Part shown: positions 1 through 64,000 of the stretch, piece by piece
Layout of the letters: each line of letters opens with the position of its first letter
Numbering within the stretch: position 1 is the first letter of the stretch
Origin: Acidobacteriota bacterium
GTDB taxonomy: Bacteria > Acidobacteriota > UBA6911 > RPQK01 > JAJDTT01
Assembly (NCBI GenBank): GCA_965263035.1
Contig: OZ253580.1
Span: 672,001-736,000 of the forward strand
Length of the DNA: 64,000 nucleotides
Direction of reading: 5' to 3'
Position numbers and translations under genes: made by a program
The notes under the pieces: generated by a model
Database searches by the model: none
What the model was told of the DNA's origin: nothing
Seen by the model: the letters and a program-made list of their open reading frames with translations, nothing else

Positions 1-2544
1 GCACTCTTCGACACGGAAAAGACCACGTCGGATATCGACACACTTCTCGGGGCAGTTGAATATGACGGAACTAAGGGAGATAGCGATGGCGTGACACGAA
101 AATCCGCTGTTGAGGTCTTGGAAGCTGTCGTGCGCGCCGGCGGCATTCCCATTCCCGCCCATGTCGAATCTAATAAGGGCCTATTGCGATTGAGAGACGA
201 CACATCCGCAATTTCGGCGCTGGACGCCAATACATTGCGTCAGATCTTCAAATGCCAGGACATTGTCTCAATGGAGGTGATTGACCGATCCAAGCCAAAA
301 CCTGCGTTGTACGAGGAATCAAAACTCTCATGGTCTGAGGTCTTGGGCTCGGATTGCCACAGTTTCCGAGGACAAGATCCACCGGGATCCCGCTATTCAT
401 GGGTAAAGATGGAAGACCCGTCTCTGGAGGGGCTGCGTTTGGCCATGATGGATGGAGAAGGGTTTTCAATCCGACGGAGCGATGATCCGGAAACTTTCGA
501 TCCCTTCCAATTTCCAAGCCGATTCGTCGAGTCGGTGGAAATCGAACAGGCGCGATTCATGGGCAACGGAGAAGCGACCCGGCTCCCGTTCAGCCCGTGG
601 CTCAATGCGCTGGTCGGGGGTCGTGGCACGGGAAAGTCCACCGTTGTTCACGCAATACGGCTGGCGGCGAGGCGTGAGCACGAACTAACGGGTTTCGACA
701 AAACCAGCGAGCCGCGCTTGACGTTTGAGCGATTCAATCAGGCGCCAACGGATCGTGTAGATACGGGCGGATTGACCACGTCGACCTCGATCGCCCTTAC
801 CAAGATGCGTGATGAGGTTCGGTATCGCGTGCTTTGGCGGTGCGGCAAAGGACGATACCGCAAAGATCATCTGGTCGTCGAGGAGGAAACCGGCAAGGAC
901 GAATGGAAGAGGTCCTCAATTCAAGCGGTCACACCTGAACGCTTTCCCATACGTATTTTCAGCCAGGGGCAAATCGCTGCACTCGCAGGTGAAAATCAGC
1001 AAGCATTGCTGCAAATCATCGACGACGCAGCAGGCGTCAAAGCCCGCCAAGAAAAGCTAAACGAAGCGAGGAACGCATACTATGCGTCAAGAGCTCGGAT
1101 TCGGGAACTTGACAGCAAGCTGGGCAATCGCGACGACCTCGTTGTCCAGCGTCAGGATGCAGGGCGTAAGTTGAAGCGCTTCGAGGAATCGGGCCATACC
1201 GAAATCCTCATAGCCTATCGGCTGCGGAGCCTTCAGCGCAGGGAAGCGGACCGGCAGTTCCATGCAGCCGAAGCGGCCACCGAATACATCGATGCGGCGG
1301 CGGCACAGCTGCAACCGGAAGACCTGCCCGAGGGACAATTCGTTACGGAATCGGATGAAGATCGCGAAGTGACGGCGATCATGGATGCTCTGGCCGCCGC
1401 CGTGCGTGGCGCAGCCACAAACCTGCGCAAGAACGCACAGCAGCTCCGGAGCGTCGTCGAGACGCAACGCAAAGAATTGGCCAAGAGTGCATGGCAAGAG
1501 GCTGTGGACCAAGCTGCCGTCGACTACCGGCGTCTGGTCGAAACGCTTCACGCGGAAGGCGTCTCCGACCCGAGCGAATATGGTCGATTGGTGCAGGAAC
1601 GGCAACGTCTTGACAGCGAGTTGGAACGCCTGGAATCGATGCGGAAAGAGCGTGACCGATTGATTGCGCAAACACAGTCGAAGCTCCATGAGGTCTTGGA
1701 AACTCGCCGCGAAGTGAGCACAACTCGCGACCGCTTTCTGACTGATATGTTGGCGCAGAACACTTTCGTTCGCATTCGCAGCAGGACGTATGGCGAGGAT
1801 GCTCGTGTCATTGAACGATCCTTACGCGAGGCGCTAGGTGTTCTCGACGATCGTTTCCAAAGCGACATCCTAATCATTGAGGACGAGCGCCCAATAGCGG
1901 GAGCCGTGGCAGAACTGCTGGAAAGCTTGCCAGAGGCACCGGAAGTACGACGGGAGGAGTTCGAAAACCGCATCTGTCGACTCAAGCAAGGCCTTGTTGC
2001 TGCCTACTTCGGTGAGCGTCCCTTCGGAGGTCATTTCAACAACTATCTCAAGAACGAATTCACCAAGAATCCGGAGTTTCTCGACAAACTGATGACTTGG
2101 TTTCCCGAAGACGGGTTGTATGTGGAATACAGCCGTCGCGGAGACGGCACGGATTTCCGGCACATAACCCAGGCTTCAGCAGGACAGCGGTCGGCGGCCA
2201 TGCTGGCTTTCCTGCTCGCACATGGCGAGGAACCTCTGGTGCTGGATCAGCCGGAGGACGACCTGGACAATCATCTGATCTACGACCTGGTCGTCCGCCA
2301 GATTCGAGAGAACAAGCTGAGACGCCAGATCATCGTCGTGACGCACAACCCCAACATCGTTGTGAACGGCGATGCGGAGATGCTCCATGCGCTCGATTTT
2401 CGGGCGGGGCAGTGTGTCGTGGCGCAGTCGGGCTCCTTGCAGAAGGAATCCATGCGAGAGGAAGTCTGCCGAGTGATGGAAGGCGGACGCGAGGCATTCG
2501 AGCGGCGCTACCGGCGGCTGGGACCGGAGTCCTCACATGTTTGA
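1..2544 (+). CDS. PHP-domain + coiled-coil ABC/SMC-like ATPase (TrlF/Ppl-like defence protein), 5'-truncated by the window edge
   Basis: Frame 1 is open from base 1 (ALFDTEKTTSDIDTLLGAVEY...). PHP-like motifs IPAHVE and GSDCHS; Walker A GGRGTGKS; long coiled coil; signature SAGQRS; Walker B LVLDQPEDDLD; switch VTHN. Confidence 0.8.
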   Translation, partial: ALFDTEKTTSDIDTLLGAVEYDGTKGDSDGVTRKSAVEVLEAVVRAGGIPIPAHVESNKGLLRLRDDTSAISALDANTLRQIFKCQDIVSMEVIDRSKPKPALYEESKLSWSEVLGSDCHSFRGQDPPGSRYSWVKMEDPSLEGLRLAMMDGEGFSIRRSDDPETFDPFQFPSRFVESVEIEQARFMGNGEATRLPFSPWLNALVGGRGTGKSTVVHAIRLAARREHELTGFDKTSEPRLTFERFNQAPTDRVDTGGLTTSTSIALTKMRDEVRYRVLWRCGKGRYRKDHLVVEEETGKDEWKRSSIQAVTPERFPIRIFSQGQIAALAGENQQALLQIIDDAAGVKARQEKLNEARNAYYASRARIRELDSKLGNRDDLVVQRQDAGRKLKRFEESGHTEILIAYRLRSLQRREADRQFHAAEAATEYIDAAAAQLQPEDLPEGQFVTESDEDREVTAIMDALAAAVRGAATNLRKNAQQLRSVVETQRKELAKSAWQEAVDQAAVDYRRLVETLHAEGVSDPSEYGRLVQERQRLDSELERLESMRKERDRLIAQTQSKLHEVLETRREVSTTRDRFLTDMLAQNTFVRIRSRTYGEDARVIERSLREALGVLDDRFQSDILIIEDERPIAGAVAELLESLPEAPEVRREEFENRICRLKQGLVAAYFGERPFGGHFNNYLKNEFTKNPEFLDKLMTWFPEDGLYVEYSRRGDGTDFRHITQASAGQRSAAMLAFLLAHGEEPLVLDQPEDDLDNHLIYDLVVRQIRENKLRRQIIVVTHNPNIVVNGDAEMLHALDFRAGQCVVAQSGSLQKESMREEVCRVMEGGREAFERRYRRLGPESSHV

Positions 2545-3799
2545 CAGCCGGAAAGAGTTGCTGGAGAAGATTCGTCTGGGTGAGGCCACGTTTCTGGAAC
2601 TCAAGGAAGTGCGCTTTTCCGGCAGTCGGATCCGCGGACCGGGGCGTGACGAATTGGCCGACGAACTGGCGGCTTTCGCCAACAGTCGCGGAGGTGTCTG
2701 CCTGCTTGGAGTTGAAGACAAATTACGCGAAATCGTGGGTATTCCCGTGGATCGTGTGGATACAGTGGTGCGTTTCGCCCGCGAAGTCTGCACGGACTCG
2801 ATCGAACCCCCACTGAGTCCCGTGATTGACCCGCTGTGGTTGCCGGCGACGACGGGTGAGGAACTCGCCGTCGTCAAGATCGACGTGCAACGCAGCCTGT
2901 TCGTGCACAAGAGCCCCGGCGGCTACCTGCACCGAGTCGGCGATGCCAAGCGAGGGATGTCTCCCCAGTATCTCGCTCGATTGTTTCAGCAACGCAGCCA
3001 GACCCGCATCATTCGGTTCGATGAGCAGACCGTTTCCGGTGCCAGATTAGATGACCTGTCTCCCGATCTCTGGGAGCGATTTCGGACCCCTCGCACCGGG
3101 GCCACTAGAAACGATCTGCTTTCAAAACTGCGTTTGGCGCGTCCTGATGAGCGCGACGAACTGAGGCCGACCGTTGCCGGCGTACTGATGGCAACCAACG
3201 ATCCGCGCCGTTGGGTTCCCAACGCCTACATTCAAGCCGTTGCCTACCGGGGAAGCCAAATCCGGCCGGAAGCGTTCGGCGATCCATACCAACTGGACGC
3301 CGCCGATATTTCAGGACCCTTGGACGTTCAAATCGCGAATGCGTGTCATTTCGTCTTGAAGAACATGAAGACGGCCGCCTTCAAGTACCAGGGACGCAGG
3401 GATCGACCACAATTCGATATGATGGGCGTCTTCGAGGCTATCGTCAACGCCGTTGCGCACCGGGATTATTCGATCCATGGATCCAAGATCCGGCTGCGCC
3501 TCTTTGACGACCGGTTGGAGCTCTACTCGCCGGGTGGCATTCCCAACACGATGACTGTGGAAAATCTCGTACATCTTCAATCGGCCCGGAATGACGTGAT
3601 CGCGAGTCTGCTCGCCAAGTGTCCTGTCCCGGCCGCTGGTCCAGGATTACACACCGATCGTGTGACCTTCATGGACAAGCGGGGAGAGGGTGTACGGATC
3701 ATCTTGGACTACAGCGAACGGCTCTCCGGGATTACGCCTGTGTATCGATTGATCGGCGACACAGAACTCGTCCTGACGATTTTTGCGCCCACCAGGTGA
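2537..3799 (+). CDS. Schlafen/AlbA_2 domain + HATPase_c_4 domain protein
   Basis: N-terminal GEATFLELKE...DELAAFANSRGG (AlbA_2); C-terminal EAIVNAVAHRDY, LELYSPG, DKRGEG. Overlaps the upstream stop by 8 nt. Confidence 0.85.
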   Translation: MFDSRKELLEKIRLGEATFLELKEVRFSGSRIRGPGRDELADELAAFANSRGGVCLLGVEDKLREIVGIPVDRVDTVVRFAREVCTDSIEPPLSPVIDPLWLPATTGEELAVVKIDVQRSLFVHKSPGGYLHRVGDAKRGMSPQYLARLFQQRSQTRIIRFDEQTVSGARLDDLSPDLWERFRTPRTGATRNDLLSKLRLARPDERDELRPTVAGVLMATNDPRRWVPNAYIQAVAYRGSQIRPEAFGDPYQLDAADISGPLDVQIANACHFVLKNMKTAAFKYQGRRDRPQFDMMGVFEAIVNAVAHRDYSIHGSKIRLRLFDDRLELYSPGGIPNTMTVENLVHLQSARNDVIASLLAKCPVPAAGPGLHTDRVTFMDKRGEGVRIILDYSERLSGITPVYRLIGDTELVLTIFAPTR

Positions 3800-3805
3800 A
3801 GGAAC

Positions 3806-4259
3806 GTGTTTCTCATCCAGGACAATGAAAAACCCTTCGATGTGCTGGACGATCAAGTGCTCCCTGGCCCGTTGGTCGCTTGCCGGCAAGAATCGTCCGC
3901 CAGCAGACGAAAATGGGTTGAAATAGGTCGTGTCAAATCCTCGCGGACTCGATGCGTCCAATCGTTTGAGAGGACAGTGGCGAAGTCGCCGAGTCAAGGT
4001 GCCACGAGTACCGTTGGCACTAGGCTGATCGTAGCCCATGAAGAGTCTTCGTGAGGCCGTCCTGAACGCGCTCGCTCATCGCGATCGGACCCGCTAAGAG
4101 GAGATTGTAATGGTCGGCTATGTTGACGCGTGGGGCATGAGCGTTCGCGAAGGGATATTCACTCTGCTACCCAAAGTGAATGGCGCGGACCTCGATCTCG
4201 GAGCTACTGAGGACTATCTGAATGTGACTAGGCGGAAGAGGCGTGCGGGGGACGAATGA
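3806..4259 (+). pseudogene. Degraded fragment of a second AlbA_2/HATPase_c_4-family gene
   Basis: Frame starting at 4038 reads LREAVLNALAHRDRTR*EEI...GYVDAWGMSVR...ATEDYL, with an in-frame TAA at 4095-4097. Its final TGA (4257-4259) overlaps the pglZ ATG. Confidence 0.65.
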
Positions 4260-6577
4260 GCGAAGAGACCGTCCTCGATCAGTTGATCTCCAGTCTTCGA
4301 TCCAAGGGTACACCCATCGACGGCCAAGACCGACCGGCCGCCATCCTCTGGACCGACCCGAAGCGGGAGTGGGTGCCGCTGATCGAACTGTTATTGCAAC
4401 GCGTCGGTGAATTTCTCGTCCTGGGAGATTACCAACCCGAGCGGCGCACCGGTCCCGCCGTCTGGGTACGCTGCGTCGTCGACCGCGCCGTCGACGAGCC
4501 TGATCTCCCCGCTGATCGACCGCCGATCGTTTACCTGCCTGACGTTGCGCGCCAGCAGCTCCGCGCCGGGACGGTGTGCCCGGACCGGTTGAAGCCGATG
4601 GTGGAGCTTCTGTTTCGGGGCGCACTCTGGCATCACCCCAACGGCAACGACTGGACGGTGAACGCCTACTTGACTTCACGATCTACCCTGGCCCTTGACA
4701 TCGCCGGTGATCGGGCGACCAGCGACGCGCTGCTGCGAGCGTTGTCCGAGGTGGCCCTCAGCCCGGTGAAACATCTCGCACGCCGTCACCTGGCGGCAGA
4801 CGACTTCGATCGTATGCTCGCCGGCGACGTTGTCAGAGACCTCCTGAGGTGGATGGGGGACCCGGACGGCGCGCGGAACCGCTTGGGATCGAACGAATGG
4901 GAAGCCTTCTGCAGCCGTTGCCGGGACGAGCTGGAGTTCGATCCGGCGACGGAGGCGGATGTCGTCGCAGGCGGGCTTATGGCTCAGGGCGAGGGCCCGT
5001 GGTCGGCAGTGTGGGACCGTTTCGCCGAGGCACCCCGTAGCTACGGCGACATTTCCGGACTACTTCGGCGCAGCAAACCGTCCGGCGGATTCCGCTTCGA
5101 ACGTGAACGATGGCCTGACCTGAATGACGAGGATGAGGAAACCGTTCGGCGCAGGCTCATCGCGATACCGACGCTCTTGCACGATGAGGCTTGCGAGACG
5201 GTCATCGGACTCGAAGAGAACCATGGCGTACGCCGGAAGTGGGTCTGGGCTCGCATGGGGTCGGCTCCAATGGCACGGGTCTTGACGCCTCTCTCCAATC
5301 TTGCCAAGGGGGCGCGGAATGCCTTGGGAGGAACGACCCCCGATGATGTGGCCCAAGCCTATCTCGATCGGGGCTGGCAAGCGGACCTTGGAGCGTGGGA
5401 GACGTTGGCCATCGCGCCGTATGAAGACGAAGAGTGGATCAAAGCGACCGTACGCCACCTCCTTGAGCCGTGGCTCGAGGACTCGGCGCGAGCGTTTCAG
5501 ACAGCGGTCGAGCGAGCATCCCTGCCAAGTCGCGGCGATCAGCCGACCGTAGTGGCTGCAGATGACGGCTGCATCCTGTTCGCCGACGGGCTGCGGTTCG
5601 ACTTGGCACAACGTCTGGCGGAGCGGCTGGAAGGCCATGGTCTCCGCGTTGAGTTGGACCGGCGGTGGGCGGCGCTGCCGACGGTTACGGCTACGGCGAA
5701 ACCGGCGGTGACTCCAGTTGCAGAGCAGGTCGAGGGCGACATGCTCGATCCCGCGTTCGGCGTACGGTTGAAGACCAGCGGGAAACCGGCTGACGCATCG
5801 GGTCTCCGCGCGGCGATGGAGGCACATGGGTATCAACTCGTTGGCGGCTCCGGCTCGTACGCGCCTCGTTCCCATCCGGCACGCGGCTGGCTTGAAATGG
5901 GAGCGTTCGACAGGCGTGGTCACCAGATGGGGGTTGGGGTCGCGCGCCAACTGGGCAACGAAATTAAGCGTGTGGCGGAACGGATCATCCGTGTCCTCGA
6001 CGCTGGATGGAACACGGTGCGCGTCGTTACGGATCACGGGTGGCTGCTGTTGCCGGGAGGGCTTCCGAAGGTGGGCCTACCGAAGCACTTGACCGAGAGC
6101 AGTTGGGCTCGTTGCGCAGTCATCGCGGGTGAGTCGACGCCTGACGTCACCCGTGCCCCATGGCACTGGAACAGCTCACAGTGGTTTGCGACGGCGCCCG
6201 GTATCGCCTGCTTCAACAAATCCGATGAATACGCCCACGGCGGGTTGAGCATTCAGGAATGCCTCATCCCGGATCTCCTCGTGACACGCGGAGGTGAGAC
6301 GAAGTCGACCGGCCGCGTCAAGTCGCTGACTTGGCGAGGCCTGCGCTGTTTCATCGAATCCGAGGTCCGTGGCGGGCCAGTGACCGCCGACCTTCGGCTG
6401 AATCGACCGAACGGTGAATCGGTTGCAGCGACGCCGAAGCTCCTCGACACCGAGGGGACCGTCAGCTTGGTCCTAGCCGATGACGAGCATGAAACTGCAG
6501 CGCTGGTTCTGGTTCTGCTGGATGAAGCGGGCGGGATCTTGACCCATCAATCGACTCGAGTGGGAGTGGACACATGA
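4256..6577 (+). CDS. pglZ: BREX system PglZ phosphatase-domain protein (type B-like)
   Basis: N-terminal AAILWTDP...LGDYQPERRTGPAVWVRC; PglZ motifs ADGLRFD, LPTVT, VVTDHG, YAHGGLSIQE; directly upstream of brxL. Confidence 0.9.
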   Translation: MSEETVLDQLISSLRSKGTPIDGQDRPAAILWTDPKREWVPLIELLLQRVGEFLVLGDYQPERRTGPAVWVRCVVDRAVDEPDLPADRPPIVYLPDVARQQLRAGTVCPDRLKPMVELLFRGALWHHPNGNDWTVNAYLTSRSTLALDIAGDRATSDALLRALSEVALSPVKHLARRHLAADDFDRMLAGDVVRDLLRWMGDPDGARNRLGSNEWEAFCSRCRDELEFDPATEADVVAGGLMAQGEGPWSAVWDRFAEAPRSYGDISGLLRRSKPSGGFRFERERWPDLNDEDEETVRRRLIAIPTLLHDEACETVIGLEENHGVRRKWVWARMGSAPMARVLTPLSNLAKGARNALGGTTPDDVAQAYLDRGWQADLGAWETLAIAPYEDEEWIKATVRHLLEPWLEDSARAFQTAVERASLPSRGDQPTVVAADDGCILFADGLRFDLAQRLAERLEGHGLRVELDRRWAALPTVTATAKPAVTPVAEQVEGDMLDPAFGVRLKTSGKPADASGLRAAMEAHGYQLVGGSGSYAPRSHPARGWLEMGAFDRRGHQMGVGVARQLGNEIKRVAERIIRVLDAGWNTVRVVTDHGWLLLPGGLPKVGLPKHLTESSWARCAVIAGESTPDVTRAPWHWNSSQWFATAPGIACFNKSDEYAHGGLSIQECLIPDLLVTRGGETKSTGRVKSLTWRGLRCFIESEVRGGPVTADLRLNRPNGESVAATPKLLDTEGTVSLVLADDEHETAALVLVLLDEAGGILTHQSTRVGVDT

Positions 6578-8634
6578 CTCAGTCCGTAGAGATGGATCAC
6601 CTGGACAACATCGCCGCGAGCGCATTTCCAGGCTATCTGGTCCGTAAGGACCTGGTTCGACGCTACGCGCGCCAATACCCCGTTCCGACCTATGTCGTGG
6701 AATTCCTCCTCGGGCGCTACTGCGCGAGCGTTGACGAGGAAGAGATCGAGGAGGGGTTGGCCATTGTAGAAAAGCAGCTCCAAGGCCGGACGGTCCGGAC
6801 GAGTGATCGCGAGATCTTCAAGTCACGGGCGCGGGAGCGTGGTTCCGTCAAGCTGATCGATATCGTTCGTGCGCGCTTGGACGCTCGGAACGACTGTTAC
6901 GTCGCCGAGCTTCCGAGTCTGCATCTGAAGGACGTCCAGGTCGCAGATTCCATTGTCAAAGACAACGAGAGGATGCTCGCAGACGGATTCTACGCGGAGG
7001 TCAAACTCACGTACGACCCCATCACAGCCCAGGAGAAAAAAGGCCGACCGTTTCACATCGGCCTGCTGCGCCCGATTCAGATGTCGAACCCGCACGTACT
7101 CGACGTTCTGGCCGCGGGGCGCCAAGCATTTGATACGGAGCAGTGGCGTGACTTTCTGATCCGCTCCACCGGCCTCGAACCTGAAGCGTTGGGAGAGCGG
7201 GCGAAACGGGTCGCCTTGCTGCGTATGGTTCCATTCGTCGAACGCAACTACAACCTGGTCGAACTCGGTCCTCGCGGGACGGGCAAGAGCCACGTTTACC
7301 AGCAGATCTCGCCATACTCCCATTTGCTTTCAGGCGGCAAAGCCACGGTTGCCAAGATGTTCGTCAACATGGCGAACGGTCGTCGTGGCCTGGTCTGCCA
7401 ATACGATGTCCTCTGCTTCGACGAGATCGCCGGAATCTCCTTTGACCAGAAGGACGGTGTCAACATCATGAAGGGCTACATGGCCGCCGGTGAGTTCAGC
7501 CGGGGAAAGGAGAGCATCCGTGCCGAGGGTTCCATCGTGATGGTCGGCAATTTCGACGTCGATGTTGAGCAACAGCAGCGGATTGGACATCTCCTGAGCC
7601 CGCTACCCAAGCAGATGCGCGACGACACCGCGTTTCACGATCGGATACACTCCTACGCCTCCGGATGGGACTTCCCCAAACTCAATCCCAACGAGCACCT
7701 GACCCATCACTTCGGACTCGTGAGCGACTTCCTGAGCGAATGCTGGTCACGGATGCGTCAGACCAGCCGTCTCACAACGCTGCAGAACCGTGCGTTTTGG
7801 GGTGGGGCTCTTTCGGGCCGCGACATCGAGGCCGTGCACAAGACTACGTCCGGGCTGATCAAGTTGCTGTATCCGGACCCGGAGATGCCCGTTCCCGACG
7901 AAGAGCTCGAGTGGATTCTTCGCTTGGCGTTGGAGTCACGCCGCCGGGTCAAGGAGCAGCAGAAGCGTTGCCTCAAGAGTGAATTCAGAAACACACATTT
8001 CTCGTTCACGCTTGGGGTTGACGGTGTCGAGCAATTTGTCGCGACCCCGGAGCTGCACAGTGACGAGGCTATCGACTCGGACCCGTTGCCTCCCGGGCAA
8101 GTCTGGGCGGTGGGACCGGGTAGCGCTGAAGCGGGAGTCGGACTTTATCGAATCGAGGTGGCCGTCGGTCCAGGAGGAGGCAGCAAGATCCTGAACCAGC
8201 CATCGCCCCCGGCGTTCCGGCAGAGCGTGAAGGTGGGTGAGCAGAATCTCTACGCCCGTGCCAAGGAGCTGGTGGGGAATCGCGATCCCCGCTCCCACGA
8301 ATATACGATCCAACTTCGTCCGTTCGATGCGGACAAATCGGGCACAGGACTGGGCCTCCCGGTCCTGGTGGCTTGTGTCGGCTCGCTTTTGGAACGGAGC
8401 ACACGCGGTGGCGCCATCATCGTGGGACCGCTCAACCTGGGTGGATCCCTTGACCTGATCTACAACCCGATCGCAATAGCGGAGTTGGCGGTGGACAAGC
8501 AGGCCGCCACACTGCTCATGCCCGTGTCGTCCCGGCGTTCCCTCATCGACCTCCCCGATGAGCTATGGACCAAGATCAACATCGAGTTCTACAGCGATCC
8601 CGCTGATGGCGTCTTCAAGGCGCTTCTGGACTGA
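6574..8634 (+). CDS. brxL: BREX system Lon-like AAA+ protein BrxL
   Basis: VPTYVVEFLLGRYC; ELGPRGTGKSH (Walker A); FDE (Walker B); DTAFHDRIH; Lon-like C-terminal domain; ATGA overlap with pglZ. Confidence 0.92.
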   Translation: MTQSVEMDHLDNIAASAFPGYLVRKDLVRRYARQYPVPTYVVEFLLGRYCASVDEEEIEEGLAIVEKQLQGRTVRTSDREIFKSRARERGSVKLIDIVRARLDARNDCYVAELPSLHLKDVQVADSIVKDNERMLADGFYAEVKLTYDPITAQEKKGRPFHIGLLRPIQMSNPHVLDVLAAGRQAFDTEQWRDFLIRSTGLEPEALGERAKRVALLRMVPFVERNYNLVELGPRGTGKSHVYQQISPYSHLLSGGKATVAKMFVNMANGRRGLVCQYDVLCFDEIAGISFDQKDGVNIMKGYMAAGEFSRGKESIRAEGSIVMVGNFDVDVEQQQRIGHLLSPLPKQMRDDTAFHDRIHSYASGWDFPKLNPNEHLTHHFGLVSDFLSECWSRMRQTSRLTTLQNRAFWGGALSGRDIEAVHKTTSGLIKLLYPDPEMPVPDEELEWILRLALESRRRVKEQQKRCLKSEFRNTHFSFTLGVDGVEQFVATPELHSDEAIDSDPLPPGQVWAVGPGSAEAGVGLYRIEVAVGPGGGSKILNQPSPPAFRQSVKVGEQNLYARAKELVGNRDPRSHEYTIQLRPFDADKSGTGLGLPVLVACVGSLLERSTRGGAIIVGPLNLGGSLDLIYNPIAIAELAVDKQAATLLMPVSSRRSLIDLPDELWTKINIEFYSDPADGVFKALLD

Positions 8635-8734
8635 AGACCTCGCCGCCGTCCAGACGGATTACGCTGGGACAGCCGCAGTCGCTGTACAGCCGGAATCTTC
8701 AGGGGCCGCTTCTTGCTCCGATTCGGACCGAAGA

Positions 8735-9402
8735 GGGCACCCACAAGGTCGCGGTAGGGACGCCGGTTGCCCAGCGCCCCCCCGCGCAGATCCGTGCGTG
8801 CCCGCTAAGGCACACGGCTCCTACTTCAGGTAATGACGGCGGGTCGTGACACCCGCCATATCCGACCCCCACCTGGGTCACGGCTGCCCGGCTCTGAGTC
8901 CGGTCCGTGCTTTGGTGTGCCGAATTCCCCTTGGTTCCACCCCTTCGCTCCACCGACTCCGCAGAGAGTTCCCCCTCCTTGTTCGCCCGCTTCATCACTA
9001 CTATGGGTGAATCCGATTGCTTCCTCTCTCCCCTCATGGGTTACGGCTTTCTCCTTTCTCACAAGGCCCCGGCTCTCGCCGGGGGAGAGAAAGCCCTCCC
9101 AGGTCCCGACACAAGACGTACGTGCGTGCTTGGATTCCTCGACACCGCGGAGCCCGACTGGCCCTCACCTTCCCGGTCCAGCCGGTATTGCCTTCGACCG
9201 CACCCACAGCCTCGGCACTTCCGTTCATGTAGGTTTCGATGCTCCATAGCCCCGCCCACACGCGCCGCTACCGATGCTTCGCCGACACCCTCACGAGTGC
9301 CGACGCACGGCTCGCGGAGAAACGTGGATGGTTACTCCTTCGTTTCAGCGGACTTTCACCGCTTGTCTTGTGCCAGTTAGCCTGGCACACGGGCACCCCT
9401 AC
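8735..9402 (-). repeat. GTAG-type REP palindrome interrupted by the intron
   Basis: Joining the flanks gives GTAGGGGTGCCC|CTTGTGGGTGCCC, homologous to the intact GTAGGGGCGCCCCTTGCGGGCGCC at 58059-58082. Confidence 0.8.
8748..9390 (-). mobile_element. ORF-less group II intron (ribozyme), IIB-like bacterial class
   Basis: Minus strand begins GTGTG (GUGYG) at 9390. Domain V GAGCCGTGTGCCTTAGCGGGCACGCACGGATC (8820-8789) has the AGC triad; domain VI ends TCCCTACCGCGAC at 8748. Domain IV is reduced to a short hairpin with no RT ORF. Confidence 0.9.
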
Positions 9403-9446
9403 CAAAATTTCTTCGTACAATTGCACAAGATTTTGGGAATAAGGAA

Positions 9447-12400
9447 CTAACCTGGCGCATCCTGAGGGGCAGGATCCAGGGATGACGACGGGTCGCTGGC
9501 TTGCCAGCTCCGCCTGAGCCACATGGTCAAGTCGTCGAAGAGGGTGTAGTAGGTGGGCAGCACCACCAGAGTCAGCACCGTGGAGGCGATGAGACCCCCC
9601 ATGACGGTGCGGGCCATGGGAAAGTACCGCATGTCGAACAGGCTGCTGTAACTGTAGGCCAGCGGGATCAGGCCCACCACCGTGGTGGTCGCCGTCATCA
9701 CGATGGGACGAAAACGATCGCGGCAACCCTCCAGAATGGCGCGGCGACGGTCGATGCCCCGGCGGCGAAGGGTGTTGATATGGTCGATGAGGACGATGCC
9801 GTTGTTCACCACGATGCCGATGAGCACCAGGCATCCGATCTTGGCCATCAGATTGAAGGGCGTCCCGGTGATGAGCAGAAAGCCGGCGATTCCCACCACC
9901 GAAAAGGGCAGCGAGAGCATGATGGCCAGGGGATGAGTCAGGGATTCGAACAGCGCGGCCATGACGAAGTAGACCATGAAGAGCGCCAGCAGGATGTTGA
10001 AGATCCACTCTTGATTCTGCTGCTGGCCCCGTCTGGTCCAGAAACCCAGCGACCACCCATAGCCGTCCGGGTAGTCCAACCCATCCATGACCGCCTTCAC
10101 TTGCTCGATGCCCTCGTCCCTCTTGTCTCCCGTGTAGGTGACGAAGAGGTTGGAATAGGTCTGCCGATCCTCCCTCTGGAGCCGTGCCGCCACCTTCTCG
10201 ACCCGAAGGTCGGCGACCTGAGACAAGAGAATCTCCTCACCCTCGTCTCCATAACCCACCACCGCCGCGCGCAGGTCCTCCAGTCCACTCCGATCCTCCG
10301 GCCGTAGCCGGATGATGACATCCACCTCCCCCTCCGCCGTGCGAAAGCCCCGAACTTGCCGGCCTCGCATCAGGATGCCCAGAATCTCGGAGACGGATTG
10401 GGAGGAGACGCCGTAGCGGCGGGCCAGATCCCGGCGCAAGCGGATCTGAACCTCCTCGCGCGTGCTGTCCCGAGGCGCCGACACCTGGGAAAAGTCCTGG
10501 TGTTCCCGAAGGCGGGTCCGGGCCTCACGCAGCAGTCCGTCCAGGACTCGATGATCGTCGCCATAGAGGCTCACATTGATCCCTTCCCGATTCTGCCTTC
10601 CACTCTGGCCGGACAACTCGATCCGGCAACCCGGTATCACGGGGAGACCGCTCGAGATCTTCCGGCGGATCTCCTCCATCTCTTCCAGCCCGACCTCATC
10701 GCCATGGAAATAGATTTCGGTCGACGCATTGTTGTTGGAGAAGGAACTGAAGACCTGGTCGATCTTGAAGGCCTCCCTGTTCTCCGCAAGAAAGGACTCG
10801 ACCGGATCGACGTAGTCCTTCTCGATCTTGGCGTAGTGATAGTTCTCGGTGAATTCATACCGGATCTGGAAGCTGCCCGGCTCCTGAGCGTCGGGAGCGT
10901 TGTCGGGAACCAGGTTGAGAAGCATCCAGCCGGAGCCGGCGACCGCCAGCGGAACCAGCAGGCCCCCGACCAGGACCCGGTGTCTCAGGGGCCAGGCGAC
11001 GAGTCTCAGGTAGAAATCCATGATCCGCCAGAGGTCCGGTTCCCGCCGTTCCCCGGCGCCCGGCCCGTCATCGCCACCTCCGGTGGGCGACGGTTTGGCG
11101 GCGGCGGGACCCACGTCCAGCTTCAGGAAGCGTCCCATGGCCACTGGGATCAGGGTCAGAGAGAGAAACAGGGAACAAAGGAGTGCGAAGATGATGGCCA
11201 GTCCACAGTGGCGAAGCCAGAAGCTGAGAAAGCTCTCGGCGCCAAAGACCAGGGGAACGAAAATGATGATGGAAGTGAGGGTGGCTGCAATCACCGCCAT
11301 TTGCACCTCCTGGGTTCCCCGTTTGACCGCCTCCAGGCGATCCACACCCTGCTCCAGTTTCCGATAGATCGATTCCAGCACCACGATGGCATTGTCCACC
11401 AGCATTCCGGTGGCCAGCATGAGGCCCATCATGGAGAGGACGTTCAGGCTCAGGCCTCCGAAATACAGGAACCCGACACTCCCGACCAGCGAGAAGGGGA
11501 TGGCCAGAGCGACCGCCATGGCCGCCCTCCATTTGCGAAGGAAGAGGATCAGAACGCCTAGAGCCAGGAGTGCGCCTACGGTCCCGGCCGTGAGGAGACC
11601 CTTGAGGGCCTTGACGATCTCGTCGCCGGCGTTCCGGAGGTATTCGAACTGGATTCCCTTCAAGGCGGGATCCGACCTGATCTTCTCCAACTCCTCCTCC
11701 ACACCTCGCACCGTCGTGACAGTGTTGGCCTCGGCGGCCTTGCGAACCCAGAGCCCCACCGCGTACTCGCCGTTGAGGTGCTGGCTGGCATGGGCCACGG
11801 GACTCTCGTAGCTCACATTGGCGACGTTCTCCAGCCGAAGGCCCCGCTCGTTCACGGGGAAGACTTTGAAGTCCGTCAGAGACCGGAACATTCCCCGGGT
11901 CATGGCTCCGTAGCGGACTCCGCCGTCCGTGAACCTGCCCAGGGAGCGGTCCAGGTTGATGCCGGACAGGTTTCGGAAGAGCCGGCCCACGTCCACCCGG
12001 TACCTTCTGAGTTCATCCAGACGCAGATACACGCCGATTTCGGGTCTCTGGGTTCCGAAGAGCTCCGCTTCGGCCACCCCCGGGACCCGTTCGATCCGTC
12101 TTCTGACCTTCAGGTCCAGAAACTCGTAGGCGGTCTGCAAGTTCCTCCCGGACGCGATCCGCAGTCCCAGGATGGGCTGGTCGTCGGTACTGAAGTTGAC
12201 CACCTCGATCCGCTCCACGTCTTCCGGAAGCTCACCGCGGATCCGCTCCACCTTCTCCCTGACCTCTCCGCGGAGCCGTTGCACGTCCATTCCCATGTCG
12301 AAGAAGGTTTGTACCCCGGCCATGCCGCTGCTGGAGAAAGACTGCATCCATTGAACTCCAGAGACCGTGCTCACGACCTCTTCCACCGGTTTGGTAATGG

Positions 12401-12641
12401 TCTCCAGGACGTGAGCCGGCGTGGCGTTGGGATAGGGGACCCGCACCATCACAAAGGGGAAGTCCAGGTTGGGAAACAACACCAGGGGAATCTTGAACAG
12501 GGACACCACTCCGACCAGGAGCAGCAAGGAAAAAACGGCACAGATGGTCACCGGATAGCGGACCGAGAAACTGGCCAGCGCCGACGAGTTCGCGCGGCCA
12601 ATCGGATTCGATGACGAGTTCGGCTTCCGGTCAACCTGCAT
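9447..12641 (-). CDS. RND efflux permease (AcrB/AcrD/AcrF family), subunit 2
   Basis: RYPVT N-terminus, GMLVDNAIVVLE, GIVVNNGIVLID, RFRPIVMT. The ATG at 12641 lies 11 nt inside the 3' end of the upstream gene. Confidence 0.92.
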   Translation of the reverse strand: MQVDRKPNSSSNPIGRANSSALASFSVRYPVTICAVFSLLLLVGVVSLFKIPLVLFPNLDFPFVMVRVPYPNATPAHVLETITKPVEEVVSTVSGVQWMQSFSSSGMAGVQTFFDMGMDVQRLRGEVREKVERIRGELPEDVERIEVVNFSTDDQPILGLRIASGRNLQTAYEFLDLKVRRRIERVPGVAEAELFGTQRPEIGVYLRLDELRRYRVDVGRLFRNLSGINLDRSLGRFTDGGVRYGAMTRGMFRSLTDFKVFPVNERGLRLENVANVSYESPVAHASQHLNGEYAVGLWVRKAAEANTVTTVRGVEEELEKIRSDPALKGIQFEYLRNAGDEIVKALKGLLTAGTVGALLALGVLILFLRKWRAAMAVALAIPFSLVGSVGFLYFGGLSLNVLSMMGLMLATGMLVDNAIVVLESIYRKLEQGVDRLEAVKRGTQEVQMAVIAATLTSIIIFVPLVFGAESFLSFWLRHCGLAIIFALLCSLFLSLTLIPVAMGRFLKLDVGPAAAKPSPTGGGDDGPGAGERREPDLWRIMDFYLRLVAWPLRHRVLVGGLLVPLAVAGSGWMLLNLVPDNAPDAQEPGSFQIRYEFTENYHYAKIEKDYVDPVESFLAENREAFKIDQVFSSFSNNNASTEIYFHGDEVGLEEMEEIRRKISSGLPVIPGCRIELSGQSGRQNREGINVSLYGDDHRVLDGLLREARTRLREHQDFSQVSAPRDSTREEVQIRLRRDLARRYGVSSQSVSEILGILMRGRQVRGFRTAEGEVDVIIRLRPEDRSGLEDLRAAVVGYGDEGEEILLSQVADLRVEKVAARLQREDRQTYSNLFVTYTGDKRDEGIEQVKAVMDGLDYPDGYGWSLGFWTRRGQQQNQEWIFNILLALFMVYFVMAALFESLTHPLAIMLSLPFSVVGIAGFLLITGTPFNLMAKIGCLVLIGIVVNNGIVLIDHINTLRRRGIDRRRAILEGCRDRFRPIVMTATTTVVGLIPLAYSYSSLFDMRYFPMARTVMGGLIASTVLTLVVLPTYYTLFDDLTMWLRRSWQASDPSSSLDPAPQDAPG

Positions 12642-15600
12642 TTCTGGATGGCTCCGCCTTTCGGTCCAGGCCCTCATAAAGCACTGGCACCAGGATCAAT
12701 GTCAGGAGCGTGGCGAAGAGCAGTCCGCCCATGACGGTGACGGCCATGGGGGCTCGCACCTCCGATCCCTCGCCCCAACCCAGGGACATGGGAAGCAGTC
12801 CCAAAACAGTCGTCAGGGTGGTCATGAGGATGGGCCGCAGCCGCACTCGCCCCGCCTCGACCAGGGCCTCCCGGCGACCCAACCCCGTGCGGCGGAGTTG
12901 ATTGGTGTAGTCGATCAGGACGATTCCGTTGTTGACCACGATCCCGACCAGGATGATCACGCCCAGCAAGACCATGACGCTGACGGTGGATCCGGTCACG
13001 AAAAGGGCGGCCACCACACCGACCAGGGCCACCGGCACCGTGAACAGGATGACGAGCGGGTGGACCAGGGACTCGAATTGCGACGCCATCACCAGATAGA
13101 CCAGGAGTACCGCCAGAGCCAGGGCGAAGAGCAGACTGCTCCGGGAACGGTCGTACTCCTGGTGTTGCCCCCCCAGAGTCACCACCGCATCGGGCGGTAG
13201 CTCCCGGGACATGCCGGAGAGTTCGGCCTCGATCTGCCGGGAGACGGTGCCCAGGTCGGCGCCCGTCAAGTTGGCCGAAACCACGGCCGCGCGTTGGGAA
13301 CCCATCCGGCGTATCTCACCGGGTCCCCGCGACAACTGCACCTGGGCCACGGATCCCAACCGGATCGGCACTTGGGAATTCTCTTCCTCGCTGTCGGATT
13401 CCACCTCAGTCCGCGCCGGATTCGAATTGGACTGCGTTCCACCCGCGCCGAAGCGGGAACCTCCCACGCCGGACCGCGCGGTGTCTGCGGCGCCACCCCG
13501 GTTCCCGCCGGCGCCGTCCATCCGAGTGTTGATGACTAGATCGCGAATATCCTGAATCGCGTTCCGATCCGATTCGGCCGCCTGGACGAGAATGTCGAGC
13601 TGTCTCTCCTGGTCCCGGTAGCGAGAGGCCACCTCGCCGCGGATCTTGCTCCTCAGGATCTCAGCCGCCTGACCTTCGTCCAGGCCCAGCCGAGCCAATT
13701 GCTCCCGCCGAAACCTGATCTGGACCTCGGGGTTCCCCAATCGGGTCGAACTCTGAACATCGGCCAAGCCGTCGATCCCGGAAAGCCGAGCCATCACTTT
13801 CTCGGCGATGCTCCGCTGCTCCGCGAGGTCGTAGCTGTAGATCTCCACCTCCACCGGCTGTCTGAAGCTGAACAGGGTGGGACGGCCGAACAGGTGGGTA
13901 AGTCCCGGATATTGTCCCAGCAGACTCCTGGTGCGGCCGATCACACGCTCCTCGCCCGCCTTGTCGCGGCCGTCCTGCATGGAGACGTGAATCCAGCCCC
14001 GGTGCTCCTCGAGCGGACCCGTCGCGAACTGGTCATCGGCCCCTCCTCCCACGCTGGAGAAGACGGTGTCCACCCCGTCCAGCGCCAACACCTGGCTCTC
14101 GACCTCCCGGATGATCCGATCGGTCTCTTCCAAAGGCTTTCCTTGGGGAAGCTGGATCTCAAAGGAGAACTTTCCCTGAACCAGGGATGGGATCAACTCG
14201 GTGCCGAGGAACTGGGCCAAACCGGCGCTGACACCCACCAGGCCCAAGGTGAGAGCCAATACGCTCCCCTTGTGGTCGAGAGACCAGGCCAGGAAGCGGG
14301 GATAGGTTCGCCGCAGAGACTCGAAGCCGGAATCGAACCGCCCCAGCAAGGGGTTCAGGGGTATCAGCAGGCCTCTCCCCAGAGTCCTGAGCAAACGTCT
14401 CAGGTCGCCAACGACGACGAGAATCAGATCCACGGTGAGGAACTTCCAGACCCGCGCCCCGCCGCGTCCCGCGGCTCGGAACAGACGCGCCAGCCGGGCT
14501 TCCTCGCCGCCTGCCGCCGGGACCTGCCCGTTGCCGGACCGGGGGACCGGTTCCACCGCGATCCGCCGCCGGGACAGGAGCATGGGAATGACGGTGAGGG
14601 CGACGGCCAGGGAGGCGAGGAGGGAGTAGGTGATGGTCAGGGCCTGATCCTTGAAGAGCTGGCCCGCAATCCCCTCCACGAAGATCAGGGGCAGAAAGAC
14701 GGCCACCGTGGTCAAAGTCGACGCCGCCACGGCCTGCCCCACCTCTCGGGTGCCCTGATAGACGGCCTCCGCCAAGTCCCGGTTCCGCCTTCGGTGCCGG
14801 TGGATCGATTCCAGCACCACGATGGAATTGTCCACCAGCATGCCGACTCCCAAGGCCACTCCGCCCAGCGACATGATGTTCAGGGTCACGCCGGTCTGGT
14901 ACATCAAGGTAAACGTGGCCATGACGGAAATCGGGATGGAGAGGCCGATGGTGGCGGTGCTGCGAAGGTCCCGAAGAAAGACGAACAGGACGAACGTCGC
15001 CAGCAATCCTCCCAGGAGGGCCGCCGCCGCCACGTTCCGGACCGCCAGACTGATGAACTGCGCCTGGTCGTAGACGATCTCGTGGGTCAACTCGCCGGGA
15101 TAGGTCTTCTGCTGCTTGAGCTTCTCCAGGCGTTCTCTCACCGCCTCGGAAACCGCCACCGCGTTGGCGTCGCCTTCCTTGTAGATGCGCAGCTCCACAC
15201 TCTCCCGGCCGTTGAAGCGGGATATGACCTCCCGCTCCTTGGTCCCCCGCCAGACTCTGGCCACGTCTCCCAGAACCACTTGGCGTCCATCCAGATTCCG
15301 AACGATGAGGTTCCGAATCTCCTCGACCGATTGGAACTCGTTGAGCACCCGGACCAGATAGTTGGCGTCCAGGTCATACAGGCTCCCGCTCGCCTGATTG
15401 AGGTTCGCCTCGCGAATGACGCTGCTGACCTCGCTGATTGGAAGGTTCAGCTCGGCCAGCCGTTTCTCGTCGATCTCGATCCGGATCTGCTCCTCGCGGC
15501 CGCCGGCCACTTTGACCGCCGCCACTCCCGAAGTCGATTCCAGACCTTGCTTCACCTTTCGCTCCGCCAGGTCCCGGACTCGGCTGAGGGGGGCGTCCCC

Positions 15601-16026
15601 ATACAGATGGAGCCTCATGACCGGGTCATAGGCGGGATCGAAGCGCAGGATCACCGGCTTCTCCGCGTCCGTCGGGAGGTTGGCCAGATCCAGCTTCTCC
15701 CTCACGTCCATGACCGCCAGGTCCATGTCCGTGTCCCAGCCGAATTCCAGGATGACTTCCGATTGGCCCGGCCGGGAAATCGAGCTGATCCGGGAGAGAC
15801 CCGGAACCACCCCGACGTTCTCCTCGACGGGACGGGTGACCAGCGCCTCGACTTCTTCCGGAGCCGCGTCCTCGAACTCGGTCTGAATCGTCAATGAGGG
15901 ATAGGAGATGTCGGGCAGGAGATCCAGCGAGAGGCGATCGACCGAAACCGCTCCGAAGAGACAGACGGCCACCACGAACATGGAGACGGTGACCGGGCGG
16001 CGGATCGCGGTCCTGACGATTCTCAT
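12631..16026 (-). CDS. RND efflux permease (AcrB/AcrD/AcrF family), subunit 1
   Basis: RRPVT, GMLVDNSIVVLE, GIVVNNGIVLID, RLRPILMTT. Confidence 0.93.
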   Translation of the reverse strand: MRIVRTAIRRPVTVSMFVVAVCLFGAVSVDRLSLDLLPDISYPSLTIQTEFEDAAPEEVEALVTRPVEENVGVVPGLSRISSISRPGQSEVILEFGWDTDMDLAVMDVREKLDLANLPTDAEKPVILRFDPAYDPVMRLHLYGDAPLSRVRDLAERKVKQGLESTSGVAAVKVAGGREEQIRIEIDEKRLAELNLPISEVSSVIREANLNQASGSLYDLDANYLVRVLNEFQSVEEIRNLIVRNLDGRQVVLGDVARVWRGTKEREVISRFNGRESVELRIYKEGDANAVAVSEAVRERLEKLKQQKTYPGELTHEIVYDQAQFISLAVRNVAAAALLGGLLATFVLFVFLRDLRSTATIGLSIPISVMATFTLMYQTGVTLNIMSLGGVALGVGMLVDNSIVVLESIHRHRRRNRDLAEAVYQGTREVGQAVAASTLTTVAVFLPLIFVEGIAGQLFKDQALTITYSLLASLAVALTVIPMLLSRRRIAVEPVPRSGNGQVPAAGGEEARLARLFRAAGRGGARVWKFLTVDLILVVVGDLRRLLRTLGRGLLIPLNPLLGRFDSGFESLRRTYPRFLAWSLDHKGSVLALTLGLVGVSAGLAQFLGTELIPSLVQGKFSFEIQLPQGKPLEETDRIIREVESQVLALDGVDTVFSSVGGGADDQFATGPLEEHRGWIHVSMQDGRDKAGEERVIGRTRSLLGQYPGLTHLFGRPTLFSFRQPVEVEIYSYDLAEQRSIAEKVMARLSGIDGLADVQSSTRLGNPEVQIRFRREQLARLGLDEGQAAEILRSKIRGEVASRYRDQERQLDILVQAAESDRNAIQDIRDLVINTRMDGAGGNRGGAADTARSGVGGSRFGAGGTQSNSNPARTEVESDSEEENSQVPIRLGSVAQVQLSRGPGEIRRMGSQRAAVVSANLTGADLGTVSRQIEAELSGMSRELPPDAVVTLGGQHQEYDRSRSSLLFALALAVLLVYLVMASQFESLVHPLVILFTVPVALVGVVAALFVTGSTVSVMVLLGVIILVGIVVNNGIVLIDYTNQLRRTGLGRREALVEAGRVRLRPILMTTLTTVLGLLPMSLGWGEGSEVRAPMAVTVMGGLLFATLLTLILVPVLYEGLDRKAEPSRNAG

Positions 16027-16036
16027 CGGCTGGCGG

Positions 16037-17251
16037 TCACTGGCCTTGGCCGGTTACCCGGACCTTGGAGCCCTCGTTCAACTGGCCGTGACCGGCCACC
16101 ACGAGCGGGTCGCCGGGGTCGACGCCCTCCAGGACTTCGACCTCCTGGTCCCGCTGATAGCCCAGGCGCACGGGACGCCGGTGGGCCACTCCATCCCGGA
16201 CCAGGAAGACGAAACTCTCGCCGTCCTGCTCCCGAAGCGCCCTTCTGGGGACGATGGTGGCCTGCTCCCGAGTGTCGGTGCGGATGTCCACCCGGACAAA
16301 GGCTCCCGGCTTGAAGAAGGAATCGGAGGAGACCAATTCGATGGTGACCTTGACCGTTCCGGTGGACTCGTCCACGACGGGGCTGATGCGGATCACCCGT
16401 CCCTGGCTCGACTCCGTCCCGCCGGCGTCGAGCGCGACCGCCGCCGCCTGTCCGGGACGCACCAGGCGGGCTTCCCGCTCGGCCACGTGGACGTCGGCAT
16501 ACAGGGGAGAAAAGGCGCCCAACCGGAACAACGCGTCCGATCCGCGGACCGTCTGGCCAAGCTCCACGGTCCGCCGGGTGAGGTGGCCGGAAAAGGGGGC
16601 ACGAAGCTCACTGCGGGAGATCTCCAACTGGACCTGCTCGATTTCGGTTTCCAGCTCGCTGACCCGGTGGGTGAACTCCCTCACCTCGGAAGCGGCGGCG
16701 CGCTCGTCGTGCTCCAATTCGGCGATCCGGTAGCGGAGCGTGGCCACCTCCTCCTCGCTGACCAGGTCATCGGCGTAGGCCCGCTCCTTCCGGTCCAACT
16801 CCAAGGCTGTGTTCTTGATCTGGACCTGGGCCTTCTGTCCCCGGATCCGGGCCTTCTCCAACTGGATTCGGGTCTGCGACACCTTCTCCTCGGTGAGCCG
16901 GCGGCGGATCACCAACTCCCGGTCGTCCAGGACACACAGAAGCTGTCCCTCTTGGACATAATCGCCCTCTTCGGCCGAAACGCTGCGCACGGTCCCTTCC
17001 GTCTGGGCCATGAGATCCACTTCACGAAGGGCCCTCAGGTTGGAGGTCGAGGTCAGGAACGAGGAGATGGAACCCTGACGCACTCGCTCCAACTGGACCG
17101 GGATCGCCCCTTCATCCGATTTTTCCTCTTGAGAGGCATCGGCGGACGGATTATTGGAGTCCTGGTCCAGGTAGGGATATCCAAAGTGCCAAGCGGCGGC
17201 GAGAATCGCGACAATAGCCAGGAAACCGTAGACCTTCACCCGGATTTTCAT
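16037..17251 (-). CDS. RND efflux periplasmic adaptor (membrane fusion protein)
   Basis: N-terminal TM anchor, lipoyl/hairpin region (EEGDYVQEGQLL, LRAPFSG), ISPVVDESTGT; first gene of the RND operon. Confidence 0.9.
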   Translation of the reverse strand: MKIRVKVYGFLAIVAILAAAWHFGYPYLDQDSNNPSADASQEEKSDEGAIPVQLERVRQGSISSFLTSTSNLRALREVDLMAQTEGTVRSVSAEEGDYVQEGQLLCVLDDRELVIRRRLTEEKVSQTRIQLEKARIRGQKAQVQIKNTALELDRKERAYADDLVSEEEVATLRYRIAELEHDERAAASEVREFTHRVSELETEIEQVQLEISRSELRAPFSGHLTRRTVELGQTVRGSDALFRLGAFSPLYADVHVAEREARLVRPGQAAAVALDAGGTESSQGRVIRISPVVDESTGTVKVTIELVSSDSFFKPGAFVRVDIRTDTREQATIVPRRALREQDGESFVFLVRDGVAHRRPVRLGYQRDQEVEVLEGVDPGDPLVVAGHGQLNEGSKVRVTGQGQ

Positions 17252-17447
17252 TGCGGACCACGAGAGGAGCCGCCGATAGCTGGTGAATTCCAAACCGGGG
17301 CGGCGCTTCGGGATTCAGAATACTATACGACACGCCGAGTCTGTTCGTTCCCTGGGAACCGGAATCCCAGGCCTCGCTCTTCCGGTTTCCTGACCCGAAG
17401 CGTCAGGTGGTACGATCGCTCCCATATTCCCCGATGAGGAGGCCTCC

Positions 17448-19091
17448 ATGAAGGATCCGTTTCACCGACCCGCCCTGGCGATAAACGTCCTGGTGCCGGC
17501 GGTCCTGATGCTGTTGGTTCCGGTCCGGGCGCACGAGAGCACCCGGGCCGCCTTTCTCAAGCGGCACAACGTCGCCGCCCTGGCGCGTCCCGTGGGAACC
17601 GGGGCCTTGGCCGGTCACGAGGTCTGCAAACTGAAGGTGGCCCTGACGGAGGAGGGATCCGGGGTCGAGCTCCCCGGGTTGATCCGGGTCACCCCCGAAG
17701 GCCGGGAGGAGGCGCTGGAGCTCCCGGGGCTCTTTCACCGGGCTCGAGGCTGGCACACGCTGCCTCCGTCCGCCGAGATTGCGGTGCCCCGGACCCGGCT
17801 CCGGATCGAGGCGCTGCATGGATTGGAGACGGAGAAGACGGAACGGTCCTGGGATCTGTCCGGGAAGAACCGGGCGGAGATCCAGTTGCCTCTTCGCCGC
17901 ATTTACGACCCGCGGGCCAAAGGGCTGAAGTCCGGCAATACCCATCTCCACCTCATGAACGTCACCTTCCGGGACGCCGAGCGCTACTTGCGCGAGGTCC
18001 CCCTGGGGGACGGCCTGGATCTCCTGTTCGTCTCCTACCTGCGGAGGATGCCGGACGAGGCGCGCTATACGACCAACGGGTTCACCCGAAGGGATCTGGA
18101 ACGGCTTTCCGGGGACGGGATCGTCCTGGGCTGGGGCGAAGAGCACCGCCACAACTTCGGCCGCGGAGAGCAGGGGTACGGCCACGTGATGCTCCTGAAT
18201 CTGCTCAAGCTGATTCGCCCGGTGAGCATCGGAGCCGGAATCATGGGTGCGGGCACCGATGGACGCCCCCTGCAGACCGGGATCGTGCAGGCCCGGGCGG
18301 ACGGCGGCACTGTCATCTGGTGTCACAATGCCAACGGTCTGGAGGACATCCCCAATTGGATGGCCGGTCAGGTGGACGCCCAGAACATCTTCGACGGCGG
18401 AGCGGAATCGGAGTACGACGAGACCTACTACCGCTACCTGAACCTGGGACTGAAGACGCCGTTCTCGACCGGGACCGACTGGTTCATGTACGACTTCGCC
18501 CGGGTCTACGTACCGCTTGAGGGACCGGTCACGGAGCCGGAATGGCTGAAGGTCCTCTCCCAGGGACGCTCCTACATCACCAACGGCCCCTTCCTGGAAT
18601 TGGATGCGGGGGGACGTCAGCCCGGCAGTACCGTCTCTCTGGCCGGGAAAGAGACGGTGCGGGTCCGGGGCCGGGGAGTGGGGCGCCTGGATTTCACGGC
18701 TCTGGAACTGATCGTCAATGGCCGCGTCGTCCATTCCGTATCGAGTCGGCCCTCGGGAGACCACTTCGTGGCCGACCTGGACTTTCCATTGGAGGTTTCC
18801 GAGCCCGGATGGGTGGCTCTACGAATCCCTCGCGAACTCCCCGACAACGAGCTGGCCCGTCCTCTTTTCGCCCACACCAGCCCCGTTTACCTCCAGCTGG
18901 AAGACCGGTCCGTCTTCCAGCCCGAGGTCGCCCGATCGCTGTTGTCGGAGATGGAGGAGAGCGTGGCGAAGATTCGCTCCCGGGCTTCGTTCTCCAGTGC
19001 CCGGGACCGGGAATCGGTGCTTCGAGTCTACCGGGAGGGCATCCGGATCCTGAACCGGCGGCTGGCGGATTTCAGAAACGTCCCCCACTGA
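17448..19091 (+). CDS. Secreted CehA/McbA-family (PHP-like) metallohydrolase
   Basis: Signal-like N-terminus; SGNTHLH, GEEHRH, YGHV, WCH, STGTD, SYITNGP, AHTSPVY motifs. Confidence 0.75.
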   Translation: MKDPFHRPALAINVLVPAVLMLLVPVRAHESTRAAFLKRHNVAALARPVGTGALAGHEVCKLKVALTEEGSGVELPGLIRVTPEGREEALELPGLFHRARGWHTLPPSAEIAVPRTRLRIEALHGLETEKTERSWDLSGKNRAEIQLPLRRIYDPRAKGLKSGNTHLHLMNVTFRDAERYLREVPLGDGLDLLFVSYLRRMPDEARYTTNGFTRRDLERLSGDGIVLGWGEEHRHNFGRGEQGYGHVMLLNLLKLIRPVSIGAGIMGAGTDGRPLQTGIVQARADGGTVIWCHNANGLEDIPNWMAGQVDAQNIFDGGAESEYDETYYRYLNLGLKTPFSTGTDWFMYDFARVYVPLEGPVTEPEWLKVLSQGRSYITNGPFLELDAGGRQPGSTVSLAGKETVRVRGRGVGRLDFTALELIVNGRVVHSVSSRPSGDHFVADLDFPLEVSEPGWVALRIPRELPDNELARPLFAHTSPVYLQLEDRSVFQPEVARSLLSEMEESVAKIRSRASFSSARDRESVLRVYREGIRILNRRLADFRNVPH

Positions 19092-19167
19092 GAGATCCGG
19101 CTCGAGCGTCGCGGTCCCGTCGAAGATCTCCCTCGCCGAGCACTCCCCAGAAAAATGTAGGGACGAC

Positions 19168-19261
19168 TTGAAGGGGCGACTTCCAGCCGCCCCTTCCTCC
19201 CCCGTGCGCTCATTCCCCCAGGCTTCGTCCGGAGTTCGGCGGTTGGAAACCGCCGCTTCCC
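19168..19261. repeat. REP/BIME-like pair of short palindromes
   Basis: GAAGGGGCGAC..CGCCCCTTC plus TCCGGAGTTCGGCGGTTGGAAACCGCCG; a near-identical arrangement occurs at 58096-58170. Confidence 0.6.
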
Positions 19262-19464
19262 GCACCCGGTTTCCAGCTCCTCCCAAAGAGACGGTGTTTA
19301 CTATCAGTAGACAATTTTTCTCTATTGATAGTAAAAACTTCGCCACGGACCCCAAAATGACCACACAGGAAGGGTGATTCACCTGGCGCCGAACTGCCTC
19401 TCCCGGTTGTCGGTTCGGGATCTTGAATTTGCGATTCGGAATTTTCGCCCTATGATGGTGCGTC

Positions 19465-20214
19465 GTGACCGATCCGTGGCTGTATCCCTTGCTGGTCCTG
19501 GCCGGTGTCGTCGCCGGCGCCTTGAACGTCATCGCCGGAGGAGGCTCCTTCCTGACGCTGCCGATTCTCATCTTCATGGGCCTTCCGGCCAGCGTTGCCA
19601 ACGGCACCAACCGGGTGGGGATCTTCTTCCAGAACGTGGGCGCCGTCTGGGGATTCCACCGCAACCGTCTGATGGACTGGAAGTCCATCCTCTGGGCGGC
19701 TCTTCCCGCCAGCCTGGGAGCCATCGCGGGCACCGTCCTCGCTCTTTCCATCGGAGATGCCACCTTTCGCCAGGTCCTGGCCTTCCTCATGATCGCCGTG
19801 ACCCTGTGGACCCTCTGGGACCCTCTTGCCAAGAAGGATCCATCGAGCCGTGCGGGGAGCGTTCGGCTGCCGTTTCTGGCATTCGGTTTCTTCCTGACCG
19901 GCGTCTACGGAGGGTTCGTCCAAGCCGGCGTCGGGTTCCTGGTGCTGGCCGCCACCACCCTGGCCGGTCTGGACCTGGTGCGTGGGAATGCGGTCAAGGT
20001 GTTGAGCATCCTGGCCTTCACCATCGTCTCTCTCGCCATTTTCGTCTCTCAGGGAAAGGTCCTGTGGCTCCCCGGCCTGGTCCTGGCCCTGGGCACCTTT
20101 CTGGGAGGACAGTTGGGCGTCCGGTTCACCGTCCTGAAGGGCCACGCCTGGGTCAAGCGGGTGGTGACGGTCACCATCATCGTCTTCGCGGTCAAGCTGT
20201 GGGTCGCCGGCTAG
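19465..20214 (+). CDS. TauE/SafE family membrane transporter
   Basis: NVIAGGGS, ANGTNR, YGGFVQAGVG, GNAVK; multiple TM segments. Confidence 0.9.
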   Translation: MTDPWLYPLLVLAGVVAGALNVIAGGGSFLTLPILIFMGLPASVANGTNRVGIFFQNVGAVWGFHRNRLMDWKSILWAALPASLGAIAGTVLALSIGDATFRQVLAFLMIAVTLWTLWDPLAKKDPSSRAGSVRLPFLAFGFFLTGVYGGFVQAGVGFLVLAATTLAGLDLVRGNAVKVLSILAFTIVSLAIFVSQGKVLWLPGLVLALGTFLGGQLGVRFTVLKGHAWVKRVVTVTIIVFAVKLWVAG

Positions 20215-20251
20215 CGTTCCCCGCGCAAACGATTTCCACGGAGGGCTTCGC

Positions 20252-21742
20252 TTGAAGAGGGTCGGTCTCGCCTCCCTGATGCACGAATCCAACACCTTCT
20301 ATCCGGTCCCCACCACCCGGGAGATGTTCCAGGACACCTGCCTGGTGTCGGGTCCGGAGGTCTTCTCCCACTGGGGTGAGGCCCATCACGAGCTCGGAGG
20401 CATGCTGGAGTCGTTGCCGGCTCTGGGACTGGAGACGGTCCCACTCGTCACCGCCACGGCCATGCCCTCGGGTCCCGTCGAGGAAGAAGCCTACGAGGGG
20501 ATTCTGGAGGAAATCCTGGACCGGATCTCGGGCCAGTCCCTGGACGGCCTGCTCCTGGCCCTGCACGGCGCCATGGTGGCGCAGCACGTCCGGGACGCCG
20601 ACGGCCGGACCGCTGCCAGGATCCGCCAGTTGGTGGGGCCGGATCTACCCATCGTCATGACGCTGGACCTTCACGCCAACGTCTCCCCGCTCATGATCGA
20701 GAGCGTCACCGCCGCCACCATCTATCGGACCTACCCCCATCTGGATCAGCGGGAACGGGGCCGGGAAGCGGCTCGGATCCTGGCGGAGACGATTGCAGGC
20801 AGGATTCGCCCGGTGCAGTCCCTGGTCAAACCTCCCCTCTGCATCAGCATTCTGGCCCAGGGGACCCACCAGGATCCCATGGCCGGCCTCTACCGGCGGA
20901 TGGAGGACCTGATCGAGCAGGACGGCGTCATATCGGCCAGCATCGCGCCCGGGTTCGCCTACGCCGACGTGGAGGAGATGGGCCCGGCGTTCCTGGTGGT
21001 GACCGACGGCGATCGGGATCTGGCCCGGAAGGAGGCATTGGGCCTGGCGCGCCGGGCCTGGGAACTTCGGGACCAACTGACCCTCCTGGGGACTCCCATC
21101 AGGGAGGCCGTCGCAGCAGCCATGGACACCGATGCAGGCCCCGTCACGCTGCTGGACGTGGGCGACAACGTGGGCGGCGGCAGCCCCGCCGACGGCACCC
21201 TCATCCTGCAGGAAGTGATTCGGACCGGGTCCGGTCCTGCCCTGGTGGTCCTGTTCGACCCGGCCGCCGTCCAGGCTTGCGTCGCCTCCGGAGTGGGAAC
21301 CGAAGTCTCGCTGCTAGTGGGCGGGAAGAGCGATGACCTGCACGGCCCGCCCATCCCCATTCGGGGCCGGGTCCGTTGCCTGCACGACGGCGCCTTCGTG
21401 GAGGATGAGCCCCGTCACGGCGGCGCCCGTTTCAACAACCAGGGGCTCACCGCACTGGTGGAGACGGACGCTGGTCACGCCATCGTTCTGACCTCGCTCA
21501 GGATGGCGCCCATGAGCCTGGAACAGGTCTTGAGCCTGGGCATCAAGCCGAAGTCGTACCGGATTCTGGTGGCCAAGGGGGCCATCGCTCCGGTGGCGGC
21601 CTACGAGCCGGTTTCCAGCCGGATGGTCTACGTGGACACGCCCGGCATCACCTCGGCCAATCCCGCTCACTTCGACTACCGGCATCGTCCCCGCCCCCTC
21701 TATCCATTCGAGCCGGAGACGGTCTGGGAAGCGTCCCAATGA
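20252..21742 (+). CDS. M81 (MlrC-like) metallopeptidase
   Basis: HESNTF, LHGAMV, TLDLHAN, RTYPHLD, DNVGGGSPADGT. Confidence 0.9.
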   Translation: MKRVGLASLMHESNTFYPVPTTREMFQDTCLVSGPEVFSHWGEAHHELGGMLESLPALGLETVPLVTATAMPSGPVEEEAYEGILEEILDRISGQSLDGLLLALHGAMVAQHVRDADGRTAARIRQLVGPDLPIVMTLDLHANVSPLMIESVTAATIYRTYPHLDQRERGREAARILAETIAGRIRPVQSLVKPPLCISILAQGTHQDPMAGLYRRMEDLIEQDGVISASIAPGFAYADVEEMGPAFLVVTDGDRDLARKEALGLARRAWELRDQLTLLGTPIREAVAAAMDTDAGPVTLLDVGDNVGGGSPADGTLILQEVIRTGSGPALVVLFDPAAVQACVASGVGTEVSLLVGGKSDDLHGPPIPIRGRVRCLHDGAFVEDEPRHGGARFNNQGLTALVETDAGHAIVLTSLRMAPMSLEQVLSLGIKPKSYRILVAKGAIAPVAAYEPVSSRMVYVDTPGITSANPAHFDYRHRPRPLYPFEPETVWEASQ

Positions 21743-21759
21743 TCAGCCCGGCGGCTTGA

Positions 21760-21919
21760 CAGTCCGTGGCGAAAGTCCCGCGAGCACCGAGACCGGTCCT
21801 GCGCCCGCCGGACCAGGCGCAACGGAGGGAGCATGCCGGGAGTATGTGAGCCGATAGCAACGCAGTCCGCGCACGATGCAGGGCCGGTCGAATGCCGTGA
21901 CGACTTTTGCCACGGGCTG
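21760..21919. mobile_element. MITE-like repeat family A, copy 1 (160 bp)
   Basis: Imperfect TIRs CAGTCCGTGGCGAAAGTC / GACTTTTGCCACGGGCTG; TTGA direct repeat on both sides; homologous copies at 32383 and 55320. Confidence 0.8.
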
Positions 21920-22008
21920 TTGACTGCGAGGGGAAAACCGTCGTAGTAGACTGGCCCCGGGTCCGATTGGCCAGAACGGCCAACCGAAAACATTCAAGGA
22001 GAAGTGGA

Positions 22009-22938
22009 ATGCTGACAAGAGAGAACATGGATGGTCTTTACATCCTCGTGGTCACCCCCTTCGACGACAGGTTCCGTCTCGACACGGAAGGGTTTCGTTA
22101 CAACATCCGGAAGCTGGTCCGGATGGGAGTGGACGGGATCATCACCACCGGGACCAACGGCGAGTTCTTCGTCGTCAACGACGAGGAACTGCGCACCATC
22201 AGCCGGATCACGGTGGAGGAATGCCAGGGAACCCGGACCAAGGTGGTCGTGGGAGCCAGCGCCGTCAATACCGAGGTGTCGATTCGCCGCTCCCGCATCG
22301 CCATGGAGGAAGGCGCGGAGGGGGTCATGAACGTCGTCCCCTTCTACCAGACCCTGACCAAGGCGGAAGCCTACCAGTACTTCCAGGATCTTGCGGAAGC
22401 CTGCCCCGGCCTGGGCATCATCGTCTACAACAACCCCGGCACCACCAAGCTGCTGCTGAACGACTCGGACTTCGTGGAACTCCAGAAGATCCCCACCGTG
22501 GCCGGCGTGAAGATGATCGGCGCCGACATGAATCTCTATTTCAACTGCCTGAGGCGAACCGAAATCCCCCACTTCCCCCTGGAACAGCTCTGGAGCGTGA
22601 GCCACCTGGTGGGGGGCAACGGAGTCATGGCCAGCTTCGTCTACGCCTTCCCCGCCTTCATGCAACGATGGTGGAAGGCGATCCGCGGCGGGGACGTGGC
22701 CCAAGCCATGGCCTACCAGCACCAGAGCAACGAGATCTTGCAGGAAGCCATCATTCCCCTGGCGGGTGAGGGCTACAACGACACTTCTCTTACCAAGGCC
22801 ACGGTGAACGCCGCCGGCTTCTTCAAGGCGGGGCCGCCCCGTCCTCCATCGGAAGCGGCGCCGGCCGAGAGGATCGAGCGGCTCCGGGCCACATTGGAGG
22901 AAAAGTTCGCCCACTTTCTGGAGGACGAGATCGGCTGA
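22009..22938 (+). CDS. Dihydrodipicolinate synthase (DapA)-family aldolase/lyase
   Basis: VTPF, GTNGEF, IVYNNP, Schiff-base Lys in VAGVK; RBS AAGGAG before ATG 22009. Confidence 0.85.
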   Translation: MLTRENMDGLYILVVTPFDDRFRLDTEGFRYNIRKLVRMGVDGIITTGTNGEFFVVNDEELRTISRITVEECQGTRTKVVVGASAVNTEVSIRRSRIAMEEGAEGVMNVVPFYQTLTKAEAYQYFQDLAEACPGLGIIVYNNPGTTKLLLNDSDFVELQKIPTVAGVKMIGADMNLYFNCLRRTEIPHFPLEQLWSVSHLVGGNGVMASFVYAFPAFMQRWWKAIRGGDVAQAMAYQHQSNEILQEAIIPLAGEGYNDTSLTKATVNAAGFFKAGPPRPPSEAAPAERIERLRATLEEKFAHFLEDEIG

Positions 22939-22978
22939 TTGCGGCCGGCGGGCGTCCGCCAACGGAATTGAGGAGACC

Positions 22979-23872
22979 ATGAATTCACTTCGAGGAACGC
23001 TTCAAGGCGTGGTGACTGCGCTGGGGACACCCCTGGATCGGAACGAGGACCTCCATGAGGCGGGCATGAGGAAGCAGATCCGGATGCAGGTGGCCGCCGG
23101 CGTGGACGGCCTTCTGGTCCTGGGTTCCATGGGCTGCATGCAGATGCTCAAGGATGAGGTCTTCGTGGAGGCCGTGGAGGTGACTATCGACGAGGTGAGG
23201 GGGGCCGTGCCCGTCATCGTGGGATGCGGCGACACCAGCACGGAACGCACCCTGGCGCGTATCCGGCTCGCGGAGAACTATCCCCTGTCCGGGGTGGCTC
23301 TGATCCCCCCTTTCATCTTCCGCTTCAGTCAGACCGAGCTCCACGACTACTTCACCGGCGTGGCTTCCCAGACCAGCCTCCCGGTCTATCCGTACGACAA
23401 CCCGGGACTCACGGGCCATTCGCTGGAATTCGAACTGGTCCAGGAGTTGGCCCGGCACCCCAATATCGTGGGGTTGAAGGCGTCCGGAGACTTTCTCGCC
23501 TTTCGACGTTCCGCAGAACATTTCCGTGGGTCGGAATTCGCGGTCCTCTCCGGACACACCACCTTCTTCGACCTGGCTCTGAATTTGGGAGCCAAGGGAA
23601 TCATCGAGGGGCTCTTCGCACTGGCGCCCGAGTTTGGAGTCGAGATCTACCGAACTTTCCGGGAGGGAGACCGGGAAGGGTCCGCGGCAGCCCAGAGGAA
23701 GCTCCTGCGTTTGAGGGAGGTCGTGGCGTACGACTCGGTATTCGCCGGTTTCACCTCCGCCATGAACCTGAGGGGCGTCCCCGGAAACTTCACTCCCCGT
23801 CCCTTTGCTCAGCCGACGGAGCGGGGCCGCGAGCAGGTGGAGACGGTGTTGCGGGGGCTGGAGCTGGTTTAG
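22979..23872 (+). CDS. Dihydrodipicolinate synthase (DapA)-family aldolase/lyase
   Basis: LGSMG, PYDNP, HPNIVGLKASG. Confidence 0.88.
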   Translation: MNSLRGTLQGVVTALGTPLDRNEDLHEAGMRKQIRMQVAAGVDGLLVLGSMGCMQMLKDEVFVEAVEVTIDEVRGAVPVIVGCGDTSTERTLARIRLAENYPLSGVALIPPFIFRFSQTELHDYFTGVASQTSLPVYPYDNPGLTGHSLEFELVQELARHPNIVGLKASGDFLAFRRSAEHFRGSEFAVLSGHTTFFDLALNLGAKGIIEGLFALAPEFGVEIYRTFREGDREGSAAAQRKLLRLREVVAYDSVFAGFTSAMNLRGVPGNFTPRPFAQPTERGREQVETVLRGLELV

Positions 23873-24031
23873 GAGCCTGCGCCGCAGAAATTGATCTACT
23901 GCGAAAGCGGTAGAATCGGTCCATATTTCCCCGATTTCTCGGCGAATAGAACAACTATGCACCTCCAAATCGAGAAAATCTGGCCTCGATTCCCCACTTT
24001 CTCGCTACGATCATTTCTACCGCGCAGACTC
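23873..24031. mobile_element. MITE-like repeat family B, full copy (159 bp)
   Basis: TIRs GAGCCTGCGCCGCAGAAATTGATC / GATCATTTCTACCGCGCAGACTC; flanked by TTAG and CTAG; second copy at 53787-53890. Confidence 0.75.
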
Positions 24032-24090
24032 CTAGCTCCTATCCGACGTCTTTCGCCGGGGCCATTGAACGCCCGGTTCGCCGCGGAAGT

Positions 24091-24852
24091 TCACCCCCGG
24101 ACGGCCGAGAGGAAGGCCGAGGCCTGGGCCCGGACCATGCCGGTGGCCTCTCCGAACGACAGGAAGTGAAATCCCCGTTCGATCCAGAAACGGCCCTGCT
24201 CCAGGCTTCCCACCACCATGCCGCAAGGTTTCCCGGCGGCTCGAGCCCCTTCGAGAACCCTCAGAATGGCATCGACCACCACCGGATGATCCCACTCACC
24301 GCAGTGCCCCAGATTGAGTGAGAGATCGTAGGGACCCAGCAGGACGGCATCGATCCAGTCGCGGTCGGCCAAGCGGGGGAGCGCCTCGATGCCTTGGGGA
24401 GTCTCCACCTGGAAACAGACGAAAAAGTCGTCCTCCACCTCCTGCCAGCCTTGCAGGTCCAGGCTGCGCGCACCCATCACGGACGGCCCCCCCGGTCCGC
24501 GGCGCCCCCGGGGCGGCACGTAGATGGCGCTCTTGACCGTTTCCAGTTGTTCCTCACTCTGGGTCCACGGAATCATGAATCCGGACGGGCCCATGTCCGC
24601 ATAGCGGCGCAGAAGGTGGTAGACGCTGTCCTCGGGACGCAGGATCAGGGGCAGGTCCAGCAGCCGGGCGGTGCGGCAAAGTTCCTCCGCCTTGGCCAGG
24701 TCGGCGGACCCATGTTCCATGTCCAGGAACACGAAGTCCATGCCCACCTGCTTGTAGATTTCCAGGTATCCGGCCCAGAAATCGAAGGTCATGAGGGTCC
24801 CCACCACCAATTCGCCCCGGGCCAGCTTCTGTTTCAGGGAAGCATTGACCAT
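24091..24852 (-). CDS. HpcH/HpaI-family aldolase
   Basis: DFVFLDMEHG, PPRGRRG, QVET, LGPYDLS. Confidence 0.88.
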   Translation of the reverse strand: MVNASLKQKLARGELVVGTLMTFDFWAGYLEIYKQVGMDFVFLDMEHGSADLAKAEELCRTARLLDLPLILRPEDSVYHLLRRYADMGPSGFMIPWTQSEEQLETVKSAIYVPPRGRRGPGGPSVMGARSLDLQGWQEVEDDFFVCFQVETPQGIEALPRLADRDWIDAVLLGPYDLSLNLGHCGEWDHPVVVDAILRVLEGARAAGKPCGMVVGSLEQGRFWIERGFHFLSFGEATGMVRAQASAFLSAVRG

Positions 24853-24853
24853 G

Positions 24854-25189
24854 TCAGGAATCCTTGTACTCTTCCCGAACCGGATAGAAGACCTCCAAGA
24901 CCTCCGAATCCGCCTGAACCTGGCAGCCATGGAACTTGTAGGGATCGAAGACGTAGGAATCGCCCCCTTCAGCCATGAAAGTGTCCGCTTCTTCCTTGCC
25001 CACAAACTTGAGGGACCCGCTGACCACGTATCCCACCTGGCTGGCCCGGTGATTGTGCAGGGGAATGGTAGCCCCTTGTGACATGGAAAAGTGGCAGAGC
25101 ATGACTTCCTCGTTATAGGCGAGCGTCTTGCGCAGAATCCCTGGAATGCTGTCGTTTCCCTGAACTTCACCCACCGAATTCTTCTTCAT
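24854..25189 (-). CDS. Cupin domain protein
   Basis: PLHNH...QVGYVVSG...FHGC...EVFYPVREEY. Confidence 0.85.
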   Translation of the reverse strand: MKKNSVGEVQGNDSIPGILRKTLAYNEEVMLCHFSMSQGATIPLHNHRASQVGYVVSGSLKFVGKEEADTFMAEGGDSYVFDPYKFHGCQVQADSEVLEVFYPVREEYKDS

Positions 25190-25318
25190 GGATCCTCCCT
25201 TTTTCTCTTTCTGTGAGTGGTTTTTCCGACGACCCCCAAGTCGCACCCAGTCTACTACGGCCAGAGGGAGAGGCGATCCGAACCAGGTTCCAAGACCCCC
25301 GGCCAGCGGCATCGCGTG

Positions 25319-26050
25319 TCAAGAATAACTTTGAATCGTGGGCGTGACGACGATTTCGGGAACGCAGGCGCGTGGCGGAAGCCCGGCCACCAGCAAGGCG
25401 CACGCCGCCACGTCCTCGGATCGGAGAATCCGCTCTCTCCACTCGCGGGGAACCGGCTCCGGGCGGACGTCCAGAATGGGGGTATCCACCTCGCCGGGAA
25501 GGATCACGGTGGAGCGGATCCCGTTGACCCCTTCCTCCCGGTTTGTGGAGTGGGTCAGTCCCACCATCCCATGCTTGGAGGCCACGTAGGCCACTCCCGC
25601 CACTTTGCTGGCCCGCTTCCCGGCGATGGAAGAGACGTTGATGATGACGCCCCCGCCCAGCTCCCGCATGCCGGGCAGGACGGCGCGGATGCAGTTGAAG
25701 GCGCCGGTCAGGTTCACGGCCAGGACATGGTCCCAATCCGAAGGTTCGATATGCGCCAGATCCCTCACCACCGTGTTGATCCCGGCGTTGTTCACCAGCA
25801 GACTCGCCACTCCCAACCGCTCCCGGATCCGCGCGAAAACGCCGTCGACCTGATTTCGGGAGGAGACGTCGCAAGCACAGGTCAAGACCCGGTCTCGAGG
25901 CAACTGAGCCGCCACCTCCCGAAGTGGTTCTTGCCGGCGCCCGAGCAGAGCCACTGCGGCGCCCTCGCGAGAGAACGTCTCGGCCACGGCCCGGCCGATG
26001 CCCGTACCCGCCCCGGTGACCACCGCCACCTGATTTTCCAGAACACTCAT
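25319..26050 (-). CDS. SDR family oxidoreductase
   Basis: TGAGTGIG, NNAG, YVASK catalytic motif. Confidence 0.92.
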   Translation of the reverse strand: MSVLENQVAVVTGAGTGIGRAVAETFSREGAAVALLGRRQEPLREVAAQLPRDRVLTCACDVSSRNQVDGVFARIRERLGVASLLVNNAGINTVVRDLAHIEPSDWDHVLAVNLTGAFNCIRAVLPGMRELGGGVIINVSSIAGKRASKVAGVAYVASKHGMVGLTHSTNREEGVNGIRSTVILPGEVDTPILDVRPEPVPREWRERILRSEDVAACALLVAGLPPRACVPEIVVTPTIQSYS

Positions 26051-26167
26051 GGACCGTCTCCCTTAGCTGATCCCAATACCATCACCACTTCGCGAAAATA
26101 CATTTTTCTCATGGTTTCTTCTTGCAGTCCTGCCATCCGCACCCTAACCTCGGGGTGGAGGATAACC

Positions 26168-27709
26168 TTGAAAAAGCTCTCAACCAAGTTCTTGCTTCGA
26201 GTCTCTTTCCTGCTGGCGGGCGTGGCTTGCTGGTTTTTCCTGCAGCATCCGGCCACGACCCTCTCCTCGCACGATCAGGGGCCCGACCCGGACGAGCGCT
26301 TCGTCCTGGAGACGGGCCAGCCCGTGGGTGAGCTCTCGTTCGAGGTTCTGGAGGACAAGACCGGAATCCATCTGCCCTCCCGGCTCTACTTCGCCCACGC
26401 CGACGGCCGGCCGGAATCGCCTGTGGTCGGACGCTTCAAGAACTTCCTGGTGACGGCTTCCGGCCGGGAATTGAAGACCATTCCGGTGGGCCGGTACGAT
26501 GTTTACGTGAGCCGCGGAATCGAATACACCCTGGACCATCAGGAGGTGGAGATCCTGGAAGGGACACGGAGCCACTTCACCTCCACGCTGTCGCGGGCCA
26601 TCGACACCAGCGGCTTCATCTCGTCCGACTTCCACCTGCATCTCCAGTTCGCCATGCGGGACGGCGCCATCGTGTCGGCCGCGGCCGGACTGGACCTGCT
26701 CACCGCGACCGATCACAACATCCTCAAGGATTACTCTCCCTACATCGAGCAACTGAACCTGGGCCGCTTCATGTCCTCGGTGGTGGGGTCTGAGATTGAC
26801 ACGGTATTCGGCCACTTCAACAGCTTTCCCATGTCGCTGAACCGGTGGCAGGAACGTTCATATCGCCACTCCATTCGCACTCCGGGAGAATTCCTCCGGC
26901 TGATGCGGCGGAACCCGGGCGACGAGATCGTCCAGATCAATCATCCCCGGTACGATGCGTCCAAGGGAGGCTACTTCAACACGCGGCTCAACCGGGACAC
27001 CGGGGAGATCGAGTATCCCTTCTTCGAAACCGGTTTCGACCAGATCGAGGTTTACAACGCCCTGACCGTGGTTGAGGACGGGGAAAATCCTCAATTCGGC
27101 CGGAACCACAAGCTGGACCAGAATCTGAAGGATTGGTACAGCCTGCTCAACCGGGGGATCGCCATCACCGGCGTGGGCAACACCGATGCCCACCGGTACC
27201 CCAGCGAGTTGCCCGGATACCCTCGCAACTACGTCCTGTCGGACACGGACAATCCCTGGGAGATCGATCCTTACAAGGTGGTCGACGCGTTGAAGCGGGG
27301 CGCGTCATCCGCTTCGCTGGGTCCCTTCATCCGCTTCACCATCGACGACGGCGTCCAGATGGGCTCCACCCACACCGCCAGAGACGGGTCGGTGATGCTG
27401 CACGTCAACGTCCAGAGGGCTCCCTGGATTCCGCTGGACCGGGTGGAGATCGTGGCCAACGGCAAGGTGCTCAAGACGCTCTCGACCCTCGAGGCGACGG
27501 AGGACACCCGACACCATTGGGACATCGAGGTCAAAGCCGACCAGGACACCTGGATTCTGGTGCTGGCCACCTCCGACCGCCCCTGGGAGACGCCCTTCTC
27601 CCATTTCACCTCGTTCGCCTTCACCAATCCCATCTGGGTGGATTTCGACGGGAACGGCTATTTCGACCCTCCCAATCCCGGCTATCCCGCGAACGAGACC
27701 TCTGAGTAG
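26168..27709 (+). CDS. CehA/McbA-family (PHP-like) metallohydrolase
   Basis: TTG start after GGAGG; SRGIEY, DFHLH, TDHN, GHFN, NHP, GNTDAH, AFTNPIWVD. Confidence 0.78.
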   Translation: MKKLSTKFLLRVSFLLAGVACWFFLQHPATTLSSHDQGPDPDERFVLETGQPVGELSFEVLEDKTGIHLPSRLYFAHADGRPESPVVGRFKNFLVTASGRELKTIPVGRYDVYVSRGIEYTLDHQEVEILEGTRSHFTSTLSRAIDTSGFISSDFHLHLQFAMRDGAIVSAAAGLDLLTATDHNILKDYSPYIEQLNLGRFMSSVVGSEIDTVFGHFNSFPMSLNRWQERSYRHSIRTPGEFLRLMRRNPGDEIVQINHPRYDASKGGYFNTRLNRDTGEIEYPFFETGFDQIEVYNALTVVEDGENPQFGRNHKLDQNLKDWYSLLNRGIAITGVGNTDAHRYPSELPGYPRNYVLSDTDNPWEIDPYKVVDALKRGASSASLGPFIRFTIDDGVQMGSTHTARDGSVMLHVNVQRAPWIPLDRVEIVANGKVLKTLSTLEATEDTRHHWDIEVKADQDTWILVLATSDRPWETPFSHFTSFAFTNPIWVDFDGNGYFDPPNPGYPANETSE

Positions 27710-27792
27710 GGCTATCGAACCGGGTCCGTCCGGATCGGTATTTTGGAGCCATTGACGCGGTTTGGTGTTGGGCGGTCCGGGAGCAGCTTCGC

Positions 27793-29247
27793 CTACTCTG
27801 AATTGTCGGTTGCGATGCGGTTGGACAGGTCGTCCGCGATCTTCTGCGCTTCGGATACTTGATCGGGGGACATCTTCGGGCTGAGCCAAGCCTTGGTCCT
27901 GTTCGCGGCTTCGTTTCCTTGCGACGCAGCCAGAATAATCCAGGCGAAGGCTCTCACGTTGTCCTCCGGCACCCCCCAACCGTTGGCGTACATGACTCCA
28001 AGATTATTTTGGGCGCGGGCCTCTCCCTGCCCGGCGGCTTTCCGGTACCACGTCACGGCTTCGCGATCATCCTCCGGCACCCCCCAACCATTGGCGTACC
28101 TGAAGCCGAGGTTGTATTGAGCGTTGGCGTCTCCCCGCTCGGCGGCCCTTCGATACCATTTCAACGCCTCGCCGGCGTCCGCTCGCACTCCTCGACCATC
28201 GGCGTACATATCACCCAAACTGAATTGAGCGCCGGCTTCCCCCTGTTCCGCGGCCTTCAGATACCACTTCGCGGCTTCGCCAACGTCCGCCGGCACGCCC
28301 CGACCCGCGGCGTACATGTCACCCAGGTTGAACTGGGCTCCGGGGTCTCCCTGCTCGGCGGCCTTCAGATACCACTTCATGGCTTCCTCGTCGTCCTTCG
28401 ATACCCCGCGACCGCTGGCGTACATGACGCCGAGGTTGTTCTGAGCGCGGGACTCTCCCTGCTCGGCGGAGTTCCGATACCACTTCAAAGCCTCGGCGGC
28501 ATCCTCCGCAACCCCCTGACCATCCGAGTACATGTCGCCCAGAAACAACTGTGCGCGGGCGTGTCCCTGCCCGGCGGCGAGCAAGTACCACTTCGCGGCC
28601 TCGGCGGCGTCCTCCGGCACCCCCCAACCGTTGGCGTACCGGAATCCAAGGTTGTATTGAGCCCGGGCGTCTCCCTGCTCCGCCGCCTTCAGATACCACT
28701 TCACAGCCTCGGCGGCGTCCTTCGTTACGCCCCGGCCGATGACGTACATCAGGCCCAGGTTGTATTGAGCGCGGGCATGCCCCTGCTCGGCGGCCTTCCG
28801 ATACCATTTCGCGGCCTCGGCGGCGTCCCTCGGCACGCCCTGACCGTTGGCGTACCGGACTCCAATGTTGTACTGGGCGCGGGCGTCTCCCTGTTCGGCA
28901 GCCCTCAGGTACCACTTCGCGGCCTCGGCGGGATCCCTTGGCACCCCCCGGCCGGTGACGTACATGACGCCAAGATTGTATTGAGCGAGAGCGTCACCCT
29001 GCTCCGCGGCCTTCCGATACCACTTCGCAGCCTCCTCAGGGTCTCTCGGCACGCCCCGGCCGGTGGCGTACCTGAAGCCCAGGTTGAACTGAGCGCTGAC
29101 GTCTCCCTCTTCAGCAGCCTTGCGCACCTCTTCGACGTCCTGGGCCCGGGGGGATCCGAGTTGAAACACAGCCAGAACGGCAAGAGAAACGAGCCAGAGC
29201 GTAACTTGGCGCGGGCGGATACGATGCTGCGTCATCGTGGGCTCCAA
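27793..29247 (-). CDS. Secreted Sel1-like repeat protein (11 SLR repeats)
   Basis: Signal peptide then 11 x 36-aa AQxNLGxxYxxGxGVxxDxxEAxKWYxKAAEQG repeats. Confidence 0.93.
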   Translation of the reverse strand: MEPTMTQHRIRPRQVTLWLVSLAVLAVFQLGSPRAQDVEEVRKAAEEGDVSAQFNLGFRYATGRGVPRDPEEAAKWYRKAAEQGDALAQYNLGVMYVTGRGVPRDPAEAAKWYLRAAEQGDARAQYNIGVRYANGQGVPRDAAEAAKWYRKAAEQGHARAQYNLGLMYVIGRGVTKDAAEAVKWYLKAAEQGDARAQYNLGFRYANGWGVPEDAAEAAKWYLLAAGQGHARAQLFLGDMYSDGQGVAEDAAEALKWYRNSAEQGESRAQNNLGVMYASGRGVSKDDEEAMKWYLKAAEQGDPGAQFNLGDMYAAGRGVPADVGEAAKWYLKAAEQGEAGAQFSLGDMYADGRGVRADAGEALKWYRRAAERGDANAQYNLGFRYANGWGVPEDDREAVTWYRKAAGQGEARAQNNLGVMYANGWGVPEDNVRAFAWIILAASQGNEAANRTKAWLSPKMSPDQVSEAQKIADDLSNRIATDNSE

Positions 29248-29457
29248 ATATACCGGAATTCAGCCCGTTTTTCCGAGGGGCGCCGCCCCCTGGTCAATCC
29301 AGAATAGCCGCGACGCAATGGGGGAACATCAAGGAGCCTGGAAGTCAAAATGAACGCGACTGACGCAACCCCTCGTATCGGTCCATCGTCACCCTGAGTC
29401 CCCCCCGTCTCACACCTTTCGGGGTCCTGCCGGTCACGGCGCAGATTCATGGGAAGG

Positions 29458-30150
29458 TCACCTGGACCGCATTTCCGCCGGCACCGATTCCCGGTTGCGC
29501 CGCCACTCGATCTGGAGTCCGCATCGGGCACAGAGCGCATTCTTCCACATTCGGCGGTGGAGCCGCCGGCGGAACCATCGTTGCCCGCAACCGCACGTGC
29601 CCACCCATTGGGGAACGCTGTGAGTGACCTCGTGACAGCGTTCTCCACTGCAGCCGATCTCCCGAGCCTTGGCCTTCCAGACGGTGTCGTGATGGTGACC
29701 TTGACCGACGATGGCGTGAGCGATCTCGTGGAGCAGAGTGTCCTCGATCTGGGTCCGTGTTGCCCGGAGGCAGTAGCTCACGGAGAGTTCGATTCTCTTT
29801 CGGACGTACCGGCAGATTCCCGCACGCACGGGAGAAAGGTCGAATCCGAAGGTCCAGCCGGCATCCAGGCCGCCGACCCGCCGGTGGCGTTCCAGCAGCT
29901 TCTGGGCGCGGTCCTCGACCTCCCGGAGTGTAAACTCTGCTGCCCGGGCCCGCTCGATGACGGTCACGGCCCCGTAGGGGACCCTCCAGCGGGTGCCGTC
30001 CATTGCCGCGACGACGGCATACCGGAGTCTCAATCCGGTGACGGCGCCCTCGATCCACCCTTCGGCGGATGGAAAACGCACGCGACTTCCCGGGGGACAG
30101 GCGGCCCCGGGAAAATCGGCTGAGATCACGGTCTTGTAACGCGGGATCAT
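29458..30150 (-). CDS. SprT-like zinc metalloprotease domain protein
   Basis: RAGIC, DTLLHEIAH, HHHDTVW; C-terminal Cys pairs (CGC...CARC). Confidence 0.82.
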   Translation of the reverse strand: MIPRYKTVISADFPGAACPPGSRVRFPSAEGWIEGAVTGLRLRYAVVAAMDGTRWRVPYGAVTVIERARAAEFTLREVEDRAQKLLERHRRVGGLDAGWTFGFDLSPVRAGICRYVRKRIELSVSYCLRATRTQIEDTLLHEIAHAIVGQGHHHDTVWKAKAREIGCSGERCHEVTHSVPQWVGTCGCGQRWFRRRLHRRMWKNALCARCGLQIEWRRNRESVPAEMRSR

Positions 30151-30344
30151 GGGGCAGAGGTCGAAAGATCCTCCTCGTCCTCCAGGTGAACGGGGGTGTC
30201 AGCCGGTCCCGGAGTCGCATTCATGATGCCACAGACGACTGCTAAATCGAGGTTATCGGGTTGACGCCGGCGGTGGTCTCTTGAAAGCGCCCCGTTGCTC
30301 CGATAACATGATCGGTTGAGTCCCGGCTTGCGGGCCCGAGACCA

Positions 30345-32382
<2,038 letters not shown>

Positions 32383-32576
32383 CAGCCCGTGGCAAAAGTC
32401 GTCACGGCATTCGACCGTCCCTGCATCCCGGCGGACTGCGTTGCGACTCGGTCACATACTCCCGGTATGCTCCCTCATCGCGCCTGGTCCGGCGGGCGCA
32501 GGAACGGTCTCGGTGCTCGCGGGACTTTCACCACGGACTGTCAACAGCCCGTGGCAAAAGTCGTCACGGCATTCGA
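32383..32576. mobile_element. MITE-like repeat family A, copy 2 (32383-32540) plus an adjacent 32-bp partial copy (32545-32576)
   Basis: Starts immediately after the thiC TGA; inverted relative to copy 1; the left end is repeated after TCAA. Confidence 0.8.
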
Positions 32577-32632
32577 GCCCACCAAGCCGGCCCTTCCGGT
32601 CAGGGCGCCGCCATCTCCAGGCTGGTCCGGCC

Positions 32633-34282
32633 GTGACCCGAGCCCGGACATCGAGGCTGGCGCTCCTGGCCGCCGGCTCACTCCTGGTCATTTCGCTCTG
32701 CATCGCCGGTCTCACCGACGATCTCGGTGAGGGAGGCGTGTCCAGCATCAACGAATCCGATCTGAGATCGAGCGTCTCGTTCCTGGCTTCGGATGATCTC
32801 CAGGGACGCGGCACCGGATCTCCGTTTGGCCGGATCACGTCGCGTTATCTCGCCCACCGATTCCAGCTGTTGGGTCTGGAACCCGCCGGAGACGGGGATT
32901 CCTATTTCCAGCATTTCAGGCTGGTGCAGATGGAGCTGGGCCAACGAAACGCCCTCGAAATCCGATTTCCGGGTGGAGCTTCCCCCAGGAACCCCGAGTT
33001 GTTCGCCGAATTCTGTCCGGCGCCCCTCTCCGCCAAGGGATTCTCCCGGGGCCCAGTGGTCTTTGCCGGCTACGGAATCGTGGCTCCGGAGTTGGGGTAT
33101 GACGACTACGACGGCCTCGACGTCAAGGACAAGGTCGTCATGGTGGTGCGTCATGAGCCCGGAGAAAAGGATCCGGAGAGCCCCTTTCTGGGAGTCGTCG
33201 CTACCGAACATGGCCTGACCCGCCGCAAGATTCTCAAGGCTCAGGAGCGAGGCGCCGCCGGCGTTCTCCTGGCGCCGCATGTGCTCGATCACACGGAACG
33301 GAGAAAGCTGACGCGATTGGCCCGATACTTCTGGCCCGAGCAGGGTCTCACCCGTCGGCGTTACCTGGAGATCTGGGCTGAAGCCGTAACGATTCCGGTT
33401 CATTACGTCTCCGCCGAGTTGGCCGATTCCATGTTGGAAACGCAGGGGACCAACCTGAAGGAACTCCAGCAGAAGATCGATCAGGACCATGGGCCTCAGA
33501 GTCTGATCCTGGAGGGTGTGGAAGCGCACCTGGAGTCGGACACGGTGCCGCATGCGACGGACGTTCGCAACGTCCTGGCCACTCTCCCCGGGGTTGATCC
33601 CCGGTTCAGCGGAGAGGTGGTGGTGGTGGGCGCCCATTTTGACCATCTCGGCGCCGACGACGCCGAGGTCTATTACGGCGCCGATGACAATGCCAGCGGC
33701 ACGGCGGGACTTCTGGAAGTGGCGGAAGCGTTCTCTCGAAACGCGCAGGGGGCCCGGCGCTCCGTCCTTTTCGCCGGCTGGGACGCCGAAGAATCAGGCT
33801 TGCTCGGCTCGTACTACTATGTGGCGCGATCCAGTTTTCCCCTGGAACGGACCGTCGCCATGCTCCAAATGGACATGATCGGCCGCGACGAGGAGGTTCC
33901 CGATTCCCAGGATCGACGATTTCGAGGCATGGAGAAGCAAAGCGCGCAACAGAACCGGAACTCGGTGAACGTCCTGGGTTACAGCCGAAGCAGCGATCTG
34001 CGGGAACGGGTCCGGGAAGCCAACCGCCGGGTCGGGCTGGAGTTGAGATTCCGCTACGACGACCACCCCATGAACCTGATTCGACGGAGCGATCACTGGC
34101 CCTTTCTGGCCCACGGGGTGCCGGTGGCCTTGTTTCACACCGGACTCCATCCGGACTACCACCGGACTTCGGACACGGTCGACAAACTCAATTTCGCCAA
34201 GATGGAGAAGGTGGCGCGACTCGTGTATCTCACTGCCTGGAGCACCGCCGACGAAATCACGAAACCTCGGTTGATCCCGTAG
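32633..34282 (+). CDS. M28 family peptidase with PA domain
   Basis: Signal-like N-terminus; LASDDLQGR, VVFAGYG, GAHFDH, GADDNASG, AEESGLLGS, RSDH, DYH. Start chosen downstream of the MITE. Confidence 0.88.
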   Translation: MTRARTSRLALLAAGSLLVISLCIAGLTDDLGEGGVSSINESDLRSSVSFLASDDLQGRGTGSPFGRITSRYLAHRFQLLGLEPAGDGDSYFQHFRLVQMELGQRNALEIRFPGGASPRNPELFAEFCPAPLSAKGFSRGPVVFAGYGIVAPELGYDDYDGLDVKDKVVMVVRHEPGEKDPESPFLGVVATEHGLTRRKILKAQERGAAGVLLAPHVLDHTERRKLTRLARYFWPEQGLTRRRYLEIWAEAVTIPVHYVSAELADSMLETQGTNLKELQQKIDQDHGPQSLILEGVEAHLESDTVPHATDVRNVLATLPGVDPRFSGEVVVVGAHFDHLGADDAEVYYGADDNASGTAGLLEVAEAFSRNAQGARRSVLFAGWDAEESGLLGSYYYVARSSFPLERTVAMLQMDMIGRDEEVPDSQDRRFRGMEKQSAQQNRNSVNVLGYSRSSDLRERVREANRRVGLELRFRYDDHPMNLIRRSDHWPFLAHGVPVALFHTGLHPDYHRTSDTVDKLNFAKMEKVARLVYLTAWSTADEITKPRLIP

Positions 34283-34352
34283 CGGCGCCTCGGTCAGCGC
34301 CGTTCCAGAGTTCCGGAAACCCAGTTGCAGTTCCGCCCGCCGTGCCGTTCGA

Positions 34353-34868
34353 CTAGCCGGCGCGCGCGATGGCGTCCAGCGCAGCGTCGTAATCCGGCTG
34401 CTCGGTCACCTCACCCACATACTCGACGTGCCGGACCACCCCTTCGGCGTCAACGACGAACAGGGCGCGACTGGCCAAGCGCAACTCCTTGATCAAGGTC
34501 CCGTAGTTCTGTGTGAACGAAGCCTCGCGATGATCGGAGAGCATGGAGAGATTTTTGACGCCGGCGGCGGAACACCAGCGGCTCTGGGCAAAGGGAAGAT
34601 CCATGCTGACCGTGTAGATCTTCACGCCCGGCAGTTTCGCGGCTTCCTCGTTGAAGCGCCTGGTTTGCATGTCACAGACGGGAGTATCCAGCGAGGGGAC
34701 TACGCTGAACACGCGGATGGAATCCCCGGTGTCGGCCAGCGTTACCGGGGTCAGGTCGGTAGAGAGGGCCTGGAAATCGGGAGCCGGGCTTCCCGCTTCG
34801 AGCTCAGGTCCCACCAGGGTGAAGGGATCGCCTTTGAGCGTTACTGCATTCGATCTTTCAACCGTCAT
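34353..34868 (-). CDS. tpx: Thiol peroxidase
   Basis: VPSLDTPVC, SMDLPFAQSRWC; RBS AAGGAGG. Confidence 0.95.
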   Translation of the reverse strand: MTVERSNAVTLKGDPFTLVGPELEAGSPAPDFQALSTDLTPVTLADTGDSIRVFSVVPSLDTPVCDMQTRRFNEEAAKLPGVKIYTVSMDLPFAQSRWCSAAGVKNLSMLSDHREASFTQNYGTLIKELRLASRALFVVDAEGVVRHVEYVGEVTEQPDYDAALDAIARAG

Positions 34869-35212
34869 ATTCGCCTCCTTGGTGGAGGGGTATTTTAGCA
34901 CGCCGGTGGGAACCAAGACGAGAAGTGAGGGGAAGGGAGGAAGCCAACCGGAAAATGTTCCCCTTCCGCCCCCCCCCCGTTCTGTTCCTTCGTTGTCCCT
35001 CCAGCCCGTCAGCCCTGATCGGTACAATTCAGGAGTAAGCACCGGTCGCGGGGGTTGAATTCAGGCTTGACTTGCACGACGGATTGAGGGGAAGCCACCG
35101 AGATGCATATCTCCCGTCCGACCCAAGATTTCGTTTTAACGAAACTTTTTTACTCGGAATTGCATCAAGTAAGATATTAGAAGAAGTGTAGCCCGGGCGA
35201 GTTGGATAGGAA

Positions 35213-35563
35213 GTGGCGTTAGAAATGAAGACTTCGGTAATCGAAAGCGAGGGCCTTTACCCTAAAACCCGAAAGCCGGATCCCTCCCTGAGGAATCTCG
35301 CCCTGGGAATTCTGCTGCAGGCATTTCGAGATATCGTAGCTCCCAAGAAGTCTGCCAGCAGGGAATGGGAACTCTGGCGCCAAGATGCCCTGGATTGGTT
35401 CTTCTCGAAAGAGAAAGATCCGGGAAGCTTCTGCTGGGTCTGCGACGTTCTGGCCCTGAGCACCAAGGAACTGCGGGAGTGGCTGGACCTGTACAACAGC
35501 AGCGACCTGGAGCAGAAGCGGGAAATGGCGCGAAAACTGACCCGCTTTCAGATCCGCCACTAA
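35213..35563 (+). CDS. Small hypothetical protein
   Basis: Plausible RBS and codon style; LQAFRD...ALDWFFS...SFCWVCDVL pattern resembles a small uncharacterised family. Confidence 0.65.
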   Translation: MALEMKTSVIESEGLYPKTRKPDPSLRNLALGILLQAFRDIVAPKKSASREWELWRQDALDWFFSKEKDPGSFCWVCDVLALSTKELREWLDLYNSSDLEQKREMARKLTRFQIRH

Positions 35564-35658
35564 TCTGCGCCGAGCACTGAATCGGAGCATACCGGAAGCG
35601 AAGAATCCGGAGGTCGCCCTCCGCGAGACATTCCGGTCGGGTCGCGGCTGCGGAGCAT

Positions 35659-36564
35659 ATGTTCAACAGCCCTCTTCTTGTTCTGCTCTGCATCATTCTG
35701 CCGCTGGCTCTTGCCATTCTGGTTGTGGGGATCCAGAGGCGCCGGTCGGCCCAGCCTGATCCCACCGGCACCACCTCGAATCAGTCGCTGCCGCCGCGGC
35801 AGGACTCATCCCTTCCCCTCATCGAGTTGACCGAGGTCTACAAGTCTTTCGGCCTCCAGATCGTCCTGAGGCAGTTGAGCCTGAAGATCAACCGTGCCGA
35901 AACCCTGGGGATCCTGGGAATGAGCGGAGGCGGCAAGAGTGTCCTGCTCCAGCTCATCGTCGGGTTGCTCTGGCCGGACAAAGGCGAGATTCGTTTCAAG
36001 GGTCGGAGTCTGGAGGAGATGAGCGAGAGTGACCTGCTGGACGTTCGCAAACGGGTCTCCTACGTCTTCCAGAGTGGCGCCGTCTTCGATTTCCTCAGTG
36101 TGGGCGAGAACATCGCCTATCCCCTGCGGGAACAGGGCATGGCCAACGAGGATCAGATCAATAGGCGGGTCGAAGAGCTGCTTGATGCCGTGGAACTGGA
36201 AGGGATGGGAGACCACGAGTACGACGAATTGAGCCTGGGCTCCAAGAAGCAGGTGGCCATCGCTCGCGCCATCGCCACCAATCCGGAAGCGATCCTTTAC
36301 GATGAGCCCACCTCGGGGGTGGATCCCATGATCGGCAAGTCGCTGTCGCGCCTGATCCGCAAGCTGAACCGCCAGAACAACCTCACCTCGGTGGTGGTCA
36401 CCCACGACCTGCAGTGTCTGGCCACCGTGTCCGACCGGGTCATCCTGCTCAAAGGTGGCCGGATCCACTTCGAAGGCGATCTGGAGGCGCTTTACTCCTC
36501 ATCCGACCCCTTCGTCCAAGCCTTCATTACGGGTCGGCGCCTGGACGGGCGGAGTGCGCCGTAG
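35659..36564 (+). CDS. MlaF-like ABC transporter ATP-binding protein with an N-terminal hydrophobic segment
   Basis: GMSGGGKS, VFQSGA, ILYDEPTSGVDP, VVVTHD. Confidence 0.85.
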   Translation: MFNSPLLVLLCIILPLALAILVVGIQRRRSAQPDPTGTTSNQSLPPRQDSSLPLIELTEVYKSFGLQIVLRQLSLKINRAETLGILGMSGGGKSVLLQLIVGLLWPDKGEIRFKGRSLEEMSESDLLDVRKRVSYVFQSGAVFDFLSVGENIAYPLREQGMANEDQINRRVEELLDAVELEGMGDHEYDELSLGSKKQVAIARAIATNPEAILYDEPTSGVDPMIGKSLSRLIRKLNRQNNLTSVVVTHDLQCLATVSDRVILLKGGRIHFEGDLEALYSSSDPFVQAFITGRRLDGRSAP

Positions 36565-36591
36565 ACCGCCCCGCATCGGGAAGGCGGGGCC

Positions 36592-37371
36592 TCACGACTC
36601 CCCGGTGTCCCGAGGAACCGGACGCACCGGGATTCCACGTTCCGCCAGAAACTCCTTCACGCCGGCGATGGAATACCGGTCGTAGTGGAAGATACTGGCC
36701 GCCAGTATGGCGTCGGCACGGCCGATCCGGACCCCCTCCAAGAGATGTTGCGGGGAACCGGCTCCGCCCGAGGCAATGACCGGAATCCGGACCAGCGAAT
36801 CGACCTTGTGCAACAACTCCAGGTCGTATCCGGATTGGGTCCCGTCCCGATCCATGGAGGTGAGAAGGATCTCTCCGGCTCCCAGCTCGGCACCCCGCTG
36901 GATCCACTCCAGGCCGTCCCAATCGGTCTCGTAGCGCCCACCCCCGATGTAGACCTTCCACGACTTTCCGTGCCGTTTCACGTCCACCGCCAGCACGATG
37001 CATTGGGCGCCAAAGGCCCGGGAGGATTCCCGGATCAGCTCCGGCCGCTTGACCGCGGCGCTGTTCATGGACACCTTGTCGGCTCCCGCTCGAAGCAACT
37101 CCCGGATGCGCGGCAGAGAGGTGATTCCTCCACCAACGGTGAAGGGAATGAAGATGGAGTCGGCGACTCTTCGGACCCAGTGCAGCGTCGTCTTACGCTC
37201 CTCGACGGTGGCGGTGATGTCCAGGAACACCAGTTCGTCCGCCCCTTCCCGGTAATATCGGCGACCCAACTCGACCGGGTCCCCGGCATCCCTCAGGTCC
37301 ACGAAATGGATCCCCTTGACCACCCGCCCGCCGGCAACGTCGAGGCAGGGAATGATGCGCTTAGCCAGCAC
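36592..37371 (-). CDS. hisF: Imidazole glycerol phosphate synthase, cyclase subunit
   Basis: [35 protein letters not shown]. Confidence 0.97.
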
Positions 37372-38080
37372 GAGCCATCTCCTCCAATGAGATTCTCCCC
37401 TCGTAGAACGCCCGGCCGATGATCGCTCCGCCCACACCCATTCCGTCGAGCCGGGAAAGATGTCCGGGTGTCGTGACACCGCCGGCCGCCACGAGCAGCA
37501 CGTGAGCGGGCAGCAATCCCAAGATTTTCCGGCAGGCTGCGTACCCGGGCCGTTTGAGCATTCCGTCCTGTTCCACGTCGGTACAGATGATCTGTTCGAT
37601 GCCCCAGTCCAGGATTCTCTTGAGCACGGCCTCCATGGTCAGTCTGCTTTCCCGCTCCCAACCCTGAGCCTGGAGGCGACCGCGGCGCAAATCGACGCTC
37701 ACGATGAAGGGAGAGGGTCCCCATTTGGAGATCCATCTCTCCACCTTTTCCGGGGTCTCCAGGACCGACGTGCCAAGGATCAGATGACCGGCGCCCCAGT
37801 CCAGGAGCTGGGAGACATCCGCTTCCTCACGAATGCCGCCGCCGATCTGGACGGTGACCCCCACGCGCGAGAGAATCCTGCGGATCGAATGCCGGTTGCG
37901 GCCTTCCCCAAAACGGGCGCCTTCCAGATCCACCACATGGATCCGGGGCAGACCCGCTTCCTGAAACTCCAAGGCCTGCTCCACCGGGTCCCCCGAGTAG
38001 ACCGTCTTGCGATGGAATTCGCCTCGAACCAGCCGCACGCATTTTCCATCCACCAGATCGATGGCCGGTATCACGAGCAT
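37361..38080 (-). CDS. hisA: ProFAR isomerase
   Basis: [29 protein letters not shown]. Confidence 0.95.
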
Positions 38081-38694
38081 GGTTCATCCACCCCGACGAA
38101 GTTCCTGAGCACACGGAGCCCCGGCTCGCCGGAACGCTCCGGATGAAACTGGACGCCCCAGAAATTCTTCCGGGACACCAGGGAGGCGAAGCAACTGGCA
38201 TAGTCGGTGACCGCCACCGTCTCGGCCGAGCCGGAAGGAGCGTAGTAGCTGTGCACGAAATAGAAGTAGGAACCGTCGGGGATACCGTCAAGCAACCTGT
38301 CTGCTCTCGCCTGTGCCGGCAATGAACGGCTGCGCCGGATCTGGTTCCATCCGATATGAGGCACCTTGACCCTGGAGTCGTCGAAGCTTCTGACTCGCCC
38401 GTCCATGATGCCCAGGCAGGGGGTGTCATCCTCGTCGGAACCGTCGAACAGAAGCTGCAGACCCAGGCAGATCCCCAGGAACGGAACCTGGAGTCCTTGA
38501 ATGACCGGGATCAGTCCCTGCTCCCGCAAGGAATCCATGGCGGCCCGCGCCGATCCCACTCCGGGAAGGATCACCTTGGAGGCCCTCCCGACCCGCTCGG
38601 GATCCCCGGAGAAGACGAAATCCACGCCCAGATAGGCCAAGGCGTTGCCCACGTTGTAGAGATTTCCCGCCTTGTAATCCACGACGACGATCAT
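38071..38694 (-). CDS. hisH: Imidazole glycerol phosphate synthase, glutaminase subunit
   Basis: LPGVG, GICLG, PHIGWN, YFVHSY, QFHPE. Confidence 0.96.
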   Translation of the reverse strand: MIVVVDYKAGNLYNVGNALAYLGVDFVFSGDPERVGRASKVILPGVGSARAAMDSLREQGLIPVIQGLQVPFLGICLGLQLLFDGSDEDDTPCLGIMDGRVRSFDDSRVKVPHIGWNQIRRSRSLPAQARADRLLDGIPDGSYFYFVHSYYAPSGSAETVAVTDYASCFASLVSRKNFWGVQFHPERSGEPGLRVLRNFVGVDEPCS

Positions 38695-38701
38695 ACGACC
38701 C

Positions 38702-39295
38702 TCACAGGCTTCCCTTGGTGGAGGGAATCTTCCCCCCGGCACCGGGATCCAGGCTGACGGCAGTGCGTAGAGCGCGGCCGAAACCCTTGAACATGGCCTC
38801 GATTCGATGGTGCTCGTTCTCTCCCGGATTGAGGAACTGAAAGTGGAGATTGGCGCCCACTTCGACGGCGAGCGACCGGAAGAAATGCGGCGCCATTTCG
38901 GTGGCCAGATCCCCCACCTTCTCTCTTACGGGACGGTAGTCGGAACGGAAGGCGAACCGCCCTCCCAGATCCAGGGCCACCGCCACCAGGACCTCGTCCA
39001 TGGGCAGTAGCGTCCATCCATAGCGGCAGATCCCCCGCTTCTCCCCCAGGGCCTGCTTCAACGCCTGCCCCAGGACGATCCCCACGTCCTCGATCAGGTG
39101 ATGATCGTCGACCTGCAGGTCCCCGTCGCCCTGGACCCGGAGGTCTATGGAAGAGTGCAAGGCCAGCAGTTCCAGCATGTGGCTGAAGAAGCCGGTCTGC
39201 AACTGGGCCGAGTAGCGGCCCTGCCCGTCCAGATTCAGCTCGATCTGAACCTGGGTCTCTCTGGTCCTTCGATCCACCGATGCTGTTCTCTTCAC
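38702..39295 (-). CDS. hisB: Imidazoleglycerol-phosphate dehydratase (monofunctional)
   Basis: RRTRETQV, DDHHLIED, PMDE, NEHHRIEA, IPSTKG. Confidence 0.96.
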   Translation of the reverse strand: MKRTASVDRRTRETQVQIELNLDGQGRYSAQLQTGFFSHMLELLALHSSIDLRVQGDGDLQVDDHHLIEDVGIVLGQALKQALGEKRGICRYGWTLLPMDEVLVAVALDLGGRFAFRSDYRPVREKVGDLATEMAPHFFRSLAVEVGANLHFQFLNPGENEHHRIEAMFKGFGRALRTAVSLDPGAGGKIPSTKGSL

Positions 39296-39336
39296 CTCTA
39301 ATTCCCCGTAGTTGGTCCCCGAGAGCGGGTCGGCCC

Positions 39337-40380
39337 TCAGGAAAGAATTCGACGCAGCTCTCTCAGAAACAGATCGTTCTCCTCCGGAGTGCCGATGCTG
39401 ACCCGGATGCATTCGTCCAACCCAGGCAGATCGCTGCGGTCCCGGACCACGATACCCTGCTCCCGCAGTTTCCTGCAGACGGTGCCGGCATGGGGGCAGT
39501 CGAAGAGGAGAAAATTGCTCTGAGACGGGAAGATTCGTCCCAGGCTCGGCAACGAAGCGAGTTCTCGAGACAACCGCTCCCGCTCTCCTCGGATCCGGAG
39601 CCATTTTGGGCGGTGGCGTTCCCAACCCTCCAGGGCCTCCAGGCCCTTCTGCATCACCAGCGAGCTGAGATTGTAGGGCGCCTTCACCTTCAGGAAGAAA
39701 GACGTCACCAGAGGACTCGCCACTGCGTATCCCAGCCTCAGGCCCGCCCGGCCAAAAGCCTTCGACAGGGTTCTCATCACCACCAGGTTGGGAAACGCCT
39801 CCACCTGAGGGACCAGAGAGGGAGTCTCGGAAAACTCCACGTAGGCTTCGTCCAGCACTACGATGCCCCGCCATTCCCCGCACAGTTTCAAGATCTGCTC
39901 CGTTGCCAGCACATCACCCGTCGGATTGTTGGGAGAACAGAGAAACACGACCTTCGCCGAAGCGGGCACAGCCTTCAGGAAAGCGTCTGCATCGAGACGT
40001 TGGTCCCGGTCCAGGCGAGACTCGAAAAGGGTGACCCCGAAAGTCTGCGCCATGACCCGGTACATCCCGTAGGTGGGCTCGACGACGGCCACCTGATCCT
40101 GACCGGGTTGGCAGAAAATCTTGAAGATCCAGTCCAGCACCTCGTCTGATCCGTTACCTGCAACCACTTGCTCGGGCCGGCTGCCGACGTATGCCGCCAG
40201 CGCTTCCCTCAGCTTGGCCTGATTGGGATCCGGATAGCGGTTCAGCTGGATCCCGTGCCAGTCGACTGCGAAAGGACTCTCGTTGGCGTCCAGCAGAACA
40301 CCCTGCTGCACTTCGTCGCGGGCCGACCGGTAGGCCTTGAGCTCCAGGATGTTCCGTCTCACCAGTTCGCGAACCTGCAT
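39337..40380 (-). CDS. hisC: Histidinol-phosphate aminotransferase
   Basis: LDANE, NRYPDP, GNGSDE, SPNNPTG, DEAY, RTLSKAFG. Confidence 0.96.
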   Translation of the reverse strand: MQVRELVRRNILELKAYRSARDEVQQGVLLDANESPFAVDWHGIQLNRYPDPNQAKLREALAAYVGSRPEQVVAGNGSDEVLDWIFKIFCQPGQDQVAVVEPTYGMYRVMAQTFGVTLFESRLDRDQRLDADAFLKAVPASAKVVFLCSPNNPTGDVLATEQILKLCGEWRGIVVLDEAYVEFSETPSLVPQVEAFPNLVVMRTLSKAFGRAGLRLGYAVASPLVTSFFLKVKAPYNLSSLVMQKGLEALEGWERHRPKWLRIRGERERLSRELASLPSLGRIFPSQSNFLLFDCPHAGTVCRKLREQGIVVRDRSDLPGLDECIRVSIGTPEENDLFLRELRRILS

Positions 40381-40381
40381 A

Positions 40382-41695
40382 TCAGTCTCCCGCCGGAACC
40401 CGTCCGGCGTCCTCACAACGAATCCGTACTTCAACCGCTCGTCGATGCCCCTCCAATTGCTCCAACTCGGCCATCACCTCCAACGTGGGGGCCAGGGACC
40501 GAAGTCCTTCCCGGCTCAATTCCTGGAACGTGATCTTCTTGACGAAACTGTCCAGGGAAACTCCCGAAAAACTCCGGGCCAGACCCGAGGTGGGCAGCGT
40601 GTGGTTGGTCCCCGACGCATAGTCTCCCGCAACTTCAGGAGACCAGGGGCCCAGGAACACGGAACCGGCGGCCTGTACCCGGGCGGCCCATCGCTTCGGT
40701 TCCCGAAGCTGAAGGATCAGGTGCTCCGGCGCGTACCGATTGGTGAACTCCAACGCCTCCTCCAGGGACGAGGTCCGGAGAGAGAAACTGGATCTCAGAG
40801 CCTCCCCGGCCAAGTCCCGTCGTGGGAGGTCTTCGAGGCGGAGATCCAACTCCCGGTTGACTCGAGAGATCAGCTCTCGCGAAGTGGAAACCAGAATGGC
40901 GAGGCTGTCGGCGCCGTGCTCCGCCTGAGAGATGAGATCGGCAGCCACGAAGTCGGGTCGAGCCGTACGGTCCGCCACCACCAGGACTTCACTGGGACCG
41001 GCCACCATATCGATGGCCACTCCCCGCTGTTGGGCCAACAGCTTGGCCGTCTGAACGACGGCGCTGCCGGGTCCCAGAATCTTGTCTACCCGGGGAACCG
41101 AAGTGGTGCCGAAACAGAGGGCTGCGATGGCCTGGGCGCCCCCAATCCGGAACACCTCGTGGATCCCCGCGATGGACGCGGCCGCCAGAACCTCGGGAGT
41201 CACCGACCCGTCGCGGCGCGGAGGCGTGCAAAGGGCCACTCGCGGACAACCGGCCAACACCGCAGGGACTCCCAGCATCAGGACGGTGGAAGGGAGGACG
41301 GCCGTTCCGCCCGGCACATAGAGGCCCACCGATTCGATGGGCCGCTGTTCCCTCCAGCAGCCGATCCCGGGCTCCACTTCCAGAAATTCTTCCTTCAGAC
41401 CCTGGGCGGCGTGAAATTTCCGAATGTTGGACGCCGCCCGTTCCAGGGCCCCCAGTCGAGCCGGAGACACTTCCCCCAGGGCCGATTCGAACTCGATCCT
41501 CGCGACCCGGGCATCCCCGATCTCCGCTCCGTCGAACCGGCGGGTGTACTCCCGGACCGCCTCGTCGCCTTTTTTCTCGACAGCCGAGAAAATCCGGCTG
41601 CAGACCTTCCATAGGTCCGGGTCATCCACAGGGTTGCGGCGGCACAGATCCGAGACCTGGGTTTCGGACAGTCGTGAGTAGTCGTAAACCTTCAT
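40382..41695 (-). CDS. hisD: Histidinol dehydrogenase
   Basis: GLYVPGG, GGAQAIAA, AGPSE, SQAEHG, APEHL, GDYASGTNH. Confidence 0.97.
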   Translation of the reverse strand: MKVYDYSRLSETQVSDLCRRNPVDDPDLWKVCSRIFSAVEKKGDEAVREYTRRFDGAEIGDARVARIEFESALGEVSPARLGALERAASNIRKFHAAQGLKEEFLEVEPGIGCWREQRPIESVGLYVPGGTAVLPSTVLMLGVPAVLAGCPRVALCTPPRRDGSVTPEVLAAASIAGIHEVFRIGGAQAIAALCFGTTSVPRVDKILGPGSAVVQTAKLLAQQRGVAIDMVAGPSEVLVVADRTARPDFVAADLISQAEHGADSLAILVSTSRELISRVNRELDLRLEDLPRRDLAGEALRSSFSLRTSSLEEALEFTNRYAPEHLILQLREPKRWAARVQAAGSVFLGPWSPEVAGDYASGTNHTLPTSGLARSFSGVSLDSFVKKITFQELSREGLRSLAPTLEVMAELEQLEGHRRAVEVRIRCEDAGRVPAGD

Positions 41696-41749
41696 CTCAG
41701 CCCACCTACGCTCAGCCCTCGTTTCACACTGCGCCAGGGCTCCGCGGCG

Positions 41750-42064
41750 TCAGGATGCCGTCGGCCGCGACTCGACGGCAGCCAACCGTCGGATCATGAG
41801 CCGATATCCGCCTTCGCCGTATCGAAGCCAGTGGGCGATCCGGGTGATGGTCGCCGTGCTGACTCCCGTGATCCGATGGATCTCTCGATAGGGGATCTCC
41901 CGCGCCACCAGCTGGGCCACCTGCCAGCGTTCGGCCATGGCCTTGAGCTCCCCCATGGTACAGAGATCTCGAAAGAATAAGGCGTACTCTTCCCTGCCCT
42001 GAAGCCGGGACATGGCATCGAAAAGCTCCCAGAGAGCCTCGTTCTCCTCCAATACACGCTCCAT
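41750..42064 (-). CDS. YerC/YecD family TrpR-like transcriptional regulator
   Basis: FFRDLCTMGEL..MAERW...YREIHRITGVSTATITRIA..L.YG.GGY; first gene of the his operon. Confidence 0.92.
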   Translation of the reverse strand: MERVLEENEALWELFDAMSRLQGREEYALFFRDLCTMGELKAMAERWQVAQLVAREIPYREIHRITGVSTATITRIAHWLRYGEGGYRLMIRRLAAVESRPTAS

Positions 42065-42091
42065 GTGATAACATGTTATCACAATATCACA
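42064..42091. promoter_or_regulatory. Candidate operator for the TrpR-like regulator
   Basis: Perfect 20-bp palindrome TGTGATAACATGTTATCACA (42064-42083) plus an extra TATCACA half-site 8 bp further, abutting the start codon. Confidence 0.7.
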
Positions 42092-42461
42092 AAGAAGACT
42101 ACCCCCAATTGAGGCTTGCTCTTGACCGGGTCCCATCGTTCCACACCGATATCTGGCGACTCCCTTTGGTTCCTCAACAGTTTTTCCACAGTTTTTCCAC
42201 AGATCCGTAGGCCTGCTATGGAATACCGATCGTCTCTGCCGTCCCCAATGGAGGTCGCATGGCCCACCGCGTCACTTTGGTTCCAACGAAAATGCCTCTT
42301 TTCCGGTGAACAATACGGGCTGACGTCCACCTGAATCCGGGGTGAATTTCGGCTCTTCCGAGAGGGGCCTCGCGGAGCCTGCCCCAAAGGGTGGGTGTGA
42401 CTTGGAAAAGGCGGCTGGGAGCCGGCAACCGGGTGACGGCCCAAGAGCCGGCGGGCAAGGA

Positions 42462-43505
42462 CTACATCAGGTCCTGCATGACCTGTTCCAAGACCTCCGG
42501 ACCCGGCTTGACCTTCTCGTGGGGCAGCTCCACCAGAGGCTCGTCACACAGGTTCAGCGTATCCAGGAACGACTTGGCCAGCGGATTGACGTAGATGAGA
42601 CCGGTCAACAACTCCGACGCAGCGGCGGAACTGTGGAGCATTCGGACGGCTTCCCGGCGATTCATGGGGTCGTATTCCGTGTCCACCTTGCGCAGCCGGA
42701 TGACGGACCCATCATGCATCTCCACATCCAAGGCTTCGCCTTCCGGATAGTCCACCGCGGCGATGGGCTCGAAGCCAGGGATGAAGTCGATCTCGTGCAG
42801 CAACTCCTCGTGTTCCTTGGCCCACGAGTAACTCTTGGTCGACCCGGGATGGTTATTGAAGGTCACGCAGGGGCTGATCACGTCGAGCATGGCGGTTCCA
42901 CTGTGGCTGAGCGCCCCCTTCAACAGCGCCACCAGCTGCTTGGGGTCTCCGGCAAAGGAACGGGCCACGTAGGAGCATCCCATCTCGATCGCCAGCGAGC
43001 AGCAGTCTATGGCCGGCAACTCGTTGACCACACCGGTCTTGAGCTTCGAGCCGTCGTCGGCGGTCGCCGAAAACTGGCCCTTGGTGAGACCGTAGACGCC
43101 ATTGTTCTCGATGACGTAGATCATGGGCACATTGCGCCGCAGCAGATGGCAGAACTGTCCCAGTCCGATCGATGCCGTGTCCCCGTCTCCGCTCACCCCG
43201 ATGCAGACCAGACCACGATTCGCCAACATGGTCCCGGTGGCTACCGAAGGCATGCGTCCGTGGACGCTGTTGAAGCCATGCGACGCATTCATGAAATAGG
43301 CCGGCGTCTTGCTGGAGCAGCCGATACCGCTCATCTTGGCCACGGAGTATGGGTTGACGCCGATCTCGTAAAACGCCCGGATGATCTGATTGGTGATGGC
43401 GTCGTGGCCACACCCGGAACACAGCGTCGATGGGTGACCTCGATAGGCGGAACGAGACAGCCCGATTCGGTTTCTTTTCTTTGGCGCCCTTGTACGTACA
43501 GCCAT
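42462..43505 (-). CDS. 2-oxoacid:ferredoxin oxidoreductase, beta subunit
   Basis: LCSGCGH, SGIGCSSK, HGR, GDGD TPP motif, NNGVYGLTKGQ, SPCVTFN. Confidence 0.95.
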   Translation of the reverse strand: MAVRTRAPKKRNRIGLSRSAYRGHPSTLCSGCGHDAITNQIIRAFYEIGVNPYSVAKMSGIGCSSKTPAYFMNASHGFNSVHGRMPSVATGTMLANRGLVCIGVSGDGDTASIGLGQFCHLLRRNVPMIYVIENNGVYGLTKGQFSATADDGSKLKTGVVNELPAIDCCSLAIEMGCSYVARSFAGDPKQLVALLKGALSHSGTAMLDVISPCVTFNNHPGSTKSYSWAKEHEELLHEIDFIPGFEPIAAVDYPEGEALDVEMHDGSVIRLRKVDTEYDPMNRREAVRMLHSSAAASELLTGLIYVNPLAKSFLDTLNLCDEPLVELPHEKVKPGPEVLEQVMQDLM

Positions 43506-43514
43506 GGCGTGAAT

Positions 43515-45367
43515 TCAGTGTGGACGCTCCAAGGCCATCACCTGGTCGGTGACGAAGCGGGCATCCAGCGGAAGTCCGGTATAGTGACAGATTTTTCGAA
43601 TCTTGGTCCCCTCGTCGCCGAGCTCCAGCCGGATCAGATCGGCCATCTGGCCGTCGCGATTCTGCTCGACGACGTAAACCCGCCGGCACGCGGCGACGAA
43701 GTCCTTCAGTGCCGGACTCAACGGCAAAGCTCGAAGCCGGAGATAGTTGATCTCGATCCCGTACTCTTCCAGGAGTTGGTCCCGGCATTCACCCATGGCC
43801 GAGTCCGACGATCCGTAGGCGATGATCCCGATCACAGCCGAGTCTCGCAAATCGATCACGGGTTGGGGCACCAAGCCCCTCGCAGTTTCGTATTTTCGCT
43901 TCAGACGATCCATGAGCTGAACGTAGTCCTCGGGCCGCTCACTGTAACCCGCGCTGTCATTGTGTCCGCTGCCCCGGGTGAAATAGGAGGCCAGGGGATG
44001 CTCCGTACCCGGCAGCGTGCGATAGGGAATCCCGTCCCCGTCCAGGTCGCGGTAACGGGCGAACTCCCCAATCCGCTCCAAGTCGGCTGCCGTGAGGACC
44101 TTGCCCCGGTCCGGCAGCTCGGTGGGATATTTGAAAGGATCACACATCCAGTTGTTCATGCCCAGATCCAGATCCGAGCCGACGAAGACCGGCTGCTGCA
44201 GCCGCTCGGCCAAGTCGAAAGCCTGCCGGGACATCTCGAAACACTCCTCCATGTTCCCGGGCAGCAGGACCGGATGAGCCGTATCCCCGTGCGAAAGACT
44301 GTGCAGCGACAGTATATCGCCCTGGGCGGTGCGTGTCGGCAGGCCGGTGCTGGGCCCGACCCTCTGAACGTCGAAAATGACACACGGGATCTCGGCAAAA
44401 TAGGCCAGTCCCGTAAATTCGCCCATCAATGAAATACCGGGACCCGAGGTCGAGGTCATGGATCTGGCGCCGGACCATCCTGCCCCGATGGCCATACCCA
44501 GGGCCGCCAACTCATCCTCGGCCTGGACGACTGCAAATGTGGCCTTCCCCGTCTCGGGGTCGGTTCGATACCGCTGCAGATAATGGGTGAGAGCTTCCCC
44601 GAGACTGCTGGCCGGCGTGATGGGATACCACGTCACCACGGTCACTCCACCGAACATGGCGCCCAGGGCGCAGGCCGCGTTTCCGTCGATGATGATCTTG
44701 CCCTGGGTCTGGTCCATTCTTTCAACCGGTACGGATCGCGCTTCGGCAGGTGACCCTTGACGTACTGAGCCCCCATGTGGGCGATCCGGATGTTCAGATC
44801 GATGGCTTTCTGCTTTTTCTTGAACCACTTGGCAATCGCCACCTCCACCTCTTTCATCTCGATGCCCAGGAACTCGGCCACAGCACCCACGTAGGCCATG
44901 TTCGCCACCAACTTGCGCAGCCTGGGAACCCGAACCACCTCCGCCGCCAACTTGCTGAAAGGAATCGGATAGTAGATCAAGTCATCCCGAAGACCGGAGA
45001 GCTTGAGCCGCTCCTCATAGAGCACCACTCGACCCGGATCCAGGGTTTCCACATCCTCACGGGACGTCTGCGGGTTCATCGCAATCAGGATGTCCACTTC
45101 CCGCTTGCAGCCGACGTAGCCCCGCTTGGACGCGCGAATGGTGAACCAAGTGGGCAGCCCCGCGATGTTGGAGGGGAAGAGGTTCTTGCCGCTGGTCGGG
45201 ATGCCCATCTGGAAGATGGACCGCATCAGCACGTTGTTGGAGCTCTGGCTGCCGGAACCATTCACCGTAGCGACCTGGATGCTCAGATCGTTCACCACGC
45301 TGGTCTGGGCGCCTTCCTGCCGGGAGACGAAGGATCGGGTCTGTGCGATGGCCAATGTTATCTCCAC
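43515..45367 (-). CDS. 2-oxoacid:ferredoxin oxidoreductase, alpha subunit, split by a 1-nt frameshift near 44727
   Basis: ORF 44642-45367 carries the gamma domain (NGSGSQS, PSNIAGLPTW); ORF 43515-44828 carries YPITP, QAEDE, TSGPG, GPSTGLPT. One extra G joins them as KRDPYRVERMDQ. Confidence 0.88.
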
Positions 45368-45780
45368 CGTAGCTGGGGACAGCCTCTCCCCGCCAAACGC
45401 GCATTCATTTTAGCAAACTACCAGGACAAAGCATGGACGCGGATGGTCGGAAACACACGGCACCGAACGGGGAATTCGACTTCCTGGAAATCTTCCGGAC
45501 ACGAGTCTTGACGCACCTGGGGACTATGGAAGCTCATGGACGACGGATCCCGGACGAACACCGGGCGCGAACCGGGTAAATGTCGACGCAAACCTGAGGT
45601 CACGATTGGCTCAGCCTCGATTCCAACACTCAAGCCGAGCGTCCCGAATTTCGCCCCAGGAATCGCCCGGCAGTTTCAGGGCGCATATCATCCTCGAAAC
45701 CCCGACCCTTGTCAACGCGATGAATGCGATTCCATGCTCGGAAATCCTGATTCTGGTTTCGTGTAGACTTGCGGTCTGAG

Positions 45781-46527
45781 ATGCTCCAAGACCATCTCCA
45801 CTTCATACTGGTCCGGACCCAGTTCGCCTCCAATCTGGGAGCAGCCGCCCGCATCCTGAAGAACATGGGTTTCGGCAGCCTGGTCTTGATCCGGCCCCAG
45901 TGCGAGGTCGGGGCCGAGGCCCGCATGCTGGCCATGAAGGGCGCCGAACTGGTGGACAACGCCGTCTACTACCCCTCTCTCCGTGAAGCGAGGCGGCAGA
46001 TTCGGCTTCTGGTCGGGACCACGGCGAGATCACCGAAATCAGGCAACCGCCGTATCAGCAGCCGCACCCTGGCCGGCGAGCTGGTTCCCCGACACCAGTC
46101 CGGGCCTTTGGGCATCGTCTTCGGCCCTGAGGACAACGGCCTGTCGCGAGAGGAGATTCGGCTCTGTGAATGGTTGGTGGAAATCCCCACCGCAAGCGAC
46201 TACCCGGTCCTGAATCTGGCTCAGGCGGTGGCGCTCGTGGCCTACGACCTCCACCTGGCGTCCCGGGAGCCGGACGAGGTGCAATTTCTGCACCTTGCCG
46301 AAACCGCAGAGTTCCAGTCCCTGATCGCTCACCTGGAGGCGGTCCTCACATCTGCCGGTCTCCCCGCACATCTGTCCCGGCAGCGGATCCTGGCCCGCTT
46401 GAACCGAATCTTGGGACGTGCTCAGCTGGAAAAGGAGGACGTCAAGCTCCTGAGGAATCTGCTCGCCCTGGTTTCCCGTTCCCATTTGGAGAATCGACGG
46501 GCCGGAGCACAGGGGCGTCGCGAATGA
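45781..46527 (+). CDS. TrmJ/TrmH-family SPOUT RNA methyltransferase
   Basis: NLGAAARILKNMG, FGPEDNGLS, NLAQAV. Confidence 0.9.
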   Translation: MLQDHLHFILVRTQFASNLGAAARILKNMGFGSLVLIRPQCEVGAEARMLAMKGAELVDNAVYYPSLREARRQIRLLVGTTARSPKSGNRRISSRTLAGELVPRHQSGPLGIVFGPEDNGLSREEIRLCEWLVEIPTASDYPVLNLAQAVALVAYDLHLASREPDEVQFLHLAETAEFQSLIAHLEAVLTSAGLPAHLSRQRILARLNRILGRAQLEKEDVKLLRNLLALVSRSHLENRRAGAQGRRE

Positions 46528-47803
46528 CATCCATGAAGGAAGAGACGGAGAAGACGGCGTTGCCAATGCCCGGTTTCCCGTAACCTGGAGGGACCGGGAG
46601 CCGGTAGCGTTCATGGGTATCCCTCCAGACTCTCAGCAGCCCCAGGTGATACTCCAGGGGGGCCCCTCCGGGATTGGACTTCCCCAGGACGCTCAAGGGT
46701 TCCGGACACCAGGTGGTAAAGCGGGGTGCCACGCCTCGGCTCATGAAGAAGTCGAGGCCCTCACCGGTGGACGCCAGCGCCTCCTCGACGCTGGTGAACC
46801 CGGCCGGCTGCGCCATCTCGATCCCCGCAACGAAATTAGGAATCACGTAGGACGGCCCGAACACCTGGGCCGCGTCCAGGATCCGCCGAATCCACTCATC
46901 CCGTCCGATGTACTCGGCCTTTCCCGGACAGATGATCTCGAAGAGCCTGGCGTCCCAGACCTCGTAGTTGGGATGGTAGATCCGGACGCCGGCGTCCTTG
47001 AAGCGGCGCACCGAATCGAGGGGCAGAGCCTGGACCACGACTTTGCCCAACCAGCGCCCGGGAAACCGCTCTTCGATGGCTTCCGGGTACCGGACGTAAA
47101 AGTCGATCTCTTCCTGACCATCCAACTGGGACGTGATACTCCCCCCGGTCACCGTATAGGCCTTGCTGATCGAATCGGTATCCTGAATGATCTCAAGAGC
47201 CTCCAGTATTTCCTCGACCGTCTTCATACCGGTATAAGAGCGGCCCGATTTCCGCTGCTGCCGATAGTTTTCGTTGATGTCGCAGAACTGGCACTCGATC
47301 TTGCGGCCGAAGTATTGGCAGATCCGGAACACGGTGAGGTAGAGGAGGTAACCCCATTCGATGCTGGGAGCGATGTCGGTAATGGGCTTGCCGCCGGCCA
47401 GCGTGGACTTGTAGTACTCAGGCACCGAGGGGAACTCCACGCCGCACACTTCCACTCCATCCAGGATCAAGACCAGCTTCCCATCAGGAGAGCAATCGAC
47501 ACGGTAGGGAGATCCCGGATTCAGCCGGACCGATACGATGGTTCGCCGGAACTTCCCGGCGCCGCCGGTCAGACAGATCTCCTCGGGCGCATGCAGGTTC
47601 TCCTGCTGCTCCATCTCGGTGATGGGCACCAGATCGAAGGAGAAGATGAAGTAGGCCTTGGGTTTGTACCCGGACGCAATGGCCAACGCGTCTCTGGAAA
47701 ATGCAATCCCGGTGCGCAGGAGGTCCTCTTTGATGACCACCTCGCGGGGCAGGTCCCGAAACTTCTCGGCCAGCGATTCGACCAGATCCAGACGTGGGCT
47801 CAC
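46442..47803 (-). CDS. Radical SAM protein with a CX8CX2C motif
   Basis: CQYFGRKIECQFC, VTGG, NYEVWD...CPGK, FVAGIE. Confidence 0.8.
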   Translation of the reverse strand: MSPRLDLVESLAEKFRDLPREVVIKEDLLRTGIAFSRDALAIASGYKPKAYFIFSFDLVPITEMEQQENLHAPEEICLTGGAGKFRRTIVSVRLNPGSPYRVDCSPDGKLVLILDGVEVCGVEFPSVPEYYKSTLAGGKPITDIAPSIEWGYLLYLTVFRICQYFGRKIECQFCDINENYRQQRKSGRSYTGMKTVEEILEALEIIQDTDSISKAYTVTGGSITSQLDGQEEIDFYVRYPEAIEERFPGRWLGKVVVQALPLDSVRRFKDAGVRIYHPNYEVWDARLFEIICPGKAEYIGRDEWIRRILDAAQVFGPSYVIPNFVAGIEMAQPAGFTSVEEALASTGEGLDFFMSRGVAPRFTTWCPEPLSVLGKSNPGGAPLEYHLGLLRVWRDTHERYRLPVPPGYGKPGIGNAVFSVSSFMDVIRDAPVLRPVDSPNGNGKPGRADSSGA

Positions 47804-47921
47804 GAGGCACTAATGTAACAGAAAGCGAAATGGGGAGTGAGGGGTGGGAGAAGACTCGTTGGGGTCAGTCGAGAGCGTTGGAGATTCGGGAGAGACGCGG
47901 GAGTATTGCGCGGGCCTTTCA

Positions 47922-51176
<3,255 letters not shown>

Positions 51177-51209
51177 GCCTGCTGTGCTCGAGGGCTTGGT
51201 CCTGGGAAC

Positions 51210-52298
51210 TCAACGTGACCGATGAGCTCGCATCAGATCGAGGAAATCGTCGAACAGGTACATGGAATCATGGGGTCCCGGAGAAGCCTCGGGATGGTAT
51301 TGCACGGAAAACACCGGCAGGGACCGGTGCCGCATGCCTTCCAGAGTTTGGTCGTTGAGGTTGAGATGGGTCAACTCGACGCTGCTGTCGTCCAAGGAAT
51401 CGGGCTCCACGGCGAACCCGTGATTATGAGACGTGATCTCGATTTTTCGAGTCACCAGATTTTGGACCGGCTGGTTGGCGCCTCGATGCCCGAACTTCAA
51501 TTTGTAGGTCCGCCCTCCGAAGGCCAGTCCCAACAGCTGGTGACCCAGACAGATTCCGAAGACGGGTCTCTTCCCCAGCAGCTTCTTGACGTTGGCGACA
51601 ATGTAGTCGAGAGGTTCCGGGTCACCGGGACCATTCGACAGAAAGACACCGTCCGGGTTCATCGCCAGAACATCCTCGGCAGCCGTAGTGGCCGGGACGA
51701 CGGTGACGTTGCACCCTCGGGAGGCGAGGCATCGAAGGATGTTGTACTTGATCCCGAAGTCGTAGGCCACCACCCTGAATTTGGAATCCTCCACCGGCCA
51801 GGAATAGGATTCCGAGGTCGTGACGAACTTCACGCAATCCAGTCCGGCCATCGTTGGATGAGCCAGGACTTTCCGTCGTATGGAATCGACAGAGGACGTG
51901 GAAATTCCGCCCCGCATGGCCCCCTGCTCCCGGATGCGGCGAACCAGAGCTCGAGTGTCGATCTCGGAGATACCGCCGATGCCATGCTGTTTCAGATAGG
52001 CGTCCAGCGTCTGCTCCCCCCGCCAGTTGCTGTAGATGGGACTGCATTCACGGAGGACGAAGCCCTCCACGTGGGGCTTGAAGGACTCTCCATCTTCAGA
52101 GTTGGTTCCGTAGTTTCCGATCTGGGGCTGGGTCATGACCACGATCTGACCGGCGTAGGAGGGATCCGTCAGAATCTCCTGGTACCCCGTCATGGAGGTG
52201 TTGAAGACCACCTCGCCCAAAGATTCCGTGTCTGCGCCGAAGGCAACGCCCTCGTACACGGTCCCATCTTCCAGGTATAGAATCGCCCGCTTGCCCAC
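51210..52298 (-). CDS. carA: Carbamoyl-phosphate synthase small subunit
   Basis: [33 protein letters not shown]. Confidence 0.98.
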
Positions 52299-52352
52299 GT
52301 TTGTTGGATCCTCGAATCAGGCAGGTCTGGTTGAGCCGGGTCCGTCTCCCGG

Positions 52353-52973
52353 CTATTCGATCATGCCCGCCTTGGAGACGGGCCAGTATCGGAACACGGC
52401 CTTCCCGAATATGTTCCGGCGCGGCACGCATCCCCAGTTTCGACTGTCGTTGCTGGAGTTTCGTCGATCTCCCAGAACGAAGTACTGGGCCTCCGGAACC
52501 TTGGTCGTGTGATAGTCGTGGTCCAGGTACTCTGGCCGCAAGTAGGGTTCCTCCAGGCGCCGTCCGTCGATGAATACGACGCCTCCCTTGATCTCCACGG
52601 TTTCACCGGGAATCCCAATGACCCGTTTGATGAAAGACTTGGCCGGATTCCTCGGGTACCAGAAGACCACGATATCGCCGCGTTCGATATTCGAGAAATG
52701 ATAGGAGAGCTTGCTGACAAAAATTCGCTCCTGATCAGCCAAGCGAGGGGCCATGCTGGTCCCCTCCACCTTGACCGGCTGCACCACGAATACGACGATG
52801 AGGACGGCGACGATGGCGGCGACAAGGATGTCTCGAGCCCAGCCGCGAAATTCATCGAAAACGCCGGCCAGAGACCGCTGGTTTTCGCTGGTTTTCGCCT
52901 CTGTCCGTTCCTTTCGGACCGCGGCTTCCGGCGGTTGCTCTTCAGGCATCTCCTCCTGGACCGCTCCCTCCAA
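52353..52973 (-). CDS. lepB: Signal peptidase I
   Basis: VEGTSM, FIKRVIG, GDRRNSSNDSR; exact start uncertain. Confidence 0.93.
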   Translation of the reverse strand: MEGAVQEEMPEEQPPEAAVRKERTEAKTSENQRSLAGVFDEFRGWARDILVAAIVAVLIVVFVVQPVKVEGTSMAPRLADQERIFVSKLSYHFSNIERGDIVVFWYPRNPAKSFIKRVIGIPGETVEIKGGVVFIDGRRLEEPYLRPEYLDHDYHTTKVPEAQYFVLGDRRNSSNDSRNWGCVPRRNIFGKAVFRYWPVSKAGMIE

Positions 52974-53161
52974 CGAGGCTCATTGATACCACAGTTCCGA
53001 AAGCGAACTCAACCGGGGCAGCGAGCACCGGACCCGCTGTTTGCGCCGGTGGACGAGGCGGGGAAAATCGAGTATAGCACCTCGTTGACAATTACCCGCA
53101 GTCCGCGGCGGACACCCGTCGGATACCCATCGGCTGCGGTCCGGAAACAGGAGTATTCTGC

Positions 53162-53707
53162 ATGCTGGTGCCCACCAGACTGTTCTTGACGCGTGGTACC
53201 GGATGTCACCGGGAAAAACTGATCAGCTGGGAAATGGCGCTCCACGACGCCGGGATCTCCTCCTTCAATCTGGTTCGCGTCTCCAGCATCTTTCCTCCCA
53301 AATGCAAGTTGATCAGCAGGGAGCAGGGTTTGAAAGGTTTGGTCCCGGGTCAGGTGGTCTTTGCCGTGATCAGCGCCAATGCGACTCCCGAGCCGGGCCG
53401 CCTAGTTGCCGCATCCATCGGATTGGCGACGCCGAGGGACTCGAACAGGCACGGATACTTGAGCGAGCATCACAGCTTCGGGGAAACCGCGGCCACAGCG
53501 GGAAACCACGCCGAATCCGTGGCCGCACAGATGCTGTCGGCCAGCCTGGGACTACCCTCGGAGGAGGAGGCTGCCGGCGAAGACTCGAAGGGGTCGTGGG
53601 AACGCTGCGGCGAGTTCGCCGAAACCACCAGCATCGCCCAGTCCGCCTTCGGTGACCGGAACGGACGCTGGACGACCGTCGTGGCGGCCGCCGTCCTGCT
53701 GCCGTGA
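53162..53707 (+). CDS. Pyruvoyl-dependent arginine decarboxylase
   Basis: ALHDAGISSFNLVRVSSIFPP self-cleavage region, GYLSEHH, WTTVVAAAV. Confidence 0.85.
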   Translation: MLVPTRLFLTRGTGCHREKLISWEMALHDAGISSFNLVRVSSIFPPKCKLISREQGLKGLVPGQVVFAVISANATPEPGRLVAASIGLATPRDSNRHGYLSEHHSFGETAATAGNHAESVAAQMLSASLGLPSEEEAAGEDSKGSWERCGEFAETTSIAQSAFGDRNGRWTTVVAAAVLLP

Positions 53708-53786
53708 TTCTGCTGGGATAACGACAACGGCTCCGGTGCTGCACCGGGCATGGGGTCACACCGGTTCAGGAAAACGTCGGCACTCG

Positions 53787-53890
53787 GAGTCTGCGCGGTA
53801 GAAATGATCGTAGCGAGAAAGTGGGGAATCGAGGAAATATGGACCGATTCTACCGCTTTCGCAGTAGATCAATTTCTGCGGCGCAGGCTC
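53787..53890. mobile_element. MITE-like repeat family B, internally deleted copy (104 bp)
   Basis: Reverse complement of 23873-24031 lacking 55 internal bp; followed by CTAG. Confidence 0.75.
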
Positions 53891-53896
53891 CTAGGT

Positions 53897-54466
53897 TCAG
53901 ACTTCGAGGACCTCGCTCTCCTTCAGCCGCCCCAGATCGTCCGCTTGGGCGACGAAGTCGTCGGTGATCTTCTGGACCCGATCGTACCCGCGGTGCTCGT
54001 CATCCTCGGAAATGGCCTTGCTTCTGGAGAGTTTCTTCAACTGGTCATTGGAGCTCCGGCGGATATTTCTGACCGCGGTCCGGTGCTGCTCGGTCACTTT
54101 CCGGACATGTTTGGCCAGTTGCCGGCGCCGCTCCTCGGTCAGCGGAGGGATAGGCACCCGTATGAGCCTTCCGTCGCTGGAAGGATTCAGACCCAGGTCG
54201 GAGGCCAGAATGGCCCGGGTGATGCTCTCGATCTGAGTCGGGTCCCAGGGTTGGATGGTCACCATGGATGCTTCCGCCACATGCAAGGTGGCGAGCTGGT
54301 TGATGGGCGTCAGGGTACCGTAGTAGTCCACCTTGATCGGATCGAACAAGTGGAGGGAGGCTCGGCCCGTGCGGACCGTCGCCAGCTCGCGACTCAGGTC
54401 GTCCACGGCCTTCCGCATTCGGGTTCGGGTTTCAGTCAACACCTGCTGGACGGAATTCCCGTTCAT
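53897..54466 (-). CDS. frr: Ribosome recycling factor
   Basis: VRTGRAS, VDYYG, PPLTEERR, VRNIRR. Confidence 0.97.
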   Translation of the reverse strand: MNGNSVQQVLTETRTRMRKAVDDLSRELATVRTGRASLHLFDPIKVDYYGTLTPINQLATLHVAEASMVTIQPWDPTQIESITRAILASDLGLNPSSDGRLIRVPIPPLTEERRRQLAKHVRKVTEQHRTAVRNIRRSSNDQLKKLSRSKAISEDDEHRGYDRVQKITDDFVAQADDLGRLKESEVLEV

Positions 54467-54520
54467 GCTGTCCCCCCCTTGAGCCGCCGGGCGTCCCCGG
54501 CAAACCCGGCACGGATCGCT

Positions 54521-55279
54521 TCAGAGGCTGATGATGGAGCCCACCTTCTTGCCCAGGACCACATTCGTGATGTTCCCCTTCTCTCGGAGACTGAACACGA
54601 TGATGGGCAGATCGTGATCCATGCACAAGGATATGGCCGTTGCGTCCATGACCTTGAGACCCTTTTCCAGAACCTGAAGATAGGTCAACCGGTCGTAGCG
54701 TTTGGCATTCGGATTGACTTGCGGGTCCGAATCGTAAACTCCGTCGACTTTGGTCCCCTTCAAGATCACATCGGCCCGGATTTCCATCGCCCTCAGGGCC
54801 GCTGCCGTGTCGGTGGAGAAATAGGGACTGCCGGTGCCGGCAGCGAAGATGACGACGCGCTTCTTTTCCAGATGCCGGATGGCTCGCCGCCGAATGAAGG
54901 GCTCCGCAAGTTCCGAGACATGGATGGCACTCAGAACTCGAGTGTCGGTGTCATTCTTCTCCAGGGCGTTCTGCAAGGCCAGAGAGTTGATGATGGTGGC
55001 CAACATGCCCATGTAGTCGCCCGTGGCCCGGTCGAATCCGGCCTCGCTGACGTTCACCCCACGGATGATGTTGCCACCGCCGACAACGACGGCAGTCTCA
55101 ACACCCAATGCGTGAACCTCTTTGATCTGGAGGGCGATACCCTCCATCATGGCGGGATCGACGCCGAAGTTGCCGGTGCCCATGAGCATCTCGCCGCTGA
55201 GCTTGACGAGAAGCCGACGGTAAGCGGGGCGCTCCAGCTTGACCGGGTTTCCTAACGGCGCTTGGCTCTCCTGGGGCAA
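54521..55279 (-). CDS. pyrH: UMP kinase
   Basis: [28 protein letters not shown]; TTG start after AGGAGG. Confidence 0.97.
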
Positions 55280-55319
55280 AACCGCCTCCTTCGAATGCAA
55301 GGAACTCCCTGTGGTATAG

Positions 55320-55479
55320 CAGCCCGCGGTAAACGTCGTCACGGCATTCGACCGTCCCTGCATCGTGCGCGGACTGCGTTGCTATCGGCTCACATACTCC
55401 CGGTCTGCTCCCTCCGTTGCGCCTGGTCCGGCGGGCGCAGGACCGGTCTCGGTGCTCGCGGGACTTTCAGCACGGACTG
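55320..55479. mobile_element. MITE-like repeat family A, copy 3 (160 bp)
   Basis: Lies between tsf and pyrH, abutting the tsf TAG; flanks ATAG / CTAG. Confidence 0.8.
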
Positions 55480-56079
55480 CTAGAGTTCCTCTCCCACCTT
55501 GAAACGGCAAAAGCGACGGGCCGTAATGTTTTCCTTCAAGGTGGCAATCTTGGACTTGATGAGTTGCTCCACCGTGATCGAGGGATCCTTGACGAAGGGC
55601 TGCTCGTAGAGGCACACGGCGGAGAAGTACTTCTCCAAGCGGCCCTCGACGATTCTGTCGACTATCCGTTCAGGTTTTCCGGTTGCCAGCGCCTGGTTGC
55701 GGTAGATCTCTTTTTCGCGATCGATCTCTTCGGAACCCACCTCGTCCCGCCGCACGAAAAGGGGGTTGGAAGCGGCCACCTGCATGGCCAGATCCCGGAC
55801 GAGTTCCTGGAACTCATCGGTGCGTGCGACGAAATCCGTTTCGCAGTTCACTTCCACCAGAACACCCAGCTTGCCACCGGCATGGATGTACTGACCCACC
55901 GTCCCCTCACTGGTGGCGCGGCCGGACCTCTTGGCGGCAGCCGCCAGACCCCGTTCGCGCAGGATGACGATACCCCGATCCAGGTCCCCTCCGGCCTCGA
56001 CCAGCGCTCTCTTGCACTCCATCATTCCGGCGCCGGTCCGGTCCCGGAGCGCCTTGACCTGTGCTGCGGTTACACTCAT
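55480..56079 (-). CDS. tsf: Elongation factor Ts (short form)
   Basis: LRDRTGAGMMECK, EVNCETDFVA; 199 aa. Confidence 0.97.
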   Translation of the reverse strand: MSVTAAQVKALRDRTGAGMMECKRALVEAGGDLDRGIVILRERGLAAAAKRSGRATSEGTVGQYIHAGGKLGVLVEVNCETDFVARTDEFQELVRDLAMQVAASNPLFVRRDEVGSEEIDREKEIYRNQALATGKPERIVDRIVEGRLEKYFSAVCLYEQPFVKDPSITVEQLIKSKIATLKENITARRFCRFKVGEEL

Positions 56080-56134
56080 TTTCGATCGACCTTCCCGCTG
56101 AAAAGGCTTGACGCGCCGATTCCTGTCTGACGCC

Positions 56135-57052
56135 CTAGCTGTTGTCGGAGGTGGGGGCACTCGTGGCCTGCACCGCGGAAGCGGTGCTGGTCGCCACGGT
56201 GGCATCTGGAGGTATCGAGGTTTCCTGCGCCGCCTGCTCTCGCGCGGCCTTCTCCTGCAGCGCCTTCTCTCGCAGAGTCCTCTCGCGAGCCGCCTTTTCC
56301 CGGGCCGCCTTCTCGCGAGCCGCCTTTTCCCGGGCCGCCTTCTCGCGGGCTTCTGCCAAACGAGCTTCCCGGATCGCCTTTCCGGCCAGGATCGCATCCG
56401 CGATGGTAGAGGTGAACAGCCTCACCGATCGCAACGCGTCGTCGTTTCCCGGGATCACGAAGTCGACGTCGTCGGGATCGCTGTTGGTGTCCACCACGGC
56501 GATCACCGGAATACCCAGCTTGGCGGCTTCCTTGACGGCGATGACCTCCCGGTTCGTGTCCACCACGAAGAGGACATCGGGTAGTCGCTCCATGTCTCTG
56601 ATACCGCGCAGATTCTTGTCCAGCTTCTTGCGTTCCCGCTCCAGCCGGGCCACCTCCTTCTTGGAGAGCTGGTCGTAGAAGCCGTTGACCCGTTTTTCTT
56701 CCAGGTCCTTGTAGCGCTTGATGCTGTTCCGGACGGTCGCGAAATTGGTGAGAAGACCGCCGAGCCAACGGTTGTTGACGTAGTGGGCCTCACATCTGCT
56801 GGCTTCCCGCTCGATGGTGTCCTGAGCCTGTCTCTTGGTGCCGACGAACAGCACCGAACTTCCTCGGATGCTCCGCTCGACGATGAAATCGATGGCGCGC
56901 TTGAAATACCGGAGCGTGGTTCGCAGATCGACGATGTGAATGCCGTTTCGCTGGCCGAAGATGAACGGTTTCATCTTGGGATTCCAGCGCCTTGTCTGGT
57001 GCCCGAAATGAACACCGGCGTCCAGGAGTTGCTTGATGGGAATGGAACTCAC
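56135..57052 (-). CDS. rpsB: 30S ribosomal protein S2 with a C-terminal (REKAA)n extension
   Basis: AGVHFGH, WNPKM, FVGTK, RWLGG, PGNDD. Confidence 0.97.
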
Positions 57053-57066
57053 CTATTTCTCCCTGT

Positions 57067-57459
57067 CTACCTCTTGGAAAACTGGAACCGCTTGCGCGCC
57101 CCGGGCTGTCCGTATTTTTTCCGTTCCTTGACCCGCTGATCGCGTCTGAGAAGTCCTGCCTTCTTGAGGGTGCCACGGAGATCGGAATCGAATTGGAGCA
57201 GGGCACGGGCTATTCCCAGCCGGACGGCACCGGCCTGTCCGGAATATCCCCCCCCCTCAACGTTGACGTACACGTCGAACTTGGCGTTGTTCTCTGTCTG
57301 CATCAAAGGTTGCAGAACCACAACCTGTTGTGTCCGGTTGCGGAAGTACTCCTGGTAATCGACGTGGTTGACGACGATCTGCCCTCCCCCGAGCATCAGG
57401 AACACGCGTGCGGTGGCGGACTTCCGTTTACCGGTGCCGTAGTATTGAACCTCGTTCAA
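57067..57459 (-). CDS. rpsI: 30S ribosomal protein S9
   Basis: [22 protein letters not shown]...QFSKR. Confidence 0.98.
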
Positions 57460-57489
57460 GGAAGATCTCCTGTGGCCGGAGCGGACAGA

Positions 57490-57930
57490 TTACAGGGCCA
57501 GTGGCTCCGGCTTCTGAGCTTGATGCGGATGGTCGGCGCCGGCATAGATTTTGAGTTTCCGGATCATCCTCTTGCCCAACTTGTTCTTCGGCAGCATTCC
57601 TCGAACCGCCAAGCGTATGAGACGATCCGGATACCGGCGCAGCAGATTCTCGGCCGTTATCTCTTTCAGCCCCCCCGGGTAACGGCTGTGGGAATAGTAG
57701 ACCTTCTGAGACCACTTCTTCCCAGTCAGACGCACCTTGTCGGCATTGACGACGATCACGAATGCGCCAGTGTCGAGAAAATCGGTGTAGTGCGGCTTGT
57801 CCTTGCCCATGAGGAGGGTAGCCAGACGAGTCGCCAAGCGACCCAGGACCTGATCACCGGCATCCACGACGAACCACTTCCTGTCGATTTCGTGAAGACT
57901 AGGAAGAATCGTCTTATTCAAATTCCTCAT
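57490..57930 (-). CDS. rplM: 50S ribosomal protein L13
   Basis: [25 protein letters not shown]. Confidence 0.97.
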
Positions 57931-57959
57931 TTCGCCACACCACGCCCTAAGAGTCTGGC

Positions 57960-57989
57960 AATCTACCGAACGGACACGTTCCTTGTCAA
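57960..57989 (-). promoter_or_regulatory. Candidate sigma70 promoter of the rplM operon
   Basis: TTGACA-18 nt-TAGATT on the minus strand, about 30 nt upstream of rplM. Confidence 0.55.
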
Positions 57990-58058
57990 GGTTGCGCCCT
58001 GTTCTCAGGCGCCGGATGTCGAAAATTTTCGGGACTCGCCTACGCTTGGTGGGAACCT

Positions 58059-58082
58059 GTAGGGGCGCCCCTTGCGGGCGCC
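58059..58082 (+). repeat. Intact GTAG-type REP palindrome
   Basis: GTAG followed by the imperfect palindrome GGGCGCCC-CTTGC-GGGCGCC. Confidence 0.75.
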
Positions 58083-58095
58083 AGCTTTCGTCTTC

Positions 58096-58170
58096 GGAGG
58101 AGGGGCGACCGTTACTCGCCCTCTCTCCCATGCCCCATCCGGAGTTCGGCGGTTAGAAACCGCCGTTCCC
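58096..58170. repeat. REP/BIME-like pair of short palindromes
   Basis: GAGGGGCGAC..TCGCCCTC plus TCCGGAGTTCGGCGGTTAGAAACCGCCGTTCCC; matches 19168-19261. Confidence 0.6.
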
Positions 58171-58276
58171 ATACTTTTTCTTCCGGGATTCTGCCGGGCG
58201 CCGCCCGCTGCTCGAGCTTCTCACCCTTCATCTTCCATTCACGTTCCAGGCGGTTCGAACGTTGAGGACATTGAAG

Positions 58277-58795
58277 ATGAAGGGGATCAACATCCATTCG
58301 TCGATACTGGCGGCGCCGAGACGCGACTTGGTGCTCCTCGCGGCCGCATGCGCCATCCTCGCAGGAACCGCAGTCTGGCGGCAGTCGTTAGGCTCCTGGA
58401 CAGACTCGGGCCGAGCCAGGCTCGCCACGTTCGCTGACCGGAGTGGGAGACTGGAAGCGGTTTTGCAGAGGGTCCGGCGCTGGGAAGAGGCAGTCGCAGT
58501 CCTGGTCCTGTGCCACGACCGCGTCCGCGAACTCGAAGCCCGTCAGAATGCTCCACTTCTGTTGTGGAACCGGCTTATGGACCGGTTCCCGTCCCGGCAG
58601 GAAGTGTCCCTGCACCGTCTGGATTGGGAGAACGAATCCCTGACCCTTGAGGGAACCGCCGCTTCCCCCTCCGCCGCGGGGACTCTGCTGCACCGTTTGG
58701 GTCCAGACGCAGGTTTTTCCCAAGTAGAACTGCGCGCCCTGGAACAAGTCGGGAACACCCTCCGATTCACCGTCACTGCCCGTACCGGGCATTGA
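58277..58795 (+). CDS. PilN-like fimbrial assembly protein
   Basis: Single TM, coiled coil, LTLEGTA...FSQVEL...FTVT; upstream of pilO/P/Q-like genes. Confidence 0.65.
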   Translation: MKGINIHSSILAAPRRDLVLLAAACAILAGTAVWRQSLGSWTDSGRARLATFADRSGRLEAVLQRVRRWEEAVAVLVLCHDRVRELEARQNAPLLLWNRLMDRFPSRQEVSLHRLDWENESLTLEGTAASPSAAGTLLHRLGPDAGFSQVELRALEQVGNTLRFTVTARTGH

Positions 58796-58804
58796 CCTGG
58801 AAAC

Positions 58805-59413
58805 GTGAGTATGGAGAGACTCCGTCGAACAGTTCGCGAAAAACCTGCCCTCTCCCTGGCCATCATGGGGATTCTCCTGGCAGGTTCCATCTATGCCTCG
58901 ACCATCCGTCCGCTTCAGTTCCAACTCGAGGGACTGGAGAAGGAGTTTCTGAGAGCGCAGTCCCAACAGAAACAGATCGCCTCGGCCGAGGCTCGCCTCT
59001 CACGGGTCAAGGAAGAATTTGCCGAACACCGCACGCGTCTCCTGGATGAGGGAGGACTGCCGGAAGAGGAGACTTCTCGTTCCGAGGCGATCAGTCACAT
59101 CGTTCAACTGGCTCTCCAGCATGACCTGCGTCCCACACGAGTCTCTCCTTCGACCCCCGTCGTGGAGAAGGTCCTGACCCATTGGCCAATGGACCTGGTA
59201 GTGGAAGGAGGGTTTCACGGCCTGGGCCGATTCTTTCAGGATCTTGCAGGACTGGATGAGATTGTCAATATCCGAAAACTGTCCATCAACAGCCGCCGCG
59301 ACCCGTCCCGTCAGGGGATAACCCTGGACGCTTCCATCTCCCTGAGCCTTTTCCGGATCAACCTTGAAGAATTCGACCCGGGCCGGGAGCCGGAACTGGA
59401 GGAGACCCCATGA
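58805..59413 (+). CDS. pilO: PilO-like type IV pilus assembly protein
   Basis: TM + coiled coil, LPEEE, GGFHGLGRFFQDLAGLDEIVNI. Confidence 0.8.
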   Translation: MSMERLRRTVREKPALSLAIMGILLAGSIYASTIRPLQFQLEGLEKEFLRAQSQQKQIASAEARLSRVKEEFAEHRTRLLDEGGLPEEETSRSEAISHIVQLALQHDLRPTRVSPSTPVVEKVLTHWPMDLVVEGGFHGLGRFFQDLAGLDEIVNIRKLSINSRRDPSRQGITLDASISLSLFRINLEEFDPGREPELEETP

Positions 59414-59802
59414 TCCTGGTCCCGTTTCTCCAACTCGGCTTACTCCTCGGCATGGCAGTCTCCAGCCCGGAAGGCCCGGCCGCCTACACGCCTCAAGGGA
59501 AAAGAGACCCGTTCGCGCCTCGAAGCCCGGAGCGACAAGACACGGTGGAGACGCCGTTGACGGCGCCGTTGCGGCAACTGGAAATTTCGGAATTGGTCAT
59601 TGTGGGGACGGCCGTCGGGAAAATCGGCGGTTTCGCGCTGGTCCAAGGACCTGAACGCTTGACCCACTTGGCTCCCGTGAAGGCTCGATTCGCCGACGGA
59701 CGCTTGGTGCGGATTGCGGGAGACTGGGTGATTTTCCGGGTCGACGGGATTGACATGGGTCGGACCTGGGTCACGAAGCGAATTCGATCCGTCGGGAAGT
59801 GA
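59410..59802 (+). CDS. PilP-like protein
   Basis: YTPQGKRDPFAP motif and position in the operon. Confidence 0.7.
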   Translation: MILVPFLQLGLLLGMAVSSPEGPAAYTPQGKRDPFAPRSPERQDTVETPLTAPLRQLEISELVIVGTAVGKIGGFALVQGPERLTHLAPVKARFADGRLVRIAGDWVIFRVDGIDMGRTWVTKRIRSVGK

Positions 59803-61079
59803 GTAAGAGCATGCCAATCGGTCCGCGGCTCCTTCGCAGTTGGGGTCCTCTCTTCTGGATCTTGGTCGCAGCCACTCCCACGAAAGGTGCACGACCCGAA
59901 GTCTCAGAGGTCCCCGCCCCACTCCGGCAAACGGTTTCCATGAGTCTGGTCGACGCCTCGCTGGTGGATTTCTTTCGCACCGTCGCGGAGTTGAGCAACC
60001 TCAATCTGGTGATCGACTCCGACGTGTCGGGAAGCGTGACACTACGCGTGGAGCGAATAGCCTTGGACCAGGTGGTGGAGATGGTCCTCAAGAGCCATTC
60101 GCTGGAACAGACGGCACAGGACAACCTGATTCGTATTTCTCGTCAAGAAACTCTCCGGGCAGAGCAGGAACGGGATCGGAAGATTCTGGAACAGGAACGT
60201 GAGAGTCAGGAACCGACTATCGTGGCCCGGTCCCTGAACTACGCCTCCGCCGACGAGGTGGCCAAGAGCCTGAAGAACCAACTGGGGGAGAAGGGCCACT
60301 TGGACGTGGACACCAGGACCAACACGCTGCTGATGACCGACATCCCGTCTCGAGTCGCGGCGATGAATCGTCTTCTCGACCACTTGGACGTTGCGGAGCG
60401 CCAAGTCGAGATCGAGGCCAGAATCATCGAGGCCACCACCACCTTCGCCCGGAACCTGGGTCTCCAGCTTAATCTGCTGATCGGCGAAACCGGCCAACGA
60501 GCAGGGGGTTCCGTGCGCATGAGCACCCCGCTAGGGCTGGGATTGGGTTCTCCCGGTTTCGCGGCCGCGCCAGTACTGGACACGGTGCGCTTGGATGCTC
60601 TGCTCACAGCTGCCGAATCGGACGGGGAAGTTCGAATCATTTCCAAGCCCCGGGTCACCGCCCTGAACAACGTCGAGGCCATCATCACCCAGGGAGCCCG
60701 AATTCCGATTCCAGTCGAGCACGACTTCACGACCACGGTCCGCTTCGAGACCGCCGCCCTGCGCCTTCTGGTCACGCCACAGATCACACGCGAGAAGACG
60801 GTTCTGCTGAAGATCAAGGTGGAAAACAACGTCCCCGATTTCAGCCGGACTGTTCAAGGCATTCCCACCATCCTCACGAGCGAATCCCAGACCGTGGTTC
60901 TGATCTCGCATGAAGGTACGGCTGTGATCGGAGGGATCCTTCTGGACATCGAGAGGACGCTGGGGCAAAGAGTTCCGGGCTTGGCCCGAATTCCGGTCCT
61001 GGGCCGGCTCTTTCGGAGGGACTCCCGAAGCCGGGAAACCCGGGAAATAATCTTCTTCATCACACCCCGAATCAAGTAG
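59799..61079 (+). CDS. pilQ: PilQ-like secretin
   Basis: NLVIDSDVSGSVTL, LNYA, DTRTNTL, QVEIEARIIE, PRVTALNN, VPGLARIPVLGRLF, FITPRI. Confidence 0.85.
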   Translation: MSKSMPIGPRLLRSWGPLFWILVAATPTKGARPEVSEVPAPLRQTVSMSLVDASLVDFFRTVAELSNLNLVIDSDVSGSVTLRVERIALDQVVEMVLKSHSLEQTAQDNLIRISRQETLRAEQERDRKILEQERESQEPTIVARSLNYASADEVAKSLKNQLGEKGHLDVDTRTNTLLMTDIPSRVAAMNRLLDHLDVAERQVEIEARIIEATTTFARNLGLQLNLLIGETGQRAGGSVRMSTPLGLGLGSPGFAAAPVLDTVRLDALLTAAESDGEVRIISKPRVTALNNVEAIITQGARIPIPVEHDFTTTVRFETAALRLLVTPQITREKTVLLKIKVENNVPDFSRTVQGIPTILTSESQTVVLISHEGTAVIGGILLDIERTLGQRVPGLARIPVLGRLFRRDSRSRETREIIFFITPRIK

Positions 61080-61088
61080 AGTCCGAGG

Positions 61089-62159
61089 ATGCACGACTTT
61101 CGGGGTCGTTACGGCCGCTTTCTGACCCGGTTGGAGGACCATGGTCTGGACGGATTTCTGGTCCGGCATGGACCCAATCTGACCTACCTCTTCAACTTCA
61201 CCGGCTCGGCGGGGTTTGCCTGCTGCCTGGGACACGAAACCATTCTCCTGGTGGACTCCCGCTATCTGGAACAAGCTCGGGCCACGGCCGTGAACTGTAC
61301 GCCTCAACTGATTCGGGGTTCATTCGAACAGGCCCTGGAAGAGCTGTTGAACGACCGTTTTCCCGGCGGGAGCACTCGGAAACGACTGGGGCTGGAGGCG
61401 ACTCGCGTCAGCTGCGATCTCTGGCTGCGAATCCAGACCTGGTCAGCAGCCGTTGAGTGGGTACCGGAACACGACCTGATCGAAACCCTGCGAATCATCA
61501 AGGAACCCAGCGAAATTGCGGCGCTGACCCGTGCCTTCGAGCTGGCGCAGAGTGCATTTGCCGGCTTTCTCGACCAGATCTCCCCCGGTATGGCTGAGGT
61601 CCGGATGGCAGGCATTCTGGAAATGGAGATGCGAAAGGTCGGAGGCGAGGGCGCCGCCTTCGACACCATCGTGGCCAGCGGCCCCCGATCGTCCCTGCCT
61701 CACGGCGTGGCTACCGGCCGGATCTGGGGAGAGAAGGAGATCCTCTTGATCGACTTCGGGATCCGCTCTGGAGGGTATTTGAGCGATCTCACGCGCGTCC
61801 ACCTTCCTCGCGGAGTCAGGAAGCCGGAGATCTTCGACATTGTCTCGGAAGCGCAGCATGCGGCTCTGGATTCCATCCGCCCCGGCGTCGTTTCCTCCGA
61901 CGTGGATCGGGCGGCTCGCCGTGTCATCGAACAAGCGGGACATGGTGATCACTTTCAACACGGTGCCGGACACGGACTGGGTCTGGAAGTCCACGAACTT
62001 CCCCGAATCTCCCCGAGTCGGCCCCAACCCCTCGAGCCCGGAATGGTTTTCACCGTGGAACCGGGGATCTATCTTCCGGAACGGATGGGCGTCCGGATCG
62101 AGGATGTGGTTGTCGTGACCGGAACCGGGTACCGGCTGCTGTCCGATCCGGGCCGGTGA
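61089..62159 (+). CDS. Xaa-Pro peptidase (M24 family)
   Basis: FDTIVASG, LPHG, DFG..YLSDLTR, HGLGLEVHE, TVEPGIY, GVRIED. Confidence 0.93.
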   Translation: MHDFRGRYGRFLTRLEDHGLDGFLVRHGPNLTYLFNFTGSAGFACCLGHETILLVDSRYLEQARATAVNCTPQLIRGSFEQALEELLNDRFPGGSTRKRLGLEATRVSCDLWLRIQTWSAAVEWVPEHDLIETLRIIKEPSEIAALTRAFELAQSAFAGFLDQISPGMAEVRMAGILEMEMRKVGGEGAAFDTIVASGPRSSLPHGVATGRIWGEKEILLIDFGIRSGGYLSDLTRVHLPRGVRKPEIFDIVSEAQHAALDSIRPGVVSSDVDRAARRVIEQAGHGDHFQHGAGHGLGLEVHELPRISPSRPQPLEPGMVFTVEPGIYLPERMGVRIEDVVVVTGTGYRLLSDPGR

Positions 62160-62316
62160 AGAGTGAGGAAGGGGGAGTCCTCCTGCCGAAAGAGGTGCGA
62201 TAGCGACTGCCAAGGGTCGTTGATCGGCTGACACAATGGACTGTTCCGACTTGTTCCCGTGGGGCCGTGGAGACTAAACTTACATCGCGCGGGGAGAAGC
62301 CGGTGCAGGAAGTACG

Positions 62317-62754
62317 ATGAACACCAGGGAGATCCGATCTTTACTGAAACTCATCGACGAGTTCGAGGTGGTGGAGTTCGAGTTGGAACGGGACGGAGTC
62401 CGACTCCGGATCCATCGCGGCGGTGTCGCCTCGCCGCCCGAACCCGGAACTCCGACGGTACAGGAGGTCCCTGCCGTAGAAACGGCCCCGGTCGAGCCCA
62501 CACCCGCCCCCGAGAACCTTCACGTCTTCACCGCGCCCATGGTGGGGACCTATTACTCTTCGCCCAAACCCGATGCAGACACCTTCGTCCAAGTCGGATC
62601 CACCATCCGTGAAGGGGACACTCTCTGCATCATCGAGGCCATGAAGATCTTCAACCAGATCGAGAGCGACGTGGATGGCCAGATCGTTCGCATCCTGGTT
62701 GAAAACGGCCAGCCCGTCGAATACGGCGAGCCCCTGTTCGAGATCCGCACCTAG
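62317..62754 (+). CDS. accB: Biotin carboxyl carrier protein
   Basis: APMVGTYY; IIEAMKIFN biotinylation motif. Confidence 0.96.
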
Positions 62755-62759
62755 CAATC

Positions 62760-64000
62760 ATGTTCAGAAAGGTCCTCATCGCCAACCGGGGTGAGATAGC
62801 GCTACGTGTCGTCGCCGCCTGCAAGGAATTGGGCATTCGCACGGTCGCAGTCTACTCAGAGGCCGATCGGGACCTGCTCCACGTCCGCTTCTCCGACGAA
62901 GCCGTCTGCATCGGCCCGGCCCGAAGCTACGACAGCTATCTGAACATCCCCAGCATCATCAGCGCGGCCGAGATCACCAACGTCGACGCCATCCACCCAG
63001 GTTACGGCTACCTGGCCGAGAATTCCCACTTCGCGGAGGTCTGCGACAACTGTGGCATCCGGTTCATCGGCCCCTCCGCGTCCGCCATCAGTCTCATGGG
63101 AGACAAGTCCCGGGCACGGGAGACGATTCAGGCCCTGGGAATTCCCACCATTCCCGGAACCGGAGTCATCGAACGGGAGAGCCCGGATCCCTCGGCGTTG
63201 GCACGGCAGGTCGGCTTCCCCCTCATGATCAAGGCGGTTGCCGGAGGCGGCGGGAAAGGGATGCGCATCATTCGCCAGGAACAAGGTTTTCTTGACTCTC
63301 TGGCGTTGGTCCAGTCCGAGGCGGAAAGCGCATTCGGCAACTCTCAAGTCTATCTGGAGCGGTATCTTGATAACCCGCGCCATATCGAGTTCCAGATCCT
63401 GGCCGACGAACAGGGGAACATCGTCCACCTGGGCGAGCGTGACTGCTCAATTCAGCGGCGCCATCAGAAACTGGTGGAGGAGTCCCCCAGCCCGTTTCTC
63501 AGCCCCGACAGGCGAATGGAGTTGGGAAACCAGGTGGTTCACGCCATGAAAGAAATCGGCTATCAGAACGCTGGGACCGTGGAATTCCTGTTCGACCAGC
63601 AGGGGAACCACTACTTCATCGAGATGAACACGAGGATTCAGGTCGAGCATCCGGTGACCGAAATGATCACGGGAATCGACATCGTGAAGCAGCAGATCCT
63701 GATCGCGGCAGGCCATCCCCTGGACTTTTCCCAGGAGGACGTCGTCTTCAGAGGAAGCAGCATCGAATGCCGGCTCAACGCCGAATCTTCCGAGACCTTC
63801 ACTCCTTCCCCGGGTCGAATCCATGCCTACCATGCCCCGGGGGGACCGGGGATCCGGGTCGATTCCGCAGCCTATACGGATTGCGTCATTTCACCCCACT
63901 ATGACTCCCTCATCGCCAAACTCATCGCCCACGGCAACGACCGGGAGGAGGCCATCTCTCGGCTGAACCGGGCCTTGGACACTTTCATCGTGGAAGGGAT
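62760..64000 (+). CDS. accC: Biotin carboxylase, 3'-truncated by the window edge
   Basis: [53 protein letters not shown]; absent from the ORF track because it has no stop in the window. Confidence 0.96.

What the first reader, a model, noticed from the sequence alone, without database searches (positions are those of the whole stretch)
8748..9390. Complete 643-nt group II intron ribozyme with no intron-encoded protein
Seen: the GUGUG 5' end, DI-DIII-like segments, DV with the AGC triad and DVI ending CCUACCGCGAC are all present. DIV keeps only what look like the IEP start (GTG ACC CAG) and stop (GCC GTC ATT ACC TGA) around a neat hairpin GGCGGGT-GTCACG-ACCCGCC (8838-8857). It lies 56 nt after the RND operon stop on the same strand, so read-through could transcribe it. 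Known: most bacterial group II introns encode an RT, and ORF-less ones need an IEP in trans. Inference: a streamlined non-autonomous retroelement rather than a random deletion.
Basis: partly seen in the sequence, partly recalled or inferred. Interest (0 to 1): 0.8.

Follow-up and report, generated by a model that had tools for sequence, protein, structure and literature searches.

The report
ORF-less group II intron in REP hairpin
This is a real, structurally complete group II intron that has lost its reverse-transcriptase gene; it is one of seven copies that sit inside small palindromic repeats of an uncultured acidobacterial genome, and that genome no longer holds the matching protein.

Summary
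It lies on the minus strand: 643 nt, 5' GUGUG at 9390, 3' ...CCUACCGCGAC at 8748, 56 nt after an AcrB-type gene. Rfam group-II-D1D4-6 scores 155 bits (cut-off 49). DV/DVI scores 35 bits, just under its cut-off of 40.

The genome holds 7 full copies and one 67-nt fragment. Sister species carry 1.9-kb parents with a 447-aa RT/maturase that lacks an endonuclease domain. The ORF-less form is a clean ~1.27-kb deletion in DIV. All ORF-less copies share the breakpoints and form one clade (100/100), so the deletion arose once and the product then spread.

EBS1, EBS2 and EBS3 co-vary with the flanking exons. There are six EBS1 variants, and EBS3-IBS3 is Watson-Crick in 34 of 36 elements. Every copy sits at the 5'-arm/loop border of a REP-like hairpin, and one such REP lies next to a RAYT-type gene.

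The cognate RT is not in this chromosome; the best matches are 36-37% identical. Many perfect empty target sites remain unoccupied.

This parallels the Thermosynechococcus TeI3 ORF-less introns: a new member of a known kind. The twists are REP homing and the orphan state. Splicing was not shown.

The parts
8748..9390 (-). ORF-less group II intron, 643 nt (copy c1)
   Evidence: Sequence. Rfam hits. Boundaries fixed by intron-less paralogous sites.
9386..9390 (-). 5' splice-site motif GUGUG (the other six copies have GUGCG)
9099..9385 (-). Domain I (approximate). Rfam D1D4-6 covers 9133-9356.
   Evidence: 155.4 bits. Closing helix from the RNAalifold consensus.
9229..9233 (-). EBS2 CCUAC, pairs with IBS2 GUAGG
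   Evidence: 5 of 5 pairs. It co-varies with GCUCC/GGAGC and CAUGC/GCAUG in other copies.
9200..9205 (-). EBS1 GGGUGC, pairs with IBS1 GUGCCC (4 Watson-Crick + 2 G-U)
   Evidence: The same EBS1 pairs perfectly with GCACCC in three related copies.
9140..9140 (-). EBS3 (G), pairs with the first base of the 3' exon (C, 8747)
   Evidence: EBS3-IBS3 is Watson-Crick in 34 of 36 elements, with three pair types.
9015..9098 (-). Domain II (approximate)
   Evidence: RNAalifold consensus.
8933..9014 (-). Domain III (approximate)
   Evidence: RNAalifold consensus.
8821..8932 (-). Domain IV remnant. It holds a DIVa-like stem 8909-8879 with GUG at 8881-8879, and the deletion-junction hairpin 8857-8838.
   Evidence: Alignment with the 1912-nt parent. 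Fold.
8789..8820 (-). Domain V. AGC triad at 8819-8817, 2-nt bulge. G opposite A where G-U is usual.
8750..8786 (-). Domain VI with bulged A at 8755 (putative branch point)
9391..9402 (-). 5' exon target: IBS2 (9402-9398), spacer G (9397), IBS1 (9396-9391). This is the 5' arm of a REP-like hairpin.
8735..8747 (-). 3' exon: IBS3 (8747), hairpin loop, and 3' arm GGGUGCCC (8742-8735)
9447..12677 (-). AcrB-family RND transporter gene. It is the last gene of an MFP-RND-RND operon, upstream on the same strand.

Best explanation
The element is a structurally intact, non-autonomous (ORF-deleted) group II intron with IIB-type exon recognition.

Origin. One ancestral ~1.27-kb deletion in domain IV of a ~1.9-kb intron removed the gene for an endonuclease-less RT/maturase. 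It kept the ribozyme and the DIVa-like stem (shown).

Spread. The deleted form then spread in several congeneric acidobacterial genomes. It did so by reverse splicing into sites chosen through EBS1/2/3-IBS1/2/3 base pairing. These sites lie at the 5'-arm/loop border of REP-type hairpins. The pairing and the sites are shown. The retrohoming mechanism, and the use of the parent's protein in trans, are inferred from the Thermosynechococcus TeI3/TeI4 precedent.

State in this genome. The cognate protein gene is absent from this chromosome. The window copy is single in its specificity class although perfect empty sites exist. It is therefore most likely stranded: it may be transcribed by read-through from the RND operon and may self-splice, but it is not currently moving (inferred).
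For: Ribozyme.
- RF02005 scores 155.4 bits for the window copy and 164.5-166.5 bits for the six others.
- DV/DVI scores 35-37 bits.
- DV folds with a 2-nt bulge and DVI with a bulged A.
- Over 18 distinct ORF-less copies, 99.2% of cells in 195 predicted pairs are paired. Five pairs (20 cells) changed on both sides. At most 1 of 500 shuffles reached these values. Slid controls gave 39-43%.

Family.
- 7 full copies plus a 67-nt fragment in the genome.
- Matches in 8 of 8 congeneric genomes and 0 of 6 in the sister genus.
- Full-length 1912/1917-nt relatives carry an RVT_1 plus weak GIIM protein.
- The deletion is clean and has the same breakpoints throughout.
- In the tree, 21 ORF-less rows split from 14 full-length rows at 100/100.

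Targeting.
- Six EBS1 variants each match their own IBS1. 32 of 35 scored elements have 6 of 6 pairs.
- EBS2 pairs 5 of 5 in 19 of 35 elements and 4 of 5 in the other 16.
- EBS3-IBS3 is Watson-Crick in 34 of 36 elements.
- All sites fold as hairpins.

Stranded state.
- No RF02005 hit over the cut-off other than the 7 ORF-less copies.
- The best protein match to the cognate IEP is 36-37% identical.
- There are 153 strict empty c2-type sites and 7 exact c1-type sites.
Against: - No splicing or transcription evidence was obtained for this copy. Contigs of two RNA libraries held related copies still joined to exon sequence, and no ligated-exon joint was seen.
- c3 and c4 are identical, and so are c5 and c6, at different sites. 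This points to recent movement in a genome without the cognate IEP, which fits poorly with 'stranded'. Gene conversion or a recently lost or plasmid-borne driver would have to explain it.
- DV/DVI scores are below Rfam's gathering score, and DV has G opposite A where G-U is usual. The multi-copy full-length relatives share this.
- The consensus structure was derived from the same alignment, so its controls are lenient.
- The genome is 97% complete and plasmids may be missing.
Confidence: 0.75

Rival explanations
1. The family is still mobile in this organism. The driver would be either one of the two unrelated resident intron proteins (family A, 426-471 aa; family B, 497-515 aa) acting across families, or a cognate full-length intron on an unassembled plasmid or in a co-resident relative.
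For: - c3 = c4 and c5 = c6 with 0 differences, and c2 differs by 1. Their flanks differ even inside the hairpin.
- Intact A and B reading frames with RVT_1 and GIIM.
- Family A ribozymes give weak RF02005 hits of 22.6-25.1 bits.
- Relaxed 'driver' IEPs are reported for T. elongatus (PMC2882425, passages).
Against: - The A and B proteins are only 36-37% identical to the cognate IEP.
- There is no nucleotide similarity between the ribozymes beyond short motifs.
- 153 and 7 perfect empty sites stay unoccupied.
Confidence: 0.15
2. The window copy is a decaying relic that no longer splices or moves, kept only because it lies in non-coding DNA.
For: - It is the most divergent copy, with 50-68 differences from the others.
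- It has the lowest RF02005 score (155 against 164-166 bits).
- It has two G-U pairs in EBS1-IBS1.
- Two of its three closest relatives carry GAGCG at the 5' end.
- It is single in its class despite 7 exact empty sites.
Against: GUGUG fits the GUGYG consensus. All EBS/IBS positions still pair. DV, DVI and the DI model are intact.
Confidence: 0.25
3. The copies spread as DNA together with the REP elements (RAYT-mediated or by recombination), not by reverse splicing.
For: All copies are embedded in REP-like hairpins. One copy lies 14 nt after a Y1_Tnp (RAYT-type) gene.
Against: - Flanks outside 12-26 nt are unrelated.
- Hairpin arms differ between identical intron copies.
- EBS1/2/3 co-vary with the flanks in six specificity classes. 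A DNA-level hitch-hiker would not need that.
Confidence: 0.05

Closest known systems
Thermosynechococcus elongatus TeI3 ORF-less introns and their TeI4 drivers (Mohr et al. 2010, PMC2882425; passages read)
   Same: - One ORF deletion in DIV with identical breakpoints in all copies.
- Remnants of both ORF ends.
- Later divergence into families with different EBS.
- Good EBS/IBS pairing at the insertion sites.
- ORF-less copies as many as or more numerous than the ORF-bearing ones.
   Different: - In T. elongatus the related IEP genes are in the same genome and trans-mobilisation was shown in assays. Here the cognate IEP is absent from the chromosome and nothing was assayed.
- The TeI4h IEP schematic in that paper includes D and En domains. 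Here only RVT_1 and a weak GIIM were found in Pfam.
- Targets here are REP-type hairpins.
- The host is an uncultured acidobacterium.
C.te.I1 of Clostridium tetani, the 'sole known' independent ORF-less bacterial intron (Zimmerly and Semper 2015, PMC4424553; passages read)
   Same: An ORF-less intron in a genome without a closely related IEP.
   Different: - This genome has 7 copies, and the review does not describe C.te.I1 as a multi-copy family.
- This genome does hold two unrelated intron RT families.
- The cognate IEP exists in sister species.
Endonuclease-less lineages such as RmInt1, with insertion into the lagging-strand template (recalled; strand bias by IEP type in Miura et al. 2022, PMC8919778, passages)
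   Same: - The IEP has RT and X domains, and no endonuclease domain was found in Pfam.
- 8 of 8 copies have their sense strand on the G-rich leading strand, which means insertion into the lagging-strand template.
   Different: - The bias is not clearly beyond that of the target hairpins themselves: 113 of 153, or 74%. P is about 0.09 (my arithmetic).
- Class membership was not determined.
Class C (IIC) and attC-targeting group II introns that recognise DNA stem-loops (recalled, not read here)
   Same: Insertion sites are defined by a hairpin motif in intergenic DNA.
   Different: - Here EBS2 is present and DV is full length.
- Insertion is inside the hairpin, at the 5'-arm/loop border, and not after it.
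- Recognition is explained by base pairing. Whether the hairpin shape is also read is unknown.

Membership tests
Group II intron ribozyme | 5' GUGYG and 3' AY termini | tested here: met
   GUGUG at 9390-9386 and ...GAC at 8750-8748. The consensus itself is recalled.
Group II intron ribozyme | Domain I-IV architecture matching a curated covariance model | tested here: met
   RF02005: 155.4 bits against a cut-off of 49.
Group II intron ribozyme | Domain V with catalytic triad and bulge; domain VI with bulged A | tested here: inconclusive
   The fold shows both features. However, RF00029 scores 35.1 bits, below its gathering score of 40, and G faces A where G-U is usual.
Group II intron ribozyme | EBS1/EBS2 pair with the 5' exon | tested here: met
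   6 of 6 pairs for EBS1 and 5 of 5 for EBS2 in the window copy. Covariation across six EBS1 classes.
Group II intron ribozyme | Self-splicing or protein-assisted splicing | not testable with these tools
   No ligated-exon joint in the contigs laid. Contigs cannot show absence.
IIB-type exon recognition | EBS3 in domain I pairs with the first base of the 3' exon | tested here: met
   34 of 36 Watson-Crick: A-T 28, G-C 4, T-A 2.
Non-autonomous ORF-less derivative mobilised in trans (TeI3-like) | DIV deletion with ORF remnants, same breakpoints in all copies, single origin | tested here: met
Non-autonomous ORF-less derivative mobilised in trans (TeI3-like) | A closely related IEP-encoding intron in the same genome | tested here: not met
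   None in this chromosome. Related 1.9-kb forms are present in sister genomes: 1-537 and 3'-end matches in G002, G004, G005 and G007.
Non-autonomous ORF-less derivative mobilised in trans (TeI3-like) | Demonstrated mobilisation by an IEP in trans | not testable with these tools
   Needs a mobility assay.
Class C (IIC) hairpin-targeting introns | No EBS2, shortened DV, insertion downstream of a terminator or attC stem-loop (features recalled) | tested here: not met
   EBS2 co-varies. DV is 32-34 nt. Insertion is inside the hairpin.
REP/REPIN elements (the target) | Short palindromes in many copies, clustered, with an associated RAYT gene | tested here: met
   - 488 hairpins matching the motif, with 113 of 297 clusters holding 2-5.
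- Two Y1_Tnp hits.
- One 238-aa frame with an HVH motif, followed by the REP that holds copy c7 and then a REP array downstream.

The most novel reading that the evidence does not exclude
An orphan ORF-less group II intron family keeps moving between REP hairpins in a genome that has no cognate reverse transcriptase. Identical copies sit at different sites. This would mean either mobilisation by a protein only 36-37% identical to its own, or a largely protein-independent route: reverse splicing into single-stranded REP hairpins at replication forks, with host enzymes finishing the job. The head-to-tail intron junction seen in two sequencing runs would then be a circle or tandem intermediate.
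Probability: 0.12. Interest if true: 0.75.

Novelty: new member of a known kind. Interest (0 to 1): 0.45.

Why it matters
[quoted passage not shown] This family gives a second, independent natural case of the Thermosynechococcus pattern, in a different phylum. The pattern is: delete the ORF once, then radiate into new target specificities.

It adds two testable points:
- REP/REPIN hairpins can serve as an abundant 'safe' homing niche.
- A genome can retain seven well-kept ribozyme copies after the driver protein is gone.

The six natural EBS1/EBS2/EBS3 variants with matched targets form a ready-made series for studying retargeting and the fate of non-autonomous retroelements.

Tried and rejected
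- RNA evidence. One run search and one laying of four runs gave no ligated-exon joint and no contig spanning the RND gene into the intron. RNA-library contigs held only related copies (90-95% alike) still attached to exon-like flanks. These may be precursor RNA or DNA carry-over. All runs were contigs, so starts, ends and levels cannot be read. No conclusion on expression.
- Replication-strand bias. 8 of 8 copies are on the leading strand. The empty target hairpins are 74% in that orientation, so the excess is weak. In the table, copies in G002, G005 and G007 fall into two strand arcs each. This is my reading; I did not compute ori/ter for those genomes.
- Recent deletion of a resident intron. 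This is rejected. There is no nucleotide similarity to families A or B beyond motifs of up to 29 nt.
- Six-frame ORF coverage to ask whether the REPs are intergenic. This was uninformative, because 84% of this GC-rich genome lies in open frames of 300 codons or more.
- Intron class (A-F, CL, ML). Not determined. Plasmid searches gave ltrA-annotated relatives at 55-60% protein identity and 65-75% DNA identity, without class names.
- Small contigs labelled as other phyla (L043, L055 and others) carry 95%-identical full-length copies. I do not take them as evidence of transfer between phyla, because mis-binning is possible.
- Head-to-tail junction. It was not found in any stored locus or in the genome.
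- Supplementary files of the papers were not opened. Those of PMC2882425 and PMC8919778 may list further ORF-less families.
- Whether REP-homing group II introns are in print. Searches found none. The only item was a table entry of 2 of 9 P. putida intron copies near REPs (PMC1525189).

Full report
**What is there**

The feature reads on the minus strand of the window. It begins GUGUG at 9390 and ends ...CCUACCGCGAC at 8748, 643 nt in all. It lies 56 nt after the stop of a 1076-aa ORF (9447-12677, minus). That ORF is an AcrB-family transporter (ACR_tran, 591 bits). It is the last gene of an MFP-RND-RND operon.

Rfam's group-II-D1D4-6 model matches 9356-9133(-) end to end at 155.4 bits (cut-off 49). 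With relaxed thresholds the DV/DVI model RF00029 matches 8822-8748(-) at 35.1 bits, E 7e-5, which is below its cut-off of 40.

Folding the last 75 nt gives a DV helix with the AGC triad and a 2-nt bulge. It also gives a DVI helix with a bulged A 8 nt from the 3' end. DV has G opposite A where G-U is usual. The full-length relatives share this.

No terminator-like site lies between the RND stop and the intron on that strand.

**Copies and relatives**

The window's genome is one contig of 6.198 Mb, 62% G+C and 97% complete. It holds 7 full-length copies of this intron, 89-100% identical to the window copy, and one 67-nt 5' fragment. c3 and c4 are identical and c2 differs from them by 1 base. c5 and c6 are identical. 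c7 differs from c5 by 11. The window copy c1 differs from the others by 50-68 positions.

RF02005 exceeds its cut-off only at these seven places. Four weaker hits (22.6-34.9 bits) lie on another intron family.

The genome encodes two other group II families:
- Family A: D1D4-4 ribozyme, 426-471-aa RT. There are three intact copies, one split copy and one 5' fragment.
- Family B: D1D4-3 ribozyme, 497-515-aa RT. There are two intact copies and one degenerate copy.

There is also one unrelated 1253-aa frame with a weak RT hit. Neither A nor B shares nucleotide similarity with the ORF-less family beyond short motifs.

**Origin**

Ten of 41 related genomes matched, counting the window's own. These were 8 of 8 in the same genus, 0 of 6 in the sister genus, and one weak 3'-end match elsewhere in the order.

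In several congeners, positions 1-537 and 551/569-643 of the query match about 1.3 kb apart. These are 1912-nt and 1917-nt introns carrying a reading frame with RVT_1 (126 bits) and a weak GIIM hit (19.9 bits, below its cut-off of 23). No further Pfam domain was found.

Alignment shows that the 643-nt form is a clean deletion of about 1270 nt. The left side keeps roughly 12 codons after an in-frame GTG. The right side keeps the last 8 or so codons of the frame.

All 18 distinct ORF-less copies examined share these breakpoints. In a maximum-likelihood tree of ribozyme-only sequence, 21 ORF-less rows separate from 14 full-length rows with 100/100 support. The tree used 35 of 37 rows; L041 and L061 were left out. 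The simplest reading is one deletion followed by spread.

GTG at 8881-8879 aligns with an in-frame GTG of the full-length frame. It sits in the 3' strand of a stem (8909-8879) that looks like DIVa. This is where IEP start codons lie in studied introns (recalled).

The frame is open from intron position 336 in 11 of 12 distinct full-length copies, with ATGs at 357/360. The start is therefore not settled.

'ACC TGA' is in the homologous frame. However, the extant relatives read through it. They stop at TAA in the DV loop (1912-nt form) or at TGA in the last bases of the intron (1917-nt form).

**Target recognition**

In 36 elements with flanks, from the window's genome, congeners and related titled records, the three intron-exon pairings co-vary.

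| EBS1 | IBS1 |
|---|---|
| AGUCGC | GCGACU |
| AAUCGC | GCGAUU |
| AGUCCC | GGGACU |
| GGUCGC | GCGACC |
| GGGUGC | GCACCC |
| GGAUGC | GCAUCU |

- EBS1-IBS1: 32 of 35 scored elements have 6 of 6 pairs and 3 have 5 of 6.
- EBS2-IBS2: the pairs are GCUCC/GGAGC, CCUAC/GUAGG and CAUGC/GCAUG. 19 of 35 elements have 5 of 5 pairs and 16 have 4 of 5.
- EBS3-IBS3: EBS3 is the base after GGUGUC. It is Watson-Crick to the first 3'-exon base in 34 of 36 elements (A-U 28, G-C 4, U-A 2).

The window copy has EBS2 CCUAC, EBS1 GGGUGC and EBS3 G. Its exon reads GUAGG-G-GUGCCC|C, so every position pairs, two of them as G-U.

**The targets are REP-type hairpins**

Six of the seven copies and the fragment follow GGAG(G/C)GGCG(A/G)CU, with occasional single-base variants, and six of the seven copies precede UUCUUG(U/C)CGCC or a close variant. 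The intron therefore sits at the border of the 5' arm and the loop of a palindrome.

The genome has 153 uninterrupted sites of this strict form. It has 488 hairpins of the looser motif, and 113 of 297 clusters hold 2-5 of them.

Copy c7 is inserted in the hairpin that begins at the stop codon of a 238-aa Y1_Tnp (RAYT-type) frame. A REP array follows downstream.

The window copy uses a second repeat family, GUAGGGGCACCC|CUUGUGGGUGCCC. Seven exact intron-less copies occur in the genome, 16 within one mismatch. One of them (near 3.852 Mb) aligns with the window copy's two flanks over about 100 nt. This fixes the intron boundaries. It also shows that the 56-nt spacer after the RND gene is itself part of a dispersed repeat.

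**Structure kept under divergence**

On the 18 distinct ORF-less copies, the RNAalifold consensus has 195 pairs. 99.2% of cells are paired. Five pairs (20 cells) changed on both sides. At most 1 of 500 shuffles reached these figures, and sliding the partners gave 39-43% paired.

The structure came from the same alignment, so this is supportive and not independent. The independent test is the Rfam model, which all seven copies match at 155-166 bits.

**The missing protein**

The 447-aa cognate protein finds only the family A and B proteins in this genome, at 36-37% identity. The cognate RT is therefore absent from the chromosome.

[quoted passage not shown] They name C.te.I1 as the sole exception known to them (PMC4424553, passages).

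Two observations pull in opposite directions:
- Many perfect empty sites remain, and the window copy is single in its class. This fits a stranded element.
- Identical copies at different sites (c3/c4, c5/c6) suggest recent movement. Gene conversion, a recently lost driver, a plasmid-borne driver and cross-mobilisation all remain open.

**Orientation**

Cumulative GC skew puts the origin near 2.85 Mb and the terminus near 5.8 Mb. All 8 copies have their sense strand on the leading strand. This means insertion into the lagging-strand template, as described for endonuclease-less lineages (recalled; strand bias by IEP type in PMC8919778, passages).

The empty targets are themselves 74% in that orientation (113 of 153). 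8 of 8 therefore has P of about 0.09 (my arithmetic).

**Reads**

Of 22 runs listed, four were laid; all were contigs. One DNA-type run holds the window's flanks and intron ends without differences. Two RNA libraries hold related intron copies attached to exon-like sequence. No ligated-exon joint was seen.

Two runs of unrecorded library type show a joint from 9390 back to 8749 with one other letter between. This is a head-to-tail intron junction. It is absent from the assembled genome and from all stored loci. I cannot tell whether it is a tandem array, a circle or an assembly effect.

**Comparison and verdict**

The closest precedent is the T. elongatus TeI3/TeI4 system. [quoted passage not shown] These diverged into EBS families and were mobilised in trans by 'driver' IEPs (PMC2882425, passages). 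The present family repeats that pattern in uncultured Acidobacteriota (titles).

It differs in two respects: it homes into REP/REPIN hairpins, and in this genome it lacks the cognate IEP. My literature searches found no description of REP-homing group II introns. The only item was a table entry for P. putida.

I file it as a new member of a known kind, of moderate interest. The exceptions are that the trans-acting protein is not in this genome and that the 'stop codon' reading is only partly right.

Noticed in passing
window 9390 joined back to 8749 (reads, table 5c): Contigs of two runs of unrecorded library type join the intron's 5' end to its 3' end, with one other letter in place of the last intron base. 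The stated contig depths are about 240-270. No such tandem exists in the assembled genome or in the stored loci. It could be a circle, a tandem array or an assembly artefact.
   Followed up: partly
G000:C1:2482815-2483530 (minus), locus L078: A 238-aa frame with a Y1_Tnp hit (36 bits) and an HVH motif. It is RAYT-like. Its stop codon overlaps the IBS2 of intron copy c7, and a REP array follows downstream.
   Followed up: partly
window 9391-9450 and dispersed copies: The 56-nt spacer between the RND stop and the intron is part of a dispersed repeat of about 100 nt. The repeat holds an AT-rich palindrome plus the hairpin. It occurs many times in all nine genomes of the genus, and orthologous RND loci lack it.
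   Followed up: partly
window 8699-9037 (minus): A 112-aa ATG frame runs from domain II/III of the intron through DIV, DV and DVI into the 3' exon. Its first ~60 residues resemble the N-terminal extension of the frame in the full-length introns. It is probably a by-product of composition and RNA constraint.
   Followed up: partly
window 6574-8634 (+): The gene convergent on the intron encodes a BrxL-type Lon-like protease (BrxL_ATPase 411 bits, BrxL_N 145 bits). A BREX defence system probably ends here. The upstream 773-aa ORF has no Pfam match.
   Followed up: no
window 30341-30447 (+): TPP riboswitch, RF00059, 57.3 bits (cut-off 54.3).
   Followed up: no
G000:C1:3067562-3070030 (+), locus L003 2334-2501: A degenerate family-B (D1D4-3) intron starts about 46 nt downstream of ORF-less copy c3. 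Its middle part is only 85% like the intact copies or is replaced.
   Followed up: partly
G000:C1:5052870-5056900 (+): One family-A intron has its RT gene split by an insertion of about 2.2 kb.
   Followed up: no
loci L023 and L066 (related records): Two close relatives of the window copy begin GAGCG instead of GUGYG. They share their 5' flank, so they look like one old insertion with a damaged 5' splice site.
   Followed up: partly

Follow-up and report, generated by a model that had tools for sequence, protein, structure and literature searches.

In one acidobacterial genus, a family of ORF-less group II introns derived from an RT/maturase-encoding intron very probably homes into REP-type repeats by base pairing. 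One member of the family interrupts a GTAG-tagged palindromic repeat at its 5' stem/loop junction in the 64,000-nt stretch of DNA analyzed here (hereafter, the window; Table 1). The process is group II retrohoming, which is known; here it is aimed at REP hairpins. A sequence-only reading had matched the intron to GTAG-family REP palindromes, and this match is supported by predicted guides that pair with the repeat and covary with it, and by the placement of all four copies of the window lineage (four genomes, each with one copy) in GTAG-tagged hairpins.

The intron proper comprises 643 nt on the minus strand (9390–8748). The range originally given for it (8735–9403) covers the intron, and the rest of that range consists of the two halves of the interrupted repeat. 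Along the minus strand the order is GGTAGGGGTGCCC / GTGTG...CCTACCGCGAC / CTTGTGGGTGCCC. Similarity among the seven genomic copies ends, in their alignment, at the GUGUG and GAC bases, and these terminal motifs satisfy the group II rule (5' GUGYG, 3' AY). Rfam model RF02005 (group-II-D1D4-6) matches 9356–9133 over its full length (1–225) with 155.4 bits (gathering score 49). RF00029 (D5-D6) matches 8822–8748 over its full length (1–77; E 4e-5) with 35.1 bits, which is below its gathering score of 40, and this match ends at 8748, coinciding with the proposed 3' boundary. One non-standard pair, a G opposite an A near the base of domain 5, is flagged in the RF00029 alignment; the 3' end of domain 5, GGATC, is also present in a relative from S. 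meliloti. The RT/maturase ORF that an autonomous intron carries in domain 4 is reduced to about 55 N-terminal codons, which the IEPs of sister genomes match by tblastn at 70–74% identity (genome positions 681037–680873, the remnant in Table 1). Judged by sequence, this group II intron is non-autonomous, and its domain 1 is IIB-like.

Table 1. Positions in the window of the intron, its guides, the interrupted repeat and the adjoining genes.
Feature	Position	Strand	Details and basis
Convergent gene across the intergenic region	6574..8634	+	
~105-nt repeat unit carrying the GTAG hairpin	8704..8747 (3' part); 9391–9448 (5' part)	-	blastn of rejoined flanks
3' exon half of repeat, CTTGTGGGTGCCC	8735..8747	-	+1 C at 8747
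Loop CTTGT, then 3' arm GGGTGCCC	3' arm 8742–8735	-	
ORF-less group II intron, 643 nt	8748..9390	-	5' GUGUG, 3' ...CCUACCGCGAC; Rfam RF02005 and RF00029; copy alignment
Domain 6	8748..8788	-	bulged A at 8755, 7 nt ahead of last base; RF00029 alignment; read from sequence
Domain 5	8789..8820	-	RF00029 alignment; compensatory D5 variants among copies
Remnant of lost RT/maturase ORF (first ~55 codons), in domain 4	8873..9037	-	tblastn
EBS1 GGGUGC, terminal loop of D1 d'' hairpin	9200..9205	-	Rfam structure line; covariation with IBS1
EBS2 CCUAC, D1 internal loop	9229..9233	-	Rfam structure line; covariation with IBS2
Stretch with two candidate EBS3 bases	9245..9252	-	G9252 and G9245; either could pair with +1 C
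5' exon half of repeat, GGTAGGGGTGCCC	9391..9403	-	
GTAG tag	9402–9399	-	
IBS2 GTAGG	9402–9398	-	exon -12..-8
IBS1 GTGCCC	9396–9391	-	exon -6..-1
Upstream co-oriented gene, 1076-aa ORF	9447..12677	-	intron begins 57 nt past stop codon

The layout of the repeat, GTAG + GGGC(A/G)CCC + CTTGT + GGG(T/C)GCCC, fits the definition of a GTAG-tagged REP, given by Di Nocera et al. (2013) as a palindrome of 20–40 bp with GTAG left unpaired on one side; REP copy number is put at >100 per genome in the corresponding passage of Nunvar et al. (2010). The flank is a genome-wide repeat, as had been claimed: the pattern GTAGGGG[CT][GA]CCC has 37 matches in the 6.2-Mb genome vs. 3 for the backwards control, and a complementary 3' arm is present at 29 of the 37. 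The further claim of high copy number is only partly borne out, with a moderate number of strict GTAG matches (the same 37) and with the GGAG-tagged repeats as the main target family (192 matches vs. 21 for the control; 163 with the 3' arm). Twenty-three of the 37 GTAG and 130 of the 192 GGAG matches (62–68%) lie outside coding sequence, as delimited by crude, GC3-based gene calls, which assign 77% of the genome to coding sequence and limit both the extragenic and the neighbor-gene counts. By these calls, six of the seven intron copies in the source genome are located directly downstream of a co-oriented ORF. At the locus orthologous to the window site, two sister genomes have a spacer of 72–76 nt without the intron; judged by these orthologs, the occupied site is the derived state.

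When the flanks of the window copy were rejoined, blastn identified four other genomic copies of a ~105-nt unit (80–84% identity), unbroken at the insertion point, as well as many contiguous copies in sister genomes. Two transitions separate the 5' arm at the window site (GTGCCC) from the consensus of the family, so that the local DNA hairpin is imperfect, with 3 perfect bp vs. 8 at three sister A-lineage sites. Across the genus, a perfect stem of at least 6 bp with the insertion site 0–2 nt into the loop was found at 32 of 45 sites, whereas the figure for random positions was 44 of 5000. The count excludes L066 and L067, for which a 3' end could not be located. The other 13 sites have no perfect 6-bp stem, and many of these are one-mismatch hairpins. 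Tabulation of the flanks, proposed in the sequence-only reading as a check, recovered G[GT]AG at -12..-9 in 43 of 47 5' junctions of the genus, and the four window-lineage insertions follow GTAGGGGC(A/G)(C/A)CC or GTAGGGGTGCCC. Three copies (L094, L065, and L066) occupy apparently ectopic sites.

Both guides lie in loops of the Rfam structure, where the sequence-only reading had expected them: EBS1 (9205–9200), claimed to be in a stem-loop, is in a terminal loop, and the segment CCTACA (9233–9228), claimed as EBS2, is in an internal loop. With the exon present at the site, GUGCCC (-6..-1), EBS1 forms four Watson–Crick and two wobble pairs, and its match to the majority repeat form, GCACCC, is perfect; EBS2 pairs with exon positions -12..-8. 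Covariation among homologs, also put forward earlier as a check, was assessed in 41 distinct rows from six genomes of the genus, for 11 EBS/IBS pairs (451 cells). Overall, 94.7% of the cells are paired, compared with 33–56% in slid-register controls, and eight of the 11 pairs show changes on both sides. The covariation score of 0.304 (shuffled mean 0.119) was reached by none of 500 shuffles. For EBS1–IBS1, 98.8% of cells are paired and five of six pairs are altered on both sides; for EBS2–IBS2, the values are 89.8% and three of five, and the pair at -8 is broken in 20 of the 41 rows. Sister lineages have different EBS1 and EBS2 sequences and are located in matching GGAG-tagged repeats, and three more distant relatives have perfect EBS1/IBS1 combinations (GCGGGC/GCCCGC, CAGAUC/GATCTG, and GCCUGC/GCAGGC). 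Choice of the target by base pairing is shown by this covariation, at the level of sequence comparison. For the candidate EBS3, the G9252-type base forms a standard or wobble pair with +1 at 40 of 45 sites, and the G9245-type base fits the A and D lineages only (C and A cases only).

Seven full copies are present in the source genome, and matches occur in all eight other genomes of the genus; in the same order outside the genus, five of 52 genomes have matches, to D5-D6 only. Alignment A1 omits three interrupted copies (L057, L069, and L084) and three duplicate rows (L067, L072, and L073), and the partial copy L074 of G003, which has no anchor, is in none of the tables. A branch with 100/100 support groups all 21 ORF-less rows together, with the GTAG-targeting clade (100/100) nested inside. 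The ORF-less copies evidently are a single clade of deletion derivatives of the 1.9-kb intron of sister genomes, which contains a full ORF of 499–519 aa; within this clade without an RT of its own, five EBS1 variants each occur with a matching repeat variant. Two pairs of copies at different loci of the source genome (c3 and c4, c5 and c6) have no differences over 642–643 nt, compared with only 88–90% identity of flanking genes between species, which implies mobility of the ORF-less form after the species split. The window copy differs from its closest relatives at ~5% of bases, and since each of the four genomes holding the window lineage has a single copy, this lineage is not a prolific homer.

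The IEP of the sister genomes matches TIGR04416 (363.8 bits) and RVT_1, with a weak GIIM match and no endonuclease domain; its Pfam, NCBIfam, and PDB matches name just "group II RT/maturase," with no class letter (D, E, or F). A cognate RT is absent from the source genome, in which only other-class IEPs were found (five intact genes and one disrupted, associated with other Rfam D1-D4 classes and 31–38% identical). In G005 and G007, ORF-less copies coexist with ORF-containing ones. Because the source genome has no cognate RT, we infer the trans-acting RT, proposed earlier as one layer of the system, from the RT-encoding copies of sister genomes, and the window copy may be stranded. Among contigs from four sequencing runs, none joins 8747 to 9391, a result that says nothing about splicing or expression; three of these runs, all from a single sample, resemble DNA, and an RNA run has parts of the intron only. 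A head-to-tail junction is present in two runs. The small shares in RNA runs are no sign of habitat or transcription.

The RAYT gene expected by the sequence-only reading has a probable counterpart in a RAYT-like ORF of 224 aa. Its best NCBIfam model is REP_Tyr_transpos (NF047646; 73.9 bits, cut-off 80), it matches PF01797 with 35–36 bits (cut-off 23), and it contains a HuH motif (NHVH) and a Y motif (YIRENP), both read from the sequence. An array of GGAG-type repeats, the only family adjoining this gene, begins at its stop codon, with none seen upstream, and intron copy c7 is in the first unit of the array. A second RAYT-like copy has an in-frame stop. With respect to replication, 43 of 45 intron copies on five chromosomes are co-directional with the fork; therefore, the target strand is the lagging-strand template. 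The bias is significant (one-sided p = 1.9e-5) against a baseline of 134 of 192 GGAG repeats, which was taken from the source genome only and applied to copies of all five chromosomes; because the repeats themselves are 70% co-oriented, part of the bias is inherited from them. dnaA was placed in each of the five chromosomes and coincides with the GC-skew minimum in the source genome; replication termini outside the source genome were taken as opposite dnaA.

By this covariation, EBS2 reads the unpaired tag together with the stem bases next to it (GTAGG in the window lineage; GGAGC/G in sister lineages), EBS1 reads the remainder of the 5' arm, and entry is at the 5' stem/loop junction. We propose that the RNP would reverse-splice into the repeat while this is single-stranded on the lagging-strand template at the replication fork, and cDNA synthesis would be primed by the nascent lagging strand, as described for RmInt1. 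An ORF-containing copy would provide the RT in trans; copies of this kind are present in sister genomes and absent here. The repeats would suit the intron by being numerous and mostly outside genes, and if a RAYT-type transposase spreads them, fresh sites would keep arising. In the window lineage, EBS1, EBS2, and a candidate EBS3 appear to have changed, shifting the target from the GGAG-tagged to the GTAG-tagged family.

The intron might instead be cargo of a REP/RAYT-mobilized unit or another composite, with the shared flanks due to descent. The window hairpin is indeed inside a ~105-nt repeat unit, the repeats differ between species at the orthologous locus, and three G004 copies, which belong to a repeated unit of 3.1 kb that includes an integrase-like ORF and no palindrome, have flanks in common over ~80 nt upstream and ~1.1 kb downstream. 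However, every uninterrupted copy of the 105-nt unit is without the intron, the four A-lineage copies have different upstream contexts, and, G004 excepted, the copies have unrelated flanks past about -14 and +12; EBS/IBS covariation is not predicted by cargo transport, and we regard this explanation as highly improbable. It is also unlikely that the RNP recognizes hairpin shape, as in group IIC, with base pairing secondary. Such recognition would accord with sites at a fixed place in the hairpin, with an RT lacking an endonuclease domain (as in IIC introns), and with a more distant relative in a Terriglobia MAG, all 16 copies of which immediately follow a complete hairpin that occurs 578 times in that genome. 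It fits poorly with the presence of a full 6-bp EBS1 and a 4–5-bp EBS2 that covary, unlike IIC introns as described in the relevant part of PMC7923331, and with insertion inside the loop, as a result of which the paired 5' arm must unfold to be read; moreover, several copies, including that in the window, have a matching IBS but a poor hairpin.

Homing by base pairing could characterize the family and still be past for the window copy, which may be immobile and possibly a non-splicing relic, so that "programmed to home," as the sequence-only reading had it, would describe history. We consider this a serious possibility, just short of even, given the lack of a cognate IEP in the source genome, where the window copy is the sole member of its lineage, together with its ~5% divergence, the two changes in the exon arm, a D5-D6 match below the gathering score, and no spliced form among the contigs of the four runs. 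Against this, the catalytic landmarks (GUGUG, D5, bulged A, and 3' AC) are all intact, the two exon changes, both transitions, leave wobble pairs with EBS1 in place, and the mutually identical ORF-less copies at other loci of the source genome imply mobility after the species split.

Precedents are known both for introns homing into multi-copy IS elements and for ORF-less introns moved in trans. RmInt1 and RmInt2 of S. meliloti (class D, IIB3; RT without an endonuclease domain) home by EBS/IBS pairing into a multi-copy mobile sequence (ISRm2011-2, and the inverted repeats of ISRm17), prefer the lagging-strand template, where nascent lagging strands act as primers, and decay to ORF-deleted remnants, according to PMC5894124. 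The introns described here likewise combine an endonuclease-free RT with a multi-copy mobile target and an orientation bias, but they target a 25–30-nt palindromic repeat rather than an IS gene, and spread and retargeting have taken place in the ORF-less form itself. Like the present family, an intron on pSymA of S. meliloti, with an IEP that is 55% identical, matches Rfam D1D4-6. For group IIC introns, the portions of PMC4424553 and PMC7923331 on target sites describe a DNA stem-loop that marks the site, an RT without an endonuclease domain, and insertions outside genes, and the latter source adds the lack of EBS2 and an IBS1 of 3–4 bp. A stem-loop at the site, an endonuclease-free RT, and extragenic insertion are shared with these introns (terminator hairpins, attC), whereas IIC introns insert after the hairpin and the present ones at the 5' stem/loop junction, 0–2 nt into the loop; the tag and 5' arm are read in the present family by an EBS2 that covaries with its target and an EBS1 of 6 bp, which places these introns outside IIC.

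The TeI3/TeI4 families of Thermosynechococcus elongatus, in which ORF-less introns are mobilized in trans, are close to EcI5, have IEPs with an endonuclease domain, and are targeted to other introns, to a member of the IS200 family, and to various intergenic sites, as outlined in PMC2882425. By that account they resemble the present family in that ORF-less derivatives outnumber or accompany ORF-containing copies, specificity has diverged through EBS changes, and insertion is into other mobile DNA and intergenic regions; they differ in that a palindromic repeat family is targeted here and the helper RT is missing from the source genome. REPs also serve as landing pads for ISPpu9, ISPpu10, ISPa11, and IS1397, which are DNA transposons (listed in PMC1525189). 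The same listing gives a P. putida KT2440 group II intron as REP-associated in two of nine copies (22%), a weak association in contrast to the tag at 43 of 47 junctions and the guides that covary with the repeat in the present family. This table is the single relevant match among open full texts (main texts) that tie group II introns to REP, RAYT, or REPIN, and earlier mention, for example in the bacterial group II intron database, is possible; a 2026 preprint containing both group II introns and RAYT handles them separately. The claim that such a layered system is little described holds for REP homing by introns, which is only marginal in print, but not for its components, for which the above precedents exist.

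A 2015 review recognizes three target specificities of group II introns in bacteria (homing sites, terminators, and attC sites), and guides matched to a REP tag and stem would be a further targeting strategy beside these. It is an even prospect that REP palindromes constitute a fourth natural target class, in which a non-autonomous lineage has jointly reprogrammed EBS1–3 to track diversifying repeats, in three tiers (a transposase spreading repeats, ORF-less introns using the repeats, and the RT of another copy serving the introns), all on the lagging-strand template, and which arose at least twice in Acidobacteriota, given the Terriglobia relative. The system would link introns whose RTs lack an endonuclease domain to Y1/RAYT elements, another kind of mobile element; both are described as using the lagging-strand template. 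It would also indicate that an IIB-like intron is able to live in hairpin repeats; a 2021 paper stated that upstream secondary structure had no reported role in IIB introns. The natural retargeting series makes it testable how non-autonomous introns switch targets yet keep their helper. For annotation, 643-nt introns and the repeats split by them are easily overlooked.

The sequence-only reading placed the intron at window positions 8735-9403, a range that comprises the intron together with both halves of the repeat in which it sits. Rfam group-II-D1D4-6 matches window 9356-9133 (155.4 bits; gathering score 49) and the full-length D5-D6 model aligns with 8822-8748 (35.1 bits, under the gathering score of 40), ending on the base taken as the intron 3' end; the intron coordinates tabulated here follow from these matches. 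On the minus strand the order is GGTAGGGGTGCCC (5' exon side), GTGTGCCAGGCTAACTGG... (intron start), ...CCCTACCGCGAC 643 nt on, then CTTGTGGGTGCCCTCTTCGG. The boundaries are fixed by the copies in G000 (the genome holding the window), because their similarity, when aligned with flanks, begins at GTG(C/T)G and stops at CGCGAC. The intron lies within a convergent intergenic region, 57 nt past the stop codon of a 1076-aa ORF with the same orientation. No reverse transcriptase (RT) ORF was found in the window intron; a tblastn search with proteins encoded by copies in sister genomes detected a remnant of the intron-encoded RT/maturase (IEP) at window 9037-8873, covering only the first ~55 codons. 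Identity as a IIC intron was rejected, as the defining IIC features were tested for and not found.

Coordinates of introns, RAYT-like genes and other features in the window and in G000
Feature	Location	Strand	Details
ORF-less group II intron	window 9390-8748	-	643 nt; Rfam matches and alignment of copies
TPP riboswitch	window 30341-30447	+	57.3 bits; gathering score 54.3
5' intron fragment (L008)	G000 4,424,636-4,424,702		67 nt
Other-family group II introns	G000 about 529.7, 2573, 984, 5538, 5842, 5053-5057 kb		
RAYT-like 224-aa ORF (L016)	G000 2,482,813-2,483,487	-	best NCBIfam model REP_Tyr_transpos, under cut-off
Second RAYT-like copy (L015)	G000 about 3,478,000	+	in-frame stop

G000, a single 6.2-Mb contig (62% G+C), carries seven full copies (89-100% identical) and one 5' fragment, which follows a GGCGGCGACT target, has unrelated sequence beyond it and is matched by a 67-nt fragment in G006 and G007. 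Intron matches occur in 8/8 other genomes of the genus and, outside it, in 5/52 genomes of the same order, where they cover the D5-D6 end only. Sister genomes of the genus hold two forms: an ORF-less form of about 643 nt (G005, G006, G007) and a form of 1912-1917 nt with a 499-519-aa ORF (G002, G004, G005, G007). This ORF matches TIGR04416 (363.8 bits; cut-off 300) and RVT_1, with a weak maturase match; since no domain match was found C-terminal of the maturase region, the IEP lacks an endonuclease domain. Some copies are interrupted, by a 112-nt A+T-rich insert whose position in domain 1 is shared by two genomes (L057 of G007, L069 of G006) or by inserts of about 2 kb near the 3' end (L067 of G005) or in early domain 1 (L084 of G002). 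Group II introns of two further families, Rfam D1D4-3/-1 and D1D4-4, are also present in G000 together with RT genes; an insertion of about 2.2 kb divides one of these RTs, and L010, a D1D4-4 intron, is located immediately upstream of a 23S rRNA gene.

The proposed guide assignments, EBS1 and EBS2, were borne out among homologues. Across 47 5' junctions from six genomes, guide and target change together (tabulated below), and in an alignment of 41 distinct uninterrupted rows the 11 proposed EBS/IBS pairs are paired in 94.7% of 451 cells, with changes on both sides at 8/11. The covariation score is 0.304 vs. 0.119 for shuffles and was equalled in 0/500 of them; pairing falls to 33-56% when the partners are slid by 1-3 columns. 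Pairing is poorest at -8, where 20/41 rows are unpaired. Both motifs also lie within loops of the Rfam structure line, EBS1 in a terminal loop and EBS2 in an internal-loop segment, and in three more distant relatives an EBS1 at the equivalent place is perfectly complementary to the relative's own -6..-1. For EBS3, the candidate aligned with G9252 can pair with +1, by a standard pair or a wobble, at 40/45 sites, and the candidate aligned with G9245 is the sole position explaining the G004 case.

Target and guide sequences of intron lineages
Copies	5' exon, +1	EBS2	EBS1
Window copy	GTAGG g GTGCCC, C	CCUAC	GGGUGC
G006 and G007 sisters of window copy	GTAGG g GCACCC, C	CCUAC	GGGUGC
G005 sister of window copy	GTAGG g GCGACC, C	CCUAC	GGUCGC
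Majority lineage	GGAG(C/G) g GCG(A/G)CU, U	GCUCC	AGUCGC
Sub-lineage	...GGGACU		AGUCCC
Sub-lineage	...GCGAUU		AAUCGC
Sub-lineage	...GGGGUU		AACCCC
G004	GCATG g GCATCT, A	CAUGC	GGAUGC

These sequences support homing into GTAG-family REP palindromes by the lineage of the window copy and its G005, G006 and G007 sisters; the majority lineage has GGAG-type 5' exons, and the G004 copies follow GCATG. The flank is a genome-wide repeat, as had been predicted: GTAGGGG[CT][GA]CCC occurs 37 times in G000 vs. 3 for the backwards pattern, with a complementary 3' arm at 29/37 hits and the usual form GTAG GGGC(A/G)CCC CTTGT GGG(T/C)GCCC TCTT. GGAG[CG]GGCG[AG]CT occurs 192 times (control 21), with a 3' arm at 163/192. 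By crude coding calls covering 77% of the genome, 23/37 GTAG and 130/192 GGAG hits lie outside coding sequence. Some GGAG repeats form tandem arrays with a 28-nt unit, unlike the inverted pairs typical of REPINs/BIMEs; at L006 2154-2264 and L007 1431-1503 the unit is 28 nt, or 56 nt where two variants form a dimer.

A perfect stem of at least 6 bp, with insertion 0-2 nt inside the loop, is present at 32/45 insertion sites vs. 44/5000 random positions, and the remaining sites are mostly one-mismatch hairpins. The window site is itself imperfect: its 5' arm (9391-9396) reads GTGCCC vs. GCACCC or GCGCCC in uninterrupted family members; the two differences, adjacent transitions, impair the hairpin at the DNA level but leave wobble pairing with EBS1 intact. 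This hairpin belongs to a ~105-nt unit, of which G000 has four other, uninterrupted copies and the sister genomes many. Only a spacer of 72-76 nt is present in two sister genomes at the orthologous locus; therefore, unit and intron were both gained in the window lineage. The three G004 copies (L102-L104) contain the ORF and have a non-palindromic target; as they share a 3.1-kb repeated unit, they may represent one insertion that was later copied; a 387-aa tyrosine-recombinase-like ORF just downstream overlaps the intron 3' end. L094, L065 and L066 look like ectopic insertions.

The copies are oriented with respect to replication. In G000, dnaA (2.872 Mb) coincides with the cumulative GC-skew minimum, the maximum lies 3.0 Mb away, and 7/7 copies are co-directional with fork movement. 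Together with four more complete chromosomes, for which dnaA was located and the terminus assumed opposite, the count is 43/45, one of the two exceptions lying at 0.99 of its replichore. The IBS-carrying strand is therefore the lagging-strand template. Repeat orientation in G000 provides a baseline (GGAG, 134/192 co-oriented; GTAG, 13/37); against 70%, the intron bias has p = 1.9e-5, with kin copies not fully independent and the baseline drawn from one genome only. This choice of strand resembles the lagging-strand-template preference of RmInt1, as reported in passages of one paper (PMC5894124), and the use of that template as substrate by IS200/IS605-type Y1 transposases, as described in passages of another (PMC6006769).

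When a tree was built from the first 520 nt of the intron (three interrupted rows left out), 21/21 ORF-less rows fell on one side of a 100/100 branch, and among them the four GTAG-targeting copies grouped as a clade, also at 100/100; the simplest reading is one deletion, then retargeting. Among G000 copies, which are all at different loci, c3 matches c4 without a difference over 642 nt (c2 departs from them by a single base), and c5 likewise matches c6 over 643 nt; as flanking genes are 88-90% identical between species, these copies spread after species separation. For the postulated trans-acting RT, family RT genes were located in sister genomes; no cognate RT was found in G000, where the RT genes, 31-38% identical to the family IEP, belong to introns that fall into other Rfam D1-D4 classes. 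Either the helper was recently lost, or it is one of these foreign IEPs.

No ligated-exon form was found in contigs of four public sequencing runs. A head-to-tail junction (8748/9390), with the last intron base replaced, is present in contigs of two runs from one sample (X2 and X5) and absent from the assembly and all fetched loci. Both runs are DNA-like, with contigs up to 110 kb and equal depth on both flanking genes. The junction may come from a circular intron, from a tandem copy carried by some members of the population, or from a relative with this arrangement.

The suggested RAYT layer is associated by position only. The intact 224-aa RAYT-like ORF ends in a GGAG-type array: its stop codon overlaps the tag of the array's first unit, inside which intron copy c7 lies; the ORF has NHVH and YIRENP motifs, and its best NCBIfam model, REP_Tyr_transpos, scores 73.9 bits, under the cut-off of 80. 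The second RAYT-like copy has similar hairpins on both sides, reading GTAGGAGCGGGGG... on the other strand.

Several features of this family are already established elsewhere: homing into multi-copy IS elements (RmInt1, RmInt2); trans-mobilized, retargeted ORF-less introns in T. elongatus (passages of PMC2882425); and IS elements that target REPs, near which 2/9 copies of a P. putida intron also lie (passages of PMC1525189). The target specificities named in passages of a 2015 review are homing sites, terminators and attC sites (PMC4424553), and passages of a 2021 paper state that no role of upstream secondary structure has been reported for IIB introns (PMC7923331). By its sequence features, the family appears to combine IS-type multi-copy homing, a trans-mobilized ORF-less form and REP targets, and we would file it as a variant of group II retrohoming rather than a new kind.

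Relatives with IEPs 64-70% identical have multiplied in several MAGs. In a Terriglobia MAG (G061, L158-L173; IEP 66% identical, 5' end GAGCG), 16/16 listed copies directly follow the palindrome GCGGGCGTC(C/T)CGCCCGC, which occurs 578 times in the 4.8-Mb genome vs. 0 for the control, partly in regular arrays; EBS1 GCGGGC matches its 3' arm. Alphaproteobacteria MAGs (L124-L153, L175-L179; IEP 64-70% identical) hold many copies whose common exon part is the last six bases (IBS1) only, G(A/G)TCTG or GC(A/G)GGC, and no hairpin was found at these insertion sites. Repeat-homing is thus recurrent, not universal, in the intron clade. At L178, two introns stand head to tail in assembled DNA, the 5' end of the second directly following the first.
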